Positions 1 through 54,313 of a DNA stretch of 54,313 nucleotides are shown here, one piece after another. Where the stretch lies: assembly GCA_049968235.1 (NCBI GenBank), contig JBMFRC010000022.1, positions 1-54,313 of the forward strand, read 5' to 3'. The notes beneath the pieces were generated by a model. That model saw only the letters and a program-made list of their open reading frames with translations. It was not told where the DNA came from and did not search any database. Source of the stretch: Candidatus Hydrogenedens sp. Lineage in GTDB: Bacteria > Hydrogenedentota > Hydrogenedentia > Hydrogenedentales > Hydrogenedentaceae. Numbering within the stretch: position 1 is the first letter of the stretch; the number at the start of each line of letters is the position of its first letter. The translations under genes were made by a program, and so were the position numbers.

Positions 1-1
1 C

Positions 2-697
2 GCAGGCTGGACAAATCAAAATAGAGGAAAAGAAAATGCAGAGGAGTTTATTAAAAAAAGTTTTCCTTCATTGATGGAATACTTAAAACAATATGAAGAG
101 AAAGCAAAAAAACGAGATGACCAAGGCGATTATTGGTGGGAACTTCGCAAATGTGCCTACTACCCCGAGTTTGAGAAGGAGAAGATTATTTACATTGAAA
201 TAATGACCGATAATTGGGAAGAAGGTTATGAATTTCCATGTTATACATATAGAAATGACACATGCTTTGTCTTAAATACCGCCTACATTATGACAGGTAA
301 AAATTTAAAATATATACTTGGATTATTGAATTCTAAATTTGGTAGTTATTTGGTAAAGCAACATGTTACTCAGCTTCAAAAAAGGCAATTTAGAATGTTG
401 GCACAATATGTAAACAATTTTGAGATTTCCCCCATCACGTCAGGGAACGAGGGCTTGGTGAAGCGTATAGAGGAACTCGTAGATAAAATCCTGGCGGCAA
501 AGAAAGATAACCCGCAGGCGGATACAAAAAATTTTGAAGAGGAAATAGACAAGCTTGTTTATAAATTGTATAATTTAACGGAAGAGGAGATAAGGATAAT
601 TGAAGGAGGGGAAATAACTCCGTGCTACTCCGTGGAGAGAGAAAAAAAATACTCCACCACAGAGACACAGAGAAACATAGAGAAGCAAAAGGGATGA
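2..697 (+). CDS. 5'-truncated CDS: C-terminal TaqI-like target-recognition domain of a type IIG restriction enzyme / N6-adenine DNA methyltransferase (Eco57I/PglX-like)
   Basis: The reading frame is open from the window edge (AGWTNQNRGKENAEEFIKK...) into the tracked ORF. Motifs such as YIMTGKNLKYILGLLNSKFGSYL and DYWWEL are typical of the TaqI_C specificity domain found at the C-terminus of type IIG RM / BREX PglX methylases. Confidence 0.5.
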   Translation, partial: AGWTNQNRGKENAEEFIKKSFPSLMEYLKQYEEKAKKRDDQGDYWWELRKCAYYPEFEKEKIIYIEIMTDNWEEGYEFPCYTYRNDTCFVLNTAYIMTGKNLKYILGLLNSKFGSYLVKQHVTQLQKRQFRMLAQYVNNFEISPITSGNEGLVKRIEELVDKILAAKKDNPQADTKNFEEEIDKLVYKLYNLTEEEIRIIEGGEITPCYSVEREKKYSTTETQRNIEKQKG

Positions 698-939
698 GAA
701 ATAAAATTAAAAATCTTGTTGTGAAACCATTCGTCTATACATTTTATCCCTATATACCCTGCGAGAAAAGAACTGTATACGAGCGCATACAATAATTAAA
801 TCCGCCGTATACGTGTTTACACATATCCAACGGGAAAATTAAGATAAATCGATTATGATGAAAAATTTTCGCCTCTATATTTTTCAATCCGTATAGGAAA
901 TGCACCTTTTTTTTTGTATCATAAAAACATATGGGGTTT

Positions 940-2226
940 TTATTTTAGTTTGGATATGCCTTTTTGGGCGATGTCTGTTCGGTAGTGCATCCCGTCGAAG
1001 TGAATTTTTTGGATAGCGTTATAAACTCGCTGGACGGCGGATATGAGGTCTTTGTCCCAACCTGTAACATTGAGGACGCGTCCACCGTTTGTGTATAGTT
1101 TACCATTTTGTTCTATTGTACCAGCGTGGAATACAACGATATTGGGGTCTTTTTCTGCTTCTGTTATGCCTGTGATTTCTTTGCCTTTTTCATAGGAGCC
1201 GGGATAGCCCTGACTTGTTAGAGCGACGGTAACGCAGGCATAGGGGGAATATTCAATGGAGTATTTATGTAGTGTTTCTTCTACTACAGCCCAGAATAGA
1301 GGGACTATATCGGATTCCATACGGGGTAGTATGGCTTGTGTTTCCGGGTCTCCGAATCGGACATTGAATTCGATAACATACGGATTTTGTTTGGGGTCTA
1401 TCATTAATCCGGCGTATAAAATACCTTTGAAGGGTGTATTTTCGTCCGCCATTGTTTTTATGGTGGGTTTTAATATTTTTTTCAGGATTTTGTTTTCGAC
1501 TTCTGGTGTAACGACAGGTGCTGGGGAATAGGCGCCCATACCGCCGGTATTGGGACCTTTGTCGTTATCAAACACGGGTTTGTGGTCCTGACTGCTTGTA
1601 AGGGGTAGAATATGTTTCCCATCGGAGAAAGCAAGGATACTGGCTTCTTCGCCGGTAAGGAATTGTTCGATGAGTACTTTTTCGCCTGCGGAGCCAAAAA
1701 CCTTTTTGCTTATTGATTGTTCTATGGCGAGGAAAGCGGTTTCTTCGTCATGGGCAACAGTTACTCCTTTTCCTGCGGCGAGTCCATCAGCCTTTATCAC
1801 GAGAGGCACGCCATGTGCACGGACATATTCTTTTGCTGAGTATTCGTCGGTGAATATGGCATATTCTGCGGTTGGGATTCGGGCTTTTCGCATTAATTCT
1901 TTGGCGAAGGATTTACTGGCTTCTAATTGTGCGGATTTTGCAGATGGACCGAATACGGGGATATTTTCTGTTCCTAAAAAATCTGTAATGCCTAAGGCAA
2001 GGGGCTCTTCGGGACCGACGACGACCAGATGTATTTTCTCTTGTTTTATGTAGTCCTTAATGGCTTTGAAGTCTTTTATATTGATAGAGGTGCAGGTGGC
2101 TTTTTCCAATTTTTTAATACCCGGGTTGCCGGGGATAGCATATACATGTTGAATTTCCGGGCTTTGATGGATTTTCCAGCATAGGGCATGTTCTCTTCCG
2201 CCACTGCCTATTACTAATATCCGCAT
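940..2226 (-). CDS. purD: phosphoribosylamine--glycine ligase
   Basis: MRILVIGSGGREHALCWKI N-terminus, ATP-grasp core and full PurD length (428 aa). Confidence 0.95.
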   Translation of the reverse strand: MRILVIGSGGREHALCWKIHQSPEIQHVYAIPGNPGIKKLEKATCTSINIKDFKAIKDYIKQEKIHLVVVGPEEPLALGITDFLGTENIPVFGPSAKSAQLEASKSFAKELMRKARIPTAEYAIFTDEYSAKEYVRAHGVPLVIKADGLAAGKGVTVAHDEETAFLAIEQSISKKVFGSAGEKVLIEQFLTGEEASILAFSDGKHILPLTSSQDHKPVFDNDKGPNTGGMGAYSPAPVVTPEVENKILKKILKPTIKTMADENTPFKGILYAGLMIDPKQNPYVIEFNVRFGDPETQAILPRMESDIVPLFWAVVEETLHKYSIEYSPYACVTVALTSQGYPGSYEKGKEITGITEAEKDPNIVVFHAGTIEQNGKLYTNGGRVLNVTGWDKDLISAVQRVYNAIQKIHFDGMHYRTDIAQKGISKLK

Positions 2227-2272
2227 AGAAATTCCTCCTTATTATCGAAGACTATTGTTTATGTTCGTAAAT

Positions 2273-2908
2273 TTACTGTCCTTTATCCCGTTGGGGTATA
2301 TTTTCCGAAGGGGGTGTTGCTTTGCGGTCGAGAAATTCCGCAATTGTGCGGTCATAACGGGATGTGCAGAAAAAAGCTTCCTGTGCGAGGCGATAACGGG
2401 TTACGAAAGAGACACAGCCATCATGAGCCCGCATTTCGTGCATGACAAGTGGGTAGTAAATTCTATCCACGACGACGGTAACATATCGGAAATTTTTGGC
2501 AGCGGAACGAATCATGGTTATACCGCCGATGTCAATCTGGTCGAACAATTCATCTACTGAACCTGCGGATTGTTCAATAATTCGTGGTATGGGTTTAGGA
2601 TTCACCACGACGAGGTCTATTTCTGGGAAATGGTATTGTTGCATTTGTTCCAGGTGTAGTTTGTTATCACGCAAGGCAAGCAGTCCAGCGTGTATTTTCG
2701 GGTGTAATGTTTTGAGCCTTCCGCCGAGTATTTCAGGGATACCTGTGTATTCTCCAATATATATAGAGGGAATACCATGTGCCTGTAATAACTCATTTGT
2801 GCCGACAGTTGCAATTATTTCCACATGATATTCGTGCAAAAATTTTGCAAATTCAATCAGTTCGCTTTTGTCGTAACAACTGATGACCGCTCTTTTTATC
2901 TTTTGCAT
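2273..2908 (-). CDS. purH: IMP cyclohydrolase domain (PurH N-terminal MGS-like domain) as a stand-alone protein. The ORF could start at the GTG at 2962, but the ATG at 2908 has an AGGAGA RBS.
   Basis: VISCYDKS...VGTNELL...GGRLKTLHPKIHAGLL...VVVNPKP...IDIGGITMIRSAAKNF is collinear with the PurH IMPCH domain. The ORF ends roughly where the AICARFT domain would begin, and purD starts 46 bp downstream. Confidence 0.75.
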   Translation of the reverse strand: MQKIKRAVISCYDKSELIEFAKFLHEYHVEIIATVGTNELLQAHGIPSIYIGEYTGIPEILGGRLKTLHPKIHAGLLALRDNKLHLEQMQQYHFPEIDLVVVNPKPIPRIIEQSAGSVDELFDQIDIGGITMIRSAAKNFRYVTVVVDRIYYPLVMHEMRAHDGCVSFVTRYRLAQEAFFCTSRYDRTIAEFLDRKATPPSENIPQRDKGQ

Positions 2909-3039
2909 GGGTTTCTCCTGAGACATTGGTTTTATGTTTGTATTTGTATGAGATAATTGCACTCATTGCAAAAGCCCGGAACTATATATAAATTTTTTAT
3001 AAGATACATTTTAACATAAAGTTCAGGTTCTTTTTGCTG

Positions 3040-3909
3040 TTATAAAAGTGAATTTTTTTCGTCATCGAAGGTTACGGTTATTTCCCCCTTTAATAGTTTC
3101 ATAACTTCTTGAATATCAATCCATGCTTTCTTTTTATCTGCAGGATTTCTCAATAGATATGCAGGATGGTATGTAACCCGCATGGGAATCCCATGATAAT
3201 TGTGCCATTTTCCCCTCAATTCGTTCAGAGTCGCATCGGTTTTCAGTAGTGTTTGTGCAGAGATTCGCCCTAAAGCACAAACGACTTTGGGACGAATTAA
3301 TTCCAGTTGTCGGATTAAATAAGGCTCGCAATTCATTACTTCCATAGGATTGGGGTCGCGATTATTTGGGGGACGGCATTTTAAGACATTGCAAATATAG
3401 ACATCCTCACGACGCATTTTCATACCTTTGACGATAATATCGGTCAATAATTGCCCTGCTCTTCCTACAAAGGGCAGTCCCTGACGGTCTTCTTCCGCTC
3501 CGGGTGCTTCTCCTACGAAAACCAACTCTGCGTTTGGGTTACCGTCTCCGAAAACAGTATTTGTTCTATCTTCATGAATAGGGCATTTTTTGCATTTTGA
3601 TACCTCTTGATTTATTACATCAAGTTTTTGTTGTATGTCGGAGATAATCGAGGTTTTTCTTACTTGTTCATATACCGTGTTCGGGTATGCCATATCATTC
3701 GTATTTGTCAATGAGGTCCTAACATCTTCATTTTTTTCACTACTATCTCTTATTTGTGCCATTTGTTTTGCGTAGGATTGTGCATCAAAGGAATTCCATC
3801 GCTCCAGAAAGTCAGGAGAAACAGTAATTGCTTTTTTATATTTGGATTCTTGCTGTAAAAGACTTAACAATTCATTGAGTATTTCTTGTATCTCTTTTTG
3901 AAAGTTCAT
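3040..3909 (-). CDS. udg: uracil-DNA glycosylase, family 4, with an ~110-aa N-terminal extension
   Basis: VFGDGNPNAELVFVGEAPGAEEDRQGLPFVGRAGQLL and YICNVLKCRPPNNRDP are family-4 UDG motifs. Confidence 0.85.
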   Translation of the reverse strand: MNFQKEIQEILNELLSLLQQESKYKKAITVSPDFLERWNSFDAQSYAKQMAQIRDSSEKNEDVRTSLTNTNDMAYPNTVYEQVRKTSIISDIQQKLDVINQEVSKCKKCPIHEDRTNTVFGDGNPNAELVFVGEAPGAEEDRQGLPFVGRAGQLLTDIIVKGMKMRREDVYICNVLKCRPPNNRDPNPMEVMNCEPYLIRQLELIRPKVVCALGRISAQTLLKTDATLNELRGKWHNYHGIPMRVTYHPAYLLRNPADKKKAWIDIQEVMKLLKGEITVTFDDEKNSLL

Positions 3910-3994
3910 TAAAAAATCCTGTTCTATTTTTTGTATATAATATATGCAAAATTAGTTTAGGTGATAACTATTTTAATAAACCTTAATCTGAATT

Positions 3995-4507
3995 TTGAAA
4001 TCAATGAAGCCTGAAGAGGTAATCATATATCAACTTGTCAGTAAACATCTAACACTGGCTACAGCGGAATCGTGCACAGGTGGACTTATTTCACATCGTC
4101 TAACGAATGTTTCCGGTTCATCGGCAGTATTTGTGGGTGGTGTTATCGCCTATAGCAATGAAGTTAAAAAATCCCTGTTAGGAGTTTCGGAATCTTCATT
4201 AACGGAGTATGGAGCAGTGAGTAATCCTGTTGCCCTCGAAATGGCTACAGGTGTTTGTAAAAGATTAAATAGCGATATTGGTGTAGGAGTAACAGGTATT
4301 GCGGGACCTACAGGAGGGACCCCGGAAAAGCCCGTAGGTCTGGTATATATTTCTGTTGTCTGTCTACCTTATAACATGCATGTAGTTAGAGAGTGTCAGT
4401 TTCATGGGACACGTTCCGAAATTAAACAGCAGACATCAGATTTCGCTCTGGAATTATTGCTTGAAATATTAAATAACATAAAGGGAAGGAGAGATATTCA
4501 TGAATAA
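3995..4507 (+). CDS. pncC: CinA C-terminal-domain protein (nicotinamide-nucleotide amidohydrolase PncC-like)
   Basis: LATAESCTGGLISHRLTNVSGSSAVFVGGVIAYSNEVK and GVGVTGIAGP are CinA_C motifs. The gene overlaps the dnaE start by 8 bp. Confidence 0.8.
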   Translation: MKSMKPEEVIIYQLVSKHLTLATAESCTGGLISHRLTNVSGSSAVFVGGVIAYSNEVKKSLLGVSESSLTEYGAVSNPVALEMATGVCKRLNSDIGVGVTGIAGPTGGTPEKPVGLVYISVVCLPYNMHVVRECQFHGTRSEIKQQTSDFALELLLEILNNIKGRRDIHE

Positions 4508-7500
4508 TGAATTTGTTCATTTACATACACATTCTGAATATAGCATATTGGACGGAATGTCAAAGATTGAGGATTTAATTCGCCTTTGCTATAAGTATCG
4601 TATGCCTGCGTTAGCATTGACAGAGCATGGGAACATGTTTAGCACAGTCCCCTTTTATAGAACTTTGAAAAAATTGAAGTCGGGGAGTGATTTTCAACTC
4701 AAACAAATCATTGGTGCGGAATTGTATGTGGCCCCTGAAAGCAGGACTGATAAAAAAGCAAAAGAATTTGACCGGAGTTATTATCATCTTCTCTTACTAT
4801 GTGAAAATGAAATAGGGTATAAAAATCTCTGTCGATTAATTACCACAGGCTATATGGATGGTTTTTATATTAAACCTCGAGTGGATATGGAATTGTTATC
4901 GGAATGTCATGAGGGATTAATTGTAAGTAGTGCCTGTATTAGCAGTCGAATTGCAAAAGCCATTTATTATGATAAGAAGGATATGGCTGTAGATACATTG
5001 AATAAACTTATAGATATATTTGGGAAGGACCATGTATTTTTAGAAATTATGTATCATTCTTTGCCGGATGAGGACAAGGTAAACAGCGGTATTATCGAAT
5101 TATCAAAAAGATATTCCATTCCGTTGATTGCAACTCAGGATTCCCATTATACAAATCCGGATGATGCGGAAGCGCATGAAGTATTATTGTGCATTCAATC
5201 ACAAACGACACTGATGAATGAAAATCGGTGGCGATTTGGTAGTAATGAATTTTACTTTCGCAGTCCACAAGAGATGTACGAGATATTTAAGGATTATCCG
5301 GAAGCGTGCAAGAATACAGTCCGGGTCGCAGAGATGTGCAAAAGTGATATTATTAAAAAACATGATTTAATTCCTAAATACAAACCCGAAGATAATTCGG
5401 ATAGTTATACTTTTTTGAGAAAATTGATTGATGAAGGATTTAAGAAGAGATTTGGTGATAAAATTCCACCGGGTTATAAAGAGCGTGCGGAGTATGAATT
5501 ATCTGTAATTGAACAATTAAAATTTGTAGATTATTTTCTTGTGGTATGGGACATTGTCCATTTTGCCCGAACACGGGGTATTCCTGTGGGTCCGGGTAGG
5601 GGTTCTGCGGCAGGGAGTCTCGTGGCGTATCTTCTGGAAATCACGGATGTTGACCCTATCCGCTATCAACTCCTGTTTGAGCGATTTTTAAATCCGCAAC
5701 GCGTGAGTATGCCTGATATCGATATAGACTTTGCAGATGACCGTCGGATGGAGCTTGTCAAATATGCAATTCAGAAATATGGGCAGGAGAATGTCGCACT
5801 TATTGCAACATTTCAACGCTCAATGGCAAAGAATGTTATCCGTGATGTAGGTCGTGTGCTGGGTATCAATTATGGGGAAGTTGACGAGATTGCGAAGATG
5901 ATTCCCAAAGGGGCACATAACTTGAATGAAGCTATGCAAAAGGAGCCAGAACTAAAAAAGCGAATAGAATCGGAACCTAACTTACAGCGATTATGGAAAT
6001 TAGCCCTGAAATTAGAAGGGACTGTCCGTAATTCCGGTATACATGCGGCAGGGGTTGTTATCTGCGATAAACCGATTGTTAATTATATTGCTACTTTCAA
6101 AGACAAAAATTCTGAGTTTATATCCACGCAGGCAGAAAAGGAGTGTGTGGAGGAATTAGGTTTATTAAAAATGGACTTCTTAGCCCTAAAAACATTGAGC
6201 GTTATTCAAAACGCATTAAAATTGATAAAAAAACATAAAGGCATTGATTTAAATATAAACGAAATCCCTCTGAATGATGAAAAAGTATATAAGATGCTTC
6301 AAGATGGAAATACATTAGGCGTGTTCCAATTAGAAAGTGGAGGAATGAGAAAAACTGTGGTTCAATTAAAGACGCAGTCATTTGAGGAAATCACCGCTCT
6401 GGTGGCACTATACCGTCCCGGACCCATGAGGTATACGGATGTATTTATTGAGAACAAACTGAATCCAGCAAGGATTCAATACTGGCATCCGATGTTGGAA
6501 CCTATCGTGAAAGAGACCTATGGAATACCTATCTATCAGGAGCAGGTCATGCAAATAGCCCAACTTTGTGCCGGTTTCTCATTACCCGAATCAGATATGT
6601 TGCGTCAGGGTATGGCTAAAAAGAAAGCGGATATTGTAGAAGCGAGACGGTTACCGTTCATTGAGGGCTGTGTAAAAAACGGAATTGATAAACAAACTGC
6701 GGAACAAATTTTTGCCAATATTGAGGATTTTGCCAATTACGGTTTTAACAAATCCCACAGTGTTGCATACGGAATTCTGGTCTATCAAACTGCCTATTTG
6801 AAAGCGAACTATCCCGAAGAGTATATGTGTGCATTGTTAAATAAGGAAGTAGAAAACCTTGATAAAATCTCCCTGTATATTCAGGAATGCAACCGGATGG
6901 GTATTTCCATACTTCCGCCGGATGTAAATAAGAGTGAGGCAGATTTTTCAATTGAAGATAAAGCCATCCGTTTTGGATTGAGTGTTATCAAAAATGTTGG
7001 TACAGGTGTTTGCGAATTAATTGTGAACGAGCGAGAACAACACGGTCCTTATAAAGATATTTTTGATTTCTGTTGCCGACTGAATCCACGACAAATCAAT
7101 AGGCGAGTGCTTGAAAATTTGATTAAAGCAGGGGCAATGGATTCATTCGGGCTAACTCGAAAAAGCCTTTTCGAAATGATAAATGTAGCCATTGCAGAGA
7201 CTCAACTCATCAGCAAAGAACGCTCCTCCGGACAAATAAGCCTTTTTGGTGAGGTCCCCATTACAACTTTCAATAACAATATCCGCAATGAAATTATCCA
7301 GAAGGAAGAATGGCACTTATTGCAGAAACTCTCTTATGAGAAGGAAGTAATAGGAATCTATATCTCGGGACACCCATTAGAGCAATATAAAGATATGTTA
7401 AAATTATGGACTACACCCAACGATATTATTGAAAAGAAACAGGAAGGCGAAGATATAATTTTTGGAGGCATCATTTCTGAAATTAAATATTATGACAGTG

Positions 7501-7982
7501 CGAAGGGGAGAATGGCTTTTGTTAAATTGGACAATACCGAACAGCAATATGAAATAACATGCTTCGCAGATACCTATGAAAGGTCAAAGGATTTGATAAA
7601 TGAAGGAAATATAGTGCTAATTCATGCACGCGTTAATTGTAGAAATTCAAAACGCGGATATATCGCTCGTATGATTATTCCTCCCGATGAGTGTATGATT
7701 TTTGCCCGTACTTTCCATATTCGGGTGGATTCTACAATCAATGAGGATACTTACGAAAAAATCATGGATATATTCGCACATAATTCCGGTGACTGTGATG
7801 TCTTTTTTCACTATCAGGATTTTGCAAAACAAAGAGAAATCATTATTCAGGCAAATCTGGGTATAAAAGTTCCGGCTAAAATACAAATTATTGCTGAGAT
7901 AGAAAAAATTATAGGGGAAAAGAACGCATGGTTTAGTGCAGGAAATTTATTGCCTGTATCTTATAACGGGAAAAGTAGATAA
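4500..7982 (+). CDS. dnaE: DNA polymerase III alpha subunit
   Basis: FVHLHTHSEYSILDG PHP domain, polymerase core and OB fold; 1160 aa. Confidence 0.95.
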   Translation: MNNEFVHLHTHSEYSILDGMSKIEDLIRLCYKYRMPALALTEHGNMFSTVPFYRTLKKLKSGSDFQLKQIIGAELYVAPESRTDKKAKEFDRSYYHLLLLCENEIGYKNLCRLITTGYMDGFYIKPRVDMELLSECHEGLIVSSACISSRIAKAIYYDKKDMAVDTLNKLIDIFGKDHVFLEIMYHSLPDEDKVNSGIIELSKRYSIPLIATQDSHYTNPDDAEAHEVLLCIQSQTTLMNENRWRFGSNEFYFRSPQEMYEIFKDYPEACKNTVRVAEMCKSDIIKKHDLIPKYKPEDNSDSYTFLRKLIDEGFKKRFGDKIPPGYKERAEYELSVIEQLKFVDYFLVVWDIVHFARTRGIPVGPGRGSAAGSLVAYLLEITDVDPIRYQLLFERFLNPQRVSMPDIDIDFADDRRMELVKYAIQKYGQENVALIATFQRSMAKNVIRDVGRVLGINYGEVDEIAKMIPKGAHNLNEAMQKEPELKKRIESEPNLQRLWKLALKLEGTVRNSGIHAAGVVICDKPIVNYIATFKDKNSEFISTQAEKECVEELGLLKMDFLALKTLSVIQNALKLIKKHKGIDLNINEIPLNDEKVYKMLQDGNTLGVFQLESGGMRKTVVQLKTQSFEEITALVALYRPGPMRYTDVFIENKLNPARIQYWHPMLEPIVKETYGIPIYQEQVMQIAQLCAGFSLPESDMLRQGMAKKKADIVEARRLPFIEGCVKNGIDKQTAEQIFANIEDFANYGFNKSHSVAYGILVYQTAYLKANYPEEYMCALLNKEVENLDKISLYIQECNRMGISILPPDVNKSEADFSIEDKAIRFGLSVIKNVGTGVCELIVNEREQHGPYKDIFDFCCRLNPRQINRRVLENLIKAGAMDSFGLTRKSLFEMINVAIAETQLISKERSSGQISLFGEVPITTFNNNIRNEIIQKEEWHLLQKLSYEKEVIGIYISGHPLEQYKDMLKLWTTPNDIIEKKQEGEDIIFGGIISEIKYYDSAKGRMAFVKLDNTEQQYEITCFADTYERSKDLINEGNIVLIHARVNCRNSKRGYIARMIIPPDECMIFARTFHIRVDSTINEDTYEKIMDIFAHNSGDCDVFFHYQDFAKQREIIIQANLGIKVPAKIQIIAEIEKIIGEKNAWFSAGNLLPVSYNGKSR

Positions 7983-8059
7983 ATCTTTTGTCTATTTACA
8001 AGAGAAAGTGTGTATTGCTCTTAAACAAGACTTAAACAGGATATAATGTGGTAAGAAAA

Positions 8060-9379
8060 TTAAAATATGAATTTGAATACCCATGCATGTTGACAGGGGA
8101 TTTGTGCAGGTGAAACGCATGGGGTTGTTATTATCCATTCACCATTGCCATCCTCTATGGGGACTGCTATGTCTGTGCCTAATAGGCTAACCTTTGGCAA
8201 AGTCTGGAATTCGTTGGATTTCGGAATAGCCCATTTCTCAGGAAACCATTTCAAAGCAATGGCATAGATAGTATTTCCCTTACGTGTGAAACGGAAATTT
8301 TCCATCTTCGGAGCGTCTTTCCATACATCCGTTCCGTAGATGGCATCACCGTTAACTTCCAACCATTTGCCCATCTCCAATAACCGTTCCTGCATTATCT
8401 CCGGTATGCGTCCATCTGCGGAGGGACCTATGTCCAAAAGCAGGTTACCCCCGCGTGAGACATTGTCAATCAGCAAATGAAGCAATTCCGTCGTGCTACG
8501 ATAACAATCCGCATCTTCATTCCTATTCAGACCGAATGACTTACCCATACCCTGGCACTCTTCAAACCTACCCTCTTTAATCAAATGCCCATCAGGGATA
8601 CTCCCATACTCAGGTGTTGCAAAACCTCCATGTATATTACGACAATCTTTGCCCCAGCGGTCATTTATGGCAATATCTTTTGGTACAGGCGATTCATTGA
8701 ACAGCCATGCTAAAAACTCTGTGCTACGCCAGACGGAACTCGGATGGTCCCATTCGCCATCAGGCCAGAACACATCCGGTTGATAACGCACTATTAAATC
8801 CTTCATTTGCGGTAGCATGTATTCATCTACATATTTTTTTACATCCGTGTTATATAATGGATTAAACCACTCGTACATACAATAATAAAACCCCATTTTT
8901 AACCCCACTTTCCGAACGGCAGTTATTAAATCGCCCGCTAAATCTCGATGTGGACCTATATCCACAGAATTCCAATTCCAACTATGAGGTGCCTGCCAGA
9001 GACAGAAACCCTCAACATGCTTCGAAGTCAATACGACATACTTTGCCCCCGACCTTTTAAATATATCTGCCCATTGGTCCGGGTCAAAAAGTTCCGCCTT
9101 GAACATCGGAGCGAAGTCCTGATACTTAAATCTTTCACCATATTTATCCTTATGAAACTTCCATGTTTGGCTGTTTTTATCCTCCATGTAATACCAATAC
9201 CATTCCGCATACTGGTCTTTCGGTCCCCATGAAGGCACAGAATAAACACCCCAATGAATAAAAATTCCAAATTTAGCATCTTCAAACCATTGCGGATTAG
9301 GTCTTTGGTCTAACGATTCCCATGTCGGTTCATATCCTGCACAAATGCCTGTGCAGATAAAAATAAGCAATAAATTCAT
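8060..9379 (-). CDS. alpha-L-fucosidase (GH29), secreted
   Basis: Signal peptide MNLLLIFICTGICAG, then FGIFIHWGVYSVPSWG and YVVLTSKHVEGFCLW, which match GH29 signatures. Confidence 0.85.
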   Translation of the reverse strand: MNLLLIFICTGICAGYEPTWESLDQRPNPQWFEDAKFGIFIHWGVYSVPSWGPKDQYAEWYWYYMEDKNSQTWKFHKDKYGERFKYQDFAPMFKAELFDPDQWADIFKRSGAKYVVLTSKHVEGFCLWQAPHSWNWNSVDIGPHRDLAGDLITAVRKVGLKMGFYYCMYEWFNPLYNTDVKKYVDEYMLPQMKDLIVRYQPDVFWPDGEWDHPSSVWRSTEFLAWLFNESPVPKDIAINDRWGKDCRNIHGGFATPEYGSIPDGHLIKEGRFEECQGMGKSFGLNRNEDADCYRSTTELLHLLIDNVSRGGNLLLDIGPSADGRIPEIMQERLLEMGKWLEVNGDAIYGTDVWKDAPKMENFRFTRKGNTIYAIALKWFPEKWAIPKSNEFQTLPKVSLLGTDIAVPIEDGNGEWIITTPCVSPAQIPCQHAWVFKFIF

Positions 9380-9836
9380 AAAAATACCCTTTCACTTTTC
9401 ACAAATTTTATGATACCACAAATCATGTTTTATATATCCCTCTTCCCCACATCCTCTTTGAATAATAACTTATATATTTTTTATCCTCATTATTAAACAC
9501 GAACAGAGTGTTAATATCAGATTTTTCTGATTTGGGGGATAGGGAGTATGTCGCCCAAGAGTTTATAAGATTAAGATGTCGGGATTTGTCTCCGATAGAA
9601 TTTTGTTCACTGTATCTGTCGAGGGGAATATTTAAATACCTCCGTAAAATATTTTTACAATCCTGAGATAAAACGGTTATGACCCGTGAATTGAAAATTA
9701 TTTTCAGATAGTCTTTGGATGATAGGAATACTATTTTACTGTCTTATTTTTTTTCACCCATTTTATTTTGTATATCACATTGGTTTAAGTTGTTTTGTTT
9801 GTAAGAAAAGGTAACAGTGTCTATGGCTCAAATAAT

Positions 9837-11291
9837 CTATTCCAATCCAAGTCGTTTGATTCTATATTGTAGGGTTGTTCGTTTAATTCCTAATAATTCA
9901 GCGGCACGAGTTTTGTTCCAATGGAACTTTTCTAAGGCTTTGAGGATTAGTTCTCTTTCCAGTCGTTCCGTATGCTGTTCCAGAGAAAGGTCTTCTTTAT
10001 CTTGTTGCTCATTTTTGATTTCGGATTCTACCTGTCGGTTTGTTTCTATATAGTTTTGTAATTCAAAAGGCATCTCATTTATCGTAACCTGAGGTCCTGT
10101 TGCTAAAACGATAGCACGTTCCATTATATTTTCCAATTCGCGGATATTACCGGGCCAGGGGTATCGTAAGAATAAATCAATAACCTCATCATCAACTTCA
10201 TATACCTCTTTTCGCAACTCCATACTAAATTTGTTTAAGAAATGTTCTACCAATGCCGGTATATCATCCGGTCGTTCCTTTAACGGCGGAACGTATATAG
10301 AAAACACGTTTAGGCGATAATAGAAATCTTCACGAAATGTTCCCTGAACAATTGCCTGTCTTAAATCACGATTCGTTGCAGCTACAATCCGCACGTCTAC
10401 TTTAATAGTTTCTGTTCCACCTACGCGTTCGAACTCTCCATCCTGAAGTACGCGTAGTAGTTTTACCTGAACACTGGGGTCAATTTCACCCACTTCATCG
10501 AGGAATAAAGTTCCCTTATGAGCCCGTTCGAATCGCCCTTCCCTTCTTGAAGTAGCCCCTGTAAATGCTCCCTTTTCATGACCGAATAGTTCGCTTTCCA
10601 GTAATGTTGGAGCTAATGACGCACAATTCAATGCGATAAAAGGTTCATCCCGTCGTGGACTTGCTTCGTGGAGAGCCCTTGCTACAAGTTCTTTCCCTAC
10701 ACCACTGGGACCTGTTATTAGAACCGAACTTTTGGTGGGTGCTACTCGTGCAATAATTTGACGTAGTTGTCTTGTTTGTGCACTTTCTCCTACCAGATGT
10801 TGCACAGAGGGATGTATCCATGTCTGGGCTCTGTTCGTATTTTTTATTTGTATTTGTTTTGCCAGTTTGGAAATTTTATTTTGTAAAACCGCCAATTGGA
10901 AGGGCTTTGTAATAAAATCGTGAGCCCCTAATCGCATTGCTTCAACAGCGATTTCGATAGTCCCATATGCGGTGATAATAATTACTTCTGTTTCGGGTGA
11001 TACACTTTTAACATAACGTAGGACATCCATACCTGACTTGCCGGGCATACTTAGGTCTGTAATCACAATGTGATATAAATGACGGGTGATTTTGTCTATA
11101 GCCTCCTCACCCGTAGATGCATTACTTACTTTGTAACCCATTTCCAGGAAAGTTTGAGAAAGCAAATTCCTCATATTTTCCCGGTCATCCACAATAAGAA
11201 TGTGAATAATGGCTTCTTTTTCCTGTGTGTTTGTTGACATATTTTTTAAATTTTCCTTCTCGGTTGGTGCTGAACAAATTGTGTTTTCCAT
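9837..11291 (-). CDS. sigma-54-dependent response regulator (NtrC family: REC + AAA+ + Fis HTH)
   Basis: ILIVDDRENMRNLL receiver domain; ITGPSGVGKELVARALH Walker A; GHEKGAFTGA (GAFTGA motif); C-terminal HTH LLGIKRTTLQYRIKRL. Confidence 0.9.
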   Translation of the reverse strand: MENTICSAPTEKENLKNMSTNTQEKEAIIHILIVDDRENMRNLLSQTFLEMGYKVSNASTGEEAIDKITRHLYHIVITDLSMPGKSGMDVLRYVKSVSPETEVIIITAYGTIEIAVEAMRLGAHDFITKPFQLAVLQNKISKLAKQIQIKNTNRAQTWIHPSVQHLVGESAQTRQLRQIIARVAPTKSSVLITGPSGVGKELVARALHEASPRRDEPFIALNCASLAPTLLESELFGHEKGAFTGATSRREGRFERAHKGTLFLDEVGEIDPSVQVKLLRVLQDGEFERVGGTETIKVDVRIVAATNRDLRQAIVQGTFREDFYYRLNVFSIYVPPLKERPDDIPALVEHFLNKFSMELRKEVYEVDDEVIDLFLRYPWPGNIRELENIMERAIVLATGPQVTINEMPFELQNYIETNRQVESEIKNEQQDKEDLSLEQHTERLERELILKALEKFHWNKTRAAELLGIKRTTLQYRIKRLGLE

Positions 11292-11293
11292 TG

Positions 11294-11611
11294 TTATCCA
11301 TTCCCAAATAGTTTTTCAAATTCCTTTTTTGCTTTATTTTTTTGTTCTTCCCATGAGGTATCCGAATTTCTTTCTTTCATTTCAAAATCATCACAGAAAT
11401 TCGGTCCTTCACGGTCTGCTATCTTTTCTGTATTGGGTATCATACAATCATTAGGTTTTCCCGGTGTATACCATCTACAGCTATTGCAACAATGCAAGTA
11501 TGCATTACATTTCGGACATGTTTCCTTTACCCCCGGCTGTTTTTTTGTAATGCTTTCCCAAGGATTTCCGCATCTATAGCAACTTTTCATCGAAAAATCC
11601 TTAAAAATCAA
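11294..11611 (-). CDS. small Cys-rich zinc-ribbon protein (hypothetical), directly upstream of and co-directional with the sigma-54 regulator
   Basis: It has 10+ cysteines in CxxC / CxxC / CCxxC arrangements (CYRCGNPW...CPKCNAYLHCCNSC...). There is a 2-bp gap to the downstream regulator gene. Confidence 0.5.
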   Translation of the reverse strand: MIFKDFSMKSCYRCGNPWESITKKQPGVKETCPKCNAYLHCCNSCRWYTPGKPNDCMIPNTEKIADREGPNFCDDFEMKERNSDTSWEEQKNKAKKEFEKLFGNG

Positions 11612-11720
11612 TTTTAATTAAAATATTACTTTTTAATTGGATTTGTCAAGTTATTTTTACTTTTATGTGGCTATCTTTAAAATGTTGTATAATTATAATA
11701 TAAAGCATAGAGGTAATAAA

Positions 11721-12029
11721 ATGTCATCTGCGGGGACGCAAAAGAAAAAACAAGTTAAAGATGAAAATTTAATAGAATTTCCGAGACTCTATCGGGTTTT
11801 ACTACATAATGACCATTATACGACTATGGAATTTGTTGTTTACATTTTAAAGACTATTTTTAATAAATCCCATGATGAGGCTGTTCGTATAATGTTAAAA
11901 GTTCACCGTGAAGGAATTGGAGTGGCAGGCATTTATGTTCGTTCTATTGCGGAAGCAAAGGTAGAATCGGTCCATCACATAGCCAGGGAAAACGGGTTCC
12001 CCTTAAAATGTTCCATTACCCCTGAATAA
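11721..12029 (+). CDS. clpS: ATP-dependent Clp protease adaptor ClpS
   Basis: PRLYRVLLHNDHYTTMEFVVYILKTIF...AVRIMLKVHREGIGVAGIY matches the ClpS core. The ATG at 11721 has an AGAGGT RBS, and the longer tracked ORF is probably an upstream extension. Confidence 0.9.
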   Translation: MSSAGTQKKKQVKDENLIEFPRLYRVLLHNDHYTTMEFVVYILKTIFNKSHDEAVRIMLKVHREGIGVAGIYVRSIAEAKVESVHHIARENGFPLKCSITPE

Positions 12030-12094
12030 TTTTTACAAAAATGATGTTATTATATGTGGATATACAATCGTTATAGTAGAAAAAGGCTACATAT

Positions 12095-14374
12095 ATGTTA
12101 AGTAAAGAAATACAAAAGGCTATAGGAAATGCGTTAAAAGAAGCAAGAAAAAGACGGCACGAGTATTTGTGTCCCGAACATTTGCTATATGTCTTATTGG
12201 ATGACCCTTATGGCAAGGAAATTCTCCAATACTGTGGATGCAATATTGAACGATTGCGAAAGAAACTAAATACTTTTTTCGATGAATATATTGCAAAAGT
12301 ACCTAAAAGTGTGGAATTGAATCTTCAACAAACACCTGCTTTTGACCGGTTAATCCAGCGTGCAGTATATCATGTTCAGAACTCAAGTAAGTCCGAAGTA
12401 GATGCGGGTGATATTCTTGCTGCATTGTTTGAGGAAGAAGATTCACATTCCGCATACTTTCTGTATCAAGAAGGTGTTACCCGCCTGGAAATTTTAGAAT
12501 ATATTTCTCATGCTAACCGTTATGAACGTTATGAACAGGGTCCAGATGTTGTTAGAGAACGAGAAAGGGAAAGAAAAACAAGTAGTGTTTTAGAGAGTTT
12601 TACAGTTAATCTTGTTCAGAAAGCACGAAAAGGGAAAATAGACCCGGTAATAGGTCGGGAAAAAGAGATTCAAAGGGCTATCCGTGTTCTTTGCAGACGA
12701 AGGAAAAACAATCCTGTTTTTGTGGGAGAACCCGGAGTAGGCAAGACAGCCATTGTCGAAGGATTAGCCCAGCGTATAGCAGACGGGAAAGTTCCTGATT
12801 CTATGAAAGATGTAGAATTATATATGGTTGATTTACCCGGTATGCTTGCAGGGACAAAGTATCGTGGAGACTTTGAACAAAGAATAAAAACTTTAATTAA
12901 TGAAGTATTGAAAAAGAAGAATGCTATACTCTACTTTGATGAAATCCACACTTTAGTGGGGGCAGGTAGTACAACAGAGTCCAGCATTGATGCAGCATCT
13001 ATTTTGAAGCCTTTTTTAGCAAGCGGTGAATTACATTGCATCGGGGCTACAACCTACGAAGAATTTAAGAATCATTTTGAAAAAGATAGAGCACTATCGA
13101 GACGGTTTCAGAAGATTGATGTTAATGAACCTACTATAGAAGAATGTATCCAGATTGTTCGTGGACTAAAAGGGCATTATGAACAACACCATAAAGTAGA
13201 ATTTACAGATGAAGCATTGGTCGCCTCAGTTGACCTATCCGCAAAGTATTTGAATGACCGTTTTCTGCCGGATAAGGCAGTAGATGTGCTGGATGAGTCC
13301 GCCGCAATGGTTCGTATTGAATCGAATGAATTTCCTATTACTGTGGATGTAAAAGATATTGAACGGACTATTGCTGATATGGCACAAATTCCATTACGCA
13401 CTGTTAATTCTGCCGACCGTGAGAAACTTAAGAACCTGGAAGGGGAATTAAAATCCGTTGTTTTTGGACAGGATGAAGCCATAGAAATGGTGGTGAAATC
13501 TATTCGCCGTTCTCGTGCCGGTTTAGGGAAACCTAATCGTCCGATAGGATGTTTTCTATTTACCGGACCTACCGGTGTTGGAAAAACAGAGGTTGCCAGA
13601 CAACTTGCTTTCATTTTAGGGAATCATTTCGCAAGATATGATATGAGTGAGTATATGGAAAAGCATGCAGTAGCACGATTAATCGGTGCTCCCCCAGGGT
13701 ATGTCGGATTTGAACAGGGCGGTATCCTTGTAGATGAGATACGCAGACATCCATACACGGTTCTTTTATTGGATGAAATAGAAAAGGCACATCCCGATTT
13801 GTTTAATATATTACTTCAAGTAATGGACGAAGCTACCTTGACTGATAATATGGGAAAGAAAGCAGATTTCCGAAATGTAATCCTTATTATGACTTCCAAT
13901 GCAGGTGCCCGTGAATTATATTCCCAATCTATCGGTTTCACAATGTCTCAAAGTGATGCAGAACGAAAAAGTTTGAAAGCCATTGAGCAAACAATGTCTC
14001 CAGAATTCCGTAACAGATTAGATGCTATCGTTTCATTTCATCCTTTGAACATTGAAGTAATGAAAATGATTGTAGATAAGTTTGTTAATCGTATTAAATC
14101 GCAACTCATAGAGAAACAAGTGGCGTTGGAATTAAGCCCAACTGCCCGTAGATGGTTAGCAGAAAGGGGATATGATGCTCGTTTGGGAGCAAGACCTTTA
14201 GCACGACTTATTCAGAAAGAGATTGAAACACCTCTTGCGGATGAGATATTGTTTGGCAAATTAGAGCATGGCGGATATGTATATATTGACATCTCGTCAG
14301 ACGATAGGATTCATTTTAATTTTAACCAGGATAAAACTACTTCAAATAAAAAAGAACCTCTTTCAACATTGTAG
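12095..14374 (+). CDS. clpA: ATP-dependent Clp protease ATP-binding subunit ClpA
   Basis: Clp N-domain plus two AAA+ modules (GEPGVGKTAIVEGLA; GPTGVGKTEVARQLA), 759 aa, immediately downstream of clpS. Confidence 0.95.
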   Translation: MLSKEIQKAIGNALKEARKRRHEYLCPEHLLYVLLDDPYGKEILQYCGCNIERLRKKLNTFFDEYIAKVPKSVELNLQQTPAFDRLIQRAVYHVQNSSKSEVDAGDILAALFEEEDSHSAYFLYQEGVTRLEILEYISHANRYERYEQGPDVVRERERERKTSSVLESFTVNLVQKARKGKIDPVIGREKEIQRAIRVLCRRRKNNPVFVGEPGVGKTAIVEGLAQRIADGKVPDSMKDVELYMVDLPGMLAGTKYRGDFEQRIKTLINEVLKKKNAILYFDEIHTLVGAGSTTESSIDAASILKPFLASGELHCIGATTYEEFKNHFEKDRALSRRFQKIDVNEPTIEECIQIVRGLKGHYEQHHKVEFTDEALVASVDLSAKYLNDRFLPDKAVDVLDESAAMVRIESNEFPITVDVKDIERTIADMAQIPLRTVNSADREKLKNLEGELKSVVFGQDEAIEMVVKSIRRSRAGLGKPNRPIGCFLFTGPTGVGKTEVARQLAFILGNHFARYDMSEYMEKHAVARLIGAPPGYVGFEQGGILVDEIRRHPYTVLLLDEIEKAHPDLFNILLQVMDEATLTDNMGKKADFRNVILIMTSNAGARELYSQSIGFTMSQSDAERKSLKAIEQTMSPEFRNRLDAIVSFHPLNIEVMKMIVDKFVNRIKSQLIEKQVALELSPTARRWLAERGYDARLGARPLARLIQKEIETPLADEILFGKLEHGGYVYIDISSDDRIHFNFNQDKTTSNKKEPLSTL

Positions 14375-15497
14375 GAAGTTCGGCAACAATTGTCCGGGGA
14401 TTTAATCGTAAACTAAACTCTGTATTTGTGGTATCCCAACAATATTTTTTACACTGAATTACTTTTTGCCTTACTGCGTGGAATTCTGCTGACCTCCATA
14501 TTTCATCTAAGGGTTGTTCTCGCAAAGATAGGTTACTTTCAATATCGCAACAGGCTCCTATTTTCCCATTAGGAGTAACAGTACAATCTAGAAAACCTGC
14601 AAAGCATGTAAAAATATTTTGCTGTATGAAACTTTTTGATATACCGCTATAGAAACGGTCCGAAGTTGTTAAAATCCCTTCTGTTTTGCAAAGATTTTTC
14701 GCTTTTGTTAATTCATTATCAAGTTCCTGAAGTTCTTTTTCGTTAAAAAATAATTCTTCCCATACCTTTTCGTTTTTATAACGGTGCAGAAGATTGGAAT
14801 GAATTGGTGCAAATTTTATTTGAACGGCCCCCAATTTTTTAGCAAGAGGAACAAGAGATGATATATCCTTAAAATTCGTCTTTGTCATGACCGTATTAAT
14901 GCTAACACGAATTTCAGGGGCAATACAGCGAATATTTTGAATACCGGCAATTGTTTTTTGATACTGCCCCTTCCCACGGATAGCATCATGGATCTTTTCA
15001 TTTGCACTATCCAGAGAGAAAGAAATTGTTTTTAGCCCGGAGTCGCGAAGTGTTTTCGCTCTATCTATATCAATAAGAGTCCCATTTGTGCATAAATGTG
15101 TAGATATTTTATTTTTCTCTGCACAACAAATAATTTCCTCAAGGTCTTTTCTTAATAAGGGTTCACCTCCGGATATGGAAATAATAAAAGTCCCCAGTTT
15201 TTTCGCTGATTGTATTATGGATTTCCATTCTTCCGTTGTTAATTCGTCAGGGTTAGAATGTTCCCGTAATTCACAAAGCCCACACATTACACAACGGAGG
15301 TTACAGCGATAGGTTACAAAAGCGATGAGGATAGGTAGGTAAGAAGGTATGGTTCTACGCCATCGGCTCCATAGAACATTTAATATTTTGAAACCTGAAT
15401 ATAAGGGAGCGATAAAACTCATTTTTAGTTCAGAAATAGTAGGTTCATGTTTGTCTCTGTTGAATACATTTATACACTTCTTCAAATACTGTATCAA
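14337..15497 (-). CDS. radical SAM protein with C-terminal SPASM-like Cys cluster
   Basis: CNLRCVMCGLCEL (CxxxCxxC), GGEPLL, and a C-terminal CFAGFLDCTVTPNGKIGACCD...CKKYCWD cluster. Confidence 0.75.
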   Translation of the reverse strand: MIQYLKKCINVFNRDKHEPTISELKMSFIAPLYSGFKILNVLWSRWRRTIPSYLPILIAFVTYRCNLRCVMCGLCELREHSNPDELTTEEWKSIIQSAKKLGTFIISISGGEPLLRKDLEEIICCAEKNKISTHLCTNGTLIDIDRAKTLRDSGLKTISFSLDSANEKIHDAIRGKGQYQKTIAGIQNIRCIAPEIRVSINTVMTKTNFKDISSLVPLAKKLGAVQIKFAPIHSNLLHRYKNEKVWEELFFNEKELQELDNELTKAKNLCKTEGILTTSDRFYSGISKSFIQQNIFTCFAGFLDCTVTPNGKIGACCDIESNLSLREQPLDEIWRSAEFHAVRQKVIQCKKYCWDTTNTEFSLRLNPRTIVAELPTMLKEVLFYLK

Positions 15498-16674
15498 CGG
15501 AAATAGATTTTAAACATATATTATTAGTGCAAAAAGAGAAGCGGTAATTATAGGCATTTAAACAGGGACTGCAGGCAAGATGAGCATAAAGGATATGAAC
15601 ATGTTTTCCCACAGGTGAAAACAGAATAGGCGTTTCAGGTCCGAATAAAACAACAATATTAATATCCGAAGTCGTTGCAAAATGAGCAGGTCCACTGTCG
15701 TTGGTCACAAGGACATCACAGAGGGTATAGAGAGTTAGCAAGTCCTCAAAATCTGTTTCTCCTGCAAGATTGATAAAATAATTTCCACCTAATTCGTTTT
15801 CAAACCTGGTTAATGATTCTCGTTCTTCTAAAAACCCTGTTAATACAAAAGTTATATCGGGATATTGGTCAATCAGTTTCTTTGCTAATTGGATATAATT
15901 TTCTATATCCCATTTTCGGACATGTAGCAGGTCATGTGTATTGGGGGTAAAAATAATATATGGTTTATTTTGATTTGTTACATTATCCTTTCCTAATAAT
16001 TTTTTCCACTTTTCCAATCGTTTATTGTCAGGTGTATAGCGTGGGATAATTATATCTTCATGGTAAAAGGGTACTTTTAACAGAGGTATTTCGCCGGGAG
16101 ATTCTTTCATTGCTTCGACCATTAAAAGGTAAGCATAACTTACATGTATATAGGGATTATAACCTACTTTATGTGTCATCAAATCCCCTCGATAAGGAGC
16201 ATCATGTAAGAACGCATGCATTCCTATTCGTGCTCTAGCACCACTCAAGAAGGAGATTATTGCCGAACCTCTTGAAAAGAATTCACAGTCAATAGCAGTA
16301 TCAATTCCTAATTTTCGACATTTAATAATATACTTTATTACATCACAAACAAGCGTCCAAAAATGGGATGTATCGATTTCTATAATATTTTCTTTCGGTA
16401 AAACTCCTAAAATAGGTAATACAAAACAGTTTTTATTAAAGGCACAAACATATACATTATTTTCCCCAACCCACCTTTTTGCTTTTTCAATCGCAGGGCA
16501 TGCCAGAACCATAGCCCCCTGTTCAATAAGTTTAATAAATAGAATCTTTTGAGGTTTGTGAAATTCAGTTTTGTATCTACAAAAAATATTTGTGAATTTA
16601 TTGAATATTGTTAATAAAAAACATAAAAAAACTCCTATCCAACGGTCTAAAAATCGTATAGTATCCGATTTCAA
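15445..16674 (-). CDS. glycosyltransferase family 9 (heptosyltransferase-like)
   Basis: The C-terminal TNDSGPAHFATT motif and overall GT9 layout. The start as tracked overlaps the radical SAM gene. Confidence 0.8.
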   Translation of the reverse strand: MKSDTIRFLDRWIGVFLCFLLTIFNKFTNIFCRYKTEFHKPQKILFIKLIEQGAMVLACPAIEKAKRWVGENNVYVCAFNKNCFVLPILGVLPKENIIEIDTSHFWTLVCDVIKYIIKCRKLGIDTAIDCEFFSRGSAIISFLSGARARIGMHAFLHDAPYRGDLMTHKVGYNPYIHVSYAYLLMVEAMKESPGEIPLLKVPFYHEDIIIPRYTPDNKRLEKWKKLLGKDNVTNQNKPYIIFTPNTHDLLHVRKWDIENYIQLAKKLIDQYPDITFVLTGFLEERESLTRFENELGGNYFINLAGETDFEDLLTLYTLCDVLVTNDSGPAHFATTSDINIVVLFGPETPILFSPVGKHVHILYAHLACSPCLNAYNYRFSFCTNNICLKSISVDTVFEEVYKCIQQRQT

Positions 16675-16698
16675 ATCCCTGCTCCTTTTGATAAGTTC

Positions 16699-17364
16699 TT
16701 AATTCTCTTTTTTTTCGGGAGATTGAATAATAAACTCGTAAACTCCTAATATAGGCTTAAAAGTGCCATCATCCATTTTTAATTGTATAATCTTGCCTCT
16801 TGCATCAAAAGCGGTCAATATAAAAGTTTTATTACCTATAACATCCGAAGGTAGATTAAAATTTCCAGTCCAGAGTCCATCACCTGCAACTTCATCTCCA
16901 TTTTGCCCATCATCTTTAAGGTCAAAAGAGATAGAAGTCCCAAATATGTTTACAGATACCGTGTCTACAATATTAAGGGTATCAGTTATTTTTGCAGATA
17001 GTTTTAAAGGTGTTCCAGCAGTAGGATATTCAGGTGCTATTTTTATTTCTGTAAATCCAATAGAAATACTTTCTTTTACTTCTTCTTTTGCTGTTTCACT
17101 GGAACTGTAGATATGTACTCGAAAAGGGTCTGTCTCTATCGGAGATGTAGATGCTCCTAATCCGGATTGTTTTAAACAATCAAGAACTTTTGCGATTTCA
17201 TCTATTGTTCCAGTAACACTTAGAGTCAATTCGAGGGCTTCAGTATGAATGAAACAAGAGAATGATAATGCTAAAAAGACAGACAAGCATAATACTTTTC
17301 GCATAGAAATTCCTCCTTTCAGAAATAAATGAATAAGAATATTTGTTTTTTGGTTATATATCAT
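16699..17364 (-). CDS. secreted hypothetical protein
   Basis: N-terminal signal peptide (MRKVLCLSVFLALSFSCFIH); no recognisable catalytic motif. Confidence 0.45.
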   Translation of the reverse strand: MIYNQKTNILIHLFLKGGISMRKVLCLSVFLALSFSCFIHTEALELTLSVTGTIDEIAKVLDCLKQSGLGASTSPIETDPFRVHIYSSSETAKEEVKESISIGFTEIKIAPEYPTAGTPLKLSAKITDTLNIVDTVSVNIFGTSISFDLKDDGQNGDEVAGDGLWTGNFNLPSDVIGNKTFILTAFDARGKIIQLKMDDGTFKPILGVYEFIIQSPEKKEN

Positions 17365-17448
17365 AATTTTATTTGTTTATACTAACTTACCTGTTTTACT
17401 ATATACAAAAAAAAGAAATATTTACAAAGAGAGAAAAGAGGATATGGT

Positions 17449-18261
17449 ATGTTAGCAAACAAATTTTTTATTGTTCCTATTGTTCTAATGATAGGTATTG
17501 TTGTTATTGGTATTTACTCATGGTTTTTTGCACAGCCTCGTTTGACCCGAGCCCAAATGGAAAAAGCGGAAGAAGCCCTGAAAAAGATAAAACAAATTGA
17601 AGAAGTAGCCAAAGAAGAAAATAAAACAAATCCGAACGATACAGGAAAAGATATGCAAAAACCAGTACCCTCAGAAAATCAAAATGTATCCCCTAATACA
17701 AACGCTGCGGAAGAAATTCCTATTGAAAAAATGCCTGAAAAGGCTCCCGATATATTCAAAGTTTGTTTTGAATGTTCTAACGGGAACTTTATTATAGAGT
17801 GTCGAAAAGAATTGGCTCCTATCGGTGTCGAACATTTTTACGAATTATTGAAAGTTAAATTTTATGATGGTGCTCGATTTTTCCGTGTAGTGCCGGGATT
17901 TGTCGTTCAATTTGGTATTGCGGGAGACCCACAATTAAATATGAAATATGGGGAAAAGACCATAAAAGATGAACCGGTTAAAACGAGCAACTTAAAAGGC
18001 ACAGTTACTTATGCCAAAACATCAATGCCGAATTCTCGCTCAACGCAATTATTTATAAATTTGGAAGATAATATTCGATTAGATTCAATGGGTTTTGCTC
18101 CCTTTGCCCGTGTTATTGAGGGAATGGAGGTTGTAAATCGAATTAATCCAAAGTATGGAGAGACTCCTGACCAGATGATGATAAAATTACAGGGCAACAA
18201 CTACTTAGAACGAATGTTTCCCGATTTAGATTATATTAAACGGGCATATTTTGTGAAATAA
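17449..18261 (+). CDS. cyclophilin-type peptidyl-prolyl cis-trans isomerase with N-terminal membrane anchor and low-complexity linker
   Basis: TM helix FIVPIVLMIGIVVIGIY; cyclophilin core FYDGARFFRVVPGFVVQFG...TQLFINL. Confidence 0.85.
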   Translation: MLANKFFIVPIVLMIGIVVIGIYSWFFAQPRLTRAQMEKAEEALKKIKQIEEVAKEENKTNPNDTGKDMQKPVPSENQNVSPNTNAAEEIPIEKMPEKAPDIFKVCFECSNGNFIIECRKELAPIGVEHFYELLKVKFYDGARFFRVVPGFVVQFGIAGDPQLNMKYGEKTIKDEPVKTSNLKGTVTYAKTSMPNSRSTQLFINLEDNIRLDSMGFAPFARVIEGMEVVNRINPKYGETPDQMMIKLQGNNYLERMFPDLDYIKRAYFVK

Positions 18262-18289
18262 TAGTGTTCAATAAAAATTCCACCTGTTT

Positions 18290-19129
18290 CTATTTTTTCT
18301 CATCGGGGTAGACGGGTAAGGGGATTCTTTTTACACTTTTCCGCGACAAAATTCCCAATAGAAAACGATAGGTTTTAGGGAAATGTCTCCCGAAGAAGAT
18401 AGAAAGGATTCCATGCTTTGTAATAATCAATTCAGGTTTTCGATGGTATAGTGCATAAACAATTTGTTTACCTGCTTTTTCTGTTGGCAGGACTAAAAAT
18501 GAAGGGACCGGGTCAGGACGGTCTGTCAATTCTCCATATTTATTTTTGTGCCGTATCTCACTTTTTACGAATCCTGGATTAATTAGAGTTACAGATACGC
18601 CCATAGGTTTCAGGTCATAATAGATACATTCTGAGAGAGCAACAACTGCAAATTTACTACTACAATAAGGGGCGGATAATGGAGTACAAACCCTCCCGGC
18701 GACACTTCCAACAATGCCCAATCTTCCTCTTTGCTTTATCAGAAAGGGAAGGGTTAATTCAATGGTATTAATAACACCAAAGAAATTTGTTTCAAACTGT
18801 CTGCGAAAATCTTCTACCTTCAATTGCAGAATATGTCCTGGTACGCCAATCCCTGCATTGGCTAACACTACATCTAATTTTCCCCATGTTTGGATTACTC
18901 TCTCTACGGCATTTTTTAATTCTTCGTAGTTTGTAACATCAGCGACAAAAAATTCTGCTATTCCTTTATTTTGAATAATAGTTTCTTTAACTTTTTTCAG
19001 ACGGTATTCTCTACGGGCAATTAGGGCTACCCGGGCTCCTTCTTTTGCAAATTCATAAGCAGTTGCTTCTCCAATACCAGAAGAAGCCCCTGTAATAAGA
19101 ACTACCTGGTCAGTAAATCTACCTGCCAT
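18290..19129 (-). CDS. short-chain dehydrogenase/reductase (SDR)
   Basis: VVLITGASSGIGEATAYEFAKEGARVALIARR (TGxxxGxG), NAG, and the YxxxK region. The start MAGRF has a strong AAAGGAGGG RBS, and the longer tracked ORF is probably an extension. Confidence 0.85.
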   Translation of the reverse strand: MAGRFTDQVVLITGASSGIGEATAYEFAKEGARVALIARREYRLKKVKETIIQNKGIAEFFVADVTNYEELKNAVERVIQTWGKLDVVLANAGIGVPGHILQLKVEDFRRQFETNFFGVINTIELTLPFLIKQRGRLGIVGSVAGRVCTPLSAPYCSSKFAVVALSECIYYDLKPMGVSVTLINPGFVKSEIRHKNKYGELTDRPDPVPSFLVLPTEKAGKQIVYALYHRKPELIITKHGILSIFFGRHFPKTYRFLLGILSRKSVKRIPLPVYPDEKK

Positions 19130-19143
19130 ATAACCCTCCTTTT

Positions 19144-19623
19144 TTAACGAAGTCTTTGTAAAGGTTGTCCATTGAAACAAAGTGTATTTCCACAAATATC
19201 TGCGGATACCGTCTGGTTGTTTCCCATATAAGAGACAGTTGCCACTATCTTATTTCCCTGTACCCTCCAACTTCCAGTAATATTTCCTACCATAGGATGG
19301 GAAGCAACTGCCTGTCCCCCGGGATTTAAACTAACCTGAACTACTCCGTAAGGAGTAGGAACGCTCCATGCGGTACCTGTAAAATCGGGTGGTCCCTGAG
19401 GAACAACAGGAGCCTGGTATTGCGTTTGTGGTGTTTGAGGAGGTGGAACTATGGGTGTAGAAACTGAAGGTGTGGGAGTTGATGAAACGCCAGAATTTTC
19501 AGTATTCGTTTTTGATGCAGGTTGAGGGGTACTGCTTGAAAGTTGATTTTTTAATCCTGCCACAAGGGGTAATCCTAAGATTACTGCGAGGACAATAAAA
19601 AAAATAATCAGTCCCCGTTTCAT
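19144..19623 (-). CDS. small secreted/anchored protein with Pro/Thr-rich linker (paralog 1)
   Basis: N-terminal hydrophobic anchor, Pro/Ser/Thr-rich linker, C-terminal domain with LNPGGQAVA...QGNKIVATV...CGNTLCFNGQ. Confidence 0.5.
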   Translation of the reverse strand: MKRGLIIFFIVLAVILGLPLVAGLKNQLSSSTPQPASKTNTENSGVSSTPTPSVSTPIVPPPQTPQTQYQAPVVPQGPPDFTGTAWSVPTPYGVVQVSLNPGGQAVASHPMVGNITGSWRVQGNKIVATVSYMGNNQTVSADICGNTLCFNGQPLQRLR

Positions 19624-19644
19624 AAAATTTCTCCTATATAAAGG

Positions 19645-20100
19645 CTAATTAGCCCTTTTGATTTCCTTGTCCTGGAAATAGATTTTGTCACCGTAAATAT
19701 CACATTCAACGGTATGCGTTTTTCCCTGAAAATCAATAGAAGCTATAAGTTTAGGTCCATTAACGCTCCATCTCCCAACAAGTCGGTCTGTTCCTATCAT
19801 TTGTATTGCAATGGCTCTTAGCTCAGGGGGAACCGTTGCTACTGCCTGTCCCCCAGAATTTAATGTTATTGTTACAGGTGCGGGAATGGAAGGATGTTTT
19901 ACGACCCATGATGTCCCTGCTAAATTTGTTTCATTAAGTAATGGAGGAGCAGGTTTCGGTTTGTTTCCGGGCTGTGCTGGCTCTTCCTCCGAAGACATAG
20001 CCATCTGTACAACAATTATGTTTTTTATAACGGCTAAAAATGGAACTCCAATTACAAGAAAAATAATCAAAAAGAAAATCCCTAATATTTTTTTATTCAC
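19645..20100 (-). CDS. small secreted/anchored protein (paralog 2 of the preceding gene)
   Basis: Same architecture; LNSGGQAVATVPP...NGPKLIASIDFQGKTHTVECDIYGDKIYFQDK aligns with the paralog 1 C-terminal domain. Confidence 0.5.
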   Translation of the reverse strand: MNKKILGIFFLIIFLVIGVPFLAVIKNIIVVQMAMSSEEEPAQPGNKPKPAPPLLNETNLAGTSWVVKHPSIPAPVTITLNSGGQAVATVPPELRAIAIQMIGTDRLVGRWSVNGPKLIASIDFQGKTHTVECDIYGDKIYFQDKEIKRAN

Positions 20101-20323
20101 TATTAAAGTCTCCTAATAATTAAAAATTCATGTTTTTATGGATATATTAATTTTATAGAATATTATATAATTATATATAAGAACGCACTGAAATTGTAAA
20201 ATGAAATCAAAAAGAAAATAAACACTTGCCTTTTATATAATTTTTTGTTAAACTTCTAACAATTATATCGTATATATTTTAATGCAGATAGTATTCAAAT
20301 AAGGGTCAATCTATTTTTGTGAT

Positions 20324-21112
20324 ATGCGAGCCAAATATTTACAAAAATCCAGTTCGAAATTGCGTGCTATATACAGGTTAGTTTTCCTATTTTTTATTAT
20401 GGCTCCTATTCTGTTTTCCTTTCGCTGTCTGGTCTATCCTATTTCTTTTTTCTCCGAACCAACAGACCGTAAAATCCGACGATACTTATTACATACATGG
20501 GCAAGAATTTTTGTAATGGTTTCGGGAATAGAAGTTCATCTTGAAGGGAATATTCCCGAAGTTCCCTGTTTTATCGTTGCGAACCATATTAGTTATATAG
20601 ATACCCTTTTACTTCACTATGCAACAAAGTGTATTTTTGTAGCACGAGGTGATGTGGAACACTGGCCTGTTATTGGTTTTATTGCCAAAAAACTTTATAT
20701 CATTTTTATTGACCGTTCAAACCGTTTAGATACAAAAAGAGTAAACGAAGAAATTAAACATGCCTTGAAAATGGGTGATGGAGTGGCAGTCTTTGCAGAA
20801 AGTCGAATTTCATGTGGAAAAGATGTCCAGCCTTTTCGCCCCGCACTTTTAAGTGCTCCTATAGAATGTAATATGCCAGTACATTATGCAAGTATTACTT
20901 ATGAGGCAATAGAGGGAACGCCACCAATAAGTTATTTCGTTGCATGGTGGAGACCCGAACCCTTTACTTACCATCTTCTGAGATTGTTAGGTTATCGAGG
21001 ATTTAAAGCACGCGTTATTTTCGGAGAACAACCTATATATGGAACCGACCGAAAGGAATTGGCAAATCATCTCTGGCAAAATGTGCGAAAAAATTTTATA
21101 CCTATACATTAG
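20324..21112 (+). CDS. 1-acyl-sn-glycerol-3-phosphate acyltransferase-like (LPLAT/PlsC family)
   Basis: N-terminal TM segment, then FIVANHISYIDTLLL (HxxxxD acyltransferase motif) and VAVFAES. Confidence 0.8.
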   Translation: MRAKYLQKSSSKLRAIYRLVFLFFIMAPILFSFRCLVYPISFFSEPTDRKIRRYLLHTWARIFVMVSGIEVHLEGNIPEVPCFIVANHISYIDTLLLHYATKCIFVARGDVEHWPVIGFIAKKLYIIFIDRSNRLDTKRVNEEIKHALKMGDGVAVFAESRISCGKDVQPFRPALLSAPIECNMPVHYASITYEAIEGTPPISYFVAWWRPEPFTYHLLRLLGYRGFKARVIFGEQPIYGTDRKELANHLWQNVRKNFIPIH

Positions 21113-21123
21113 GGAAGAGGAAA

Positions 21124-22422
21124 ATGATGAATAAAATCGTTATATCAAAGGGAGAAAGCAGTCAGATTTCCAAAGAAATTATCCAGAATATAAAAAATAT
21201 CTTAGAAAAATTTGGTCCACGGGAACCCGGTTCGGAAAGTGAATATAAGACTCAAGAATATTTAGCAGAAGAATTGAGTAAATATACCAATTCTGTGGTT
21301 ATAGAACCTTTCACTGTGGCTCCAATGGGTCTTCTTTTTTTCTTCCCTGTAACGGGTATTATCGTTTTTTTTAGTTCCGCTATACTCAATCATCAACCCT
21401 ATATTGCATTTTTGGGATTAGTTATTTCCTTGGCAATTATTTGGTTCCAATTCGGACAATACCGAAAGTTATTAGATCCGTTTCTTCCTAAGAGACAATC
21501 CAATAATGTCTGTGCCCGATGGAGCCCTTCAGGGAAAAATATAACTCAACGAATTATTTTATGTGGTCATGCAGATAGTGCTTATGAAATGCGATATAAC
21601 CAATGGGGGAGATTATATATAAAACTTGCGGTTGTATCTATGATAATAAGCATGCTGGTACTACTTTTCCTATCCTTACTTTTTTCGTATGAATATTTCA
21701 AAGGAGAGGAATTATCATTTATCCCGGATAGTGTCCAAAAATTTACCTTTTTATTTGGAATTATATATGGTTTGATTGCAGTTTCTTTTATAAGATTTTC
21801 GCGAGTAGTTCCCGGTGCCAATGACAACTTGACTGGAAGTGTTACTGCCGTTGAAGTATTAAAATGGTTTTCTAAACATCCTTTAGAAATACAAAATACG
21901 GAAATTGTATGTTTAATAACAGGTAGTGAAGAGGCTGGTTTACGCGGTGCTATGGCTTTTGTTGAAAACCATAAAGAAGAACTAAAAAATCTTCCTACCG
22001 TTGCTCTATCTATTGATACTTTAGGTGATTTTGCTGAATTGGGAGTTATTGTTCGCGATTTAAATGGTTTATTAGCTCATCATAGAGGAGTTATTTCACT
22101 GCTATATCAGGCGGGTTTAGATTGTGGAATTCAGTTAAAACCTATTACTGTATTCTTAGGCTCTTCCGATGCCACCGCTTTTACTCGTGCTGGTATCCCT
22201 GCTTCCGGTTTGGTTGCTATGGACCCCGGGCCAGCTCATTATTACCATACGCGATATGACACAGCAGATGTCTTGAACGAAGAAACATTATCTACGGGAT
22301 TTACTATCCTTATACAGGCAGTTAAAAACTACGACACTTATGGACTACCAGAAAAAGGATATATTCCTGTCCCTCAGAAGAAACGGCAATTAGAAAAATC
22401 AGAAGAGTTGGCAGTTGGATAG
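21124..22422 (+). CDS. M28-family zinc peptidase with inserted transmembrane segments
   Basis: ILCGHADSAYEM (H.D), ANDNLTGSVTAV (D), GSEEAGLRGA (EE) and HTRYD (H) are M28 metal ligands. There are multiple hydrophobic helices between the N-terminal and catalytic parts. Confidence 0.75.
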   Translation: MMNKIVISKGESSQISKEIIQNIKNILEKFGPREPGSESEYKTQEYLAEELSKYTNSVVIEPFTVAPMGLLFFFPVTGIIVFFSSAILNHQPYIAFLGLVISLAIIWFQFGQYRKLLDPFLPKRQSNNVCARWSPSGKNITQRIILCGHADSAYEMRYNQWGRLYIKLAVVSMIISMLVLLFLSLLFSYEYFKGEELSFIPDSVQKFTFLFGIIYGLIAVSFIRFSRVVPGANDNLTGSVTAVEVLKWFSKHPLEIQNTEIVCLITGSEEAGLRGAMAFVENHKEELKNLPTVALSIDTLGDFAELGVIVRDLNGLLAHHRGVISLLYQAGLDCGIQLKPITVFLGSSDATAFTRAGIPASGLVAMDPGPAHYYHTRYDTADVLNEETLSTGFTILIQAVKNYDTYGLPEKGYIPVPQKKRQLEKSEELAVG

Positions 22423-22456
22423 GTTTTCCCAAAACAATTTTATAAGTTTGCGAGCC

Positions 22457-22700
22457 CTGAACAAGTGGTTTAAGAGGCAGGGTATAAATTATACATGTTT
22501 TTACGAGATAGAATCCCGATGAGAAATTAAAATACAAGAGTCCGTGTCTCACTTTTCATATTTTATTTGCTATTTTCTGTTCGTTTTTCTATCTTTTTGT
22601 TATCTATACATATCACTCATTATACATCCGTTTTAATTATATACAGTCATTAACAAGAAATGATATGCTCCTCTCTCTATCCCTCTCCGTGTTCTCCGTG
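22457..22700 (+). repeat. dispersed ~250-bp intergenic repeat, copy A
   Basis: About 80% identical by eye to 31122..31377. Shared blocks include GTATAAATTATACAT, TTACGAGATARAATCC, ATGAGAAATTAAAATACAAGAG, CGTTTTTCTATCTTTTTGTTATCTAT and ATTAACAAGAAATGATAT.CTCCTCTCTCT. Confidence 0.8.
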
Positions 22701-23054
22701 CCCTTCTGTGTTCTCCGTTATATTTCAGTTAAAAATCATATTTTAGGATCGAATAATCACTTGCCTCAATAAATCCACACACTTTATCTATATCGACCCT
22801 TTATGAAATGGAAGCATACACATAAATGAACGCAAACAAATAAACACACAGGTTTGCCTGTTTGATGTGTATATTTTGGGTTCTTTGTTTAGAAGTGCGA
22901 TGATGTTACAAATGTAAGATTTTTTATTAAATTGCAATTATTCATGCAAAAATAAGATAATATACGATGTGTTTTTTGAGTTAGATAATCTTTCTAATAG
23001 GAATTTTTGTTTTTAGCAAAATTCTAATATAAAACTGATTAATGGAGTAAAATT

Positions 23055-26000
23055 ATGAACAGACCAATGTATACACTTGATGGTAACGAAGCGGTTGCCA
23101 CTATTGCTTATCAGGTAAATGACGCTGCTGCTATTTATCCTATTACCCCGTCTTCTCCAATGGGCGAATTTATGGACCAATGGGCAGCAGAGGGCAGGAA
23201 AAATATATGGGGGAATATTCCCCAAGTGGTGGAGATGCAAAGCGAAGCCGGAGCCGCGGGTGCTGTTCACGGAGCCTTGCAAGCAGGTGCTATTACAACC
23301 ACATTTACAGCTTCGCAAGGTTTAATGCTTATGTTGCCGAATATGTACAAAATTGCCGGTGAACTCACTCCTACTGTATTTCATGTTTCGGCTCGTTCCC
23401 TTGCTATTCATGCTCTTTCCATTTTTGGAGACCATTCAGATGTTATGGCAGCCCGCACAACGGGTTTTGCCCTTTTGGCTTCTGCTTCTGTACAGGAAGC
23501 AATGGATTTTGCTTTAATTGCCCAGTCATCGACATTAAAATCAAGAATTCCATTTCTGCATTTCTTTGATGGTTTCCGCACTTCTCATGAAGTTGTGAAA
23601 ATAGAAATGCTTACTCAGGAAGATATAAGAGCTATGATAGATGAAGAATATGTTCGGGCACATCGGGAAAGAGCCTTAAATCCTGATAAACCTATAATTC
23701 GTGGAACCGCTCAAAACCCGGATGTGTATTTTCAGGGTAGAGAGACCTGTAATCCATATTATTTATCATGCCCTGCTATTGTTCAGGAATATATGGACCG
23801 TTTTGCAAAAATCACAGGTAGGCAATATCATCTCTTTGACTATATAGGTGCTCCCGATGCAGAAAGGATATTGATACTAATGGGTTCCGGCTGTGAAGCA
23901 GTAACAGAAACCATTGATTATCTCGTAAGTAAAGGAGAAAAAGTCGGTGCTATAAAAGTCCGTCTCTATCGTCCGTTCAATGTTCAGGCTTTTATTAAAA
24001 CAATACCTGCTTCCGTAAAGAAAATAGCGGTATTAGACCGTTGTAAAGAATCCGGTGCACCTGGAGAACCTCTTTATCTGGATGTTGTAAATGCAATTAC
24101 TGAAGCCTATACAAACGGTGAAATTAAAGTAATTCCAAAGATTATCGGTGGCAGATATGGACTTTCTTCCAAAGAATTTACCCCTGCAATGATTAAAGGT
24201 GTTCTGGATGAATTATCTAAAGATAAACCCAAAAATCATTTTACTGTTGGAATTCAAGATGATGTAACGCATACCAGCATTGACTACGACCCCAGTTTCT
24301 CAACCGAAGACCCCAGTGTGGTTCGGGCTGTTTTCTATGGGTTAGGTTCTGATGGAACTATAGGAGCCAACAAAAACTCCATCAAGATTATCGGTGAAGA
24401 TACTCCGAACTATGCTCAAGGATACTTCGTTTACGACTCTAAAAAGTCGGGGTCAATGACAGTGTCCCATCTACGGTTTGGACCAAAAGAAATTCATTCA
24501 AACTATCTTATTACGCGGGCTAATTTTGTAGCATGTCACCAATTCAGTTTCATCGAAAAATATGATATATTAAAACTGGCAGAAAACAATGCTATTTTCT
24601 TACTAAATAGCCCTTATGGTCCCGATGATGTGTGGAACTACTTACCCAAAACCACCCAAAAACGCATAATTGATAAGAAAATCAAGTTCTATGTAATTGA
24701 TGCTGTGAAAGTTGCTCGCGACGCTGGAATGGGTGGAAGAATTAATACCATTATGCAGACTTGCTTTTTTGCTATTAGTGGAATTTTACCGCGAGATAAA
24801 GCGATAAAAGCCATTAAAGATTCTATAAAGAAAACCTATGGGAAACGCGGAGAAGCCATTGTCCAGAAGAATTGGCAGGCTGTCGATATGACATTAGACC
24901 ATCTTCATGAAGTTCAAGTGCCAGACCAGGTAACCAGTTCATTCGATTTTGCACCACCTATTCCCGATGAAGCTCCAGATTTTGTAAGAAATGTGTTGTC
25001 AAAAATTATTGCAGGAGAAGGTGACGAAATTCCTGTAAGTCAACTACCAGTAGATGGAACATTCCCTACGGGAACTACTAAATGGGAAAAACGGAATATT
25101 GGTCTCGAAATCCCTGTATGGGACCCCGAGGTTTGTATCCAATGTGGCAAGTGTGTGATGGTGTGTCCGCATGCGGTTATCCGTGCAAAAATATATGACC
25201 CGAAATATTTAGAAAAAGCACCACCTACCTTCAAATCAACAGAACCCAAGTGGAAAGAGTATAAACATCTACGATATACATTACAGGTGTCTCCAGAGGA
25301 CTGCACAGGTTGCGGATTATGTTATGAAGTTTGTATTGCGAAGAATAAGAAAGAAGTAAAAAATCGTGGTGTAACAATGCAACCCCAGGCACCCCTTCGG
25401 GAAATGGAACGGGAAAACTGGAACTTCTTTGAAACTATCCCTTATATTGAGAGGTCTCAGGTTAACTTAAATCTGGTCAAAGATATTCAATTGCTTCAAC
25501 CCCTTTTTGAATTCTCAGGTGCTTGTGCCGGCTGTGGTGAAACACCGTATGTGAAATTGATGTCCCAGTTATTTGGTGACCGGATGTTAATTGCCAATGC
25601 AACCGGCTGTTCTTCAATTTATGGTGGAAATTTACCTACAACGCCATGGACTACCAATGCAGAAGGTAAAGGTCCTGCATGGAGTAATTCGTTATTTGAA
25701 GACAATGCAGAATTTGGTATGGGAATAAGAGTGGCGGTAGATACGCAATTAAGTTATGCACAGTATCTTCTGAAACAATTAGAAACGCAGATAGGGACAG
25801 AATTGATTTCCGCTTTATTAACAGCCAACCAGACAACAGAAGAGGGAATTAAAGCCCAGAGAGAGCGTGTAAACATTCTTAAACAAAAATTAAGTAATTT
25901 AGATAATCCTCTTGCGAAGGAATTATTATCTGTTGCAGATGTTCTTGTTAAAAGAAGTGTATGGGTTCTCGGCGGTGATGGTTGGGCTTATGACATTGGT

Positions 26001-26669
26001 TACGGTGGACTTGACCATGTAATTGCGTCTAATCGTGATATAAATATTTTAGTTTTAGACACAGAAGTATATTCTAACACGGGTGGACAATGTTCAAAAG
26101 CAACACCTCGTGCTGCAGTTGCTAAATTTGCTGCAGGTGGGAAACCTGCTCCTAAGAAAGACCTCGCTCTGATGGCAATGACTTATGGCACCTGCTATGT
26201 AGCAAGAGTTTCAATGGGTGCCAATGATGCTCATACTGTAAAAGCCTTCCGTGAAGCAGAAGCCTATCCTGGACCTTCTTTAATTATCGCTTATTGCCAT
26301 TGTATTGCTCATGGTTACAACCTTATTATGGGGTTAGAGCAACAAAAGAAAGCAGTAGCCACAGGTCATTGGCAACTTGTGCGGTATAACCCACTACTAT
26401 TGAATGAAGGTAAGAACCCACTTCAATTAGACTCAAAAGGTCCTTCTATGCCATTACAGGAATATGTATATAATGAGACCCGTTATAAAATGTTATCCTT
26501 AAGCAATCCTGAAATGGCTAAAACGCTCCTGGATGAGGCTCAACGGGATGTAAGGATGCGCTGGAAATTATATGAATACTTAGCATCTATGACTTGTGAT
26601 GAACTACAATCAGAAATGAAAAATATTCAAGAAACCGTGGTAGAAAACCAAAATAATGGTATAAGATAA
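23055..26669 (+). CDS. nifJ: pyruvate:ferredoxin (flavodoxin) oxidoreductase
   Basis: 1204 aa. Canonical PFOR N-terminus [38 protein letters not shown], two 4Fe-4S ferredoxin motifs ([12 protein letters not shown]; [11 protein letters not shown]), and a TPP domain [10 protein letters not shown]. Confidence 0.95.
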
Positions 26670-26680
26670 GGAGTTGGAAA

Positions 26681-27682
26681 ATGGTAGATTTAACAACAAA
26701 CTATATCGGATTGAAACTCAGAAACCCCCTTGTTGTTTCACCTTCCCCTTTGTGTGACAACATTGATAACATAAAACGAATGGAAGATAGAGGTGCTTCC
26801 GCTGTTGTTTTACATTCATTATTTGAAGAACAAATTACTTTATTAAGCCATGAATTAGATACCAATCTTTCGTATGGTGCTGAGAGTTTTGCAGAAGCCA
26901 TTACCTATTTCCCCGACTTAGGTGATTTTCGTATGGGTCCCGATGCTTATCTGGAGCATATATATAAAGCAAAGCAATCCGTTTCCATTCCTATTATGGG
27001 TAGTTTAAATGGCGTATCAAAGGGGGGGTGGATTGAATATGCCAAGAAGATTCAAGAAGCCGGTGCGGATGCCCTTGAACTCAATATCTATTTTATTCCT
27101 ACCGACCCTAATCTAACAAGTGATTATGTCTCCAATATGTATGTTGAACTGGTTAAAGAAATTAGAAAAGTAGTTACTATTCCCTTAGCCGTCAAAATAG
27201 GTCCTTATTTCAGTTCTCTGCCGAATGTGGCTAAAAGACTGGCTGAAGCCGGTGCCAATGCTCTGGTTTTCTTTAATCGTTTTTATCAACCCGATTTTGA
27301 CCTTGATAATTTAGAAGTTACCCCTCATATCAATCTTAGCACATCCAATACTTTATTACTTCGCTTACGCTGGGTGGCTATTCTATATAGTAGGATTCCT
27401 ATTGATTTTGCAATTACAGGTGGAGTTCATACAGCAGAAGATGTAATAAAATCCATGATGGCAGGCGCAAAAGTATCTATGATGACTTCAGCACTGCTAA
27501 AATTTGGCATACCTCATTTATCAACCGTTCTGAAAAAATTAGAACAATGGATGAATGAACACGAGTACGATTCTATTGAAATAATGCAGGGAAGTATGAG
27601 CCAGAAGTCGGTAAACGAACCTGCTGCATTTGAACGGGCAAATTACATGCATGCAATTACTCGCTATACCGCAGGGAGTTAA
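26681..27682 (+). CDS. dihydroorotate dehydrogenase-family TIM-barrel flavoprotein (PyrD/PreA-like), function uncertain
   Basis: [14 protein letters not shown], a central Lys-containing loop and C-terminal GGV...G resemble DHOD class 1 / dihydropyrimidine dehydrogenase catalytic barrels. There is no Fe-S C-terminus. Confidence 0.6.
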
Positions 27683-27749
27683 TTGAGCATAACGCATATT
27701 AAAAATATTTCAATCATTAATAACTGTTTCCTTTTGTTAATTTTATAAA

Positions 27750-29897
27750 ATGGCTTCTTTAAATCCTGACCAAATAAAGGCTGTTCATGCGAATGAATCG
27801 GCTGTGTTAGTTTTATCGGGGGCTGGAACAGGAAAAACAAGGGTTATCGTCGAACATATTATCTGGCTGATAAATGAGATGGGAATTTCTCCGGAGCGAA
27901 TTCTTGCAGTTACCTTTACCAACAAATCTGCCGGTGAGATGAAGAAAAGAGTTCTTGCCCGAATTAATCAAACAGAAAAACAGCCATGGGTAGGAACATT
28001 TCATTCGTTCGGACTACAATTTCTACGGAAATATGCTTCTCACATCAATCTCAAAAATAATTTCATACTTATAGATGATGATGACCAGATTTCACTTCTG
28101 AAAAAAATTTTGAAATCGAACCCTATCCTTTTAGAGCAATTTACACCCCGTGATGTTCAGGTTTGGATAAGTAGATACAAACAAAATATTTCCGAGCCTA
28201 AAGATAGCAAGATAACTCCACCCAATTCCCATTTCCTTAAACTTTGGGATATATATCAGAATACTTTATATTCACAAAGTATGGTGGATTTCGATGATTT
28301 AATTTCTCTCCCTGTAAAAATCTTGGAAGAACACAGTTCCATTCGTGAAAGAATGCACCATTACTTTACGGATATATTGGTTGATGAATTTCAGGATACA
28401 AATCATGCCCAATTTCGCCTTGTCCAGGCATTAAAAGGCACACATAATCGTGTCTTTGTCGTAGGTGATGAAGACCAATGTATTTATTCCTGGCGAGGGA
28501 GTGATTTGAATAATATACTGAATTTCCCCCAAATTTTTCCAGGTACTGCTATATATAGGTTAGAACAAAATTACCGTAGTACAAAGAATATTTTATTGTT
28601 AGCTAACAAATTAGTTGAACATAACGAAAACCGTTTGGGTAAAAAACTATGGACTAAAAATGACGAAGGGGAAAAAGTTCAATTTTACTGGGCGAATACA
28701 GATGAAGAAGAAGCAGAATGGATTGCCAATGATATACAAAAAAATCAGTATCCTCTGGAAGAAGTTGCCATCCTATTCCGTACCAACCATCAGTCTCGCC
28801 CTTTTGAAGAATCTTTCCGAAAAAGAGGTATTCCACATATTGTCATCGGGGGTATTCGTTTCTATGCCCGAAAAGAAATCAAAGATATTATTGCCTACCT
28901 TCGTCTTATTACTAATGAAGAAGATGACGATGCATTCCGCCGAATTGTAAATGTTCCTCCCCGCAATTTAGGACAGGTAAGTCTGCAACAAATTGAAGTA
29001 TACGCAAAACAAAGACAAAAACCTTTGTTCCATGTTTTACAGTTTATCGAACACGACGAAACTTTTCCTCTACGAATACGAAAATCCATCAAAGAATTTG
29101 TGGACTTGATAAATGAAGTAAAATTAGTTTCAAAAGAAAAAACAGTAGGGGAAATTGTTAAATATTTACTTGAAAAAATAAACTATTGGGAATATATAAA
29201 TAATATTGCAGAAAAAGAAGGGAAAGACCGCGAAAAAAGTATTCATGAATTTATTACTATATGTGAACAAAATTCTGCAAAAGAAAAATCCCTTCTTGAA
29301 TTTCTACAAGAATTTGCTCTGTTGTCCGATTTCGATACACAACAACCACAAAAAAATGCCATTCATCTATTAACCTGCCACAGTGCAAAAGGACTCGAAT
29401 TTAACTATGTTTATCTAACAGGTTTAGAAGAAGGTCTGTTTCCATACCTTGATGAAGATGATCCCTATGCAGATATTGAGGAAGAACGGAGACTTTGTTA
29501 TGTGGCTATGACCCGTGCTCGAAAACGACTTGTTCTCTCCGGGTCTGCATCCAGATTATATTATGGCAGGCTAATATCAGATAGACTTATGTCTCGTTTC
29601 CTGCTTGAAATGGACCTAAAGAATGTAGAAGTATATGGTATAAAGAAAAACATGGAAACTAAAAAAGTAATGAATTCCGTGCCAGAGAAAAAATTATCAC
29701 CCATAAAAGAAAAGGAAAAAGGAGAATACCGTTTGGGAACAAGAGTCCGACATGCTAAATTCGGATATGGCGTTGTTTTAAATACAGAGGGTAGTGGCGA
29801 TAAAATGAGGGTAAGAGTTCGTTTCGAATCTGGTAAAATAGCAGTTCTGGTTGTTAATATGGCACCAATGGAAATTATTGAGAGGAGAAAAAATTGA
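27750..29897 (+). CDS. pcrA: ATP-dependent DNA helicase, UvrD/PcrA/Rep family
   Basis: VLSGAGTGKTRV (Walker A), DEFQDTN, LEQNYRS, TCHSAKGLEF, and a C-terminal Tudor-like domain GTRVRHAKFGYGVV. Confidence 0.9.
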   Translation: MASLNPDQIKAVHANESAVLVLSGAGTGKTRVIVEHIIWLINEMGISPERILAVTFTNKSAGEMKKRVLARINQTEKQPWVGTFHSFGLQFLRKYASHINLKNNFILIDDDDQISLLKKILKSNPILLEQFTPRDVQVWISRYKQNISEPKDSKITPPNSHFLKLWDIYQNTLYSQSMVDFDDLISLPVKILEEHSSIRERMHHYFTDILVDEFQDTNHAQFRLVQALKGTHNRVFVVGDEDQCIYSWRGSDLNNILNFPQIFPGTAIYRLEQNYRSTKNILLLANKLVEHNENRLGKKLWTKNDEGEKVQFYWANTDEEEAEWIANDIQKNQYPLEEVAILFRTNHQSRPFEESFRKRGIPHIVIGGIRFYARKEIKDIIAYLRLITNEEDDDAFRRIVNVPPRNLGQVSLQQIEVYAKQRQKPLFHVLQFIEHDETFPLRIRKSIKEFVDLINEVKLVSKEKTVGEIVKYLLEKINYWEYINNIAEKEGKDREKSIHEFITICEQNSAKEKSLLEFLQEFALLSDFDTQQPQKNAIHLLTCHSAKGLEFNYVYLTGLEEGLFPYLDEDDPYADIEEERRLCYVAMTRARKRLVLSGSASRLYYGRLISDRLMSRFLLEMDLKNVEVYGIKKNMETKKVMNSVPEKKLSPIKEKEKGEYRLGTRVRHAKFGYGVVLNTEGSGDKMRVRVRFESGKIAVLVVNMAPMEIIERRKN

Positions 29898-30970
29898 ATA
29901 TTAACGAATTAAGAAAAAAAATCGATGAGATTGACCAGAAAATCATTAGCCTTCTAAATGAACGAGCCTACTGTGCTCAAGAGATAGGCAAAATTAAAAG
30001 TGGTTCACAGGCACCTTTTTATGTACCCGAACGCGAAAAATCCGTAATAGAAAAATTACTACAATCCAATCACGGTCCATTAGATGAACGGGCTATCCGT
30101 TCCATCTATCGCGAAATCATGAGTGCCATCCGTTCCCTTGAAAAACCGACCAGCGTTGCCTTCTTAGGACCTCGCGATACTTTCAGTCACATGGCTGCCT
30201 TACGTGTATTTGGCACCTCCGCCGAATATCATCCATTGCCTTCTTTTGCAGATGTATTTACAGAAGTAGAACGACATCGCATCGATTACGGAGTTGTTCC
30301 TATTGAAAGTTCAACGGGTGGTTCTGTAAGTGATACTCTGGATTTATTTATCAATTCAGAATTGAAGATTATTAATGAAGTTCTCCTCCAAATTTCTCAG
30401 AACCTCCTTGCAAAATGTCCCATTGACCAGGTTCGTCGGGTATATTCAAAAGATAATGCTCTACTTCAATGCAGAAATTGGCTTCGGGCAAATCTCCCCG
30501 GTGTTGAATTAATTGAGGTATCCAGTACCGCAGAAGCCGCAAGACGCGCTTCTCAAGAACCCAATACTTCTGCTATTGCCAGCAAATTAGCCGCAGAAAC
30601 TTATAATCTCGAAATTATCGCAGAACATATTGAAGACATTCCGCATAACTATACAAGGTTTGTCGTTTTAGGACATCAAATTGTAGAGCCTACCGGAGAT
30701 GACAAAACATCGCTCCTTTTATCGGCAAAAGATAAACCCGGAGCCTTGTTCAACCTTCTTATGCCCTTTGCTGAATTTAACATTAATTTAACCCGTATTG
30801 AATCCCGTCCGTCTCGCCAAAAACCCTGGGAATATGTATTCTTCATTGATTTTCTCGGGCATATCAAAGATGAAAAGGTTCACCAAGTTATTGAGGATGT
30901 TAGTGACCGAGCAAGAGACCTGAAAATATTAGGTTCATTCCCTCGTGCTACTATTGAACTCGAAGCATAG
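29894..30970 (+). CDS. pheA: bifunctional chorismate mutase / prephenate dehydratase (P-protein)
   Basis: CM domain ELRKKIDEIDQKIISLLNERA, PDT domain, and C-terminal ACT domain (ESRPS). Confidence 0.9.
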   Translation: MNINELRKKIDEIDQKIISLLNERAYCAQEIGKIKSGSQAPFYVPEREKSVIEKLLQSNHGPLDERAIRSIYREIMSAIRSLEKPTSVAFLGPRDTFSHMAALRVFGTSAEYHPLPSFADVFTEVERHRIDYGVVPIESSTGGSVSDTLDLFINSELKIINEVLLQISQNLLAKCPIDQVRRVYSKDNALLQCRNWLRANLPGVELIEVSSTAEAARRASQEPNTSAIASKLAAETYNLEIIAEHIEDIPHNYTRFVVLGHQIVEPTGDDKTSLLLSAKDKPGALFNLLMPFAEFNINLTRIESRPSRQKPWEYVFFIDFLGHIKDEKVHQVIEDVSDRARDLKILGSFPRATIELEA

Positions 30971-31121
30971 AGATACATAAAAATTGATTATTAATGAGTA
31001 TCGAGGAATAAGTTCTATATCTTCATCTTATTTACACAAACCCATTGACTAACACTATCTTATTTATTTTATCAGACTAATAAAAAAAGACTTGACAAAT
31101 ACTTTATTTTGTATGAGACCT

Positions 31122-31377
31122 CTGAACGATTGTATAAGAGGTCGGAGTATAAATTATACATTTTCTTACGAGATAAAATCCTAATGAGAAATTAAAATAC
31201 AAGAGCCTATATCTCTCTTTTTACCCATTTTATTTGTTATTTTACATCCGTTTTTCTATCTTTTTGTTATCTATGCATATTTTCCCTTTTGCTCTCTTAA
31301 TTTCCCATACATCCTCTTCAAATCATATGCAGTTATTAACAAGAAATGATATACTCCTCTCTCTGTGTCCTCTGTTG
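31122..31377 (+). repeat. dispersed ~250-bp intergenic repeat, copy B (same orientation as copy A)
   Basis: See copy A. It ends in a 16-bp-stem hairpin (31361..31411). Confidence 0.8.
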
Positions 31378-31960
31378 TAAAAAGAATATAATCACCACAG
31401 AGAACACAGAGAAAACATCATATACTGTTTAACAATGCATAAAATAGTAAGGATGAAAGCCTTTGCTCTCCCCAGTTCGTTTTATATCCTTCGCTCTCTA
31501 TCCACCTCTGCTCAAATTCCTCAATGGTATCACCTCTTGCATCTGTCTCTAAAAAATATCTGTAACGGGTCGGTTTCTGATGAGGCATCTCGTAATCTAT
31601 AAAAAAAACTTGTTTGCTCTATCTTTTCGGTATACAGCAATGACCTTTCTTCATTTTTAGTTTTTCCTTGTTTTGTTATTTAACCCACAATAGTTCTGCT
31701 GTATTTATACTACTTCTCTCTATTCTCGTTTCATTTTTTCTCTCACCCCTTCTCGTATATAATTTATATCATCTAACTCGGATGACTTATTCAAAACTCT
31801 CATGTATATTTTCATGCTCAGGTAAAATATGCTTATTTGTATTTATTCCTTTTATAAAACCTATTAATAATAAGCCTTTGTTAGATACAGAGGCTATGGT
31901 CTGAAAGATAAGCGAAGAATGTCACAGTAAATACTGCGTATTTTAGAAAACATCCTGAGA

Positions 31961-32062
31961 ATTTGGATAAAACAAAAAAGCAAGGATAGTAATAACTTCC
32001 TTCAACCACACCTTCAAGGGTGCCTTATTTGGATAAGGCAAAAAAGCAAGGATAGTAATAAC
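31961..32062 (+). repeat. CRISPR-like mini-array: two 36-bp direct repeats (2 mismatches) separated by a unique 30-bp spacer
   Basis: R1 31961..31996 ATTTGGATAAAACAAAAAAGCAAGGATAGTAATAAC; R2 32027..32062 ATTTGGATAAGGCAAAAAAGCAAGGATAGTAATAAC; spacer TTCCTTCAACCACACCTTCAAGGGTGCCTT is not repeated. Confidence 0.3.
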
Positions 32063-32286
32063 ATTTCGCGTAAATGCATTTGCAAAGCATGAGTTTCCAA
32101 AAAAAAAAAAGAGTTTATGTATGTGAGGGAAATACTGTTTAGTTGAGAAGAATATGGAAAGAACCGTGGAGTAATCTGGGTAGATCTAGAGACTGAACAA
32201 GTAATCGGGGCAGGTCCCTATAAGCAAGATGTGCAATAGTTTATGATGTTATATCTTTTGTCTGTAATGAATAGAGAAATTCAGAA

Positions 32287-32982
32287 TTATTTTTCATGCA
32301 GATAGGGGATGGGGTCTTTTTCCCCCACTGCTTTAAAGGCATTTAGTCGTTCAATACAGGTTGGACAAATTCCACATGCTGTTTCCTCTCCACCATAGCA
32401 ACTCCATGTATGTGCATAATCCACCCCTAACTGAAAACCCAGTGCTAATATTTCTTTCTTTGATTTTTTCAAAAATGGCGCATGAATCGTAATACAATGT
32501 TTCCGATTTAATGCAAACACCTGATTTATTTTTGTTACAAAAGATTCGGTACAATCCCAGTATCCATATTCATCTTGAGCCTGTGCAGAATAAAATACAT
32601 CCGTAACCCCCAATGACTCTGCCCATGCAGAACCTATCGCTAAAAATATCATATTTCGATTAGGTACATAGGTTGGAGGTTGGCCTCGTTCCACAACAGG
32701 TATATCTTTTAATTGGGGCACATCCTTTCCACCTAATATCAATGCCGAACCATCTTTCAAGAGAGGAGCCATAACAGAAAGGTCTAAAATGTGATGGTGT
32801 TTCATACTTAAAGAATTCATTTGCCATTTTGCACACTCAATCTCTCTAGAATGTTTCTGTCCATATAAGAATGAAAGTCCGTACACATTCTTGTATGATT
32901 CCTCTTTCACAAGGTAATGTAAAAGTGTTACTGAATCCAGTCCACCACTAATTAGTAACACACAATTCTTAGTATGCTCCAT
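32287..32982 (-). CDS. queC: 7-cyano-7-deazaguanine synthase
   Basis: CVLLISGGLDSVTLLHY PP-loop and C-terminal Zn motif CGICPTCIERLNAF. Confidence 0.9.
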   Translation of the reverse strand: MEHTKNCVLLISGGLDSVTLLHYLVKEESYKNVYGLSFLYGQKHSREIECAKWQMNSLSMKHHHILDLSVMAPLLKDGSALILGGKDVPQLKDIPVVERGQPPTYVPNRNMIFLAIGSAWAESLGVTDVFYSAQAQDEYGYWDCTESFVTKINQVFALNRKHCITIHAPFLKKSKKEILALGFQLGVDYAHTWSCYGGEETACGICPTCIERLNAFKAVGEKDPIPYLHEK

Positions 32983-33138
32983 ATTCTTTTCTCCAACAAT
33001 ATTAAAATTTTTTATAAAAAATTATAAAAAATGTTGAAATATACAATTTTATTTGATAATATAATTTTATATACAATATATTGTGGTTATAAAATAATTG
33101 TAACCTATAAATAGTATACAACATATAGGATACTTAAT

Positions 33139-34752
33139 ATGAGCCAATTTATCCTCGTATATGCTCCCGCGAACATTAAAGACATTAAAGTTTTCACTCC
33201 TAAACGCTCCATTGCTGTTATGGCTCAGTTGCTGCAAGATAACCATATAAATTCAACAATTTATGATTTTGGTATTCCCGAAGCAATTCAATATTACTCT
33301 AATGATATAACAAATAAATGTATTAGTAGAAATGAGACAAAAGAGAACAAAATAGGATTATGGCTTTCCAGGGTATTGGGAAATGGAAAACAGAAAAGAG
33401 ATATTAAAAATTCATACCTCCGTTGGATATATCAGAACATAAAAATTTCTTCCCATACCGTTTGTGTATTATTCTGGATAGAAAACAGAGAAGACCTTAT
33501 CGTTGCCCGTATTCTTGCTGATGAAATAAGAAAAGAAGAAACTGCAAATAAGGTTCATATTATAGGAGCAGGACCCTATTTAAATCATACAGGTCCCTAT
33601 GTTATTACCAATATTCCCGAATTCAATGGTATATTGATAAATCACAGTGAAATTTCCGTTCTACCTTTATGGGAACATCTTACCTCTGAGAAAGATTTAC
33701 ATTCAGTTCCTAATTATGTGTACCTCGAAGGAAACGAAATTCGTGTTGGACCTGTAAATCGCTTTTTAAGCCTCGATGATTTGCCAATTCCCTCTTATGA
33801 TAACTATGATGCCCTCCAGATAGGAGGAAAATTAAATATATTTACATTGGAACATGTAAGAGATGGTAGATTAGGCTATTCGGAACCTTATTCGCTCAAA
33901 CCTTATGTAAGTGCGAGTCCGGAAAATCTTCTGGAGGAAATAGGGAAACTCAGAGAAAAATACAGCACATGGACATTCCATATTGAAGGAGAGATGGCAA
34001 ATTCTACTGATGTTCAATCATTATCTTTGGCTTTATTAAAGTCTCCTCACTTTATAACATACTCCCGTAATTTCCATTGCTTAAATATTCAAGGGGATTG
34101 GATTCATAGTTTACATCTTTCTGGCTGTCGTGCTGTTTCTGTAAATGTGCCTACGGGCAGTCAACGATTGTTATCAAAATATTATGGTATTATGCGAACC
34201 ATCAGTTCTTTAGAAACTGCTATATCTGCCTTTGTCGCTTCTCATTTCTTCACCTCTATACAATGTTCCTACCCCTGCCCGGAGGAAGACCGTCATACCT
34301 TTTCTGAAACTTTACGATTTATAAAACGAATTAAACCCGATAGTGTCAAAGTTACACCTGTTTACCTTTTACCCGATTCCATGTGGTGGGAAAATATGAA
34401 TTCGTTTAACTTTAATGTAAATTCAACAGAATATATAGAATGGCTTGCAGGTGAACCGAGTTCGACGAAATACTTGCAATGGAAACCTTATGATTTATCA
34501 ACGATGATTGATGAAATTGTAAAGTTAAGTGTAACGCCTCAAACAGATTCCCTGATGGGTATTATTACTCATGTTTTACAAATATCAAAGGAACAAAAAT
34601 TCTTCAGGAATTTTTTTGAAAAAGTCCTTTTAGAAGGCGATGCGGATAGTCTGCAAGGTATGATTTCTCAGTTTAATAATCAATTAAAGAAAAGAATTCA
34701 CGAAGAAGAGTGGAATGTTAGAAAATATAATTTCAAAGCAGTTGCAAATTAA
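33139..34752 (+). CDS. B12-binding-domain / radical-SAM-like protein that lacks the CxxxCxxC cluster (probable non-catalytic homolog)
   Basis: The N-terminal domain resembles the cobalamin-binding domain of class B radical SAM enzymes. LDDLPIPSYDNYDAL...FTLEHVRDGRLGYSEPYSLKPY...SPENLLEEIGKL follows the usual rSAM template (dLdsLPfPdYd...TSRGCPxxCxFC...spe.v..Ei), but no Cys triad is present. Confidence 0.45.
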   Translation: MSQFILVYAPANIKDIKVFTPKRSIAVMAQLLQDNHINSTIYDFGIPEAIQYYSNDITNKCISRNETKENKIGLWLSRVLGNGKQKRDIKNSYLRWIYQNIKISSHTVCVLFWIENREDLIVARILADEIRKEETANKVHIIGAGPYLNHTGPYVITNIPEFNGILINHSEISVLPLWEHLTSEKDLHSVPNYVYLEGNEIRVGPVNRFLSLDDLPIPSYDNYDALQIGGKLNIFTLEHVRDGRLGYSEPYSLKPYVSASPENLLEEIGKLREKYSTWTFHIEGEMANSTDVQSLSLALLKSPHFITYSRNFHCLNIQGDWIHSLHLSGCRAVSVNVPTGSQRLLSKYYGIMRTISSLETAISAFVASHFFTSIQCSYPCPEEDRHTFSETLRFIKRIKPDSVKVTPVYLLPDSMWWENMNSFNFNVNSTEYIEWLAGEPSSTKYLQWKPYDLSTMIDEIVKLSVTPQTDSLMGIITHVLQISKEQKFFRNFFEKVLLEGDADSLQGMISQFNNQLKKRIHEEEWNVRKYNFKAVAN

Positions 34753-34790
34753 TTTCAAAATGATATTAACAAAACAAGGGAAAAAGTAAA

Positions 34791-35714
34791 ATGGATATAA
34801 CCGTAGTTGGTTCCATAGCATTAGATTCCGTCGAAACTCCCTATGGAAAATGTGAGTTAGAATTGGGTGGTGCTGCAACATATTTTTCCATAGCTGCTTC
34901 CTTTTTTACACACGTAAATATGATTGGTGTTATTGGAACCGATTTCCCGAGTGAATATATTCAGATATTAAAATCACGAAATATTAATATCGATGGATTA
35001 AAAAAAGTGGAAGGAAAAACCTTCCGCTGGTCAGGTCGCTATCATAAAGACATTAATCAACGGGATACATTGGATACACAACTTAATGTTTTTGAAACAT
35101 TTAACCCCGACATATCCAAAGAAATCGCACAGGTTCCCTATTTATTTCTCGGAAATATTAATCCTTCTTTACAATTAGATGTATTACGCCAGACATTCCC
35201 GCGTTTTACAGGCATGGATACAATGAATTTATGGATAGAAACGACACCGGACGATTTACAGGAAGTTCTGAGTCGTGTTGATATTCTTTTTATTAATGAT
35301 TCTGAAGCGAAACAACTTTCCGGTGAAGACAATTTGAAAAAAGCCAGTAGAGAAATACTTGCATTAGGTCCCGATGTACTGATTATCAAAAAGGGAGAGC
35401 ATGGTTGCATGTTATTCTTTGAGGACGAAGAAAGTTTTATGTTACCTGCATACCTATTAGAAAATGTTGTGGACCCCACAGGTGCTGGTGATAGTTTTGC
35501 AGGTGGTTTTATGGGTTACATCGCCTATAAAAACAGCATCGAGCCCGAAATATTACGACAGGCAACAGTAATTGGCTCCGTAGTCGCCTCTTTTACATGT
35601 GAATCTTTCGGACCTCGCCGTCTGTTATCCCTGACCGGGGAAGAACTTAAAAAACGCTGTTACGAATTTATTCAACAAACTCGCCTTCATGACCTTCCCC
35701 AATTCCCATTTTAA
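34791..35714 (+). CDS. PfkB-family carbohydrate/nucleoside kinase
   Basis: N-terminal GG motif and C-terminal DPTGAGDSFAGGFMGYIA (PfkB signature 2). Confidence 0.85.
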   Translation: MDITVVGSIALDSVETPYGKCELELGGAATYFSIAASFFTHVNMIGVIGTDFPSEYIQILKSRNINIDGLKKVEGKTFRWSGRYHKDINQRDTLDTQLNVFETFNPDISKEIAQVPYLFLGNINPSLQLDVLRQTFPRFTGMDTMNLWIETTPDDLQEVLSRVDILFINDSEAKQLSGEDNLKKASREILALGPDVLIIKKGEHGCMLFFEDEESFMLPAYLLENVVDPTGAGDSFAGGFMGYIAYKNSIEPEILRQATVIGSVVASFTCESFGPRRLLSLTGEELKKRCYEFIQQTRLHDLPQFPF

Positions 35715-35815
35715 TACCATTCCCTTTTAATAAAATAAGTAGTTGAATAGGTAAGATGTAAACTTCCATAATTACTTCCATAAAGAAATTTAAATCCACT
35801 CAAGGAAGTAAACCC

Positions 35816-37293
35816 ATGCCTAAAAAGAATCTCTACTTTCCCTTTTATTACATGTTGCTTGTTGCTTTTATTTTCTTGTCTCTACCTTCATTCACGGAAG
35901 AACTTGAAATTAATCTTGTTTATACAAATGACATCCACGATAATATCCGGCCCTCATATTTTGGTACGGGGGGGGGTTACCTTATATCGCTGGTTTTGTA
36001 AAACAATTAAGAGCAGAAAAACCTAATGTTATATTAGTTGATGCTGGTGATTTGACAGATAAAGGTGATATGGTCGCAGATGTGACTAATGGTGAAATTA
36101 TGTATCAGGCAGTTGAAAAAATGGGTTATCAGGTAATGGTTATAGGCAATCATGACATCAAAAAAGGGATTGAACAACTGTGTAAGTTAAAACAATTAGC
36201 CCCATCTGTGGAAATTGTAACCACAGATTATAAGGAAGGATTGGACAATTGTTTCAAACCCTGGGTGATAAAAAAAATAGGAGATTTTCCTATCGGTTTT
36301 ATAGGGATTATCAATTTCCGAATTGAAGAAATAAAATCTGCTATTGAAGGGATGAAACGCAATGAATGTCATTTTTTTATAGCCTTATGCCACTTAGGAA
36401 GCGGTACTTGCAAAGCCATATCCAAAAAAATTCCTGAAATATCAATATTCGTTTCCGGACATACACATGAGGTATTAAACGAAGCGATAGTATGTCCAGA
36501 AACAAATGCTATTATTGTTCAATCCGGTTCGCGTGCCATACGGGTTGGATATTTAAGAATAATTGTTGATACAAAAGAACAGAAAAATAAGAGTTATGAG
36601 AACAAATTGGTTGAGTTAAGACATGATTTAATTAAACCAGATGAAGATTTATTAAACTGGATATATGCTGAAGAGAAACGGGTATGCCCCATCGCTTCCG
36701 AATTTTTAATTGACAATAAAAAAACGATTAATGCCAGCCAAATTGCGATTCTTACATCGCTTGCTATTAAAGAAAAGACCCATGTAGATATTGCATTTTG
36801 CCCACCAAAACTGATTCGCAATGTTTTCCCACCAACCCAATTAGATTATAACGCTGTGTTCCTTACTGCAGGACATCGGGCAATAGAACAAGAGTGGATT
36901 CAAATCACATTAAAGGGCAAGCAGATTGAACAATATCTTAAAGATATATTAAAAAATCACTGGGATATGACCGAATGTGCAGGTATGGAATTCCATTATG
37001 AGAATAATACTTTACGAGACACTAATTTAAATGGTGATAAAGACTACAAAATTGCTATCTCAAAAACAGAATTTCAGAACCAATTATTACGGTCTTTACG
37101 AATGAGTGGTGAAAATAATATAGAAGATATTAAAAATGGAGCCATAGAATATGATTTTACATACATGGATGCTTTATCAGAATTTTTGAAAAGAATAAAA
37201 GAAAGTAGTTTAACCCTGGATGAGTATGTAGCCAGCATGAATATAAAAAACAGTGATATAAATAACCAAAATAATGATGAAATAGAAAATTAG
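35816..37293 (+). pseudogene. secreted 5'-nucleotidase / calcineurin-like metallophosphoesterase interrupted by a frameshift in a G9 homopolymer (35968..35976). It is tracked as two ORFs, 35816..36001 and 36052..37293.
   Basis: ORF1: signal peptide + LVYTNDIHDNI (metallophosphoesterase motif I) ending in ...YFGTGGG. The -1 frame continues without stops as GGGLPYIAGFVKQLRAEKPNVILVDAGDL...VIGNHD (motifs II and III). Adding one G or deleting two Gs restores a single ORF. Confidence 0.7.
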
Positions 37294-37324
37294 AAAAACA
37301 TTTTTTGCAGTTATTTAGATAGTG

Positions 37325-38695
37325 TTATGAACTAATCTGTTTCACGACATCTTCAATTAATTTACGGATTTCATTCATTCGTTTTGGAGTATCTGCTTCT
37401 ACCCGCATAACTAACTTTGGTGATGTATTTGAAGCACGAAGGAGTCCCCAACCATCCGGAAATTCGATTCGTGCTCCGTCAATAGTTATTACCTCGTAGC
37501 CTTTTTCCTGAAAATGTTTCGTAGCCTTTGCTACCACATCGAATTTCTTATCGTCAGAACACGGAAACTCCAGTTCAGGTGTGGAATGTCTTTTAGGAAT
37601 GGTATCTAACAATGCACTTAGAGGTTTTCCTTCATTGGCAATTAGTTCCAGAAGTCTGCATGCGGAATAAATCGCATCATCAAAACCGTACCAGCGATGT
37701 TTAAAGAAAATATGTCCACTCATTTCGCCTGCTACCTGTGCCTTTAACTTAATCATGGCAGATTTGATGTGCGAATGTCCTGTCCGCCACATAACGGCAT
37801 TTCCACCTGCTTTTTTTATTTCCTCATACATGCTCCGTGAACATTTAACCTCACCCAAAATCGTTGCGCCGGGTTTATTTTTTAAAATATCCCTTGCAAA
37901 TAGCACTAACAATTGATCGCCCCATAACATTTTCCCTTTATCATCACATCCACCTAATCGGTCAACATCTCCATCAAAGGCAATGCCGACATCCGCTTTA
38001 TGTTTTTTTACTGTTCTAATTAGTTCTTTCAGATTAGATTCTTTGGTTGGGTCAGGATGATGATTCGGGAAATTACCATCTACTTCACAATACAAAGGTA
38101 TTACTTCACAACCCAATTCCTTGAATAAAGGAACCGCAACTACACCACCGACGCCATTGCCTGCATCTACAACTACTTTTAATCTCCTTTTTAATGTAAT
38201 GTCCTTCAATATTCGTTTTTGATACTTCGGTACAATATTTAGTTTTGTAATAGACACTTCTTTTCTGCGAACAGGGAAATTTCCCGCTTCTACATACTTG
38301 CGGAACTCCTGAATTTGTTCTCCATAAATAGTAGTTTTTCCGACACCTATTTTTAAACCATTGTATTCTCCTGGATTATGGCTGGCTGTTATCATTAAAC
38401 CGCCATCTACTTCAAGGGTATTCATTGCAAAATAGGTCAAAGGCGTTGGAACCTCACCGATATCGATAACATTCATTCCTGCCCCTGTAATCCCATCAAT
38501 CAAAGCATGGCTAAAACTTTTACTACTAATCCTACCATCTCTACCAACAACCACAAGATTATTATGGATTGCCCGTTTTGCCTTCATATACGCCACATAC
38601 GCTTTCCCCAAAAGTTCCATAATATCTTCGGTTAAATCCTTGCCCGCAATACCACGCAAATCGTACTCACGAAAGATGTTCGGATTAACATTCAT
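37325..38695 (-). CDS. phosphomannomutase / phosphoglucomutase (alpha-D-phosphohexomutase family)
   Basis: Active-site TASHNPGEYNG, Mg loop FDGDVDRL, and sugar-binding GEMSGH. Confidence 0.9.
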   Translation of the reverse strand: MNVNPNIFREYDLRGIAGKDLTEDIMELLGKAYVAYMKAKRAIHNNLVVVGRDGRISSKSFSHALIDGITGAGMNVIDIGEVPTPLTYFAMNTLEVDGGLMITASHNPGEYNGLKIGVGKTTIYGEQIQEFRKYVEAGNFPVRRKEVSITKLNIVPKYQKRILKDITLKRRLKVVVDAGNGVGGVVAVPLFKELGCEVIPLYCEVDGNFPNHHPDPTKESNLKELIRTVKKHKADVGIAFDGDVDRLGGCDDKGKMLWGDQLLVLFARDILKNKPGATILGEVKCSRSMYEEIKKAGGNAVMWRTGHSHIKSAMIKLKAQVAGEMSGHIFFKHRWYGFDDAIYSACRLLELIANEGKPLSALLDTIPKRHSTPELEFPCSDDKKFDVVAKATKHFQEKGYEVITIDGARIEFPDGWGLLRASNTSPKLVMRVEADTPKRMNEIRKLIEDVVKQISS

Positions 38696-38763
38696 ATATA
38701 ACTCCTTTCTTTTTTATGGATATATTGTAAATAAATTGTCCAATATTATAAAAATGAATGTAT

Positions 38764-39945
38764 CTATTTTTTTTCTTCTGTCCATAACATAACAAACCTT
38801 GAAATCATTTCACTTGTGTTATAAATTTTTTGCTCATCAATGTTTAATGTCGTATCTTCAATCTGATTGCAACATATTGGTTTTTTATCTTTATCCAGAC
38901 CCATAATTGTAAAACCTTTATATCCATGTGAAGTCAGTATATACGATGCAGTGGGTAAAGGCAGGCAATCGGCTTTTTGTATTTTTAGAGAAAGATGATG
39001 CTTATCTATAAATTGCATAATTTCTTTATCTACATGAAAAGTGAATATCATCCTTTCTTGAGAAATGATATGTAAATCCCCTGAACCGACCCCTTCTATA
39101 TTAATAAATAAAGTTTCTTTTTTAGGTAAAGGATTTTTCTTTAAGAAATGACGCAATCCTGACATCCAGCATTGATACGCTCCTGAGAAAACAAAATGTA
39201 TTTCTATATCCTTCAAGGGTTGTTCAGAAAAAATTTCTGCCAGCCCTAATAAACATGCCACGCCTGAAGCATTAAAATTAGCCCCTCGTGTATCCTCTTC
39301 ATTTGCTGTTGCAATAAGAGCAATGAAACTCATCGTTCCTAAGATAATCCCTGTAAATACCCGGCAAAACATGGAAATATTATCCTGCCATGGGACAATA
39401 TTACTTAATTTATCACGAATACTTATCCCTAAAATTGACAGCATACAAATCACAATTATGTGATGTAACACAGGAAGAAAATTTATCACCTTTTTAGAAT
39501 AAAAAAAATGGGAAATGCCACAATCGTAGTTTGCATGGAACACAATCCTGTATTTAGGTTCATCAAATACCTCCTGATTTCTTATAACTGTATGGATGTT
39601 TTGTGATTGGTACTCCGGAATAAATTTTGAAAGGCTAAAATACCCTAAAATTTCAAGAAAGTAAAGGGAAAAAATGACTAACCCGTAAATAAATCCTGCT
39701 AATGGGAAAAATATAGATAATAATATAACAAAGATGAATTCTATCCAATAAAGTATGAAAATCTGAAATGTCTCACGGTAGCACGTAAAGGCTTCTATAA
39801 CAGGTTGTAAGCCCATGTGCAACAATCGATTCCGAATATATTCTGAACAAAGCAGTTCCCCTTCGGTCCCATATCTCCTTGTTATCGTTGCTCCTGCTAA
39901 ATAATTAATATCATCATTTATCTTTGTTGATGTATCCATATCCAA
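38764..39945 (-). CDS. polytopic membrane protein with split M28-peptidase-like domain (paralog of 21124..22422, possibly non-catalytic)
   Basis: N-terminal RYGTEGELLCSEYIRNRL (M28 N-lobe), central cluster of hydrophobic helices, C-terminal ANFNASGVACLLGLAEIFS (M28 Asp-region). Several metal ligands are not obvious. Confidence 0.5.
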   Translation of the reverse strand: MDMDTSTKINDDINYLAGATITRRYGTEGELLCSEYIRNRLLHMGLQPVIEAFTCYRETFQIFILYWIEFIFVILLSIFFPLAGFIYGLVIFSLYFLEILGYFSLSKFIPEYQSQNIHTVIRNQEVFDEPKYRIVFHANYDCGISHFFYSKKVINFLPVLHHIIVICMLSILGISIRDKLSNIVPWQDNISMFCRVFTGIILGTMSFIALIATANEEDTRGANFNASGVACLLGLAEIFSEQPLKDIEIHFVFSGAYQCWMSGLRHFLKKNPLPKKETLFINIEGVGSGDLHIISQERMIFTFHVDKEIMQFIDKHHLSLKIQKADCLPLPTASYILTSHGYKGFTIMGLDKDKKPICCNQIEDTTLNIDEQKIYNTSEMISRFVMLWTEEKK

Positions 39946-40046
39946 TTTTTATTTTATACCTATTCTAAATATAATAAATAAAATTGTTTTGTAATGATAT
40001 CCTTTATAATAGCAAAAATGTGCTATTTCTATTTTGAAAGGACAAT

Positions 40047-40496
40047 ATGCGAGCAGTGGTTCAGAGAGTGTTAAATGCAAGTGTAACAGTTGATAATCAG
40101 ATTGTAGGCAAAATTGGACATGGATTGCTTGTTTTGCTTGGCATAGATGAACAGGACACCGAAACGGATATTCAATATACAGCGGACAAAATTATTGGTT
40201 TACGTATATTCAATGATGCGGAAGGCAAATTTAATCTATCGTTGGAAGATGTTAATGGAGAAATGTTGGTTGTATCTCAATTTACCCTACATGGAGATTG
40301 CCGTCGTGGAAGAAGACCTTCTTTTAGCACATCTGCAAGACCCGAAAAGGCAATTCCTTATTATGAAAAATTTGTAGAAATAGTTCGGAATAGGGGTATT
40401 CATGTAGAAACAGGAATATTTGCAGCACACATGCTAGTCTCATTAGTAAATGATGGTCCTGTTACTATATTGGTTGATTCGAAAAAGGTTTTCTGA
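40047..40496 (+). CDS. dtd: D-aminoacyl-tRNA deacylase
   Basis: [33 protein letters not shown] and SQFTLHGD match Dtd. Confidence 0.9.
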
Positions 40497-41455
40497 TGCG
40501 TATCCTTATTGCAGGCACAGGGAAATTAGGTGTTTGTGTTGCTGAACCATTAATAAAAAGTCAACACCAGATTATTGGAATCCTTCAAAATGGCAGACAA
40601 ACCCGGGGGGTACGACGATTCACCAATCAGGTGTTTTTGGGTCTCTTCGGTGGACATGATAGTATTCTTCATTTTGCTTGGAAAAACCACATTCCTGTTT
40701 TCTGGATTGATAAAATGGATGAGGAAGAACTAAAACCAATAAAAGAATGCTCCCCCGACCTTATTATCACCTGTGGTTTCGGTATTATTTTTAAAAAGCC
40801 AATATTGTCCCTTCCTAAAATCGGTTGTATTAATGTCCATTCATCCTTATTACCACGCCATCGGGGTCCGAATCCCTTTTATGCAGTAATACGGCAGGGT
40901 GAAACACAGTCCGGAGTTACTTTTCACATTATGGACGAGGGTATTGATACCGGTCCTATTGTTGCACAGCAATCCTTTCCTATTCTTGACACGGATACCG
41001 CTTATTCGGTATATTGTCGGGCTTCTGAAATGGCGAAAACGATGGTGCTGGATGTTGTAAACCGTATTACAAAAGAAGGATTGCATGGAGAACCCCAAAA
41101 CCCTGACCTATCTTCTTATGACCCGAAACCTACCGTAAATGATGCTATTATTCACTGGAATGTTCCTGCTATTGAAATTGACCGTCAGATTCGTGCCTTA
41201 TCCCAGACTATTCTGACACGCTTTACATACAAAGGTAGAACCGTTTTCGTAACCCGTGTCAGGGTTAATGAGAAAGAAATAACTGCAAAACCGGGAACTG
41301 TCCTCCATGCCCGTTTTCCTGCGGAGATTGCAACTGCGAAAGGTTCCATTACATTACTTTCTGCGTTTACCCTTTCTCCAATAATGTGGCTTTGGCCCCG
41401 TAAAAGAACACTTTCCATTGGGGAAGTAATATGCACTGAAACAGAAGAAATTTAA
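40496..41455 (+). CDS. formyltransferase-family protein (Fmt-like)
   Basis: INVHSSLLPRHRGPNPFYAVIRQGETQSGVTFHIMDEGIDTGPIVAQ is the formyl_trans_N catalytic motif (HxSLLPxxRG...D). The N-terminal region is atypical for canonical Fmt. Confidence 0.7.
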   Translation: MRILIAGTGKLGVCVAEPLIKSQHQIIGILQNGRQTRGVRRFTNQVFLGLFGGHDSILHFAWKNHIPVFWIDKMDEEELKPIKECSPDLIITCGFGIIFKKPILSLPKIGCINVHSSLLPRHRGPNPFYAVIRQGETQSGVTFHIMDEGIDTGPIVAQQSFPILDTDTAYSVYCRASEMAKTMVLDVVNRITKEGLHGEPQNPDLSSYDPKPTVNDAIIHWNVPAIEIDRQIRALSQTILTRFTYKGRTVFVTRVRVNEKEITAKPGTVLHARFPAEIATAKGSITLLSAFTLSPIMWLWPRKRTLSIGEVICTETEEI

Positions 41456-41481
41456 CCCGTTAAAACAATAGGAATCTGGAA

Positions 41482-42090
41482 ATGGAAGAAATCATCATTC
41501 GAGAATACCTCGATGAAGACAGAGAAGAGTGGCTAAAAGTTCATGCTTTAATAATGACTATTTCACATGCGTGGAATTTTGTTATTCAAGAACGACCTAC
41601 TTATGAAGGACATCAGAGTACACGATTGGTCGCTATTTGTGATAATAAAATTATCGGATTAACAGACGTTCAATACGAAAATGAACCGGGTGAACTCTGC
41701 TGGAATAAGGATAGTCTGGGAGGTTATGTTCTTGAGTTTGGAAGACTTCCTGAATATAAAGGTAGAAACATTGGTAAACAATTAATTGATGCTACAGTAC
41801 AGGATGCCATCAAAAAAGGTTTTCATCGTTTGGAATACTGGAGTCAGGACCGAAATGCGCAGAGATTCTATCGCCGAGTGGGAATGAAAGAAATTGGGCG
41901 ATATTATCGATTTTATATCAAACCTCCCAAAGACCTGGCAGATTCCTTTGCACAAAAAGGAATTGCAGTTGATTGTCTTTATGGAGGGTGTCTGCCTGAG
42001 GAATGGGCAAATGTACAGCAAGAGTTTGAAGTTATCTACAAACATCCACAGGAACCACACCTTTGTATAGGTTTTGAAATACGATTTTAA
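41482..42090 (+). CDS. GNAT-family N-acetyltransferase
   Basis: RNIGKQLIDATVQDAIKKGFHRLEY is the acetyl-CoA-binding motif A region (R/Q-x-x-G-x-G/A). Confidence 0.7.
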   Translation: MEEIIIREYLDEDREEWLKVHALIMTISHAWNFVIQERPTYEGHQSTRLVAICDNKIIGLTDVQYENEPGELCWNKDSLGGYVLEFGRLPEYKGRNIGKQLIDATVQDAIKKGFHRLEYWSQDRNAQRFYRRVGMKEIGRYYRFYIKPPKDLADSFAQKGIAVDCLYGGCLPEEWANVQQEFEVIYKHPQEPHLCIGFEIRF

Positions 42091-42107
42091 ATGGAGGAAA
42101 ATAGAAG

Positions 42108-43466
42108 ATGATTAAAAAAGAGTTTGCTATGTTTTTAATAATGTTGTTTATGTCCTTTAACTATCTCTATGCAGAAGAAGGAGTTTTTGCAGGGGCTTCT
42201 ACTATGGATATTACACCAGAGCCAGGCAAAGAAATGCCTGGCGGTTTTAAAAAAGCATTTTCTAAGGGAGTACATGACCCATTAGAACTTAACACACTGG
42301 TCCTGAAAAATGAAAATATGGCTATTGCTATTGTGTCTATTGATTCCTTATTCATTCCGGGAGATATTGTTGCAGGAGTTCGAGCGAAAATTAAAGAGAA
42401 AATCCCTTTACTACCCCAAAATATTATCATTTCCGCATCACATACCCATCATGGAGGTCCCATAGTGGATGTCTTCTCATCTGAACGCAACCCTGAATAT
42501 TGTACTATGGTAGAAATGAAAATAGTAGAAAGTATTCTAACAGCGTGGAATAATCTTACAAAGGCAAGAATAGGTTTTACAAAAGGTGAGCAAGAAGGTA
42601 TTGCTTTCAACCGCCGATTTTATATGAAAGATGGAACAGTTGTAACACATCCGGGGCGTAAAAATCCTCAAATTATCGCACCAGCAGGACCTATAGACCC
42701 AGAAGTATTATCTATGTTTATTACAAAAGAAGATGGAACCTTATTAAGTGCTGTTGTTAATTATGCCTTACATGGGACGGTTTTCAGTGGCTCATTCTAT
42801 TCTGCTGATTATGTTTATCATCTTCGCGATTTTTTAAGAAAACAATGGGGTCAATCTATTCCTATTGCCTTTCTGAATGGTGCCTGTGGAGATGTTACGC
42901 AGGTAAATAACTTACGGGAAGAAGAATCGGTGGAATCGGGTCCGGAATGGTCTAAACGAATAGGGGAAACCCTTGCATGTAAAGTGTATCAACTTTATTT
43001 ATGGACAAAATATCAAGATACAGTGACAATAGATGCTACTACGGAAACTATCCGTGTTGCTTTTCGTAATTTAGATGAAGAAAGGTTTCAGGTGAAAGCA
43101 GGATTGGGCTCTGGCCAATCTGAAATATATCAGAGAGAAATCCAATTATTAAAAGAGATGAAAGAGCGTATGGGAGGTAATGTTGATGTTGAAATTACTG
43201 CTATGAGAATTGGGGATTTAGCAATTGTAAGTAATCCTACAGAATTATTTTGCCGGTTAGGTCTGGATATTAAAAAATCATCGCTGGCAAAATATACCAT
43301 GATTGCTGAAATTTCAAACGGCTATACCGGTTACTGTCCAACGCCGGAAGCCTTTGACGAAGGGGGATATGAAATACTAACCGCTCGCAGTAGTTTTATG
43401 GAACCCAATGCAGGAATAAAAATTGTACAAACTTCAAGGAAATTATTATCTAAGTTGTTTAATTAA
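42108..43466 (+). CDS. secreted hydrolase, neutral/alkaline ceramidase-like (tentative)
   Basis: Signal peptide, then GASTMDITPEPGKEMPGGF... and SASHTHHGGP, which resemble the N-terminal domain of neutral ceramidases. Confidence 0.45.
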   Translation: MIKKEFAMFLIMLFMSFNYLYAEEGVFAGASTMDITPEPGKEMPGGFKKAFSKGVHDPLELNTLVLKNENMAIAIVSIDSLFIPGDIVAGVRAKIKEKIPLLPQNIIISASHTHHGGPIVDVFSSERNPEYCTMVEMKIVESILTAWNNLTKARIGFTKGEQEGIAFNRRFYMKDGTVVTHPGRKNPQIIAPAGPIDPEVLSMFITKEDGTLLSAVVNYALHGTVFSGSFYSADYVYHLRDFLRKQWGQSIPIAFLNGACGDVTQVNNLREEESVESGPEWSKRIGETLACKVYQLYLWTKYQDTVTIDATTETIRVAFRNLDEERFQVKAGLGSGQSEIYQREIQLLKEMKERMGGNVDVEITAMRIGDLAIVSNPTELFCRLGLDIKKSSLAKYTMIAEISNGYTGYCPTPEAFDEGGYEILTARSSFMEPNAGIKIVQTSRKLLSKLFN

Positions 43467-43501
43467 AATGTTTTTTGTTAGATAGGTCAGATGTGTTGGA
43501 C

Positions 43502-45124
43502 CTAAATAATTTTTATTAAGGAGGGGTCGTATTCTTCTGGTGGTTTATATCCCAAAAGATTACAAAGTGTTCCTGCTACATTACTTAAGCCGGGATTTTG
43601 TACGCCACTTAAGTGAAAGCAATTTTTCTGAGAAAAGTCCTTAATGATAAACGGAACGGGATTTAATGTATGGGCTACATGAGGTTCACGCTTACCTTTT
43701 TTTTCTGTGAAAAGTAGGTCTGCATTCCCGTGGTCTGCAGTTACTACCAGGACACCTTCTACCGCTTTAACTGCATTGTAAATTCTTGTAAGGCATAAAT
43801 CTACCGTTTCTACGGCAATACGAATCGCAGGGGCTATCCCTGTATGTCCTACCATATCACCATTCGCAAAATTCAATCGTATAAATTTATAATTCCCTGC
43901 TTCAATCTGCCTCAGTACGGCATCTGTTATCTCTCCTGCTTTCATCCATGGTCTCTGCTGAAATGGCACCTGGTCCGATGTAATCTCCTCAAATAATTCT
44001 AAGTTCGCGTCCACATAACCCGACTTATTTCCATTCCAGAAATAGGTTACATGTCCAAACTTTTGTGTTTCAGATATTGCATAACTCTTTACGCCCGAGG
44101 CACAAAGATATTCACTAATTGTCCCCTCAATCAATGGCGGTTCTACTAAAAAATTCTTCGGAATAAATTTATCCCCATCATATTGTGTCATTCCCGCATA
44201 AAAGACATTCGGTCGTCGTTTGCGGTCAAAATAGGGAAAATGCTCCTCTTCAAATGCACGCGATAATTCTATTGCGCGGTCTCCGCGAAAATTGAAGAAA
44301 ATAACTGCATCCCCATCCTCTATTGTCCCTACGGGTTGACCGTTTTTGACAATTACAAATTCACCTAAAAATTGGTCATTTACAGTAGGGTCCTGATAAT
44401 AAAATTCTACCGCTTCTTTCGCCGATGAAAACTGTTTCCCTTCACCTAAAACATGAGCCTTCCAGCCACGCTCTACGATACGCCAATCCGCTTCATATCG
44501 ATCCATCGTTACCAGCATTCTACCTCCACCTGACGCAATACAATAATCCAATCCACTTTGATTGCACTCTGCTAATACCTGTTCCAATTGCTCTATATAT
44601 ATCAGAGCGCTTCGTTCTGCTACATCTCTTCCGTCTGTTAATATATGAACACGCAGTTTTGGAACGCGTTCTTCAGCACAATGTTTGATAATTGCCAGTA
44701 ACTGGTTTATATGGCTGTGTACATTTCCATCTGATAACAAACCAATAAAATGTAAAGTTCCTCCTTCACGAACTCGCTCCATAATACTTTGCCATGCCTT
44801 GCCCTGATAAATTCTTCCTTCCGCTATGGATTCATTTACAAGCCGTGCTCCCTGTGCGAAAACACGACCTGCTCCCAGGGTATTATGTCCTACCTCTGAA
44901 TTTCCCATGTCATCATCACTGGGTTGACCTACCGCTGTCCCATGTGCCTTTAATTTCGTGAATAACGGTTCTTCAAATAATATGTCCAGCATGGGTGTAT
45001 TTGCCATATACACGCCATCACTTTCATCGCGTTTTCCTATACCTATACCATCCATGATAACCAGAACCAGTGGACCCGGATAGGGTGTGTAGTTATCTAA
45101 TTTTTCTAAAGTACGAACTTGCAT
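43502..45124 (-). CDS. gpmI: 2,3-bisphosphoglycerate-independent phosphoglycerate mutase
   Basis: PLVLVIMDGIGIG, catalytic Ser region, ADHGNAD; 540 aa. Confidence 0.9.
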   Translation of the reverse strand: MQVRTLEKLDNYTPYPGPLVLVIMDGIGIGKRDESDGVYMANTPMLDILFEEPLFTKLKAHGTAVGQPSDDDMGNSEVGHNTLGAGRVFAQGARLVNESIAEGRIYQGKAWQSIMERVREGGTLHFIGLLSDGNVHSHINQLLAIIKHCAEERVPKLRVHILTDGRDVAERSALIYIEQLEQVLAECNQSGLDYCIASGGGRMLVTMDRYEADWRIVERGWKAHVLGEGKQFSSAKEAVEFYYQDPTVNDQFLGEFVIVKNGQPVGTIEDGDAVIFFNFRGDRAIELSRAFEEEHFPYFDRKRRPNVFYAGMTQYDGDKFIPKNFLVEPPLIEGTISEYLCASGVKSYAISETQKFGHVTYFWNGNKSGYVDANLELFEEITSDQVPFQQRPWMKAGEITDAVLRQIEAGNYKFIRLNFANGDMVGHTGIAPAIRIAVETVDLCLTRIYNAVKAVEGVLVVTADHGNADLLFTEKKGKREPHVAHTLNPVPFIIKDFSQKNCFHLSGVQNPGLSNVAGTLCNLLGYKPPEEYDPSLIKII

Positions 45125-45223
45125 AAAGAAATCCTTTTTTATTGAAACATTATTAAAATTAAAAAAAGTCCCGAAACAATAATCAAAAAGAAAGTGACAA
45201 TTATAATATAGAGTAATAAAAAA

Positions 45224-45802
45224 TTAACTGATATCCACCCCTACTTTTGCGAGTGCTTTGCGGAGGTCATCGGGAGTAAAAGGCTTTTGCAGTAGAATTG
45301 CTGCTCCCAATTCTAATACACGATTTGCTACTTCTCCTTGATAATAGCCTGTCATGGCTATAATATGAATATGTGAAGTTTCTGGGTTTGTTTTAATTCT
45401 TCGTGTAACCTCAAAGCCATCAAGCCCCGGCAATCGCAAATCAAGAAAGATAATATCCGGCTGGAATGTTGCAACCATCTGTCCTGCATCAAATCCATCC
45501 ATTGCCATCTCAATCTGGAACGGCGTCTGTGCCCTTTCCAGAAATCTACGAATAACAGAAATCACCGCCTTCTCATCATCCACCACAAGTATTTTTACTC
45601 CCGCATTACCTAAATCTTCATGGATAGGCATATTATTCTCTCGCAGAAAACGGAGCAAATCATCTCGGCGGATTCGGCGATGTCCACCTGGTGTTTTGAA
45701 AACACGTATTTTGCCTGCTTCTGCCCATTTACGAATTGTATCTGCCGTAACATGACAATATTTTGCTACATCGGATGTGCTGTAAGAAAGTCTTGATTCC
45801 AT
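45224..45802 (-). CDS. response regulator with N-terminal excisionase/MerR-type HTH and C-terminal receiver domain
   Basis: YSTSDVAKYCHVTADTIRKWAEAGKIRVFKTPGGHRRI (HTH_17-like), then KILVVDDEKAV...IIFLDLRLPGLDG...K (REC with phospho-acceptor Asp). Confidence 0.8.
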   Translation of the reverse strand: MESRLSYSTSDVAKYCHVTADTIRKWAEAGKIRVFKTPGGHRRIRRDDLLRFLRENNMPIHEDLGNAGVKILVVDDEKAVISVIRRFLERAQTPFQIEMAMDGFDAGQMVATFQPDIIFLDLRLPGLDGFEVTRRIKTNPETSHIHIIAMTGYYQGEVANRVLELGAAILLQKPFTPDDLRKALAKVGVDIS

Positions 45803-45967
45803 ATCGTTTCCTATCCTTTGTTTTGATTGAATTTATTGAAAATTTTATAAATTATACTTATATAGATTGGTTTTTTTCAACTTTTAAATATTCTGTTAAA
45901 AAATATTTTTAATTGATATTTCGATAATTCATTTTATTATAGAATGTTCAGGATGGAATATAGAAAA

Positions 45968-46043
45968 TGGAGCTGGAACGGGGAATCGAACCCCGGACCT
46001 GGTCATTACGAGTGACCCGCTCTACCGACTGAGCTATTCCAGC
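45968..46043 (-). tRNA. tRNA-Thr (anticodon CGT)
   Basis: The minus-strand 76-nt sequence GCTGGAATAGCTCAGTCGGTAGAGCGGGTCACTCGTAATGACCAGGTCCGGGGTTCGATTCCCCGTTCCAGCTCCA folds as a cloverleaf (7-bp acceptor stem, GTTCGATTC T-loop, anticodon loop CTCGTAA) with an encoded CCA. Confidence 0.9.
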
Positions 46044-46111
46044 ATACCACAATGTAGGCACTTTTTCTTACAATGTTTTGTTCTGTTCCCATTTAGACCT
46101 TGGAATAAAAA

Positions 46112-46187
<76 letters not shown>

Positions 46188-46435
46188 AACCGAAAAAAAT
46201 TATATCAAATTCAACCCATCATTTCAACTTATGCTTTATTTCCTATCTTTCTATATCCTCATTTAAATTTAAATACTATTCCGCAGATATGATTTCTCTA
46301 CTTCATTTTTACTTAAAATTTTAAAAATTTCGTTATTTGATAATATTGGATGTTTTCTAAATTGATTATCTCTAAATTGTTTATTTTTTATCTTGCGTGA
46401 TAATGATTATGCTTTATATTCCTTTATAAAAATAA

Positions 46436-46467
46436 ATAGAGGAAAATCCCGAAAGATTTTCCTCTAT
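46436..46467 (-). terminator. Rho-independent terminator of htrA (minus strand)
   Basis: Perfect 13-bp stem ATAGAGGAAAATC / GATTTTCCTCTAT with a 6-nt loop, 22 bp after the htrA stop. It is followed on the minus strand by the T-rich tract ATTTATTTTTAT. Confidence 0.6.
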
Positions 46468-46489
46468 TATCACGGATAGAAAGTATATC

Positions 46490-48034
46490 TTAGTTCGTTG
46501 GAATTACTATATAGTATTCAGAACCTTTTTCATTTTTTAATTTAAGCAGGATACTATCCTTACCGCTATTTTTCTTCAAGGCATCCTCAAATTCATTTAC
46601 ATCTTTAACAGGAATACGATTGACCTCTTTAATGATAGTTCCTTCTTGAACACCACGTAATTGGGCAGGAGAACCCGGTTCTACTTCAGTTACCAATACA
46701 CCTTCACCCTCTTTATAACCGAATTGTTTTGCAAGGTCTGTGGTTAAGTTCTGAACAGAAATTCCTAATTCAACTTTTTTCCCTTCTTCAGTTGTTACAG
46801 ATACACTACCTTCTGTGGGTTTTTTGCCTACATCCACTTGAATTTCCATCTTCTCACCATTACGAATGAGAACTAAACTGACACGGGAACCCGGTTTTGT
46901 TGAGGCAACCCGATTTCGTAATGAGGGAGCATCTGTTACAGGGAAGCCGTTAAATTCAATGATAACATCATCTTTCTTAATGCCAGCTTTTTCTGCGGGA
47001 GAGTCTTTTTGCACTTCGGTTACCACGGCACCTTGTGTATCTTTAACCCCGAGCCATTCTCCTAATTTGGGGTCGAGATTTTGTATTCCGATACCTAAAA
47101 ATCCGCGTTCAACGCCTCCTGTATCCCGTAATTGATTAACAACATATTGTACCATGTTTATGGGAATAGCAAAACCGACGCCCATATAACCCGGTGCCAT
47201 ACGATTTGTTGAGAATATGGCGGTGTTCATTCCAATGACTTCACCATCTAAATTAATCAATGGCCCACCTGAATTACCCGGATTAATTGCTGCATCCGTT
47301 TGAATAAAATCTGCATAATCTACAATATTCAGGTTTCCTCTCCCTTTGGCACTGACAATACCTGCTGTTACTGTATGTTCTAATCCGAACGGATTCCCTA
47401 TGGCTATAACCCATTCGCCTACTTTAATCTTGTCAGAATTCCCTAAGGCTAATGGTTTTAATCCATTAGCATCAATTTTGATTAATGCAACATCGGTTTC
47501 GGGGTCAGAGCCTATTTTTTTAGCAACATATTCTTTACCATCACTTAATTTAACAGTTACTTTATCTGCTTTCTCTACAACGTGATTATTGGTGACGATA
47601 TATCCGTCTTGTGAAATAATAAAGCCAGAACCTGCCCCGATGGGTAGATTGCGTTTCTTTTCTGTATCAGGTTTTGGGGGTTGTTTTCTCCTGGGCTGTT
47701 GCCACATATCTTCATCATCGAAGAATCGGAAAAAGAAATCAAACGGAGAGTCAAAAGGCGACTGAAAAGGACTCATAGCAGAGACTTCTTTCTCAATGGA
47801 AATAGAAACTACACCATCGGAAGTCTTTTCTGCTATCTGAGCAAATGCTTCACCTAAACTTTTTGCCGCTTCTATCCCGGAAGCGGTATTACTCTGAGCA
47901 GATACTTTAGGAAGTTCAAGAATACTTCCTTTCGTAGAATGATTTGTTCCATAATAATAGCCAAATACAAACCCAGCAAATACCAATGCTATAATTAATG
48001 GAACTACTTTACGCAATTTAGTAAACATATACAT
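46490..48034 (-). CDS. htrA: periplasmic serine endoprotease DegP/HtrA family (trypsin-like domain + 2 PDZ)
   Basis: Signal/TM N-terminus, catalytic triad motifs (TNNHVV; DVALIKI; GNSGGPL), and two PDZ-like C-terminal repeats. Confidence 0.9.
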
Positions 48035-48126
48035 TCTCCTTTTTTACTGATTAAGGTTTTAAAATCACTTACTAAAACGAAGGAGAGTAAAATAGAGTTA
48101 ACTAAAATAAATTATATAAATTTCAA

Positions 48127-49497
48127 TCACCCGTAAATAATGCCTAATGGTGGGTATTCCTTCCATTTTCCTCGCGTAAAGTCCGGAAAATCTTGAGGTG
48201 TACCGCGTTGGGCGACAGACCGTTCACTTAATTCTGAAACCACACTCCATGAGGCCGCATCGTAAACATTCAAATCTGTAGGTAAACCTTTGCGGAGACA
48301 TTCAATTAAACGGAAATCCTCAATGAAATCCATTCCACCATGTCCGGCTCCTTTGGCAGAATCCTGCATCGCTTTCCATAAAGGATGTTCCCACTCATTT
48401 GTATAATTCTCCAGAGGCTCAAATTTCTCCTCTTTTGTTAACCCTTCTACGAAAATACGCGGAGGATAATCCATAATGACGCCTTTTGTTCCCTGTACCG
48501 TATTAATTCGGCTGTAAGGACGAGGCAAATTTGTGTCATGCACGATGTATATTGTACATCCATTATAAGTTTTTATAATGCTTAAGTTCACATCCCCTAA
48601 CACATATTTTTCATTTCTACGGGGGTCATCCTCAGGTAGCGTTTTTTGGTATTCTTGGAGGCCTCGAGATTTGCTACTAACAGAAACTAAATACTCAAAC
48701 TGATCTCCGCGATTGATGTTCATATATTGAGCTACGGGTCCCAATCCATGTGTGGGATATAGATTTCCGTTTCGTTTCATCGAATGAGCACGACGCCAGA
48801 GCCCTTCTCCGTCCTTGCTGAATTTTACGCCTCTTAAATCATGTAAATAACCGCATTCTCCATGAATAATCTCGCCTAGCAGTCCCTTGCGGACCATGTG
48901 GAGCATCATTAATTCCGTTCGATTATAGCAACAATTCTCCATCATAACGCAGTGTTTCTTATACTTCTCTGCAGTTTCGACCAATTGCCAGCATTCCTCC
49001 AATGTTACTGCTGCAGGCACTTCCGTCGCTGCATGTTTACCATTTTCCATCGCAGAAACACACACAGGAACATGCCATTCCCATGGTGTTGCTGTGTAAA
49101 CTAAATCTAATTCTTCTGTTTCACACATTTTTTTAAAATCCAATTCCCCATTTGAATAACATGTGGGTTCTGGCTGTCCCGCATCTACAACCATCTTTTT
49201 TACGCGTTCTACTTTTTCAGGAACAATATCACAAACAGCTTTCAGTTGCACACCCTCTATCTTCAATAAATTCCTTACATGATTGGTGCCCATACCTCCT
49301 ACACCAACAAATCCGATGCGAACCGTTTTCATTGGAGGAGCGGAGAAGAGTTCTGCTGGGGCAGGGGCGGTGCGAATGGAATTTGTTGAAGGTTGATTTT
49401 GTGCAGAGCCTTTCATCGCAAATATCATTGATGCGACACCAGAAAGCGATAAAAACGACCTCCGCGAGAATTCAAAATGTGTGGTATCTTTTTTCAT
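48127..49497 (-). CDS. Gfo/Idh/MocA-family NAD-dependent oxidoreductase with twin-arginine signal (GH109-like)
   Basis: Tat motif SRRSFLSLSGVASM; Rossmann motif IGFVGVGGMGTNHV; family-typical EKP and C-terminal domain. Confidence 0.8.
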   Translation of the reverse strand: MKKDTTHFEFSRRSFLSLSGVASMIFAMKGSAQNQPSTNSIRTAPAPAELFSAPPMKTVRIGFVGVGGMGTNHVRNLLKIEGVQLKAVCDIVPEKVERVKKMVVDAGQPEPTCYSNGELDFKKMCETEELDLVYTATPWEWHVPVCVSAMENGKHAATEVPAAVTLEECWQLVETAEKYKKHCVMMENCCYNRTELMMLHMVRKGLLGEIIHGECGYLHDLRGVKFSKDGEGLWRRAHSMKRNGNLYPTHGLGPVAQYMNINRGDQFEYLVSVSSKSRGLQEYQKTLPEDDPRRNEKYVLGDVNLSIIKTYNGCTIYIVHDTNLPRPYSRINTVQGTKGVIMDYPPRIFVEGLTKEEKFEPLENYTNEWEHPLWKAMQDSAKGAGHGGMDFIEDFRLIECLRKGLPTDLNVYDAASWSVVSELSERSVAQRGTPQDFPDFTRGKWKEYPPLGIIYG

Positions 49498-49619
49498 ATT
49501 CCTTGTTCCTTAAAATTTAGTTTAATGATGTTTTTGCTTATTTGTTTGTGAAATTAATAATATACTGTCATAAACATTAAACTTTATTTAAATACAAAAA
49601 ATCAAAAAAGGAAGGAATT

Positions 49620-50036
49620 ATGGATGCTTACTTATTTATTTGCCTCGGAACAAGAGATGTTCAAATAGAAAATTCCATTAATTTAGAAGGGGATTTGCAT
49701 AAAACTTTAGAAGAGTGTAAATATCCATGGAAAGAGAAAGATAAAAACTTTCGTGGGTTAAATGTTCGCAAATTGGGACATTGGTTATATGATAATTTTG
49801 ATAAAGTTAAAGAAATAATTAGAATACCATTAAGTGAACCATTTTTAAATCACATAGAAAATGAAAGTCATACTATAAAACAGATTTATCTTATCGCTAC
49901 GGACCAACAAAAAACAATTGAAGAAAGTGCAAAGGAACATTTAGAAAGAGATACCTGTATAATAGCAGATTTCTTAAAAGAAAAATTTTTCCCGTATTTC
50001 TTTACTAAAAAAAGATGCTTACCCTTCCCGATATAG
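49620..50036 (+). CDS. N-terminal part of a CARF-HEPN (Csm6/Csx1-like) protein. It is out of frame with the next ORF at an A7 tract (50007..50013).
   Basis: The first strand MDAYLFICLGTRDV resembles the CARF beta1 plus G[TS] motif. A 22-bp overlap with the next ORF and insertion of one A fuse the two frames (…FFTKK-K-MLTLPD…). Confidence 0.5.
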   Translation: MDAYLFICLGTRDVQIENSINLEGDLHKTLEECKYPWKEKDKNFRGLNVRKLGHWLYDNFDKVKEIIRIPLSEPFLNHIENESHTIKQIYLIATDQQKTIEESAKEHLERDTCIIADFLKEKFFPYFFTKKRCLPFPI

Positions 50037-51112
50037 TTACTATTACTCTCAATGATCCGCCCAATAGCTATGATTTAATGATAAAAGAATTTAGTGATAA
50101 GTTAGGGAAAATTTATGGAGATAATGAAAATCAATATTTAGTCTGTGCAGAAATTACAGGAGGGACCCCTCACATTAATACATCTATTATTTTAAATTGT
50201 ATCAAATTTTTTAGAAACAAAGTTACATTTATCTATAAACCTGAAAATTCAAACGACATTAGGTCTCTTAATATTGCCAAATATATATTAAGTTCATATG
50301 AACATGAAAATTTAAAACAACTTGTTGAAAGATATGATTTTGATGCAATTGTGCAGAATAAAAATTATTCAGACACAATCGGAAAGTTATCTTTATCTGC
50401 GTGCTATAGAGGAAACTTTGATTTTTTTTTTTATAAGAAAGAAATAGACAAAATGTATGATAATGTACCTAAAAATATGCTTGAGATATTAAGAAATGAT
50501 GCGTCTAAATTATGCGAAAAAGAACCCAATTCAATATTTAATGAACTTTACTGGAATACAGTAATTATGTGGAAGCGAGATGAGTGTGCAAATTTTATAG
50601 GAAGAGTCTGGAGGATTATGGAAGCATCTCTTCAATATTCATTGCTTGAAATTGTAGGATGTACATGGGATGAAATGAAGGAAAACTCAAATAAAAAAAC
50701 TTTTGAAAATAAATTTAGAAAGTGGGCAGAAGAAAATAAAGAGTTTTTAAAATATTTAGAAAAACAACAACATATTGCTCCTAATATGCCTATGCTTATT
50801 GCTTGTATCGATTTTCTTTCAGAGAGGGGACCGAACAGGGATAAATATAAAAATATTCAAAAGTGGGCGCAAAAACTGAGATCTTTTGCAACGATAAGAA
50901 ATAAATCAATTATAGCACATGGTTTTTGTGACATATCTAAGGAGATGATTAAGAATACCCTTGAAGATAAAGAAGAGGATATACTTATTATTGTTAGGTC
51001 ACTGATTGAAAGTGTAGGGATTCAATTGTCGGAGGAGAATCCATTTGATATTTTTAAAGAACTTTTAATAAATATTAATGAACAATATTTGAATGAAACT
51101 CTATATGTTTAA
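50015..51112 (+). CDS. C-terminal part of a CARF-HEPN (Csm6/Csx1-like) protein: CARF core motif plus C-terminal HEPN Rx4-6H motif
   Basis: LVCAEITGGTPHINTSIIL resembles the CARF D/N-x-T-G-G-T-K motif. ATIRNKSIIAHGF contains R-x6-H (HEPN Rx4-6H) about 65 aa from the C-terminus, as in Csm6. This gene looks visibly AT-richer than its neighbours. Confidence 0.5.
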   Translation: MLTLPDIVTITLNDPPNSYDLMIKEFSDKLGKIYGDNENQYLVCAEITGGTPHINTSIILNCIKFFRNKVTFIYKPENSNDIRSLNIAKYILSSYEHENLKQLVERYDFDAIVQNKNYSDTIGKLSLSACYRGNFDFFFYKKEIDKMYDNVPKNMLEILRNDASKLCEKEPNSIFNELYWNTVIMWKRDECANFIGRVWRIMEASLQYSLLEIVGCTWDEMKENSNKKTFENKFRKWAEENKEFLKYLEKQQHIAPNMPMLIACIDFLSERGPNRDKYKNIQKWAQKLRSFATIRNKSIIAHGFCDISKEMIKNTLEDKEEDILIIVRSLIESVGIQLSEENPFDIFKELLININEQYLNETLYV

Positions 51113-52064
51113 CAATCTTAGTTTTACAGTTCAGCGGGTTAGTTTTTTAGCGGAGGAGCCCTTGTTGGTGCCAGAATATAAGGGTTCGATGATTCGTGGT
51201 GCATTGGGTCATGCCTTAAAAAAAGTTTCCTGTGCGTTGAAGAGGTTTACCTGCCCGGAGTGTCCTATTCGTGAAAAATGTGCTTATAGTATGTGCTTTG
51301 AGACTCCTATCCCAAAATCATCAGAGATTATGAAAAAATATCCTAAAGCACCTCATCCCTATATTCTCGAACCCCCTATTGAGTCAAAAGAGCGTTATGA
51401 ACCCGGCGAGGTATTTGAGTGTAATTTAACCCTTGTTGGTAGAGCAAAGGATTTCTTACCGCATTTTATCTATGCACTTGATGTGATGGCTGAGGAAGGT
51501 TTCGGTAGAGGACGAGGAAAATCTAAACTTATATCCCTTGATTATCTTACTCCTGAAAACAAATGGAACGCCCTATATTCGCCTGAGGCAAATGAATTCT
51601 TAGGGGAACCGTATTCCTTCAAGATACAGGATATTTTGCAAAAGAAAGAGCAACTTTTGTTGGATAAGAGAATAGAAATACAATATATAACACCTACACG
51701 ATTAGTTATAGACGGGAATCTCCATGATACGGGAGAAATAGCATATATCCTACCTGGATTACTTCGTAGACTTACTTTGTTGCAATACTTCTTTTGTGGT
51801 GGTTATTTAGAAAAGGATGTGATTTCTCTAGTAGAAGCGGGGAAAAATCTACAACCTTTACATTCTGCATTCCAGTGGCAGGATTGGGTCCGTTATTCAT
51901 CTCGTCAGGATAGAAAAGTAATTATGGGAGGTTTTATAGTGTCGATAGTATATGAGCAAATTCCTTCTGAAATCCTTGAAGTTCTTTGTTGGGGTGAAAG
52001 GTTACATATTGGCAAAGGAACTGTGTTCGGATTAGGTAAATATAATCTTCTGCCTGCAAACTGA
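51093..52064 (+). CDS. Cas6-like RAMP-superfamily protein (solitary, no CRISPR array nearby) with a Cys cluster
   Basis: N-terminal LLVPEYKGSMIRGALGHALKK parallels the Cas6 N-terminal strand-helix (e.g. PfCas6 FKVPYNHQYYLQGLIYNAIKS). The extreme C-terminal glycine-rich loop HIGKGTVFGLGKY follows GxGxxxxxGxG. There is a CxxC...C...C cluster (CPECPIREKCAYSMC). It overlaps the upstream stop by 8-20 bp and sits 4 bp before the next gene. Confidence 0.55.
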   Translation: MKLYMFNNLSFTVQRVSFLAEEPLLVPEYKGSMIRGALGHALKKVSCALKRFTCPECPIREKCAYSMCFETPIPKSSEIMKKYPKAPHPYILEPPIESKERYEPGEVFECNLTLVGRAKDFLPHFIYALDVMAEEGFGRGRGKSKLISLDYLTPENKWNALYSPEANEFLGEPYSFKIQDILQKKEQLLLDKRIEIQYITPTRLVIDGNLHDTGEIAYILPGLLRRLTLLQYFFCGGYLEKDVISLVEAGKNLQPLHSAFQWQDWVRYSSRQDRKVIMGGFIVSIVYEQIPSEILEVLCWGERLHIGKGTVFGLGKYNLLPAN

Positions 52065-52068
52065 CAAC

Positions 52069-53232
52069 ATGTGCGATACGATTGTTTTTGTAGATAGTCA
52101 AAAAGTTTTATTTGCAAAGAATTCGGACCGTGAGGTAAACGAATCTCAGGTTCTTCTCTGGCAACCGCGTAAAAATTACACGAAAAATGAATTACTACAA
52201 TGCACATATATAACCATTCCCCAGGTTCGTGAGACCTATGCCATTTTAGTATGTAAACCTACATGGATGTGGGGTGCTGAAATGGGGACGAATGAGTTTG
52301 GCGTTACTATTGGGAATGAAGCGGTATTTACCAACCAACCTTATGCTAAAACAGGTTTGACAGGGATGGACCTGATTCGTCTTGCTTTAGAACGGTCCAT
52401 CACCGCAAAACAAGCATGTGAAACAATTATTCAACTTATAGAAATTCATGGTCAGGGTGGAAATTGTGGATACAAAAAAACGACCTACTATCACAACAGT
52501 TATATAATCGCAGATACCCAGGAAGCTTATGTTCTTGAAACCGCTGACAAGAAATATGCTGTGGAAAAAGTTTATGGGTGTCGTGCTATTTCCAATGGCT
52601 TGACTATTAAAGATTTTAAGGAAAAATACAGCAGTCAAATTAAAAGTTACTTTACTCGGTGTAATCAACGAAGAAATGCTATGGAACAGTGCAGACAAAA
52701 AACTCTGACCGTATCGGATATGTTTCAACTACTTCGTTCCCATAAGAATGAAAACTATTATCCAGAATATCATTGGTTTCACGGAGGGATGGATGCACCC
52801 TGTATGCATGCGGGCGGACTCTTCCTTAATTATCAGACTACTGCGTCATGGGTTGCAGAACTTACTCCTAAACATTGTGCCTATTGGGTTACTGCAACTT
52901 CAACTCCATGTATCAGTCTATTCAAACCTGTAAATATATCACAACCTTTAAGTAATAAATTTTGTAATACAAAAGGGGAACTTAAAGATTCTTTCTGGTG
53001 GAAACATGAAAAATTCCAACGACTGGTTATGAAAAATCCTTCACAAACCTTTCCTGTTTTTATTGATAAGAAAAATCAGATGGAAAACGAATGGCTTCAA
53101 AAACCCCCAGTCTCTGAAACTGCTTTCCTCACACATGAACAATTACTTTCTCATTGGACCGCACAGATACTTAAACTTAACATACAGGATACCCGTCCTA
53201 TATGGACACGTTACTTCTGGAATAAAATTTAG
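52069..53232 (+). CDS. secernin-like peptidase (MEROPS C69 family, Ntn-hydrolase with Cys2 nucleophile)
   Basis: MCDTIVFV...VLFAKNSDREVNE...PTWMWGAEMGTNEFGVTIGNEAVFT...GMDLIRLALERSITAKQACETIIQLIEIHGQGGN is collinear with eukaryotic secernin / C69 dipeptidase signatures, as far as I recall them (WLWGAEMGANEHGV...; GMDLVRL...HGQGGN). Confidence 0.7.
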   Translation: MCDTIVFVDSQKVLFAKNSDREVNESQVLLWQPRKNYTKNELLQCTYITIPQVRETYAILVCKPTWMWGAEMGTNEFGVTIGNEAVFTNQPYAKTGLTGMDLIRLALERSITAKQACETIIQLIEIHGQGGNCGYKKTTYYHNSYIIADTQEAYVLETADKKYAVEKVYGCRAISNGLTIKDFKEKYSSQIKSYFTRCNQRRNAMEQCRQKTLTVSDMFQLLRSHKNENYYPEYHWFHGGMDAPCMHAGGLFLNYQTTASWVAELTPKHCAYWVTATSTPCISLFKPVNISQPLSNKFCNTKGELKDSFWWKHEKFQRLVMKNPSQTFPVFIDKKNQMENEWLQKPPVSETAFLTHEQLLSHWTAQILKLNIQDTRPIWTRYFWNKI

Positions 53233-53671
53233 AACAACTTCTACATAAAAAGCCGAAGCAAAAAAATAAACAGTAAGATAACAATTCCATCCTTTTACTA
53301 ACCAATCAGTGCAAAATTTACTCATATTCATAAGTATGATTTACCTTTGAGTACCCCGTTGAGGTGCTATACTATTCACATAATAAAAATTAGATATAAG
53401 ATAAAAATTCATGATTCTAATCCTATTAAAACTTGAATAATCTTTATTCTCAATACTTTATTTTGCAGAGTAATGTTTTAACTTGGAAACTAGTTTCTCC
53501 CCAGGGGACATGGAGATGCCCCGGAGTTTCATCCAGATAACCCCACCAGTTCATATAGACCTATAAGTTTTCCTAATATGTAGATTTATCTTTGAAAACA
53601 TAAAGTTTATAATAATTATATTATTAATTTATATAATATATTAATATTATTATATCAATTTCCTTTATTTA

Positions 53672-54283
53672 TTATTTACAAGGATGGTAATTATATTTAT
53701 TACACGGTATGTTATCGGCTGTTTTTATTCGAGAAATTCCCCATATTTTTTTACAGTTTAAATCTAACCATATGACACCCATTATTTGCTTTTGAGTATA
53801 TTCGTCAATATATGTAAAATCTATTTCCCATACATATGAAGAAATATATTGTTTTTCCCCTCTTTTGTCAAACTCGAACTCATTTTTATTCGGGGCGATA
53901 ACTAATTTAGGTATAACATTATCTAATATTTTGGGATTATATGTATTTACATCCAGTTCTTCTTTTATCAGTTCTCTCGCTTTTTGATATATAATTGTTA
54001 TCGGAGGTTCCTCTGGAATATCTACTTTTGTAGGACAAGGAAATTTTCTATAAAAAAATCTTTTAATGGTTTTCTCTGTCTTTGAAAGAGAAACAATAAA
54101 TGTCTGAGAACGGTCAGGAATACCATCCAATGAAAAATATAAAATTATATTAAGTAAATCTTTTGACGAATCGTTTTTTATTTTATAGCAATTTTTATCT
54201 TCCGGGAAATCGAAATATTTTAACAACTTATTAATTTTTTCAATGAAAATTTCTTCTTGCGAAGAAATATCCTTTTCAGACAA
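53672..54283 (-). CDS. hypothetical protein (AT-rich, Lys/Asn-rich)
   Basis: Long ORF with no recognisable motifs. Confidence 0.35.
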   Translation of the reverse strand: MSEKDISSQEEIFIEKINKLLKYFDFPEDKNCYKIKNDSSKDLLNIILYFSLDGIPDRSQTFIVSLSKTEKTIKRFFYRKFPCPTKVDIPEEPPITIIYQKARELIKEELDVNTYNPKILDNVIPKLVIAPNKNEFEFDKRGEKQYISSYVWEIDFTYIDEYTQKQIMGVIWLDLNCKKIWGISRIKTADNIPCNKYNYHPCK

Positions 54284-54313
54284 AGAATCTATTTGCTTTA
54301 AAGAAGTATTATT

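Follow-up and report, generated by a model that had tools for sequence, protein, structure and literature searches.

Two co-oriented copies of a repeat of about 250 bp flank an 8.4-kb block of genes in a Candidatus Hydrogenedens MAG, raising the question of whether they act on the DNA between them, carry a function of their own, or reached their positions independently of each other. The original prediction had offered three readings, namely paralogous sRNA genes, a MITE-like element, and a recombinogenic repeat able to delete or duplicate the block. Here we describe the two copies, their insertion sites and the corresponding loci of relatives, starting from a stretch of DNA of 54,313 nucleotides (hereafter the window). 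The reading we prefer, with a probability of roughly 45%, is that the copies are diverged relics of a noncoding dispersed repeat (about 235-255 bp) specific to this species, either a mobile element of the non-autonomous type or a mosaic repeat of the MITE or REP-BIME kind.

Homology and extent of the two copies

The presence of two co-oriented copies in the window was confirmed by gapped blastn and by exact blocks (Table 1). Copies A and B aligned over 255 columns at 77.3% identity (E about 4e-50 to 1e-48), close to the 80% estimated earlier by eye, and ungapped families widened the homology to 22432-22686 and 31097-31373. The blocks quoted at the outset, ATGAGAAATTAAAATACAAGAG (22519/31184) and CGTTTTTCTATCTTTTTGTTATCTAT (22582/31249), each have two exact occurrences in the window and none in shuffled sequences. 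Identical runs of 26, 22, 18 and 15 nt are shared by the copies, which differ by indels of 18, 2 and 1 nt and by a further 1-2 nt close to the left end. The boundaries first given for the copies needed adjustment, as the left edge had been placed about 11 nt short and the right edge overran into a separate CTCYGTG motif.

Table 1 Coordinates of the repeat copies and neighbouring features in the window
Feature	Position	Strand	Remarks
Site A, lineage-specific insertion (about 495 bp)	22423..22918		between M28 peptidase stop and conserved PFOR promoter
Copy A, noncoding repeat	22446..22678	+	233 bp; blastn against copy B
Two direct CTCYGTGTTCTCYGT motifs	22685..22719	+	abut copy A
PFOR, DHO_dh-family protein, PcrA/UvrD, PheA	23055..30970	+	conserved core synteny, not a mobile unit
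Cassette promoter-region remnant	31055..31110	+	TTGACA at 31092-31097
Copy B, noncoding repeat	31111..31364	+	254 bp; blastn against copy A
Hairpin module, inverted CTCTGTG doublets	31361..31411		abuts copy B; DNA fold z = -4.05
Orphan 56-aa ORF	31418..31588	-	no Pfam match
Pseudogene, 3' half of g320-family gene (last in cassette)	31779..32224	+	frame broken by stops
Mini CRISPR array	31961..32062	- (presumed)	R1 31961-31996, spacer 31997-32026, R2 32027-32062

Coding and RNA potential

The copies have no reading frame in common and contain stops in all frames, and their indels of 1, 2 and 18 nt are in keeping with noncoding DNA; a protein-coding element was therefore rejected. Peptides from the best-conserved frames matched nothing among 5.8 billion proteins, and among 1.84 billion proteins the sole match was to 17 residues of a repetitive 609-aa protein. 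Neither of these two protein collections held ORFs called over further copies of the repeat.

Rfam searches with both copies returned no family at gathering threshold or with a credible E-value. A known RNA family was likewise rejected, the miRNA-model matches at 31351-31420 corresponding to the hairpin and lying far below gathering scores. Consensus scans for sigma-70-type sites revealed no sigma-70-like promoter, and no intrinsic terminator was found, inside either copy. Copy A folded no better than shuffled sequences (z +0.9 and -1.45), the fold z-scores of copy B stem from end hairpins that copy A lacks, and no stable fold shared by the two was found. The compensatory pairs that RNAalifold appeared to detect fall in a misaligned stretch, and two sequences offer no usable covariation. 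The suggestion of paralogous sRNA genes thus gained no positive support from Rfam, from promoter and terminator consensus, or from the folding of copy A.

Synteny of the bracketed block

Pfam matches recorded for identical genes in a sister assembly identify the genes between the copies as those of PFOR, a protein of the DHO_dh family, a UvrD/PcrA helicase and a chorismate mutase/prephenate dehydratase. The order M28 peptidase-PFOR-DHOD-like-PcrA-PheA, followed by QueC where the contig extends, is kept in the relatives' loci L001, L002, L003, L005 and L006, the contig of L004 spanning M28 to PcrA only; amino-acid identity of the block proteins is 74-95% in L001-L003 and 57-84% in L005 and L006. 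Both repeats are absent from all of L001-L006, and the block is syntenic there. A composite transposon was rejected on this core synteny together with the noncoding nature of the repeats, and prophage att sites and DGR template-variable repeats were rejected as well (no integrase, no reverse transcriptase, and copies that differ by indels).

Within the species, three assemblies were available (the window's own, GCA_049969095.1 and GCA_049971155.1). Copy A is present in all three, being 99.8-100% identical in the two other MAGs, and both copies are present in the two assemblies that cover site B, showing that the repeat is fixed within the species. The structural variants of the 8.4-kb block that had been envisaged were not seen, the three assemblies showing no rearrangement.

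Insertion sites of copies A and B

As first described, copy A lies upstream of PFOR. The M28 peptidase gene stops at 22422 and PFOR starts at 23055, and the copy lies in the 632-bp gap that separates them; this gap measures about 145-155 bp in L001, L003 and L004, and 450 bp of unrelated sequence in L002. Copy A is missing from the corresponding gap of L001-L004. Besides copy A, the site-A insertion contains CTCYGTG motifs and some 200 bp of unrelated DNA, and downstream of it stands a conserved promoter-like TTGCAA-18-GATAAT (22932-22961). Copy B, as also described, lies just past pheA, starting 140 bp after its stop (30970), in a pheA-queC gap of 1316 bp, as against 10-70 bp in relatives. 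No similarity to the repeat was found in the M28-PFOR and pheA-queC gaps of relatives. Unrelated insertions at the same intergenic sites in L002 suggest that these sites tolerate junk. As both copies lie within lineage-specific insertions, their bracketing of the 8.4-kb block is incidental.

Comparison with the closest relative, L089 (PheA 96%, PcrA 90%), clarified site B, at which L089 carries an intact four-gene cassette. Of this cassette the window retains only a promoter remnant and the 3' half of the last gene. The remnant aligned to L089 17239-17297, upstream of g479, at 80% identity over 59 nt (E 4e-10), and this homology ends at 31110, exactly where copy B begins (31111). In tblastn with L089 g320, aa 175-270 and aa 278-317 aligned to the pseudogene (65% identity for the latter; E 1e-19). 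Because the cassette is intact in the closest relative, copy B sits in the scar of a decayed cassette. Pfam and PADLOC were uninformative for the cassette proteins: g638 matched the InlB B-repeat weakly, and the one match of g479 stayed below threshold. The remaining insertion DNA (22679-22918 and 31412-31778) gave no coding remnants in tblastx. The orphan ORF next to copy B is probably not a conserved gene, since among 5.8 billion proteins its sole match was a 98% identical copy in a sister MAG.

Ends, further copies and the CTCYGTG modules

The termini of the repeat, GTATGAGACC... and ...CTCCTCTCTCT, are not complementary, so that terminal inverted repeats are absent. The weak inverted termini reported earlier proved not to be terminal: the only inverted repeat (31136-31151 with 31350-31364) has its left arm, AAGAGGTCGGAGTATA, 25 nt in from the edge of the element. 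No target-site duplication was found beside the homologous part of either copy, the flanks of which differ; a weak candidate duplication of about 9 bp (TAGG-TTTTCC / TAAGATTTTTT) surrounds the whole 495-bp site-A insertion and not copy A itself. No transposase was found near the repeats among the ORFs scanned with Pfam (the ten largest of uncertain identity).

The two copies are the only ones found in 54 kb of genome and the overlapping fragments of two sister MAGs. An nhmmer search of 1.4 Mb of fetched loci returned the known copies and no others, blastn against phage and plasmid records was empty, and exact words of 20-28 nt (blocks 3 and 4, and the block 1-2 pattern) had no matches in genome, metagenome and viral collections, bar one by chance. 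Among the three readings offered originally, a MITE-like element comes closest: its noncoding nature, its lineage-specific insertions and its absence in relatives hold, the inverted termini and the target-site duplication do not, and only two copies were found.

Short CTCYGTG modules abut both copies, arranged as direct motifs beside copy A and as inverted doublets beside copy B. The CTCYGTGTTCTCYGT motif has six matches in the window, where 0.48 are expected, and related modules stand by themselves at 618-690, with others in L089 (about 10775-10845), most instances folding weakly. Their occurrence beside both copies, alone and in L089 indicates that short modules are dispersed in these genomes.

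A mini CRISPR array past copy B

A separate observation, which we consider of greater interest than the repeat, is a mini CRISPR array about 600 bp past copy B, inside the pseudogene. Its repeats are 36 nt long at a spacing of 66 nt, with a single spacer in the window strain, while the sister strain GCA_049969095.1 has four repeats and three unique spacers (30, 30 and 31 nt) unrelated to one another or to the local genome. The transcribed strand given in Table 1 and a leader on the side towards 32063 are our inference. Direct repeats within the 23-50 nt range that enclose unique spacers of similar length, a spacer content that varies between strains (one against three) and a match to a mobile element are all in accord with CRISPR; the match is that of spacer 3 to a PHROG-358 phage ORF, with 23 contiguous matches and 25/31 in total, diverging codon-wise at the edges.

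In L089 g320 and L094 h313, the 36-nt unit is present as one in-frame coding copy (coding FLDNTKKGRIVIT), and both flanks of the array align to the relatives' gene, identifying them as native flanks. No Cas-related Pfam match was found in the ten largest ORFs of uncertain identity, and the neighbours of the array are PheA and QueC. Neither the window nor the fetched loci held a native CRISPR-Cas locus or array, the window held no anti-repeat to the CRISPR repeat, and exact-word scans of genome, metagenome and viral collections with that repeat were empty. Periodic repeats in L003 were rejected as native CRISPR, being a protein-coding tandem repeat. The 250-bp repeat was rejected as a tracrRNA or anti-repeat, the CRISPR repeat showing no similarity or complementarity to copies A and B beyond shuffled controls.

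The array is probably a neo-CRISPR, in which Cas1-Cas2 would have used a 36-nt coding stretch of a dying g320-family gene as a pseudo-repeat and thereby gained spacers, at least one of them phage-derived. Such an origin, if true, predicts a native repeat of 36 nt with spacers of about 30 nt, and bases shared with GTTATTACTATCCTTGCTTTTTTGCCTTATCCAAAT at the native repeat ends and the leader-proximal flank. The 250-bp repeat would then be a bystander, or possibly the first member to be seen of an undescribed Hydrogenedentota mobile or regulatory element.

Origin of the repeat pair

If the copies are relics of a dispersed repeat, this would have reached two 'safe' intergenic sites after the split from the closest sequenced relatives, one past the M28 peptidase gene and ahead of the PFOR promoter, the other in the scar between pheA and queC, where the four-gene cassette had been mostly deleted, travelling with the short CTCYGTG hairpin module. 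On this reading the copies do not function as a pair. The intervening 8.4-kb block is ordinary core genome. We infer that the copies arrived by transposition-like insertion and not by another route. A pair of direct repeats flanking a block does recall substrates for recombination, or the two ends of a composite element, and mobilisation of the block by a recombinogenic repeat was part of the original prediction. This is nevertheless very improbable, as the block is in place in repeat-free relatives, the sister assemblies show no rearrangement, the repeats encode no transposase, and the loss of PFOR, PcrA and PheA should be costly. Moreover, identity is 77% and the longest identical run is 26 nt, a length at the lower limit for RecA-dependent exchange, as known from the minimal processing segments of E. 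coli.

Harder to set aside, while still somewhat unlikely, is that the copies are paralogous functional noncoding elements under selection, whether two sRNA genes or a duplicated stretch of regulatory DNA that binds protein. The differences between the copies are significantly clustered (permutation P about 0.0005), leaving the four exact blocks, and this hints at constraint, a pattern that suits a functional element no less than a decaying one, although clustering can also arise from multi-base indel events. Both copies keep a perfect 6-1-6 palindrome, GTATAAATTATAC, and, on the minus strand, a perfect TATAAT with a preceding TG; both are co-oriented with the flanking genes and are retained across the species' MAGs; and copy A preserves, through two G-U changes, the long-range pairing GGAGUAUA/UAUACUCC present in copy B. 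Against this stand the empty Rfam, promoter and terminator searches and the folding results described above, and since the elements are absent from every relative, any function would be very young. It is unlikely, too, that a single local duplication accounts for the pair, one copy having served as the template for repair filler pasted 8.6 kb away at the cassette-deletion break, with no family involved. That would suit two copies that are close together and co-oriented, with none further in the collections searched or the fetched loci, with copy B exactly at the deletion junction, and with neither inverted terminal repeats nor a target-site duplication. The presumed source, copy A, however, itself lies within a lineage-specific insertion, and the CTCYGTG module, direct at A and inverted at B, also occurs independently elsewhere; the 23% divergence and several indels would date such a duplication to roughly the time at which the L089 lineage split off. 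On balance, we favour relics of a dispersed repeat.

Significance and comparison with known systems

The repeat itself is of limited import, showing a few permissive intergenic sites at which short mosaic repeats build up in this Hydrogenedens lineage. A further lesson is caution in calling mobile units from repeats, since two insertions independent of each other can happen to bracket a block. The mini-array matters more, as the origin of new CRISPR arrays is an open question; it combines an ancestral single-copy state in relatives, a codon-traceable pseudo-repeat, strains with one and three spacers and a phage-derived spacer, and with these together metagenomic time series could be used to test the process.

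Multicopy bacterial sRNA families such as Qrr and PrrF, and repeated type I toxin-antitoxin loci such as LDR, also comprise paralogous noncoding copies in which conserved blocks alternate with variable stretches, but the repeat lacks a promoter, a terminator, a conserved fold, a conserved small ORF and homologues in related genomes. REP, BIME and REPIN elements of proteobacteria resemble the locus in that short imperfect palindromes (CTCYGTG/CACAGAG) are dispersed in intergenic mosaics with other conserved motifs, often just past gene ends; the CTCYGTG module is, however, unrelated to known REPs and mostly folds weakly, and the 250-bp part has no REP-like symmetry. MITEs and IS-derived non-autonomous elements differ in having terminal inverted repeats, target-site duplications and a matching transposase, and here only two diverged copies were seen. 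The repeat is like them in being small (under 600 bp), AT-rich, noncoding, intergenic, and present or absent at syntenic sites between relatives.

The array has its counterpart in the neo-CRISPR arrays that arise by off-target Cas1-Cas2 integration (Nivala, Shipman and Church 2018, Nat Microbiol 3:310, cited after 10.1101/148544, PMC7054753 and PMC6698737). Direct evidence of array birth comes only from E. coli in which Cas1-Cas2 is overproduced, and two further species have provided natural cases of a circumstantial kind (10.1101/148544). The present array would be a natural example from an uncultured phylum, and its pseudo-repeat is a protein-coding piece within a decaying gene. As in neo-CRISPR arrays, exact duplicates of a sequence that is not itself CRISPR enclose each spacer-sized insert, and a related strain carries more spacers.

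Identification and structure of the repeat

Gapped blastn aligned copy A and copy B of the 250-bp repeat on the same strand, with 77.3% identity over 255 columns (E ~4e-50), and ungapped repeat families stretched the pair slightly, to 22432-22686 and 31097-31373. The two exact blocks named in the original prediction each occurred twice in the window and in none of 100 shuffles; the predicted pair of co-oriented copies with long identical blocks was thus confirmed, as was its placement upstream of PFOR and just downstream of pheA. The genes between the copies, identified from Pfam matches recorded for identical genes in a sister assembly, encode PFOR, a DHO_dh-family protein (DHOD-like), a UvrD/PcrA helicase and a chorismate mutase/prephenate dehydratase (PheA).

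Features of the window and of the related locus L089
Feature	Position	Strand or orientation	Remarks
Copy A	22446-22678 (233 bp)		Within the 632-bp gap from the M28-family peptidase stop (22422) to the PFOR start (23055)
Copy B	31111-31364 (254 bp)	as copy A	Starts 140 bp past the pheA stop (30970)
Site-A extra DNA	about 22423-22918 (~495 bp)		From comparison with relatives
PFOR promoter-like site, TTGCAA-18-GATAAT	22932-22961		Downstream of the site-A insertion; conserved, aligns with relatives
Cassette region, intact	L089 10697-17388
Cassette region, decayed remnant	30971-32286
Cassette promoter remnant	31055-31110		80% identity (E 4e-10) to sequence preceding the first cassette gene
Orphan 56-aa ORF	31418-31588	-	Hypothetical protein in NCBI annotation
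g320 pseudogene	31779-32224		3' half of last cassette gene; tblastn aa 175-317, stops break frame
Mini-array	31961-32062		Inside g320 pseudogene; 36-nt sequence twice around a 30-nt unique insert
CTCYGTG doublets, copy A side	22685-22719	direct
CTCYGTG doublets, copy B side	31361-31411	inverted	Make the hairpin
CTCYGTG, third instance	618-690		Inside 3' end of TaqI_C-domain gene
CTCYGTG-related instance	L089 about 10775-10845	opposite	Near queC

Neither copy had coding potential, all frames having stops or losing register at 1-, 2- and 18-nt indels. Promoter and terminator consensus scans found neither signal inside either copy; the minus strand of both carries a conserved TG-TATAAT. Differences between the copies were clustered, leaving perfect runs of 26, 22, 18 and 15 nt; when the 61 difference events were placed at random, the four longest runs together reached this length with P ~0.0005. 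One identical block is a perfect 6-1-6 palindrome, GTATAAATTATAC. The clustering and the palindrome form the main argument that some parts may be, or may recently have been, under constraint.

Copy B folded more stably than its shuffles, with z-scores of -4.5 for the plus and -3.5 for the minus strand, owing to one hairpin close to its left edge (31117-31143) and another past its right end; copy A has neither hairpin, and its folding (z +0.9 and -1.45) resembled that of its shuffles. Pairs that RNAalifold listed as 'compensatory' were discounted, the stretch having been misaligned by one base by MAFFT. As for the weak inverted termini proposed originally, an inverted repeat does exist in copy B (AAGAGGTCGGAGTATA at 31136-31151, TATACTCCTCTCTCT at 31350-31364), but with the left arm 25 nt in from the element's edge it does not qualify as terminal. 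No target-site duplication flanked the homologous part of either copy.

Two copies of the repeat were seen across the window, the fetched loci and the collections scanned. An exact-word scan for block 4 returned no further copy in the species-representative genome collection or the JGI metagenome collection, and scans of IMG/VR for blocks 3 and 4 and a block 1-2 pattern returned none except one chance match in an integrase gene. No other copy was found by nhmmer in ~1.4 Mb of fetched loci or by blastn against phage and plasmid records, nor was any ORF called over another copy present in two protein collections.

Comparison with related loci

Parts of the window, a 54,313-bp NCBI MAG contig of Candidatus Hydrogenedens sp., are also covered by two other assemblies from this species: GCA_049969095.1, 99.7-99.9% identical, has both copies, and GCA_049971155.1 has copy A with 1 mismatch in 498 bp. 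More distant Hydrogenedentota loci were collected with the DHOD-like protein (L001-L006) and QueC homologues (L088-L095) as entry points, the closest by protein identity being the L089/L090/L093 lineage (PheA 96%, PcrA 90%). By tblastn, the order M28, PFOR, DHOD, PcrA, PheA, QueC(-) is kept in L001 and L002, and in L003, L005 and L006 as far as the contigs reach; L004 stops within PcrA. The M28-PFOR gap (site A) is 143-155 bp in L001, L003 and L004, and the pheA-queC gap (site B), 1316 bp in the window, is ~10-70 bp in L001, L002, L005 and L006. None of the relatives compared showed similarity to the repeat, and the PFOR 5' leader, like the promoter-like site, lies downstream of the site-A insertion and is alignable with theirs.

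This comparison places both copies in lineage-specific insertions. Since block order, promoter and leader are kept in relatives without repeats, the 8.4-kb block is best described as core genome and not as a unit defined by the repeats. The prediction that the repeats could delete or duplicate the block was therefore not upheld, and their mobilising or rearranging it is effectively excluded; they entered two separate intergenic sites, and their flanking of the block is coincidence.

At site A, a weak, imperfect ~9-bp duplication (TAGG-TTTTCC / TAAGATTTTTT; 22417-22433 and 22913-22927) repeats the bases found after the M28 stop in related genomes and may flank the whole 495-bp insertion; if real, it would suggest one insertion event with target-site duplication. 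L002 has unrelated insertions of its own in the M28-PFOR gap (450 bp, 1303-1752) and the DHOD-PcrA gap (6375-6719; 345 bp against 67 bp in the window), and extra DNA seems to collect repeatedly at these two sites.

Organisation of site B

In L089, L090 and L093, a cassette of four genes with products of 479, 638, 408 and 320 aa (g479, g638, g408 and g320) lies between pheA and queC. The products have signal-peptide-like N-termini and gave no informative Pfam or PADLOC match. The window retains the TTGACA of the cassette promoter (31092-31097) and a g320 pseudogene whose final 40 residues match at 65% identity (tblastn). Between these, 31111-31778 (668 bp) has no counterpart in the cassette and consists of copy B, a 51-nt hairpin, the orphan ORF and ~190 bp of anonymous DNA. 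A search of 5.8 billion proteins gave the orphan ORF no homologue from other species, and it probably does not represent a genuine conserved gene. Homology between the copies starts at 31111, immediately past the last base that aligns with the L089 promoter, and copy B therefore lies exactly at the junction of a replacement in which ~5.6 kb of the cassette was lost. The alignments show the junction itself; the mechanism behind it is inferred.

A paralogue of the g320/g408 family (29-32% identity) lies at the window end (53672-54283, minus strand), and a second cassette may lie beyond. Contigs of GCA_049971155.1 break on both sides of site B (L098 end, 185 bp into pheA; L100 start, inside a 537-aa gene), which may reflect strain heterogeneity near the mini-array in that sample.

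Dispersed CTCYGTG modules

CTCYGTG doublets lie directly 3' of both copies, and among the CTCYGTG/CACAGAG instances only that beside copy B folds strongly. The instances lie in intergenic DNA and at gene ends, in direct or inverted arrangement. These genomes thus contain dispersed, short modules able to combine into mosaics, and we read the 250-bp element in this context. The TaqI_C-domain (restriction-modification-like) ORF at 71-697 (+) has the hairpin module as its last ~25 codons; GATGAGAAATAAAATTAAAAATC, similar to block 3 of the repeat, comes next at 695-716. The 800-bp queC-cassette gap of L089 (10697-11495) is a mosaic of repeated modules without an Rfam match, containing several GGGC...CCTAC hairpins and two copies of ...TTTTTATRAGKGTGARAAATTAAATACCCGAAGCGAGGAC... 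that have TGAGAAATTAAA and ACATTTTCTT in common with the window's repeat.

A mini CRISPR array in the g320 pseudogene

At the position of the mini-array, the sister strain GCA_049969095.1 has 4 repeat copies and 3 unrelated inserts of 30, 30 and 31 nt, the two strains being 99.7-99.9% identical outside the array over the 17 kb that was aligned. In L089 and L094, the intact orthologues have a single in-frame copy of the 36-nt unit, coding FLDNTKKGRIVIT or equivalent, and align with the DNA on both sides of the array. By these alignments, the array repeat derives from the coding part of a g320-family gene in decay. Exact duplication of a 36-nt unit around every spacer-sized insert is the outcome of Cas1-Cas2 integration as established for CRISPR adaptation, and no other mechanism with this outcome is known to us.

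Spacer 3 of the sister strain matches two related IMG/VR contigs at 23 contiguous positions (25/31), inside an ORF of >1819 aa (PHROG 358). The differences lie in the adjoining codons (GIRPTGRLHY against AIRPTGRLLV), the pattern that acquisition from a related phage would give. No spacer matched the local genome. The variant repeat occupies the pheA-proximal end and the sister strain's extra spacers the queC-proximal end, an arrangement that suggests a leader role for the queC side and minus-strand transcription. No Cas-related Pfam match was found in the ten largest unassigned window ORFs scanned, no anti-repeat in the window, and no native array in the collection scans for the repeat or the fetched loci. 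The 250-bp repeat and the mini-array have no sequence relation.

Origin of the repeat and comparison with known systems

Our tentative reading, held at a probability of about 0.45, is that the repeat is a species-specific, dispersed, noncoding relic of a non-autonomous mobile element. The observations fit such a repeat: its arrival postdates the split from the sister lineage, it occupies sites that take up other junk in relatives, one copy sits at a deletion junction, and the element is linked to a dispersed hairpin module. The MITE-like character suggested originally stands in that the repeat is noncoding and lineage-specific; as the defining terminal inverted repeats and target-site duplication were looked for and not found, we describe it as behaving like such elements and do not class it as a MITE.

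A functional sRNA or regulatory duplicate, also proposed originally, we consider unlikely: block-wise conservation and the palindrome are the one argument for it, but no Rfam family matched the element, copy A was no stabler than shuffles, and the apparent compensation was misalignment. Somewhat less probable still is a one-off templated duplication during repair of the cassette deletion, which is supported by there being two copies and by copy B lying at the junction. The repeat is ordinary in kind, a new, lineage-restricted addition to the wide class of noncoding dispersed repeats, and the mini-array in the site-B scar is of greater value for follow-up. The latter is probably a natural neo-CRISPR formed by off-target Cas1-Cas2 integration. 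Evidence for natural neo-CRISPR arrays has been termed circumstantial (10.1101/148544), and the mini-array matches the neo-CRISPR arrays which Nivala, Shipman and Church are reported to have made in E. coli by off-target integration (10.1101/148544, PMC7054753, PMC6698737).

What the first reader, a model, noticed from the sequence alone, without database searches (positions are those of the whole stretch)
35816..37293. G9 homopolymer frameshift in a secreted 5'-nucleotidase: phase-variation candidate
The N-terminal 61-codon ORF carries the signal peptide and metallophosphoesterase motif I (YTNDIHD), then terminates after GTGGG. The -1 frame continues immediately, without stops, into motifs II and III (DAGD, GNHD) and a full 5'-nucleotidase-like C-terminal domain. 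The break is exactly at GGGGGGGGG (35968..35976), an unusual run for an AT-rich genome.

Slipped-strand mispairing at poly-G tracts is a classic ON/OFF switch for surface or secreted proteins. The alternative explanation is a homopolymer sequencing error.
Basis: partly seen in the sequence, partly recalled or inferred. Interest (0 to 1): 0.55.

Follow-up and report, generated by a model that had tools for sequence, protein, structure and literature searches.

The report
Poly-G frameshift in secreted 5'-nucleotidase gene
A run of nine G's knocks a secreted nucleotide-cleaving enzyme gene out of frame in this uncultured bacterium, while a near-identical sister strain has seven G's and an intact gene, so it is probably a real slippage-prone on/off site of a well-known kind, not proven to be a purposeful switch.

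Summary
A G9 run at 35968..35976 splits a 5'-nucleotidase/UshA-like gene (35816..37293). The 61-codon 5' ORF holds the signal-like N-terminus and motif I. The -1 frame holds every other motif and the C-terminal domain.

The window is a whole contig of an NCBI MAG named 'Candidatus Hydrogenedens sp.'. Two sister MAG contigs of the same species (99.7-99.9% nt) settle most of the question:
- One has G7 and an intact 491-aa gene, otherwise 1476/1476 nt identical to the window's gene.
- The other has G9 again, plus a second 1-bp deletion.

The G7 strain also differs by SNPs and by two extra CRISPR spacers, so these are distinct strains.

The tract encodes an invariant Gly-Gly. In six other species examined directly the same codons give runs of at most 5 G. 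In 51 homologues the run is 2-7 G and never longer.

Best reading: a recent slipped-strand +2 expansion of an incidental, lineage-specific G7 hot spot, giving an OFF allele that could in principle revert. This is a known kind of mechanism. Adaptive, high-frequency phase variation is unproven because no reads are available. The tract is not conserved, and one G9 strain shows further decay. A homopolymer sequencing artefact is less likely but not excluded.

The parts
35743..35772 (+). Promoter-like site (TTGAAT-18-CATAAT) upstream of the gene; weak consensus match only
   Evidence: The number of such sites in the region is no higher than in shuffles, so this is a suggestion only.
35816..35967 (+). 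5' part of the 5'-nucleotidase-like gene in the original frame: basic and hydrophobic N-terminus (signal-peptide-like) and metallophosphoesterase motif I (TNDIHD)
   Evidence: T37, N38, D39, H41 and D42 are invariant in 20 homologues.
35968..35976 (+). G9 homopolymer and site of the frame break. It covers the last base of the Thr codon ACG and the codons of the invariant Gly-Gly. The sister strain has G7 here.
35977..37293 (+). 3' part of the gene in the -1 frame: motifs GD (DAGD), GNHD, H192 and GHTHE, then the 5'-nucleotidase C-terminal-like domain and the stop codon
   Evidence: Identical in sequence to the intact allele in L010.
35816..36001 (+). The 61-aa ORF produced by the OFF allele, deposited as 'hypothetical protein' MGC8739366.1
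36031..37293 (+). The deposited 420-aa 'metallophosphoesterase' call (MGC8739367.1, P0001). It starts at an ATA codon and lacks the signal sequence and motif I, so it is an annotation by-product of the frameshift.
   Evidence: coordinates worked out.
34791..35714 (+). Upstream PfkB-family kinase gene. It keeps this position next to the nucleotidase gene in the two closest species but not in more distant ones. A nucleoside-salvage link is inference only.

Best explanation
The gene encodes an exported two-domain 5'-nucleotidase/UshA-like metallophosphatase. In this species the codons for Thr and the invariant Gly-Gly became ACG GGG GGG, an uninterrupted G7 inside the ORF. Slipped-strand mispairing during replication added two G's (G7 to G9, in one or two steps). 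Translation now stops after 61 residues, and the remainder, which lacks the signal sequence and the DxH metal ligands, cannot make an active enzyme. The strain in this window therefore carries a recent loss-of-function (OFF) allele, while a sister strain carries the ON allele (G7).

Shown: the tract, the frame break, the ON and OFF alleles in different strains, the absence of any other lesion in this window, and the protein family.

Inferred: that slippage is the mutational mechanism, that the difference is biological and not technical, and that the tract is an accidental hot spot and not a switch maintained by selection. Reversion (G9 to G7, or to G10 with one extra Gly) is mechanistically possible but unobserved.
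For: 1. Tract and frame break are as described.
2. The window is a contig of an NCBI 'Candidatus Hydrogenedens sp.' MAG.
3. L010 (GCA_049969095.1) is 99.7-99.9% identical over 13.7 kb and has G7 with an intact 491-aa product, P0048. L011 (GCA_049971155.1) has G9 again.
4. The window's gene, reset to G7, matches L010's gene at 1476 of 1476 nt. dN/dS against the two nearest species is 0.11-0.15, so the gene was under purifying selection until very recently.
5. L010 is a genuinely different strain: 16 SNPs and two extra CRISPR spacers. L011 differs from the window by a SNP and an indel, so G9 was called in two independent assemblies.
6. G52 and G53 are invariant, and none of 20 homologues has a third Gly, so G7 is the ancestral-length allele.
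7. Orthologues use GGA GGT, GGG GGA and similar codons, giving runs of at most 5 G. Across 51 species the run is 2-7 G. GGG and ACG are minority codons here, and only 1 of 62 Gly-Gly pairs in the window is GGGGGG. The tract is therefore lineage-specific.
8. Between the window and L010 only the two longest homopolymers differ in length (G9/G7 and A12/A13). Every run of 8 or fewer is identical.
9. No other split genes were found among 10 adjacent ORFs tested, and the in-frame T11 and the A8/T8 runs inside genes are intact. The assembly is not generally error-prone at homopolymers.
10. The protein family is supported by Metallophos plus a full-length fold match to 5'-nucleotidases.
Against: - No reads could be examined, so a technical origin of the G7/G9 difference is not excluded. 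The other length difference between the assemblies is also in a long homopolymer (A12/A13), which errors as well as real slippage would produce.
- The sequencing platform of these MAGs could not be established.
- Only three assemblies of the species exist in the collections searched.
- A +2 difference is less common than +/-1 for a single slippage event.
- If the tract switches fast and is maintained by selection, 'incidental hot spot' understates it.
Confidence: 0.6

Rival explanations
1. Sequencing or assembly artefact: the organism's true tract is in frame (G7 or G10) and G9 is a homopolymer-length miscall carried into the consensus.
For: [quoted passage not shown]
- The only other length difference between the window and L010 is also in a long homopolymer (A12 vs A13).
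- L011 is a short 3.4-kb contig carrying an additional 1-bp deletion at a non-repetitive site, which may reflect low coverage.
- The platform is unknown.
Against: - G9 was called in two independent assemblies that differ elsewhere, and G7 in a third.
- The difference is 2 nt, not 1.
- The paper cited says Illumina errors become a problem mainly for tracts longer than 14 bp.
- All eight A8/T8 runs inside genes, the in-frame T11 and the G7 at 27022 are intact, and no other gene tested is split.
- L010 is a distinct strain by SNPs and CRISPR spacers, so real differences between the assemblies are expected.
Confidence: 0.2
2. An evolved contingency locus: the G tract is maintained by selection as a high-frequency, reversible ON/OFF switch for a secreted or surface enzyme, for example to escape a phage or predator that uses it, or to alternate between producing and exploiting a shared extracellular enzyme.
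For: - The tract sits in the 5' part of an ORF for an exported protein, the typical setting.
- Both ON and OFF lengths occur in one species.
- The OFF gene has no other damage in this window.
- Four substitutions within 9 nt, relative to the nearest orthologues, created the run using minority codons.
- Length comparison between genomes is the accepted in-silico criterion for candidate phase-variable genes (PMC5320596).
Against: - The tract is absent from all orthologues examined, and G7 appears only sporadically (2 of 51) at this Gly-Gly site, as chance codon choice would give.
- There are no other long G/C tracts in 54 kb, and the other G7 does not vary between strains.
- G9 is shared by two strains that differ by a SNP, which suggests a stably inherited allele and not rapid flipping.
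- One G9 strain carries a second frameshift.
- Only G7 is known to be functional; G10 would insert a residue into a motif with no length variation in 20 homologues.
Confidence: 0.13
3. Recoding: the G9 allele is expressed as a full-length protein by programmed -1 ribosomal frameshifting on G GGG GGG or by transcriptional slippage on the G run.
For: - The downstream frame is -1 relative to the upstream frame.
- G_GGG_GGG formally fits the X_XXY_YYZ pattern with perfect tRNA re-pairing.
- The product would be TGGGLP..., the same as the G10 allele (derived).
Against: - There is no significant downstream structure (MFE z-score -1.33; 23 of 200 shuffles fold at least as well).
- The frameshift is not conserved: the sister strain and all orthologues are in frame.
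- From general knowledge, efficient bacterial slippery sites and transcriptional slippage sites are A/U-rich, not G runs.
Confidence: 0.03

Closest known systems
Homopolymeric-tract (simple sequence repeat) phase-variable genes of Neisseria, Haemophilus, Campylobacter and Helicobacter (e.g. pilC, hpuA, lgt genes)
   Same: A poly-G/C run inside the 5' part of an ORF for an exported or surface protein. The tract length sets the reading frame. Different lengths are found in different genomes of the same species, which is the criterion used to nominate candidates (PMC5320596).
   Different: In those organisms tracts occur at many loci, are conserved across strains, and switching has been measured. 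Here there is a single lineage-specific tract in an uncultured Hydrogenedentota MAG, no read-level or culture evidence, and the observed OFF state is +2 from the only demonstrated ON state.
Mycobacterium tuberculosis glpK homopolymer frameshifts
   Same: A metabolic gene, not an antigen gene, is reversibly inactivated by indels in a short G/C homopolymer. It is described as phase variation giving transiently heritable phenotypes (bioRxiv 10.1101/717272 and 10.1101/2022.06.10.495637, abstracts seen).
   Different: Reversion and phenotype were shown experimentally in M. tuberculosis. Here neither is available, and the enzyme is exported, not cytoplasmic.
Neisseria gonorrhoeae 'pyrimidine 5'-nucleotidase' NGO2055/NGK_2176 poly-C candidate
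   Same: A nucleotidase-annotated gene with a poly-C tract that differs between genomes (C6, C9, C10, or interrupted) and splits the ORF in some strains (PMC5320596).
E. coli UshA / Thermus 5'-nucleotidase (2z1a) / human CD73
   Same: Two-domain fold, with an N-terminal dimetal phosphoesterase bearing the DxH, GD, GNH(D/E), H and GHxH motifs plus a C-terminal nucleotide-binding domain. Foldseek E-values are 1e-33 to 1e-28 over about 500 columns, and there are sequence hits to the N-domain.
   Different: Only 15-18% identity. The C-domain is below the Pfam threshold for this protein. The protein belongs to a distinct clade found mainly in Hydrogenedentota and Opitutales MAGs. Its substrate is unknown.

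Membership tests
Homopolymer (SSR) phase-variable / contingency locus | G/C homopolymer of about 7 or more inside the ORF whose length determines the reading frame | tested here: met
   G9 at 35968..35976. The 61-aa ORF lies upstream and the rest of the gene is in the -1 frame. G7 or G10 restores the frame.
Homopolymer (SSR) phase-variable / contingency locus | Tract length differs among strains of the same species, with in-frame and out-of-frame alleles | tested here: met
   L010 has G7 and an intact 491-aa gene. The window and L011 have G9 and a broken gene. Identity elsewhere is 99.7-99.9%.
Homopolymer (SSR) phase-variable / contingency locus | Length heterogeneity within one population, i.e. 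high-frequency switching | not testable with these tools
   No read data are available. Only three consensus assemblies exist in the collections searched.
Homopolymer (SSR) phase-variable / contingency locus | Reversibility (OFF back to ON) | not testable with these tools
   This would need time series, culture or deep amplicon data.
Homopolymer (SSR) phase-variable / contingency locus | Tract maintained by selection: conserved in relatives and/or one of many such loci in the genome | tested here: not met
   Orthologues in six other species have runs of at most 5 G at the site. Across 51 homologues the run is 2-7 G. In this window the only other G/C runs of 6 or more are a G7 and a G6, and the G7 does not vary between strains. 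Only 54 kb of the genome was visible.
5'-nucleotidase / UshA / CD73 family | N-terminal calcineurin-like metallophosphoesterase domain with the DxH, GD, GNH(D/E), H and GHxH motifs | tested here: met
   Pfam PF00149 at E 8e-12. D39, H41, D75, G77/D78, G110-N111-H112-D113, H192 and H215-T216-H217 are invariant in 20 homologues.
5'-nucleotidase / UshA / CD73 family | C-terminal 5'-nucleotidase substrate-binding domain | tested here: met
   PF02872 scores only E 0.014 for this protein, below the cut-off. However, 17 of 20 family members match at E <= 0.01. The AF2 model (pLDDT 89.6) aligns over about 500 columns with 2z1a, UshA and CD73 at E 1e-33 to 1e-28.
5'-nucleotidase / UshA / CD73 family | Export signal and nucleotidase activity | not testable with these tools
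   The N-terminus MPKKN plus an 18-residue hydrophobic stretch plus PSFT/EE looks like a Sec signal (read by eye; no predictor was available). Activity and substrate are unknown.
Programmed -1 ribosomal frameshift site | Slippery heptamer plus a downstream stimulatory structure, conserved in relatives | tested here: not met
   G_GGG_GGG fits the formal pattern, but the downstream 90 nt fold no better than shuffles (z -1.33). Relatives are in frame without any shift.
Decayed pseudogene | Several independent disabling lesions and relaxed constraint | tested here: not met
   In the window the tract is the only lesion; the rest is identical to the intact allele at 1476 of 1476 nt. In sister contig L011, however, a second 1-bp deletion is present at the position of window 36528.

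The most novel reading that the evidence does not exclude
The G tract is a true contingency locus in a free-living, uncultured Hydrogenedentota bacterium. It would switch a secreted nucleotide-scavenging enzyme ON and OFF at high frequency within natural populations, for example so that cells alternate between paying for and exploiting a shared extracellular enzyme, or escape a phage or predator that recognises it. This would extend SSR phase variation from host-associated pathogens to an environmental candidate phylum and to a 'public-good' enzyme.
Probability: 0.12. Interest if true: 0.5.

Novelty: new member of a known kind. Interest (0 to 1): 0.3.

Why it matters
If the length difference is real, this is a clean natural example of a gene captured just after inactivation at a slippage-prone tract. 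The intact allele is still circulating in a sister strain, and a further-decayed allele is present in a third.

That makes it a small but concrete test case for three things:
- how often homopolymer frameshifts in MAGs are biology and how often error;
- whether SSR-mediated switching operates in environmental candidate phyla;
- annotation practice, since the deposited record splits the gene into a 'hypothetical protein' and a truncated 'metallophosphoesterase' and does not flag a frameshift.

It does not reveal a new mechanism.

Tried and rejected
- **JGI metagenome contigs.** A scan for the tract flanks with any spacer of 4-16 nt gave 0 hits. A protein-based scan returned only the contig of the 83%-identical species.
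- **GTDB species representatives.** A scan with the protein found no same-species genome. The alignment-based scan gave 79 distant loci, used only for the codon survey.
- **Exact look-ups of neighbouring proteins** (PfkB, PGM), to find hidden assemblies where the gene might be annotated as a pseudogene, returned only the two known sister contigs.
- **Programmed frameshifting.** No downstream structure was found, so it was rejected as the main explanation.
- **Rfam scan of the window.** Only two tRNAs were found.
- **General homopolymer error-proneness of the assembly.** Rejected: 10 adjacent ORFs are distinct intact genes, and the long A/T runs inside genes are in frame.
- **Literature search for the study behind the MAGs**, to learn the sequencing platform, found nothing.
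- **The three CRISPR spacers** gave no exact match in the viral contig collection.
- **Statistical rarity of the G9 run alone.** Not significant under dinucleotide shuffling (20 of 100 shuffles), so it was not used as an argument.

Full report
**1. The observation**

The window has 37.0% G+C. Its longest G/C homopolymer is a G9 at 35968..35976; the next longest are a G7 at 27022..27028 and a G6 at 40605..40610, and there is no C run of 6 or more.

An ATG at 35816 opens a 61-codon ORF ending at 36001. It reads MPKKNLYFPFYYMLLVAFIFLSLPSFTEELEINLVYTNDIHDNIRPSYFGTGGG, then YLISLVL and a stop. The frame one base back is open from just before the tract to 37293. It reads ...GGGLPYIAGFVKQLRAEKPNVILVDAGD...GNHD...SGHTHE....

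Two small corrections apply:
- The short ORF runs 8 codons past GTGGG.
- A G9/C9 run is not rare by itself. It occurs at least once in 20 of 100 dinucleotide-preserving shuffles of the window.

**2. What the gene is**

The repaired protein matches Pfam Metallophos (E 8e-12). It matches 5_nucleotid_C only weakly (E 0.014, below the cut-off). NCBIfam gives partial hits to SoxB, UshA-like and cyclic-nucleotide phosphodiesterase/nucleotidase models, all far below their cut-offs. PDB sequence hits are 5'-nucleotidases (CD73, UshA), covering the N-terminal domain only.

In an alignment of 20 homologues the dimetal-site motifs are invariant: D39/H41, D75 and G77-D78, G110-N111-H112-D113, H192, and H215-T216-H217. 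Seventeen of the 20 match PF02872 at E <= 0.01. An AlphaFold2 model of the intact allele has mean pLDDT 89.6 and pTM 0.82. It aligns over about 500 columns with the Thermus 5'-nucleotidase 2z1a, E. coli UshA and human CD73, with Foldseek E-values of 1e-33 to 1e-28.

The gene therefore encodes a two-domain UshA/CD73-type enzyme of a divergent clade, found mainly in Hydrogenedentota and Opitutales MAGs. The N-terminus looks like a Sec signal, but this was read by eye. Motif I lies upstream of the tract, so neither product of the G9 allele can be an active exported enzyme.

**3. Where the window comes from, and the key comparison**

The truncated 420-aa product and the 61-aa ORF are both deposited NCBI proteins of a 'Candidatus Hydrogenedens sp.' MAG. 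The record contig is 54,313 bp, the same length as the window. The 90%-identity cluster of the truncated protein holds two more members from sister MAGs, and their contigs were fetched.

- **L010** (GCA_049969095.1, contig of 21 kb) aligns to the window at 99.7-99.9% identity over 13.7 kb. It has G7 at the tract and an intact 491-aa gene.
- **L011** (GCA_049971155.1, contig of 3.4 kb) has G9 like the window, the identical 61-aa ORF, one SNP, and an additional 1-bp deletion at the position of window 36528. That deletion breaks the gene a second time.

Resetting the window's gene to G7 makes it identical to the L010 gene at all 1476 positions. dN/dS against the two nearest species is 0.11 and 0.15. 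In this window the tract is thus the only lesion in a gene that was under purifying selection until very recently.

**4. Are the assemblies independent and the strains different?**

Yes. Window and L010 differ in several ways:
- 16 SNPs;
- a nonsense change in L010's pheA;
- A12 versus A13 in an intergenic run;
- a 133-bp block that turns out to be two extra repeat-spacer units of a small CRISPR array.

L011 shares a SNP with L010 at window position 37558 but shares G9 with the window. There are therefore three haplotypes, and G9 was assembled twice independently.

**5. Is the assembly generally unreliable at homopolymers?**

No sign of it was found. All A8/T8 runs inside genes are in frame, as are a T11 inside a Csm6-like gene and the G7 at 27022. 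Ten adjacent ORFs that might have been split genes are distinct intact families.

Between the window and L010 only the two longest homopolymers differ in length. Real slippage would produce that pattern, and so would length-dependent sequencing error, so it does not separate the two. A methods paper states that Illumina can make spurious homopolymer indels, especially above 14 bp, affecting up to about 1% of genes in a metagenome (PMC8808543). The platform used for these MAGs could not be found. The fragmented contigs suggest short reads, but this is inference.

**6. Is the tract conserved?**

No. The nearest species (83% and 78% amino-acid identity) read GGT ATT GGA GG[T/G] at the same place and are two bases shorter than the window, which is the length of the G7 allele. 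Four further species read GGG GGA, GGA GGG or similar, giving at most 5 G's.

Among 51 species-level homologues in which the motif could be located, the G run at this site is 2-7 nt. It reaches G7 twice, in L055 and L075, both reading GTG GGG GGG CTG CCC, and is never longer.

The two glycines are invariant, and no homologue has a third. In this genome GGG makes up 16.6% of Gly codons and ACG 11.4% of Thr codons, and only one of 62 Gly-Gly pairs is GGGGGG.

The picture is of an obligatory GGN-GGN dipeptide that here happened to become an uninterrupted G7, a mutational hot spot, and then expanded.

**7. Mechanism and rivals**

*Best explanation (0.6).* A real slipped-strand expansion from G7 to G9 created a recent OFF allele at an incidental hot spot. 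Reversion is possible in principle but has not been observed.

*Artefact (0.2).* This cannot be excluded without reads. It is disfavoured by the repeat G9 call, the 2-nt difference and the otherwise clean homopolymers.

*Evolved contingency locus (0.13).* It fits the gene class and the ON/OFF polymorphism. It is disfavoured by several observations:
- the tract is not conserved;
- there are no other such tracts in 54 kb;
- G9 is shared by two strains that differ by a SNP;
- L011 carries a second lesion.

*Recoding by -1 frameshifting or transcriptional slippage (0.03).* There is no downstream structure (z -1.33) and no conservation of the shift.

**8. Comparison with what is known**

The mechanism is that of classic homopolymer phase variation. 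Comparing tract lengths between genomes is the accepted way to nominate candidates. A Neisseria gonorrhoeae study lists, among others, a poly-C tract in a 'pyrimidine 5'-nucleotidase' gene (PMC5320596). Metabolic genes can behave this way too, as with M. tuberculosis glpK (abstracts).

Against the defining features of a phase-variable locus, this site scores as follows:
- it meets the structural criterion and the between-strain criterion;
- it fails the conservation and multiplicity criterion within what could be seen;
- within-population heterogeneity and reversibility could not be tested.

It should be filed as a candidate, a new member of a known kind, and not as a demonstrated switch.

**9. 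Verdict**

This is a well-documented, probably genuine ON/OFF polymorphism, ordinary in mechanism. Interest 0.3.

Noticed in passing
window 31961..32062 (and L010 6012..6249): A mini CRISPR array that neither Rfam nor TRF flagged in the window. It has a degenerate 36-nt repeat (31961..31996, 2 mismatches), a 30-nt spacer (31997..32026) and a full repeat ATTTGGATAAGGCAAAAAAGCAAGGATAGTAATAAC (32027..32062), followed by an A-rich putative leader. The sister strain L010 has the same array with two extra spacers on the leader side (4 repeats, 3 spacers), so the strains differ by CRISPR adaptation or spacer loss. None of the three spacers has an exact match in the viral contig collection.
   Followed up: partly
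window 32099..32110: An A12 run in the putative CRISPR leader is A13 in sister contig L010. It is the only homopolymer other than the G tract that differs in length between the two assemblies.
   Followed up: partly
window 50015..51112, T11 at 50422..50432: A Csm6-like gene (CARF residues 8-82, HEPN residues 178-313) contains an in-frame T11 (GAT TTT TTT TTT TAT, encoding D-F-F-F-Y) between its two domains. This is another slippage-prone tract inside a coding region. It is followed by a Cas6-like gene at 51093..52064. No sister contig covers it.
   Followed up: partly
window 30738..31428 (L010 4789..5479): Eight of the 16 SNPs between the window and L010 cluster here. One of them (window 30829, TGG to TGA in L010) truncates the chorismate mutase/prephenate dehydratase from 358 to 311 aa and removes the ACT domain. 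This could be a recombination tract, relaxed constraint or strain mixing in the L010 assembly.
   Followed up: no
window 35816..36001 and 36031..37293: The deposited annotation splits the frameshifted gene into a 61-aa 'hypothetical protein' and a 420-aa 'metallophosphoesterase' whose start falls on an ATA codon, and does not mark a frameshifted pseudogene.
   Followed up: yes
L001 7719..8181 (and L002-L008), versus window 37294..37324: In the 83%-identical species a 42-aa ORF and a 91-aa HEPN-domain gene lie between the nucleotidase gene and the phosphoglucomutase gene. In the window the two genes are only about 30 nt apart. This is a small insertion or deletion of a possible toxin-antitoxin-like pair.
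   Followed up: no
L011 2029 (position of window 36528): Sister contig L011 has a 1-bp deletion (CCGGTTCG to CCGGTCG) at a non-repetitive site in the same gene, in addition to G9. It is either further decay of the OFF allele or a low-coverage error in a 3.4-kb contig.
   Followed up: partly
window 33139..34752: A 537-aa ORF upstream of the PfkB kinase gene has no Pfam hit on record, yet keeps its position in the sister strain and in the 83%-identical species.
   Followed up: no

Follow-up and report, generated by a model that had tools for sequence, protein, structure and literature searches.

A csx1–cas6 pair beside a dipeptidase gene in Candidatus Hydrogenedens, probably a detached tail of a type III-A CRISPR–Cas locus

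Cas6 is a processing nuclease and not an effector backbone. Genes for it are known to work away from the loci they serve: the stand-alone cas6-2 of T. thermophilus HB27 serves type III in trans (PMC12102369), and Cas6 enzymes of Anabaena PCC 7120 process orphan arrays (bioRxiv 10.1101/2020.04.14.041012). The cas6 gene of Candidatus Hydrogenedens sp. described here is likewise maintained far from any CRISPR locus; however, it is still partnered by csx1, its product is of another Cas6 subfamily (marked by a conserved 4-Cys cluster and an AF_1859_N domain), and its action in trans is something we infer. Homologous genes are found as accessory genes of the type III-A loci L012 and L019 of other Hydrogenedentota, where Cas6 is 42–46% and Csx1 26–30% identical to the proteins here, and where the gene order, the overlapping csx1–cas6 junction and the CARF–HEPN and Cas6 architectures are the same. 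Unlike in those loci, the pair here is detached: it lies between housekeeping genes, with neither an array nor effector or adaptation genes next to it, and its csx1 is frameshifted. A RAMP-fold protein encoded beside a peptidase also recalls the Cas7-11/Csx29 Craspase (the analogy drawn in the original prediction for this DNA), CalpL and SAVED-CHAT, but the likeness is superficial: the peptidase here lacks a sensor domain and belongs to none of the caspase-like, Lon and CHAT proteases, and its adjacency, unlike that in RAMP–protease effectors, is lineage-specific, the co-occurrence of protease and CRISPR genes not being independent of genomic context.

The window analysed (54,313 nt) is the whole contig of a metagenome-assembled genome (MAG) of this organism. 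It contains, between 49620 and 53232, four co-oriented ORFs on the forward strand that encode a csx1 gene split in two, cas6 and a C69 peptidase gene (Table 1). The ORFs and their junctions are as originally predicted: the overlap is 22 bp between ORF1 and ORF2 and 8 bp (ATG at 51105) or 20 bp (ATG at 51093) between csx1 and cas6, and 4 bp separate the cas6 stop codon from the ATG of the C69 gene. In relatives cas6 is called at 319 aa, with the start MFNN.... The csx1 part is indeed AT-richer than its surroundings (GC content of 0.29, compared with 0.38–0.39 for cas6 and the C69 gene and 0.43 for the gene upstream); but csx1 is AT-richer in all relatives too, so its composition, from which horizontal acquisition had been suggested, is no sign of recent transfer.

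Table 1. Coordinates of the features discussed in the text (positions in the 54,313-nt window)
Feature	Position	Strand	Remarks
Two-copy 36-nt repeat	31961-32062		only repeat of CRISPR-like dimensions in the window
GFO/IDH/MocA-type oxidoreductase gene	48127-49497	-	upstream boundary of insertion, conserved across the Hydrogenedens clade
csx1 (CARF-HEPN, Csm6/Csx1 family), frameshift-interrupted	49620-51112	+	PADLOC, Pfam PF09670
ORF1	49620-50036	+	138 aa, N-terminal part of the putative CARF domain of csx1
A7 homopolymer, frameshift site	50007-50013	+	ORF2 is in the -1 frame relative to ORF1
ORF2	50015-51112	+	365 aa, remainder of the putative CARF domain, and HEPN domain of csx1
HEPN R-X6-H motif RNKSIIAH	50897-50920	+	inside the PF09670 match
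ORF3 (cas6)	51093-52064	+	323 aa from ATG 51093; 319 aa from ATG 51105
cas6	51105-52064	+	319 aa; PADLOC, Pfam, AlphaFold/Foldseek
cas6 N-terminal motif VPEYKGSMIRGALGHAL	51168-51218	+	
cas6 4-Cys cluster	51231-51281	+	
cas6 G-rich loop GKGTVFGLG	52011-52037	+	
ORF4 (C69/C45 Ntn-hydrolase)	52069-53232	+	387 aa

ORF3 is a Cas6 by both sequence and fold, in agreement with its prediction as a Cas6-like RAMP; the fold is the double ferredoxin-like (RAMP) one, and the glycine-rich loop is C-terminal. It matches the PADLOC Cas6 profile PDLC01477 over its full length (E-value of 1.2e-86) and Pfam family CRISPR_Cas6 (PF10040) with 37.1 bits (cut-off 25); its score for the NCBIfam equivalog TIGR01877 is 22.8 (below the cut-off of 58.65), and PF27225 is on record for its homologs. 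Four residues of the G-rich loop (G307, K308, G313 and G315) are invariant across 28 homologs. When the AlphaFold model of ORF3 (pLDDT 82, pTM 0.84) was compared with the PDB using Foldseek, the top 28 matches were all Cas6 structures, and the T. thermophilus Cas6 structures 4c9d and 4c97 are among the fold matches. The closest solved structure is that of Cas6 of the Cas6-RT-Cas1 protein of Marinomonas mediterranea MMB-1 (PDB 6dd5), both by sequence profile (2e-6) and by fold (1e-12, TM 0.57), with only 14% identity; there Cas6 is part of a fusion with RT-Cas1, but the Cas6 here is free-standing.

The first two ORFs match successive parts of the PADLOC Csx1 profile PDLC01509 (positions 19–87 for ORF1; positions 102–435 out of 440 for ORF2, at 4e-49) and thus tile one protein, as had been proposed for a split Csm6/Csx1-like CARF–HEPN gene. 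ORF1 also matches the PADLOC CARF_HEPN profile PDLC01795 (2e-13). The Csm6-HEPN domain (PF09670) scores 35.3 bits, above its cut-off of 27, and the Pfam CARF domain PF22208 reaches only 20.8–21.5 bits, below its cut-off of 27.5. The R and H of the HEPN motif RNKSIIAH are kept in all aligned relatives. One added A at the A7 run, or slippage by -1 at A AAA AAG, gives a 497-aa product reading ...FFTKKKMLTLPDIV...; the aligned relatives have a single unbroken Csx1 of 506–508 aa, with no A-run at the site of the frameshift. At least five other lineages (L001, L002, L004, L007 and L010) include relatives whose csx1 is intact. Two sibling MAGs, however, have the same 138-aa and 365-aa csx1 products annotated (and one of them has a second break in csx1, at a T11 run), so the split csx1 is probably a real pseudogene in this species, at best partly rescued by slippage. 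Homopolymer runs of six or more bases occur at 38 other places in the contig (37 of them with seven or more) inside ORFs that read through them.

ORF4 was predicted to encode a secernin-like C69 Ntn-hydrolase, and it does appear to do so. It scores 27.5 against the related C45/AAT family of Pfam (AAT, PF03417; cut-off 23.2), 22.5 against Peptidase_C69 (PF03577), just under the cut-off of 23, and 31 against NCBIfam C45_proenzyme (cut-off 85); its close homologs have precomputed PF03577 matches and go by the names C69 dipeptidase or secernin, and dipeptidase, secernin, peptidase U34 and C69 dipeptidase are the names found among 7,889 homologs in all. ORF4 shares the Met-Cys start of secernin/C69/C45 Ntn-hydrolase dipeptidases: it begins with MCDT, so that Cys2 would be exposed after removal of the methionine, as N-terminal nucleophile. 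No solved structure is detectable for it by sequence search. No link to CRISPR is known or was detected for these dipeptidases, PADLOC gives no defence match for the C69 protein except a marginal one (E = 0.019), and a 51%-identical homolog is encoded in a locus without cas genes (C69 genes occur free of cas genes in L095–L097). We take the C69 gene to be a housekeeping dipeptidase gene, a neighbour of the CRISPR-derived pair and no part of it. The gap between cas6 and the C69 gene (3–17 bp in the loci checked, but 53 bp at L007) suggests co-transcription where it is short, and some co-regulation is possible.

Genomic contexts of the homologs separate the pair from the peptidase gene. A csx1 gene lies directly upstream of cas6 in L001–L007, L009, L010 and L012–L019, down to 42% Cas6 identity. 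In three loci of other Hydrogenedentota the two are the terminal genes of canonical type III-A loci: the order is cas10–csm3–csm4–csm5–13-repeat array–csx1–cas6 in L012, cas10...csm4–csm5–22-repeat array–cas1–cas2–csx1–cas6 in L019 and cas1–cas2–x–csx1–cas6 in L018. The csx1 homologs of these three loci are associated with type III effectors, whereas no type III effector gene is found beside csx1 at this locus, in L001–L011 or in L016 (a second, independent stand-alone csx1–cas6 pair in a different context). The alternative offered in the original prediction, that a type III locus has left its accessory end stranded here, was thus essentially right. Adjacency of the C69 gene to cas6 is confined to the low-GC Hydrogenedens clade (L001–L011), whose loci have GFO, HtrA and PI-PLC synteny in common (L001, L002, L004, L007, L009 and L010 each encode, at the corresponding position, a GFO/IDH/MocA protein with 81–92% identity); the C69 gene is absent from beside cas6 in L012–L088, including the csx1–cas6 pairs of L012–L019.

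CRISPR repeats, cas10, cas7, cas1 and cas2 had been reported missing from the 54 kb, and they are: none of the 38 remaining ORFs of 120 aa or more was identified as cas10, cas7, cas5, cas1, cas2 or a CD-NTase gene when scanned with PADLOC, and array searches found no array in the window and none in L001–L011. The two-copy repeat in Table 1 has no copies found elsewhere and is no more similar than by chance to the repeats of this Cas6 family. Arrays beside Cas6 homologs (L012, L017, L019 and others) have 36–37-nt repeats ending in ...GGGAT(C/T)GAAAC. Effector genes do exist in the genus: the low-GC Hydrogenedens contigs L089–L094 carry rtcR–cas10–csm2–csm3–csm4, and the csm contigs of the genus all end inside the effector module. 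Neither a cas10 gene nor a CRISPR array could be linked to the window's own MAG, of which this contig alone was covered, and no Hydrogenedens-type Cas10 with the accession series of that MAG was found among the Cas10 proteins searched. In another case, a Cas10 (HOQ31673.1), a C69 protein (HOQ33592.1) and a Cas6 (HOQ33593.1) have NCBI accessions that fall in a single block, that of a TPA MAG named 'Candidatus Hydrogenedens sp.'; judging from this accession proximity, one Hydrogenedens MAG probably has a cas10/csm locus apart from its cas6–C69 pair, which makes action in trans the most likely mode for cas6.

We consider it probable that csx1–cas6 is a detached tail of a type III-A locus, inherited vertically beside an unrelated dipeptidase gene, with cas6 acting in trans. 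The two genes, which overlap and are translationally coupled, would be the distal end of the order cas10–(csm2)–csm3–csm4–csm5–CRISPR array–(cas1–cas2)–csx1–cas6 of other Hydrogenedentota, stranded between the GFO/IDH/MocA gene and the dipeptidase gene in an ancestor of the low-GC Hydrogenedens clade and presumably passed on vertically since it became detached. Cas6 would cut repeat-containing pre-crRNA from arrays elsewhere in the genome and supply the crRNA to the Csm effector of another locus, Csx1 (where intact) would be the cyclic-oligoadenylate-activated HEPN RNase of the same system, and the 4-bp spacing between cas6 and the C69 gene would reflect operon packing after insertion and no functional partnership. 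That the pair is instead the leftover of a lost type III-A locus, with no immunity function and heading for deletion, seems unlikely. Such decay would agree with the broken csx1 genes of this species and its two siblings, with the faster evolution of csx1 relative to its neighbours (dN/dS across the clade is 0.14–0.36 for csx1, 0.05–0.09 for cas6 and 0.075–0.12 for C69), with 54 kb lacking array and effector genes, and with the missing Cas10 of this accession series. However, cas6 is under strong purifying selection across the clade: it has stayed intact in all relatives although dS is saturated (as have the C69 gene and csx1 in clade relatives) and is better conserved than the adjoining peptidase (80–91% versus 69–74% amino-acid identity among the close loci L001, L002 and L004); csx1 is intact in the other lineages, and the genus has csm loci. 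The word 'degraded' in the original prediction therefore suits csx1 of this species and not cas6.

For a Cas protein, Cas6 is under unusually strong purifying selection, as it might be if a long-kept stand-alone Cas6 (with or without Csx1) had gained a CRISPR-independent RNA-processing role, e.g. on host transcripts, perhaps co-expressed with the dipeptidase. The independent pair in L016, the persistence of the pair in this species despite its broken csx1 and the tight cas6–C69 junction could be read in the same way; but no candidate substrate was found, the window's only repeat being unlike those of this Cas6 family, and the csm loci of the genus make the standard role available to Cas6. We regard such domestication as even less probable than decay. 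Least credible of all, and very improbable, is the module that was originally proposed, a single signal-activated RNase/protease system for abortive infection made up of Csx1, Cas6 and the C69 peptidase. The three genes are co-oriented and closely packed, and the trio is kept in at least seven loci at 57–74% C69 identity, but every trio locus has the same flanking synteny, so that descent can explain its conservation. Moreover, csx1–cas6 pairs at 42–46% Cas6 identity have no C69 gene, type III-A loci elsewhere include the pair, this Cas6 family is rare but C69 homologs are counted in thousands, one C69 homolog is found without cas genes, and the sole defence match of the C69 protein is the marginal one given above.

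The probable type III-A tail thus offers no new RNase/RAMP/protease defence architecture, and a false lead is removed. What it documents is a csx1–cas6 tail inherited in detached form over long divergence, with cas6 strongly constrained throughout and csx1 eroding in one species. Such a case is relevant to the sharing of type III ancillary genes in trans, and to how 'orphan' cas genes are annotated when the MAGs come from an uncultured phylum.

The pair of genes encoding Csx1 (split between ORF1 and ORF2) and Cas6 (ORF3) has, judged by sequence and gene order, its homologs at the distal end of type III-A loci, as csx1-cas6 pairs are the last genes of canonical type III-A loci in high-GC Hydrogenedentota. 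For example, the gene order is cas10-csm3-csm4-csm5-CRISPR (13 repeats)-csx1-cas6 in one of the more distant loci (L012), cas10...csm4-csm5-CRISPR (22 repeats)-cas1-cas2-csx1-cas6 in another (L019), and cas1-cas2-x-csx1-cas6 in a third (L018). The L018 cluster is followed downstream by genes for an MzaA-like protein and a UG29-type defence reverse transcriptase, which mark L018 as a defence island. A scan of a genome collection with an alignment of 13 Cas6 sequences returned 80 loci, and tblastn placed csx1 directly upstream of cas6 in all loci down to ∼42% Cas6 identity for which upstream DNA is present (L001–L007, L009, L010 and L012–L019; L008 and L011 begin at a contig end). More distant Cas6 relatives often have arrays nearby, with 36–37-nt repeats that contain a short hairpin and have ATTGAAAC or ATCGAAAC at the 3′ end. 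Another solitary csx1-cas6 pair is found in a different context (L016), so detachment occurred more than once.

The four co-oriented ORFs lie exactly where the original prediction placed them, and profile searches agree with the identities it gave them. ORF1 (138 a.a.) and ORF2 (365 a.a.), which overlap by 22 bp, together tile the PADLOC Csx1 profile PDLC01509 (positions 19–87 for ORF1; 102–435 of 440 for ORF2, E=4e-49), and both also match CARF_HEPN profiles of PADLOC; with Pfam, the Csm6-HEPN domain of Csx1 is above the cut-off and the CARF domain below it. In relatives Csx1 is a single intact protein of 506–508 a.a. ORF3 overlaps ORF2 by 8 bp from the ATG at 51105, to which the cas6 start in relatives corresponds, or by 20 bp from the ATG at 51093. 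It matches Cas6 in PADLOC (1.2e-86) and PF10040 in Pfam (above cut-off), and when its AlphaFold model (pLDDT 82, pTM 0.84) was compared with the PDB using Foldseek, the top 28 matches were all Cas6 structures (among them 6dd5, 4ill, 3zfv, and 4c9d and 4c97 from T. thermophilus). Four cysteines of this Cas6 (C47, C54, C57 and C63) are invariant or nearly so in 28 homologs of the AF_1859_N-type subfamily; the segment looks like a metal-binding insertion, and the model is poorly confident there (pLDDT <50 for residues 50–54). ORF4, starting 4 bp after the ORF3 stop, encodes a C45/C69-like Ntn hydrolase (C69 below) with Met-Cys at its start; its 7,889 homologs are labelled dipeptidase, secernin, peptidase U34 or C69 dipeptidase, and many are from Hydrogenedentota and Planctomycetota. 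PDB sequence searches with Csx1 and with C69 gave no match.

Coordinates of the features discussed
Feature	Sequence	Coordinates	Strand
Type IIG restriction-methyltransferase stump	window	71–697	+
Sigma-54-dependent response regulator	window	9837–11291	−
36-nt repeat, first copy	window	31961–31996	
36-nt repeat, second copy	window	32027–32062	
Block with uneven dS	window	48127–53232	
Four-ORF island	window	49620–53232	
A7 run in csx1	window	50007–50013	
T11 run in csx1	window	50422–50432	
Cas6 cysteine segment (residues 47–63)	window	51231–51281	
Contig-terminal tail	window	53233–54313	
203-a.a. ORF	window	53672–54283	−
MzaA-like and UG29-type genes	L018	4904–8489	−
Type III-A locus opening with rtcR-like gene	L093	8054–14209	

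The flanking genes are on the opposite strand, as predicted: a GFO/IDH/MocA oxidoreductase gene (GFO) upstream and, downstream, a 203-a.a. ORF that matches nothing in Pfam or PADLOC and lies in the very AT-rich contig tail (GC 0.24–0.33). The window (54,313 bp) is an entire contig from a Candidatus Hydrogenedens sp. MAG at NCBI (locus tags ACP5UA_12150/12155), and searching for exact matches to the C69, Cas6 and GFO proteins gave no contig by which to extend it.

The original prediction offered two readings of the island, a new signal-activated RNase/RAMP/protease module or accessory genes stranded from the end of a type III locus; the second is right, given the homologous pair that ends type III-A loci, and the first is not supported, because C69 adjoins cas6 in one syntenic block only. 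The loci with this block belong to the low-GC Hydrogenedens clade (L001–L011, Cas6 at least 54% identical). GFO is common to them as well, and HtrA upstream and PI-PLC downstream to some of them, so that csx1, cas6 and C69 form a single inherited syntenic block. Across L012–L088, C69 is absent up to a distance of 10 kb from cas6. In another Hydrogenedens MAG, a C69 homolog with 51% identity lies after an Exo_endo_phos gene, with a GFO gene ∼3 kb upstream and cas genes absent, and the identity of C69 to its homologs declines smoothly from 98% to ∼50%, with no separate CRISPR-linked subfamily. On this comparative evidence the peptidase is a neighbour of csx1-cas6, not a partner; the simplest history would be an insertion of csx1-cas6 upstream of a resident dipeptidase gene. 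The AT-richness noted for csx1 is real (GC 0.29–0.33 vs 0.35–0.41 for cas6 and C69), but we reject it as evidence of recent transfer: in every relative csx1 is just as AT-rich, so this is an old property of the gene. Adjacent genes of the block differ several-fold in synonymous divergence between the window and L002 (dS 0.61 for GFO, 0.71 for csx1, 1.46 for cas6 and 2.05 for C69; L001 and L004 were also compared), which hints at recombination inside it.

The reading frame shifts by −1 from ORF1 to ORF2, with the break at a run of seven As; one additional A gives ...FFTKKKMLTLPDIV..., which can be aligned with the intact Csx1 of relatives. A sibling MAG (ACP5KS) has an identical 138-a.a. product and a near-identical 365-a.a. 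product annotated, another (ACP5QY) has the same ORF2 start and a second csx1 break at a T11 run (products P0302 and P0300), and 38 further homopolymers of six or more bases (37 of seven or more) on the window contig lie in ORFs that read through them, which argues that the frameshift is probably real. In the window the T11 run encodes FFF and is in frame. Programmed recoding at the A7 run as a conserved signal is unlikely, since relatives do not have the A-run at the corresponding site; slippage on A AAA AAG might conceivably rescue csx1 now and then. It is probable that csx1 is on its way to loss in this species, with cas6 retained.

In agreement with the original prediction, array searches found no CRISPR array in the window, and PADLOC, run on the 38 remaining ORFs of 120 a.a. 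or longer, found no cas10, cas7, cas5, cas1 or cas2, and no CD-NTase. Its matches there are generic (AAA+, UvrD, radical-SAM and protease-domain), plus a type IIG restriction-methyltransferase of which a C-terminal stump is present (REase_MTase_IIG, 6e-39, profile 1073–1246 of 1247) and which may be truncated by the contig start. A sigma-54-dependent response regulator matches RtcR_PspF over the AAA+/HTH part only (residues 141–483); the CARF part of the profile is unmatched, which rules it out as a cOA sensor. An Rfam scan of the window gave two tRNAs and nothing else, and no relics of Cas6-family-type repeats were found in it with up to three mismatches allowed. Two 36-nt direct repeats (94% identical, 30-nt spacer) sit in the 1.3 kb of non-coding DNA that separates a pheA-like gene (labelled by reading its translation alone) from a queC-like gene (PADLOC QueC match). 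Their dimensions are CRISPR-like, in two copies, and by eye they resemble Poribacteria-type repeats (CTTTGGATAG...GAAAC). Every further test of a mini CRISPR array failed, and we reject it as unsupported: alignment scores against 19 Cas6-family repeats were no higher than those of shuffles or random 36-mers of the window, the spacer matched no viral contigs, and neither of two patterns derived from the repeats had a match in metagenome contigs.

Selection differs among the genes: across relatives dN/dS is 0.01–0.065 for GFO, 0.05–0.09 for cas6, 0.075–0.12 for C69 and 0.14–0.36 for csx1. dS is near or past saturation for most relatives, where csx1, cas6 and C69 are nevertheless intact. In the close clade (L001, L002 and L004) amino-acid identity is 80–91% for Cas6 vs 69–74% for the dipeptidase. 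What remains of interest at the locus is how unusually strong the constraint on this solitary cas6 is, and whether the species has any array or effector. Low-GC (34%) Hydrogenedens contigs (L089–L094) carry rtcR-cas10-csm2-csm3-csm4. These type III-A loci open with a full-length RtcR-like CARF-sigma54 activator, with cas10 directly downstream. Six out of six independent contigs stop inside csm2–csm4, with the 3′ end of the csm loci outside them, suggesting that a feature at this place breaks assemblies or that strains vary in it. The Cas10 of these loci (HOQ31673.1) and a C69 of the type found in the block (HOQ33592.1, with adjacent Cas6 HOQ33593.1) differ by 1,920 in accession number within a single 'Candidatus Hydrogenedens sp.' TPA series; this proximity of NCBI accessions suggests that one MAG probably has both loci, on separate contigs. 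There is a precedent in T. thermophilus HB27, where cas6 is distant from any CRISPR locus (PMC12102369). Together, the csm loci in the genus, the accession proximity and this precedent argue for an ordinary mechanism as the most likely one, in which Cas6 and Csx1 would serve, in trans, a Csm system encoded elsewhere.

What the first reader, a model, noticed from the sequence alone, without database searches (positions are those of the whole stretch)
50001..50036. A7-tract frameshift splits the CARF-HEPN gene
The 138-aa ORF (CARF N-terminus) and the 365-aa ORF (CARF core + HEPN) overlap by 22 bp in different frames. Insertion of a single A into the run AAAAAAA (50007..50013) yields one continuous ~500-aa protein, the normal size for Csm6/Csx1. 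This could be a sequencing or assembly homopolymer error, a genuine inactivating mutation, or -1 ribosomal/transcriptional slippage on the A run. A toxic HEPN RNase kept off by a frameshift is plausible.

A second homopolymer frameshift (G9) occurs elsewhere in the window. That raises the possibility of systematic homopolymer errors in the assembly.
Basis: seen in the sequence. Interest (0 to 1): 0.5.

Follow-up and report, generated by a model that had tools for sequence, protein, structure and literature searches.

The report
Frameshift-broken Csm6/Csx1 defence gene
A CRISPR helper RNase gene (Csm6/Csx1 type) in an uncultured Candidatus Hydrogenedens bacterium is cut in two by a one-base frameshift at a run of seven A's; the break is most likely a real, recent inactivating mutation, which is an ordinary way for a defence gene to die.

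Summary
ORF 49620..50036 (138 aa) and ORF 50015..51112 (365 aa) overlap by 22 nt in different frames, with an A7 run at 50007..50013. They are collinear pieces of one CARF-HEPN (Csm6/Csx1-type) protein.

All eight close homologues (45-66% identity, 503-520 aa) are single ORFs. So are nearly all of the best 150 relatives in a 1.8-billion-protein library. The homologues looked up sit in the same neighbourhood: HtrA / GH109 / csx1 / cas6 / Ntn-hydrolase.

The window is a whole contig of a Ca. Hydrogenedens MAG. Two further MAGs, about 99.9% identical but carrying SNPs, have the same A7. One of them has a second csx1 frameshift (T11 to T12).

39 other homopolymers of 7 nt or more in the window's coding regions keep the frame, nine of them 8-nt runs. 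Pervasive homopolymer error is therefore unlikely.

The second split gene (G9, UshA-like) is intact with G7 in one sister MAG. In the other it carries an extra 1-nt deletion.

I found no signs of programmed recoding: the run is too short, there is no downstream RNA structure, and the split is not conserved.

Verdict: a genuine, recent pseudogenising frameshift. An assembly artefact or a reversible switch is not excluded without reads. Interest is low.

In passing I found a small CRISPR array at 31961..32062 whose spacer content differs between strains.

The parts
49620..50036 (+). csx1/csm6 fragment 1 (138 aa). It holds CARF strands beta1 (LGTRD loop) and beta2 plus the inserted helices. It has a purine-rich SD-like element (AAGGAAGGA) just upstream and ends at TAG 50034-50036.
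   Evidence: PADLOC CARF_HEPN PDLC01795, E 2e-13. (model: E2-8, E85-94, H113-130). (matches profile positions 1-133 only).
50007..50013 (+). A7 run, the most likely site of the frame-changing indel. A8 or A5 would restore one ORF.
   Evidence: The run is identical (A7) in two sister MAGs.
50009..50026 (+). The only interval in which the frame change can lie. It is bounded by the TAA in ORF2's frame (50006-50008) and by the invariant Pro codon already read in ORF2's frame (50027-50029). It falls in a poorly conserved loop between helix 113-130 and strand 138-144 of the CARF fold.
50015..51112 (+). csx1/csm6 fragment 2 (365 aa). It holds CARF strands beta3-beta5 with the GGT loop, then the all-helical HEPN domain. 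There is no SD-like sequence before its ATG.
   Evidence: Pfam Csm6 HEPN PF09670, 35 bits, above cut-off. (PADLOC Csx1, E 4e-49)..
50150..50170 (+). E-I-T-G-G-T-P loop after CARF strand beta4. All seven residues are invariant in the nine-sequence alignment. From general knowledge of CARF domains this is the ligand-binding loop.
50422..50432 (+). T11 run inside the coding sequence (D-F-F-F-Y). Orthologues with the NFDFFN motif have T7-AA-TT (Asn) here. The run is T12 in sister MAG3, which gives a second frameshift (140 + 219 aa).
50897..50920 (+). HEPN catalytic motif R-N-K-S-I-I-A-H (R-X6-H), intact.
   Evidence: R427, N428, H434 invariant. Sequence read.
51105..52064 (+). cas6 (319 aa), intact. 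Its ATG overlaps the csx1 stop (ATGTTTAA), as in the orthologues.
   Evidence: PADLOC Cas6, E 1e-86.. (319-320 aa orthologues overlapping or abutting the csx1 stop).
52069..53232 (+). Ntn-hydrolase-like gene (387 aa, starts M-C-D-T; weak AAT / C45 / C69 matches). It follows cas6 by 4 nt and is conserved after cas6 in every orthologous locus whose contig extends that far.
31961..32062 (-). Mini CRISPR array: 36-nt repeat, 30-nt spacer, degenerate terminal repeat. Sister MAG3 has two more spacers at the leader end.
   Evidence: (D9).
35816..37293 (+). Comparator: a UshA-like metallophosphoesterase split at G9 (35968..35976). It is intact (491 aa) with G7 in MAG3. In MAG2 it has G9 plus an extra 1-nt deletion at 36528.

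Best explanation
This is a genuine DNA-level frameshift that recently inactivated a lineage-conserved Csm6/Csx1-type CARF-HEPN gene in this Candidatus Hydrogenedens population.

Shown:
- The gene is one ORF of 503-520 aa in all relatives. Here it is interrupted within 50009..50026, at or next to an A7 run.
- The break lies in the loop between a helix and strand beta3 of the CARF fold, so neither piece has a complete sensor domain.
- The same lesion is present in three near-identical assemblies, and one of them has acquired a second frameshift in the same gene.

Inferred:
- Ribosomes starting at the SD-led ATG 49620 stop at TAG 50034.
- The 365-aa remainder has no SD. It would be made only by inefficient re-initiation or by rare slippage on the A run, at roughly the per-cent level at most.
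- Cyclic-oligoadenylate-activated RNase output is therefore lost or nearly lost.
- Translation of cas6, whose start overlaps the csx1 stop, may also be weakened.

The lesion arose by replication slippage in the A run. It was either A8 to A7 or A5 to A7. The latter matches the linker length of the nearest homologues and the +2 change seen at the G run of the other split gene.
For: One gene in two pieces:
- The fusion matches Csx1 profile positions 20-435 of 440 (E 4e-59).
- The AF2 model of the fusion (pLDDT 84) has a five-stranded CARF followed by a helical HEPN. The break lies between H113-130 and E138-144.
- The best solved-structure matches are full-length Csm6 proteins (6TUG, 5FSH; probability 1.0).

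Orthologues are intact:
- Eight homologues of 503-520 aa cover 99-100% of the fusion. The six looked up lie in syntenic loci.
- In the 1.84-billion-protein library, the only representatives that divide the profile at position about 134 are the window's own two ORFs.

The lesion is reproducible:
- MAG2 (GCA_049971155.1, L005) and MAG3 (GCA_049969095.1, L006) carry A7 while differing from the window by SNPs.

Homopolymer error is not pervasive:
- 33 runs of 7 nt or more lie in intact ORFs, and 6 more are in frame within the two split genes. Nine of these are 8-nt runs.
- All 41 between-MAG comparisons of 7-8-nt runs agree.
- About 40 other genes are full length by Pfam.

The decay pattern fits pseudogenes:
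- All three coding indels found between the MAGs fall in the two already split genes. They are T12 in csx1 of MAG3, G7/G9, and a TT-to-T deletion in the UshA-like gene. None falls in the remaining ~33 kb compared, most of it intact coding sequence.
- T11 itself was created by substitutions at a mostly conserved Asn codon.
Against: - No reads are available and the sequencing platform is unknown.
A platform-specific systematic error at this site would therefore repeat in all three.
- Apart from the frameshift the gene is pristine. It has no other stop, the catalytic R-X6-H and GGT motifs are intact, and there is no rate acceleration against P0002 (relative-rate tests not significant). That fits an artefact or a functional recoding as well as a very recent mutation.
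- The MAGs do disagree at the three longest runs (A12/13, T11/12, G7/9). Homopolymer length is therefore either biologically unstable or imperfectly assembled.
- SNPs between the MAGs are mostly non-synonymous, about 15 of 19 coding SNPs, and include a nonsense codon in pheA of MAG3. Some assembly noise cannot be ruled out.
Confidence: 0.65

Rival explanations
1. Assembly or sequencing artefact. The true genome has A8 (or A5) and a single intact 497-aa (496-aa) gene, and the consensus mis-called the homopolymer in the same way in all three assemblies.
For: - The gene is otherwise intact with all conserved motifs.
- Both split genes in the window break at homopolymers.
- The MAGs differ at the three longest runs.
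- SNPs between the MAGs look close to random in coding effect.
Against: - The same A7 is present in three assemblies that differ by SNPs.
- 39 other coding runs of 7 nt or more are in frame, nine of them 8-nt runs.
- Runs of 7-8 nt agree in 41 of 41 between-MAG comparisons.
- The sister-MAG contigs are only 1.7-5 kb long. By inference this is typical of short-read assemblies, where 7-nt runs are reliable.
- The G-run difference is 2 nt, and one further indel is not in a homopolymer. Neither is a typical single-base homopolymer mis-call.
Confidence: 0.1
2. Reversible ON/OFF switch (contingency locus). Replication slippage at the A run, and at T11, toggles csx1 between broken and intact states in the population. 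This would hedge the cost of a collateral RNase against its benefit. The three assemblies happen to show the OFF majority.
For: - Homopolymer length differs between about 99.9%-identical strains at T11/T12 within csx1, and at G7 (ON) / G9 (OFF) in the UshA-like gene.
- The two split genes carry 2.7 runs of 7 nt or more per kb, against 0.7 per kb elsewhere.
- The CRISPR array still differs in spacer content between strains.
Against: - The A run itself is invariant (A7 in 3 of 3) and no ON allele of csx1 was seen.
- By general knowledge, A7 is only modestly mutable compared with classical tracts.
- MAG3 needs two simultaneous reversions.
- The orthologues have no long run at this site, so the site was not selected as a switch.
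Confidence: 0.13
3. Recoding. Full-length protein is made from the A7 allele in one of two ways. RNA polymerase may add an A during transcription, or tRNA-Lys may slip -1 on A_AAA (codon 50010-50012). Either would give low, possibly useful, expression of a toxic RNase.
For: - An in-phase A_AAA slippery tetramer exists (ACU AAA AAA AGA).
- A -1 shift there yields exactly the 497-aa fusion.
- The gene is otherwise intact.
- Frameshifted genes rescued by slippage on A runs are documented (PMC1088944).
Against: - Documented productive slippage runs are 9 nt, perhaps 8 (PMC1088944). This one is 7.
- The in-phase heptamer is U_AAA_AAA, not a canonical X_XXY_YYZ.
- There is no downstream structure (MFE -6.5 kcal/mol, z = +0.68), and no internal SD-like stimulator is visible in the sequence.
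- The two-ORF layout is absent from every orthologue.
- MAG3 has a second frameshift that this mechanism would not repair.
Confidence: 0.07
4. The two fragments, or ORF2 alone, are functional as they stand. This would be either a two-piece CARF-HEPN or an N-terminally truncated, deregulated HEPN RNase.
For: ORF2 keeps the GGT loop and the whole HEPN domain.
Against: - ORF2 lacks strands beta1 and beta2 of the CARF sheet.
- It has no SD-like sequence before its ATG.
- No relative among the best 150 library representatives is organised this way.
Confidence: 0.03

Closest known systems
Csm6/Csx1 family CARF-HEPN ribonucleases of type III CRISPR-Cas (solved examples: Enterococcus italicus Csm6 6TUG, Thermus thermophilus Csm6 5FSH)
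   Same: - N-terminal CARF Rossmann-like domain with a conserved T-G-G-T loop.
- C-terminal helical HEPN domain with R-X6-H.
- Length of about 500 aa.
- cas6 next door.
- Full-length fold match at probability 1.0.
   Different: - Only 13-16% identity to solved structures. There is no PDB sequence hit and no NCBIfam hit.
- The Pfam CARF match is below cut-off.
- About 75 residues of extra helices lie between beta1 and beta2.
- It is not adjacent to cas10 or other effector genes, here or in the orthologous loci. It sits at a fixed housekeeping site (HtrA / GH109).
- In this window it is split by a frameshift.
Frameshift pseudogenes produced by homopolymer indels (ordinary gene decay)
   Same: - A single-frame break at a mononucleotide run relative to intact orthologues.
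- The break is shared by close strains.
- One strain has a secondary lesion.
   Different: The break is very recent. There is no other stop or loss of motifs and no measurable rate acceleration.
Genes rescued by transcriptional slippage on poly(A)/poly(T) runs (Thermus dnaX A9, IS elements, endosymbiont pseudogene rescue; Baranov et al. 2005, PMC1088944)
   Same: An A run sits exactly at the junction of two overlapping ORFs, and one added A restores the product.
   Different: - The run is 7 nt rather than 8-9 or more.
- It is not conserved in homologues.
- No experimental data exist.
Phase-variable contingency genes with intragenic homopolymer tracts (poly-G/poly-C tracts of Neisseria, Haemophilus and Campylobacter; general knowledge)
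   Same: Tract-length differences between near-identical strains switch ORFs on or off. This is seen here for G7/G9 and T11/T12.
   Different: - The A7 tract of the finding is not polymorphic in the three assemblies.
- No ON allele of csx1 is known.

Membership tests
Csm6/Csx1 CARF-HEPN ribonuclease | N-terminal CARF (Rossmann-like) sensor domain | tested here: met
   Met for the conceptual fusion only. PADLOC Csx1/CARF_HEPN profiles are matched end to end. The AF2 model has strands 2-8, 85-94, 138-144, 173-178 and 202-206. Foldseek finds Csm6 structures. The Pfam CARF model scores 20.8-21.5 bits, below its 27.5 cut-off.
Csm6/Csx1 CARF-HEPN ribonuclease | C-terminal HEPN domain with R-X4-6-H motif | tested here: met
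   Pfam PF09670 scores 35.3 bits, above its cut-off of 27. RNKSIIAH lies at 50897..50920, and its R and H are invariant in the family alignment.
Csm6/Csx1 CARF-HEPN ribonuclease | Both domains on one polypeptide | tested here: not met
   The gene is split into 138 + 365 aa in the window and in two sister MAGs. It is a single chain in all homologues.
Csm6/Csx1 CARF-HEPN ribonuclease | Genomic linkage to a type III (cas10) effector module | tested here: not met
   - The ORFs of the 54-kb window scanned against Pfam/PADLOC contain no cas10, csm or cmr genes.
- None lies within 10 kb or less in the four orthologous loci with gene calls.
- Only cas6 is adjacent, and a mini array lies 18 kb away.
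- The rest of the genome could not be searched.
Csm6/Csx1 CARF-HEPN ribonuclease | Cyclic-oligoadenylate-activated RNase activity | not testable with these tools
   This needs biochemistry.
Frameshift pseudogene | Reading frame broken relative to intact orthologues, and reproducible in independent assemblies | tested here: met
Frameshift pseudogene | Signs of relaxed constraint (further lesions, faster evolution) | tested here: inconclusive
   - There is a second frameshift in MAG3, and T11 was created by substitution.
- Relative-rate tests are not significant, and unique changes at invariant sites number 5 against 0-19 in the homologues.
Programmed -1 ribosomal frameshift | In-phase slippery heptamer X_XXY_YYZ | tested here: not met
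   The 0-frame codons are ACU AAA AAA AGA. The in-phase heptamers are U_AAA_AAA and A_AAA_AGA. Only the tetramer A_AAA is slippery.
Programmed -1 ribosomal frameshift | Stimulatory element (downstream hairpin or pseudoknot, or upstream SD-like sequence) | tested here: not met
   Region 50000-50100 folds at -6.5 kcal/mol, z = +0.68, and 149 of 200 shuffles fold as well. No GGAGG-like sequence lies upstream.
Programmed -1 ribosomal frameshift | Two-ORF arrangement conserved among orthologues | tested here: not met
   All orthologues are single ORFs with no long A run at the site.
Transcriptional-slippage recoding | A/T run long enough for productive slippage (9, possibly 8; PMC1088944) | tested here: not met
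   The run is 7 nt in all three assemblies.
Phase-variable contingency locus | Tract length polymorphic among close strains, with both ON and OFF alleles | tested here: not met
   - The A run is A7 in 3 of 3 assemblies, and no intact csx1 allele exists in the collections.
- The feature is met for the UshA-like gene (G7 ON / G9 OFF).
- It is partly met at T11/T12.

The most novel reading that the evidence does not exclude
csx1 in this lineage may be a contingency gene. Its intragenic homopolymers (A7, T11) would act as reversible switches that turn a costly collateral RNase off and on within a population whose CRISPR array is still turning over spacers. This would be phase variation of a type III ancillary effector, in parallel with the G7/G9 switching of a secreted nucleotidase.
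Probability: 0.1. Interest if true: 0.55.

Novelty: new member of a known kind. Interest (0 to 1): 0.22.

Why it matters
On its own it matters little. Frameshifted defence genes are common, and this one adds an example in a poorly known phylum (Hydrogenedentes).

It is useful for annotation. The two 'hypothetical proteins' ACP5UA_12150 and ACP5UA_12155 are halves of one csm6/csx1 pseudogene.

The analysis also shows that the contig is not riddled with homopolymer errors, so other features of the window can be trusted.

The context is mildly more interesting.
- A csx1-cas6-Ntn-hydrolase operon is kept at one chromosomal site across Hydrogenedentes, with no effector genes nearby.
- A mini CRISPR array differs in spacers between strains that share the broken csx1. 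By inference, the loss of the ancillary nuclease has been tolerated.

Tried and rejected
- **Further alleles of the same species:** The exact A8 and A5 fusion proteins are not in the 15-billion-protein collection. Scans of genome contigs and metagenome contigs returned only the 45-66% orthologues.
- **Sequencing platform or publication:** Searches on Hydrogenedens plus CRISPR, and on the accession prefixes, found no paper.
- **Accelerated evolution of the broken gene:** Tajima-type relative-rate tests against P0002 with seven outgroups gave nothing consistent.
- **Frameshift-stimulating RNA structure:** None was found.
- **Sequence search of the PDB:** No Csm6/Csx1 hit appeared. A fold search was needed.
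- **Promoter or terminator scan of 49400-53400:** It found fewer promoter-like sites than in shuffles, so it is uninformative.
- **Protospacers for the three spacers in IMG/VR:** No exact match. No self-targets occur in the window or the fetched loci.
- **Rfam:** Only two tRNAs, and no CRISPR-repeat family.
- **My first repeat screen:** It listed the two-repeat array as family D9 and I passed over it. I recognised it only when the MAG3 comparison showed a 'scrambled' stretch there.
- **Considered and rejected:** I considered pervasive homopolymer under-calling, because both breaks need +1. The intact sister allele of the second gene is G7, two fewer than the window, and nine 8-nt runs are in frame.

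Full report
**Observation**

The window has an ATG-started ORF at 49620..50036 (138 aa) and a second at 50015..51112 (365 aa). The second is in the -1 frame relative to the first, and the two overlap by 22 nt. The run AAAAAAA occupies 50007..50013.

Adding one A gives an open 497-codon frame. Removing two A's gives 496 codons.

ORF2's frame carries a TAA at 50006-50008. The invariant proline of the 'LP(D/E)I' motif (50027-50029) is already read in ORF2's frame. The frame change must therefore lie in 50009..50026, where the A run is the only homopolymer longer than 3 nt.

**What the two ORFs are**

- ORF1 alone matches the N-terminal part of PADLOC CARF-HEPN/Csx1 profiles. ORF2 matches the remainder. 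The fusion matches Csx1 profile PDLC01509 over positions 20-435 of 440 in one stretch (198.8 bits).
- Pfam finds the Csm6 HEPN domain above its cut-off and the Csm6 CARF domain below it.
- An AlphaFold model of the fusion (nine-sequence alignment, mean pLDDT 84) has a five-stranded Rossmann-like CARF (strands 2-8, 85-94, 138-144, 173-178, 202-206) followed by an all-helical domain.
- The best solved-structure matches of the model are full-length Csm6 proteins (6TUG, 5FSH; probability 1.0; 13-16% identity).
- The frame break lies in the loop between helix 113-130 and strand 138-144. It therefore cuts through the sensor domain.
- The T-G-G-T loop (50150..50170) and the HEPN R-X6-H motif (50897..50920) are intact.

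**Relatives**

The window is a complete 54,313-nt contig of a Candidatus Hydrogenedens MAG, and the two ORFs carry locus tags ACP5UA_12150 and ACP5UA_12155.

- Eight homologues at 45-66% identity are all single proteins of 503-520 aa that cover 99-100% of the fusion.
- A profile search of 1.84 billion representative proteins finds 493 relatives at E of 1e-10 or better. Almost all of the best 150 are 440-540 aa. The only two that divide the profile at position about 134 are the window's own ORFs.
- The six homologues looked up lie in the same gene order: HtrA(-), GH109(-), csx1, cas6 (319-320 aa, start overlapping or abutting the csx1 stop), and an Ntn-hydrolase-like gene of about 389 aa. This order holds even at 45% identity.

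The single-ORF state is therefore ancestral, and the idea of two conserved separate genes is refuted.

**Is the frameshift real?**

Reads are not available, but two other deposited MAGs of the same population could be fetched.

- L005 (GCA_049971155.1, 'MAG2') is 99.91% identical over 2,338 nt. It has two SNPs, no gap, and A7.
- L006 (GCA_049969095.1, 'MAG3') is 99.8% identical and also has A7. It has T12 instead of T11 at 50422..50432, which splits ORF2 again into 140 + 219 aa.

Within the window, 33 homopolymers of 7 nt or more lie inside intact ORFs, and 6 more lie in frame within the two split genes. Nine of these are 8-nt runs. About 40 other genes, including dnaE (1,160 aa), PFOR (1,204 aa), clpA and uvrD, are full length by Pfam.

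Across 38 kb of between-MAG comparison, all 41 comparisons of 7-8-nt runs agree. Three of the five comparisons of runs of 9 nt or more disagree.

A systematic A8-to-A7 mis-call repeated in three assemblies is therefore improbable. It cannot be excluded without knowing the platform.

**The second split gene**

G9 at 35968..35976 divides a UshA-like secreted metallophosphoesterase.

- In MAG3 the same gene is intact (491 aa) with G7.
- In MAG2 it has G9 plus a further 1-nt deletion (TT to T at 36528) that is not in a long homopolymer.

All three coding indels seen between the MAGs fall in the two genes that are already broken. None falls in the remaining ~33 kb compared, most of it intact coding sequence. 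That is the pattern expected of genes drifting after inactivation.

**The ancestral state of the A run**

The four nearest homologues have 10 residues between the conserved 'P-Y' and the invariant proline. A5 would give 10 residues and A8 would give 11. A +2 expansion, as at the G run, is thus as plausible as a -1 contraction.

The T11 run is also new. Orthologues with the NFDFFN motif have T7-AA-TT, which encodes a mostly conserved Asn. Long A/T runs are normally selected against in coding sequence (PMC1088944).

**Recoding**

- The 0-frame reads ACU AAA AAA AGA. This contains an in-phase A_AAA tetramer but no canonical X_XXY_YYZ heptamer.
- The next 100 nt have no structure beyond shuffled controls (z = +0.68).
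- There is no upstream SD-like element.
- The arrangement is not conserved in any relative.
- Known productive transcriptional-slippage runs are 9, possibly 8, nt long (PMC1088944).
- Per-cent-level leakiness is possible (inference), but nothing indicates that it is selected. MAG3's second frameshift would not be repaired by it.

**Limits**

- The gene shows no other damage and no acceleration relative to P0002. The lesion is therefore recent, or not real, or tolerated.
- SNPs between the MAGs are mostly non-synonymous and include a nonsense codon in pheA of MAG3. This fits very recent divergence, but some assembly noise is possible.

**Context found in passing**

A mini CRISPR array lies on the minus strand at 31961..32062. 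It has a 36-nt repeat, one 30-nt spacer and a degenerate terminal repeat. MAG3 has two additional spacers at the leader end and shares the oldest one.

No cas1, cas2 or cas10 is in the window. The spacers have no exact match in IMG/VR.

**Verdict**

- The most likely cause is a genuine, recent inactivating indel (0.65).
- The rivals are a reversible switch (0.13), an artefact (0.10), recoding (0.07), and function as fragments (0.03).
- It is an ordinary kind of event in a divergent member of a known family, and interest is low.

Noticed in passing
window 31961..32062 (minus strand); L017 7579..7813: A small CRISPR array lies 18 kb from csx1-cas6, between pheA and queC. The repeat is GTTATTACTATCCTTGCTTTTTTGCCTTATCCAAAT (36 nt, unstructured). 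The window has one 30-nt spacer and a degenerate terminal repeat. Sister MAG3 has three spacers: two extra at the leader end, and the oldest shared with the window. There are no protospacer hits in IMG/VR and no self-targets.
   Followed up: partly
window 49620..53232; L001, L007, L008, L009, L012: The csx1 - cas6 - Ntn-hydrolase-like (M-C-D-T N-terminus, weak C45/C69/AAT matches) gene trio lies at the same chromosomal site, next to GH109 and HtrA, in every Hydrogenedentes relative examined (csx1 identity 45-66%). No CRISPR array or effector genes lie within 10 kb or less in the loci examined. L009 has two tandem csx1 paralogues (503 and 510 aa). A functional link between the hydrolase and the CARF/Cas6 genes is untested.
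   Followed up: partly
window 35816..37293 (G9 at 35968..35976): The UshA-like secreted metallophosphoesterase is split at a poly-G tract. The alleles are G9 (window and MAG2, broken; MAG2 also has an extra 1-nt deletion at 36528) and G7 (MAG3, intact, 491 aa). This could be a phase-variable surface or secreted enzyme, or a decaying gene.
   Followed up: partly
window 22432..22678 and 31097..31364: Two copies of an intergenic element of about 250 nt (75-91% identical in three collinear blocks) lie downstream of the M28 peptidase gene and downstream of pheA. A shorter related stretch lies at 9751..9786. It has no Rfam match and its function is unknown.
   Followed up: no
window 2273..2962 (minus strand): The purH-like ORF is only 229 aa. 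It has the MGS-like domain plus the first 62 of 311 positions of the AICARFT domain. purD follows 47 nt later, so there is no room for the rest of the gene. It is either a natural short form or a deletion.
   Followed up: no
window 30738..31428 versus L017: MAG3 carries a cluster of seven SNPs at the 3' end of pheA and just beyond it. They include W312* (pheA is 311 aa in MAG3, without its ACT domain). SNPs between the MAGs are mostly non-synonymous overall, about 15 of 19 coding SNPs.
   Followed up: partly
window 32099..32110: The A12 run (T12 on the array's strand) in the presumed CRISPR leader is A13 in MAG3.
   Followed up: no

Follow-up and report, generated by a model that had tools for sequence, protein, structure and literature searches.

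How does a gene for a Cas6-like protein come to stand between an apparent HEPN RNase gene and a peptidase gene, far from any CRISPR array, and on which RNA would its product act? An earlier note described this arrangement in a 54,313-nt stretch of Candidatus Hydrogenedens DNA (the window), which comprises a whole contig, and the neighborhood proved to be as described, with Csx1 encoded upstream and an Ntn-hydrolase peptidase downstream. It appears fairly probable that the gene encodes a genuine type III-associated Cas6 that was displaced together with csx1 from a type III-A locus and most likely serves CRISPR in trans. The literature has recorded Cas6 genes outside cas operons from 2006 onward (PMC1462988). 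Those genes likewise lie away from arrays and effector genes and are presumed to act in trans on arrays elsewhere, whereas the Hydrogenedens displacement is fixed throughout a clade, at a housekeeping locus and together with csx1. The features on which this interpretation draws are collected in Table 1.

Table 1. Coordinates of the csx1-cas6 region, its neighbor and the repeat pair in the window.
Feature	Position	Strand	Description
Two 36-nt repeats	31961-31996 and 32027-32062		34/36 identical, 30-nt spacer; sole CRISPR-like geometry in the window
csx1 (CARF + HEPN, motif R-NKSIIA-H)	49620..51112	+	Frameshifted: two ORFs, 49620..50036 and 50015..51112
A7 run at which the csx1 frame is lost	50007..50013	+	1-nt frameshift; from sequence reading and two-frame orthologue alignment
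cas6	51105..52064	+	319 aa from Met5; earliest in-frame ATG 51093; type III-associated, AF_1859_N + CRISPR_Cas6 domains
Four-cysteine motif C47-x6-C54-x2-C57-x5-C63	51231..51281	+	CALKRFTCPECPIREKC; predicted metal site, [4Fe-4S] or Zn
C-terminal glycine-rich loop of Cas6 (RAMP/Cas6 signature)	52005..52040	+	H-I-G-K-G-T-V-F-G-L-G-K; HIGKGTVFGLGK
C69/secernin-like Ntn-hydrolase dipeptidase	52069..53232	+	Met-Cys2 nucleophile; begins 4 nt past cas6

Identity and Domain Organization of the Cas6 Protein

The open reading frame at 51093..52064 (+) encodes 323 amino acids. Comparison with homologues favors Met5 (51105) as the start, a codon that overlaps the stop of csx1 (ATGTTTAA). The GenBank start of the product, which the homology search recovered as P0001 (MGC8739380.1), lies 25 codons downstream relative to the 323-residue frame. 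The PADLOC profile PDLC01477 matches residues 9-319 of 323 (E=1.2e-86) and Pfam PF10040 matches well above its cut-off (E=5e-9, 37.1 bits versus 25), in agreement with precomputed domain assignments of PF27225 and PF10040; NCBIfam TIGR01877 gives a weak match under its cut-off. Two tandem RRM/ferredoxin-like domains are present, and residues G307, K308, G313 and G315 of the C-terminal glycine-rich loop are invariant among 40 homologues. All other family-invariant residues in this set of 40 are also kept. The full-length profile matches and the glycine-rich loop thus bear out the proposal of a Cas6-like RAMP: by these sequence criteria, the protein is a genuine Cas6 and an ordinary representative of a known family of considerable size, which comprises about 4,000 clusters at 50% identity (E<=1e-30).

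Comparison of the whole sequence with the PDB returned only noise, and Cas6 structures were reached with a family profile, which aligned the glycine-rich loop with the corresponding loops of the Cas6 proteins from MMB-1, Thiomicrospira and Streptococcus thermophilus. The best matches among solved structures were the Cas6 domains of Cas6-RT-Cas1 fusions from Marinomonas MMB-1 (6DD5, E=2e-6) and Thiomicrospira (7KFT, E=4e-5). These proteins are also type III-associated, but they are fused to RT-Cas1, the alignment covers the C-terminal part only, and the cysteine-bearing segment of the window protein is without a solved counterpart. Relative to the type III-A Cas6 of S. thermophilus (PDB 6FJW), with which it shares 13% identity, the window protein is about 80-100 residues longer and has an insertion in its N-terminal domain that carries four conserved cysteines. 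The active sites of Cas6 proteins are known to vary. Here, the candidate catalytic residue His40, located in helix 1 (RGALGHALKK), is a His in 23 of the 40 homologues, a Tyr in L090/P0008, and Trp or other residues elsewhere.

A Conserved Four-Cysteine Motif and Its Predicted Metal

Cysteines C47, C54, C57, C63, and C68 are present in the window protein. The cluster to which the earlier note drew attention is present and conserved, with C57 and C63 invariant among the 40 homologues and C47 and C54 found in at least 90% of them, while C68 is conserved in close relatives only. It is not peculiar to this copy but marks the whole family: the four-cysteine motif is found in 143 of the 147 top family representatives, and 98 of these 143 have the spacing C-x6-C-x2-C-x5-C (n=6). 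A literature search found no paper or structure dealing with a four-cysteine motif in Cas6.

The cluster had been suggested to bind Zn, and a structural Zn site rather than an iron-sulfur cluster is quite possible, at somewhat less than even probability. Zn can be bound by four cysteines that lie within 17 residues and include a CxxC; members of the family occur in both aerobic and anaerobic organisms (Nitrospira, Poribacteria); and the cysteine segment, scanned by itself against Pfam, yielded no meaningful domain and, in particular, no Fe-S domain. Against this, the spacing is exactly that of the [4Fe-4S] loop of endonuclease III/MutY. A sub-profile of the motif, searched against the PDB, matched solely endonuclease III [4Fe-4S] loops (E 0.008-0.01); its seven best meaningful matches all belong to the endonuclease III/MutY loop, with agreement extending past the cysteines (C..C.LRE.C), and no Zn finger scored. 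Furthermore, the homologue P0028 has a variant, CxxCxxCxxC, that looks ferredoxin-like. The endonuclease III/MutY/ROS1 loop also has similar flanks (CTWTRPKCGKCILRERC compared with CALKRFTCPECPIREKC in Cas6), although the surrounding folds are unrelated (RRM in Cas6, helix-hairpin-helix in the glycosylases) and the match is to a short motif with E of about 0.01. Because the only look-alikes in the PDB are these [4Fe-4S] loops, an Fe-S cluster is considered as likely as Zn for this predicted site, and the cluster resembles an Fe-S motif at least as closely as it does a Zn site.

The Upstream csx1 Gene and Selection on the Pair

The product of the gene preceding cas6 shares with Csx1/Csm6 ribonucleases the CARF and HEPN domains, the R-x6-H motif, and a match to the Csx1 profile. 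The PADLOC Csx1/CARF_HEPN profiles match both the N-terminal ORF (E=2e-13) and the C-terminal ORF (E=4e-49), and Pfam Cas_Cas02710 (Csm6 HEPN) matches with E=1e-8. Unlike those enzymes, the window gene is frameshifted and evolves much faster than the adjoining cas6, with 43-47% identity to the related locus L001 as against 77% for Cas6. A single intact CARF-HEPN frame is absent in the window, though both domains and RNKSIIAH are present, whereas the orthologues are intact and 506-520 residues long. In tblastn searches, the intact orthologues of L001 and L004 (510-520 aa) aligned to the window gene across two frames, and an eighth A in the A7 run would bring ...TKKKMLTLPDIV... back in frame. 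Slippage, an error of assembly, or a genuine mutation may lie behind the frameshift at this run. Of the six relatives in which a contig covers the whole gene, five have an intact csx1 (L001, L004, L010, L090, and L092).

The record of cas6 is different. Between the window and L001, pN is 0.14 and pS is 0.74, the amino acid identity is close to that of the housekeeping protein HtrA (81%), and the gene remains unbroken even in lineages where identity falls to 55%. Judged by these values, cas6 is under strong purifying selection. They bear on the idea that the pair is a decaying relic, a nonfunctional remnant of a type III-A locus that has been lost, in which the csx1 frameshift would mark the onset of pseudogenization. 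The frameshift itself, the rapid evolution of csx1, and the lack of partner genes in 54 kb would fit such a history, but the constraint on cas6 and the intact csx1 genes of five relatives argue against it, as a relic would not survive while synonymous divergence became saturated; decay is accordingly a very unlikely explanation.

The Downstream Dipeptidase Gene

The peptidase begins with Met-Cys2-Asp-Thr and matches Pfam AAT above its cut-off (E=3e-6, 27.5 bits versus 23.2) and Peptidase_C69 just below it (E=7e-5, 22.5 bits versus 23). Over 7,800 homologues carry the names dipeptidase, secernin, or peptidase U34, and the outgroup Hydrogenedentes locus L091 has the gene without csx1-cas6. Since the enzyme belongs to a huge housekeeping family and occurs in an outgroup that does not have the pair, its adjacency to cas6 looks incidental. 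The gene is probably co-transcribed with cas6 and its product is probably functionally unrelated to Cas6. The possibility that this Ntn hydrolase is a new CRISPR accessory is unlikely on the same grounds.

Genomic Context of the Cas6 Family

Loci of the family were sought in genomes with an alignment of 14 closer Cas6 sequences. Among the 46 genome loci that span 15 kb or more, 39 have an array, cas1/2, or type III effector genes beside cas6, and csx1-cas6 is the usual 3′ end of type III-A loci in Hydrogenedentota. In L005 and L006, whose Cas6 is 50% identical to that of the window, csm2-5, cas1, cas2, and an array of 75 repeats are followed by csx1-cas6; L013, L018, L019, and L020 are further examples. 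The repeats used by relatives are about 37 nt long and end in GGGAT(C/T)GAAAC or GGGAATTGAAAC. The description of the window gene as solitary thus does not hold, its upstream partner being a type III accessory with which it forms a standard unit. Compared with the cas10-csm2-6-cas6 operon of Staphylococcus epidermidis, however, the window cas6 stands apart from both the array and the csm genes.

The same separation is seen in a group of relatives. A block consisting of a GFO/IDH/MocA oxidoreductase gene, csx1-cas6, and the dipeptidase gene occurs in eight assemblies of one Hydrogenedens clade (the window, L010, L001/L011, L004, L007/L012, L090, L092, and L098). Its gene junctions measure 3-8 nt in five of the eight assemblies and are wider, at about 40-55 nt, in L090 and L098; its outer flanks vary among assemblies. 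MAGs that bear the block include GCA_035378955.1, GCA_035359475.1, GCA_017880035.1, GCA_036769585.1, and GCA_026415215.1. No array, csm/cmr, or cas1/2 genes lie within 8-10 kb of the block in any relative, which counts against a function in trans; the csx1-cas6 pair of L017 likewise stands alone on a 395-kb contig.

Repeats and Other Candidate Elements in the Window

The statement that cas6 is far from any array was correct for the 54-kb window, which contains no CRISPR array; a PADLOC scan of the 38 other ORFs detected no cas genes, and an Rfam scan found two tRNAs and nothing else. A match to "RtcR CARF" at 9837..11291 was rejected, the gene encoding a plain NtrC-type response regulator. As the earlier note had also stated, the sole repeat candidates are the two 36-nt repeats located 19 kb upstream of cas6.

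Whether this pair (31961..32062) is a mini-CRISPR and provides the cognate substrate for the window Cas6 can be judged from several comparisons. Its geometry is CRISPR-like, and the ends of the repeats (ATTTGGATA..., ...GGATAG..AAC) recall by eye some repeats of the family. A relationship to the family's repeats was nevertheless not upheld, neither nhmmer nor pairwise alignment being significant: with a profile of 21 Cas6-family-associated repeats, the 36-nt repeats were absent from the 40 best nhmmer matches listed, the best of which (E=0.54) lies elsewhere in the window, and in pairwise alignments with shuffles, 9% of the 36-mers drawn at random from the window aligned to the family repeats equally well. 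The repeats are AT-rich and unstructured, and amount to two copies in all, with no degenerate third copy. They sit in a housekeeping stretch between pheA and queC, and their core has no match in the genome_contigs and metagenome_contigs collections, neither of which includes the window itself. It is highly improbable that they are a substrate of this Cas6. No repeat of the family consensus was found in the window or in related loci (best nhmmer E=0.5), which also counts against action in trans.

A Proposed Role in Trans and Its Alternatives

The likeliest role of the cas6 product is crRNA processing in trans, in the service of a type III system whose genes lie elsewhere. The csx1-cas6 pair would have parted from the array, cas1/cas2, and the csm genes in the ancestor of a single Hydrogenedens clade, where it came to lie between the genes for the GFO/IDH/MocA oxidoreductase and the housekeeping dipeptidase. 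Cas6, with its two RRM-like domains, C-terminal G-rich loop, and N-terminal insertion bearing a predicted four-cysteine metal site, would bind the repeats of about 37 nt (...GGGAT(C/T)GAAAC in relatives) of arrays elsewhere in the genome. Its cut would leave an 8-nt 5′ handle, the resulting crRNAs would be loaded into a Csm complex, and cyclic oligoadenylate made by Cas10 would activate Csx1. The metal at the cysteine motif, probably a [4Fe-4S] cluster or Zn, would have a structural part, giving shape to a basic loop for RNA binding; the basic residues of the Cys loop are K50, R51, R60, and K62. A candidate partner is the type III-A Cas10/Csm1 of Candidatus Hydrogenedens (P0188, HOQ31673.1), whose accession is 1,919 numbers from that of HOQ33592.1, the dipeptidase of the block-bearing MAG GCA_035378955.1; by this accession proximity alone, it probably comes from the same MAG as the block. 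Points against action in trans are the csx1 frameshift in the window and the fact that the candidate catalytic His40 is a His in little more than half of the homologues.

Some of the same observations could be accommodated by an array-independent module, in which an exapted csx1-cas6(-dipeptidase) operon would direct Cas6 to non-CRISPR host or phage RNA and Csx1 to another nucleotide signal. Stable inheritance of the block at a housekeeping locus in eight assemblies, with Cas6 evolving about as slowly as HtrA, would be in keeping with this idea, as would the tight junctions with the dipeptidase gene, the isolated pair of L017, and the failure to find an array or effector near the block in any of the examined loci. 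Yet the family-invariant residues are all unchanged, which fits an unchanged type of substrate, no conserved candidate RNA or repeat adjoins the block, the dipeptidase, a generic housekeeping enzyme, also occurs in an outgroup that does not have the pair, and there is a type III-A Cas10 from Hydrogenedens, which probably belongs to a block-bearing MAG. This alternative is therefore unlikely. More specifically, that an Fe-S Cas6 and Csx1 form a self-contained RNA-processing or abortive-infection module, acting on non-CRISPR RNA without an array or Csm/Cmr, is decidedly unlikely.

With crRNA processing in trans as the preferred interpretation, the window cas6 is an ordinary gene, already annotated, and its odd location has a simple history in which the end of a type III-A locus was moved and then kept. 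A clade that keeps csx1-cas6 under strong selection at a housekeeping locus offers a clean natural case of the physical uncoupling of Cas6 and CARF effectors from the effector complex. If the cysteine motif does hold an iron-sulfur cluster, a redox-sensitive cofactor would take part in the crRNA maturation of many type III systems.

A Cas6 Protein of a Type III-Associated Family

The gene that an earlier note had described as a solitary Cas6-like RAMP encodes a bona fide Cas6 and belongs to a large family associated with type III systems. The note's observation holds, and its interpretation is right in part. PADLOC model PDLC01477 matches residues 9–319 of the ORF (E = 1.2e-86), a second Cas6 model matches at E = 1e-66, and the score for Pfam family PF10040 (CRISPR_Cas6) is 37 bits, where the cut-off is 25. 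The domain pair PF27225 (AF_1859_N) and PF10040 was precomputed in 42 of 42 homology-search matches, and the search recovered the protein itself (P0001) from a GenBank record of a Candidatus Hydrogenedens/Hydrogenedentes MAG. The contig of P0001 measures 54,313 bases, which makes the window a complete contig. By sequence, solved structures were reached only with the family profile, which matched the MMB-1 Cas6 domain (E = 2e-6), Thiomicrospira Cas6-RT-Cas1 (E = 4e-5), and 6FJW (E = 2e-4), mainly along the C-terminal domain and the G-rich loop. These matches confirm the RAMP assignment, and profile searches led to Cas6 models and solved Cas6 structures rather than to a non-RAMP family; the gene is not solitary, since csx1 lies directly upstream. 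Its identity is already present in the GenBank annotation and is not new.

Homologues begin with MF..L.., which corresponds to Met5 of the window Cas6 (51105); there the ATG and the stop codon of csx1 overlap (ATGTTTAA). The GenBank product (MGC8739380.1, 298 aa) starts 25 codons past the first ATG and 21 past Met5, omitting 51093–51167; this start is too short, and the first β-strand is lost.

Features of the window, with neighboring and unrelated elements
Feature	Coordinates	Strand	Remarks
csx1, N-terminal part	49620..50036	+	CARF N-termini matched, E = 2e-13
csx1, C-terminal part	50015..51112	+	Csx1/CARF-HEPN models, E = 4e-49; Csm6 HEPN Pfam family; R-NKSIIA-H
cas6 ORF, 323 aa	51093..52064	+	Cas6 profile matches end to end
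Ntn hydrolase	52069..53232	+	Met-Cys2 start; secernin/C69/"peptidase U34" family
ORF, 203 aa	53672-54283	-	No family match; beside a very AT-rich 440-nt spacer (53233-53671) downstream of the dipeptidase gene; lacking in relatives, which have PI-PLC genes there; may be a recent insertion
Two 36-nt direct repeats	31961 and 32027 (31961-32062)		34/36 identical; 30-nt spacer with small palindrome (CACCTTCAAGGGTG); between pheA and queC
Intergenic element, about 250 nt	22432-22678; 31097-31364; partial copy 9751-9786		75-91% identity; perhaps a mobile or regulatory element of small size
Short CACAGAGA(A) tandem motifs	31396-31417, near the intergenic element; also 658-684
Type IIG restriction-modification enzyme, C-terminal part	71-697		PADLOC, E = 6e-39; cut by contig end
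Two tRNA genes	45971-46043; 46115-46187	-	Between response-regulator gene and htrA; no other Rfam matches in the window

The csx1-cas6 Pair and Its Displacement

The upstream "HEPN RNase" of the earlier note is Csx1. Intact orthologues of 506–520 aa cover the window gene in two frames; the frame is lost in an A7 run (50007–50013), and one more A, the eighth, restores it. Judged from the sequence, the frameshift could be a true mutation, arise from a homopolymer error in the assembly, or mark a slippage site.

When GTDB representative genomes were scanned, 80 loci emerged, 46 of them at least 15 kb long, and in 39 of these 46 a simple tblastn and repeat scan found type III effector genes, cas1/2, or an array near cas6. 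A Csx1-like gene lies directly 5' of cas6 in every Hydrogenedentota locus, and at four loci (L013, L018, L019, and L020) the pair is placed after csm genes, an array and/or cas1-cas2. The cas6 of homologue P0010 (50% identical) follows csm2-5, cas1, cas2, a 75-repeat array, a helicase gene, and a Csx1-like gene, while that of P0024 is flanked by a Cmr module and a Csm module. The earlier note had rightly placed the gene between a HEPN RNase and a peptidase; the "module" with a HEPN RNase is the csx1-cas6 pair, the normal tail of a III-A locus.

The window shares one gene arrangement with seven other assemblies (L010; L001/L002/L003/L011; L004; L007/L012; L090, on a 538-kb contig; L092; L098): a minus-strand GFO/IDH/MocA gene followed by csx1-cas6-dipeptidase. 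Junctions between the genes measure 3–8 nt in five assemblies and about 40–55 nt in L090 and L098, and the outer flanks vary from assembly to assembly. Within 8–10 kb of the block, no array, csm/cmr, or cas1/2 genes were found. Observations of cas6 genes that lie outside cas operons go back to 2006 (PMC1462988).

Over 7,800 homologues, with identities from about 50% upward, belong to the dipeptidase family, and an outgroup Hydrogenedentes locus (L091) has the dipeptidase gene near a GFO gene without csx1-cas6. Most simply, the pair would have inserted upstream of a dipeptidase gene already resident there as a housekeeping gene, which would make the adjacency probably incidental and the peptidase probably a bystander.

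Amino acid identity to L001 is 87% for GFO, 81% for HtrA, 77% for Cas6, 70% for the dipeptidase, and 43–47% for Csx1. The block Cas6 is strongly constrained (pN 0.14 and pS 0.74 against L001, quoted as proportions rather than dN/dS because synonymous sites are saturated). Decay of the csx1-cas6 pair, favored by the broken csx1 frame and opposed by the constraint on Cas6, is a quite improbable reading.

Candidate Substrates and Partner Effector

The window holds no CRISPR array, and its only CRISPR-like feature is the 36-nt repeat pair, as the earlier note had observed. Its further suggestion that this repeat could be the Cas6 substrate is very improbable. The pair lies between housekeeping-type neighbors as tabulated, is unstructured, has no third copy in the window, matches nothing in two public collections, and is absent among the matches listed for a profile built from 21 repeats associated with the family. 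Of random 36-mers drawn from the window, 9% align to the family repeats equally well. On these grounds it was rejected as a likely substrate. The 21-repeat profile also found nothing in the related block-bearing loci.

Family-associated repeats are about 37 nt long and end in ...GACCTGATGAAGAAGGGAT(C/T)GAAAC, or in Poribacteria in ...TTCCCGYTYGAAGGGAATTGAAAC. In the arrays of L006, L013, L018, L020, L022, and L046-L089, the 3' half is conserved across phyla (…CCTGATGAAGAAGGGATYGAAAC or …CCCGYTYGAAGGGAATTGAAAC) and the 5' third is variable. A model built on this conserved half could be used to look for the missing arrays.

One type III-A Cas10/Csm1 (P0188, HOQ31673.1) carries the label Candidatus Hydrogenedens sp. 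Its accession lies 1,919 from that of the dipeptidase of a block-bearing MAG (HOQ33592.1, GCA_035378955.1), a gap that fits the accession block of one MAG, so that the two probably come from one genome. No cas6 or csx1 occurs in the 10 kb upstream of cas10 on contigs L093-L097, five independent assemblies that all break at one shared point roughly 50 nt into csm3. Directly upstream of cas10, these contigs carry an RtcR-like CARF-sigma54 activator gene. We favor, with some reserve, crRNA maturation in trans as the function of the window Cas6. An exapted, array-independent role for csx1-cas6, suggested by the array-free surroundings of the block, appears unlikely.

A Four-Cysteine Motif Common to the Family

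The cysteine cluster, earlier proposed to bind Zn, takes the form C-x6-C-x2-C-x5-C (C47, C54, C57, and C63, numbered from the ATG at 51093). Across 40 aligned sequences, C57 and C63 never vary, while at least 90% retain C47 and C54. Homologues P0012 and P0028 each lack one motif cysteine and have an extra one nearby; the retention of four ligands even in these variants points to a metal site, predicted from sequence. Searching 1.84 billion cluster representatives with a profile returned 4,255 relatives at E ≤ 1e-30, and C-xn-C-x2-C-x5-C occurs in 143 of the 147 best new relatives (n = 6 in 98), which makes the motif characteristic of a very large Cas6 family rather than peculiar to the window copy.

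Endonuclease III and MutY bind a [4Fe-4S] cluster through C-x6-C-x2-C-x5-C. When a profile of residues 30–96 alone was compared with all PDB sequences, the best matches were exclusively endonuclease III [4Fe-4S] cluster loops (8A5C, 8A5F, and 4UNF, E 0.008–0.01, followed by 8A5G and 4UOB); ROS1 and E. coli Endo III (2ABK) stand lower in the list, after two unrelated weak matches. The likeness, though marginal, reaches past the cysteines (CTWTRPKCGKCILRERC versus CALKRFTCPECPIREKC). Given this marginal match and the negative Pfam scan of the cysteine segment, Fe-S and Zn are rated about equally likely occupants of the predicted site. Within the limited literature searched, no paper or structure concerned a four-cysteine motif in Cas6, and this endonuclease III-like motif, common to the whole family, is the one lead that seems to be new.
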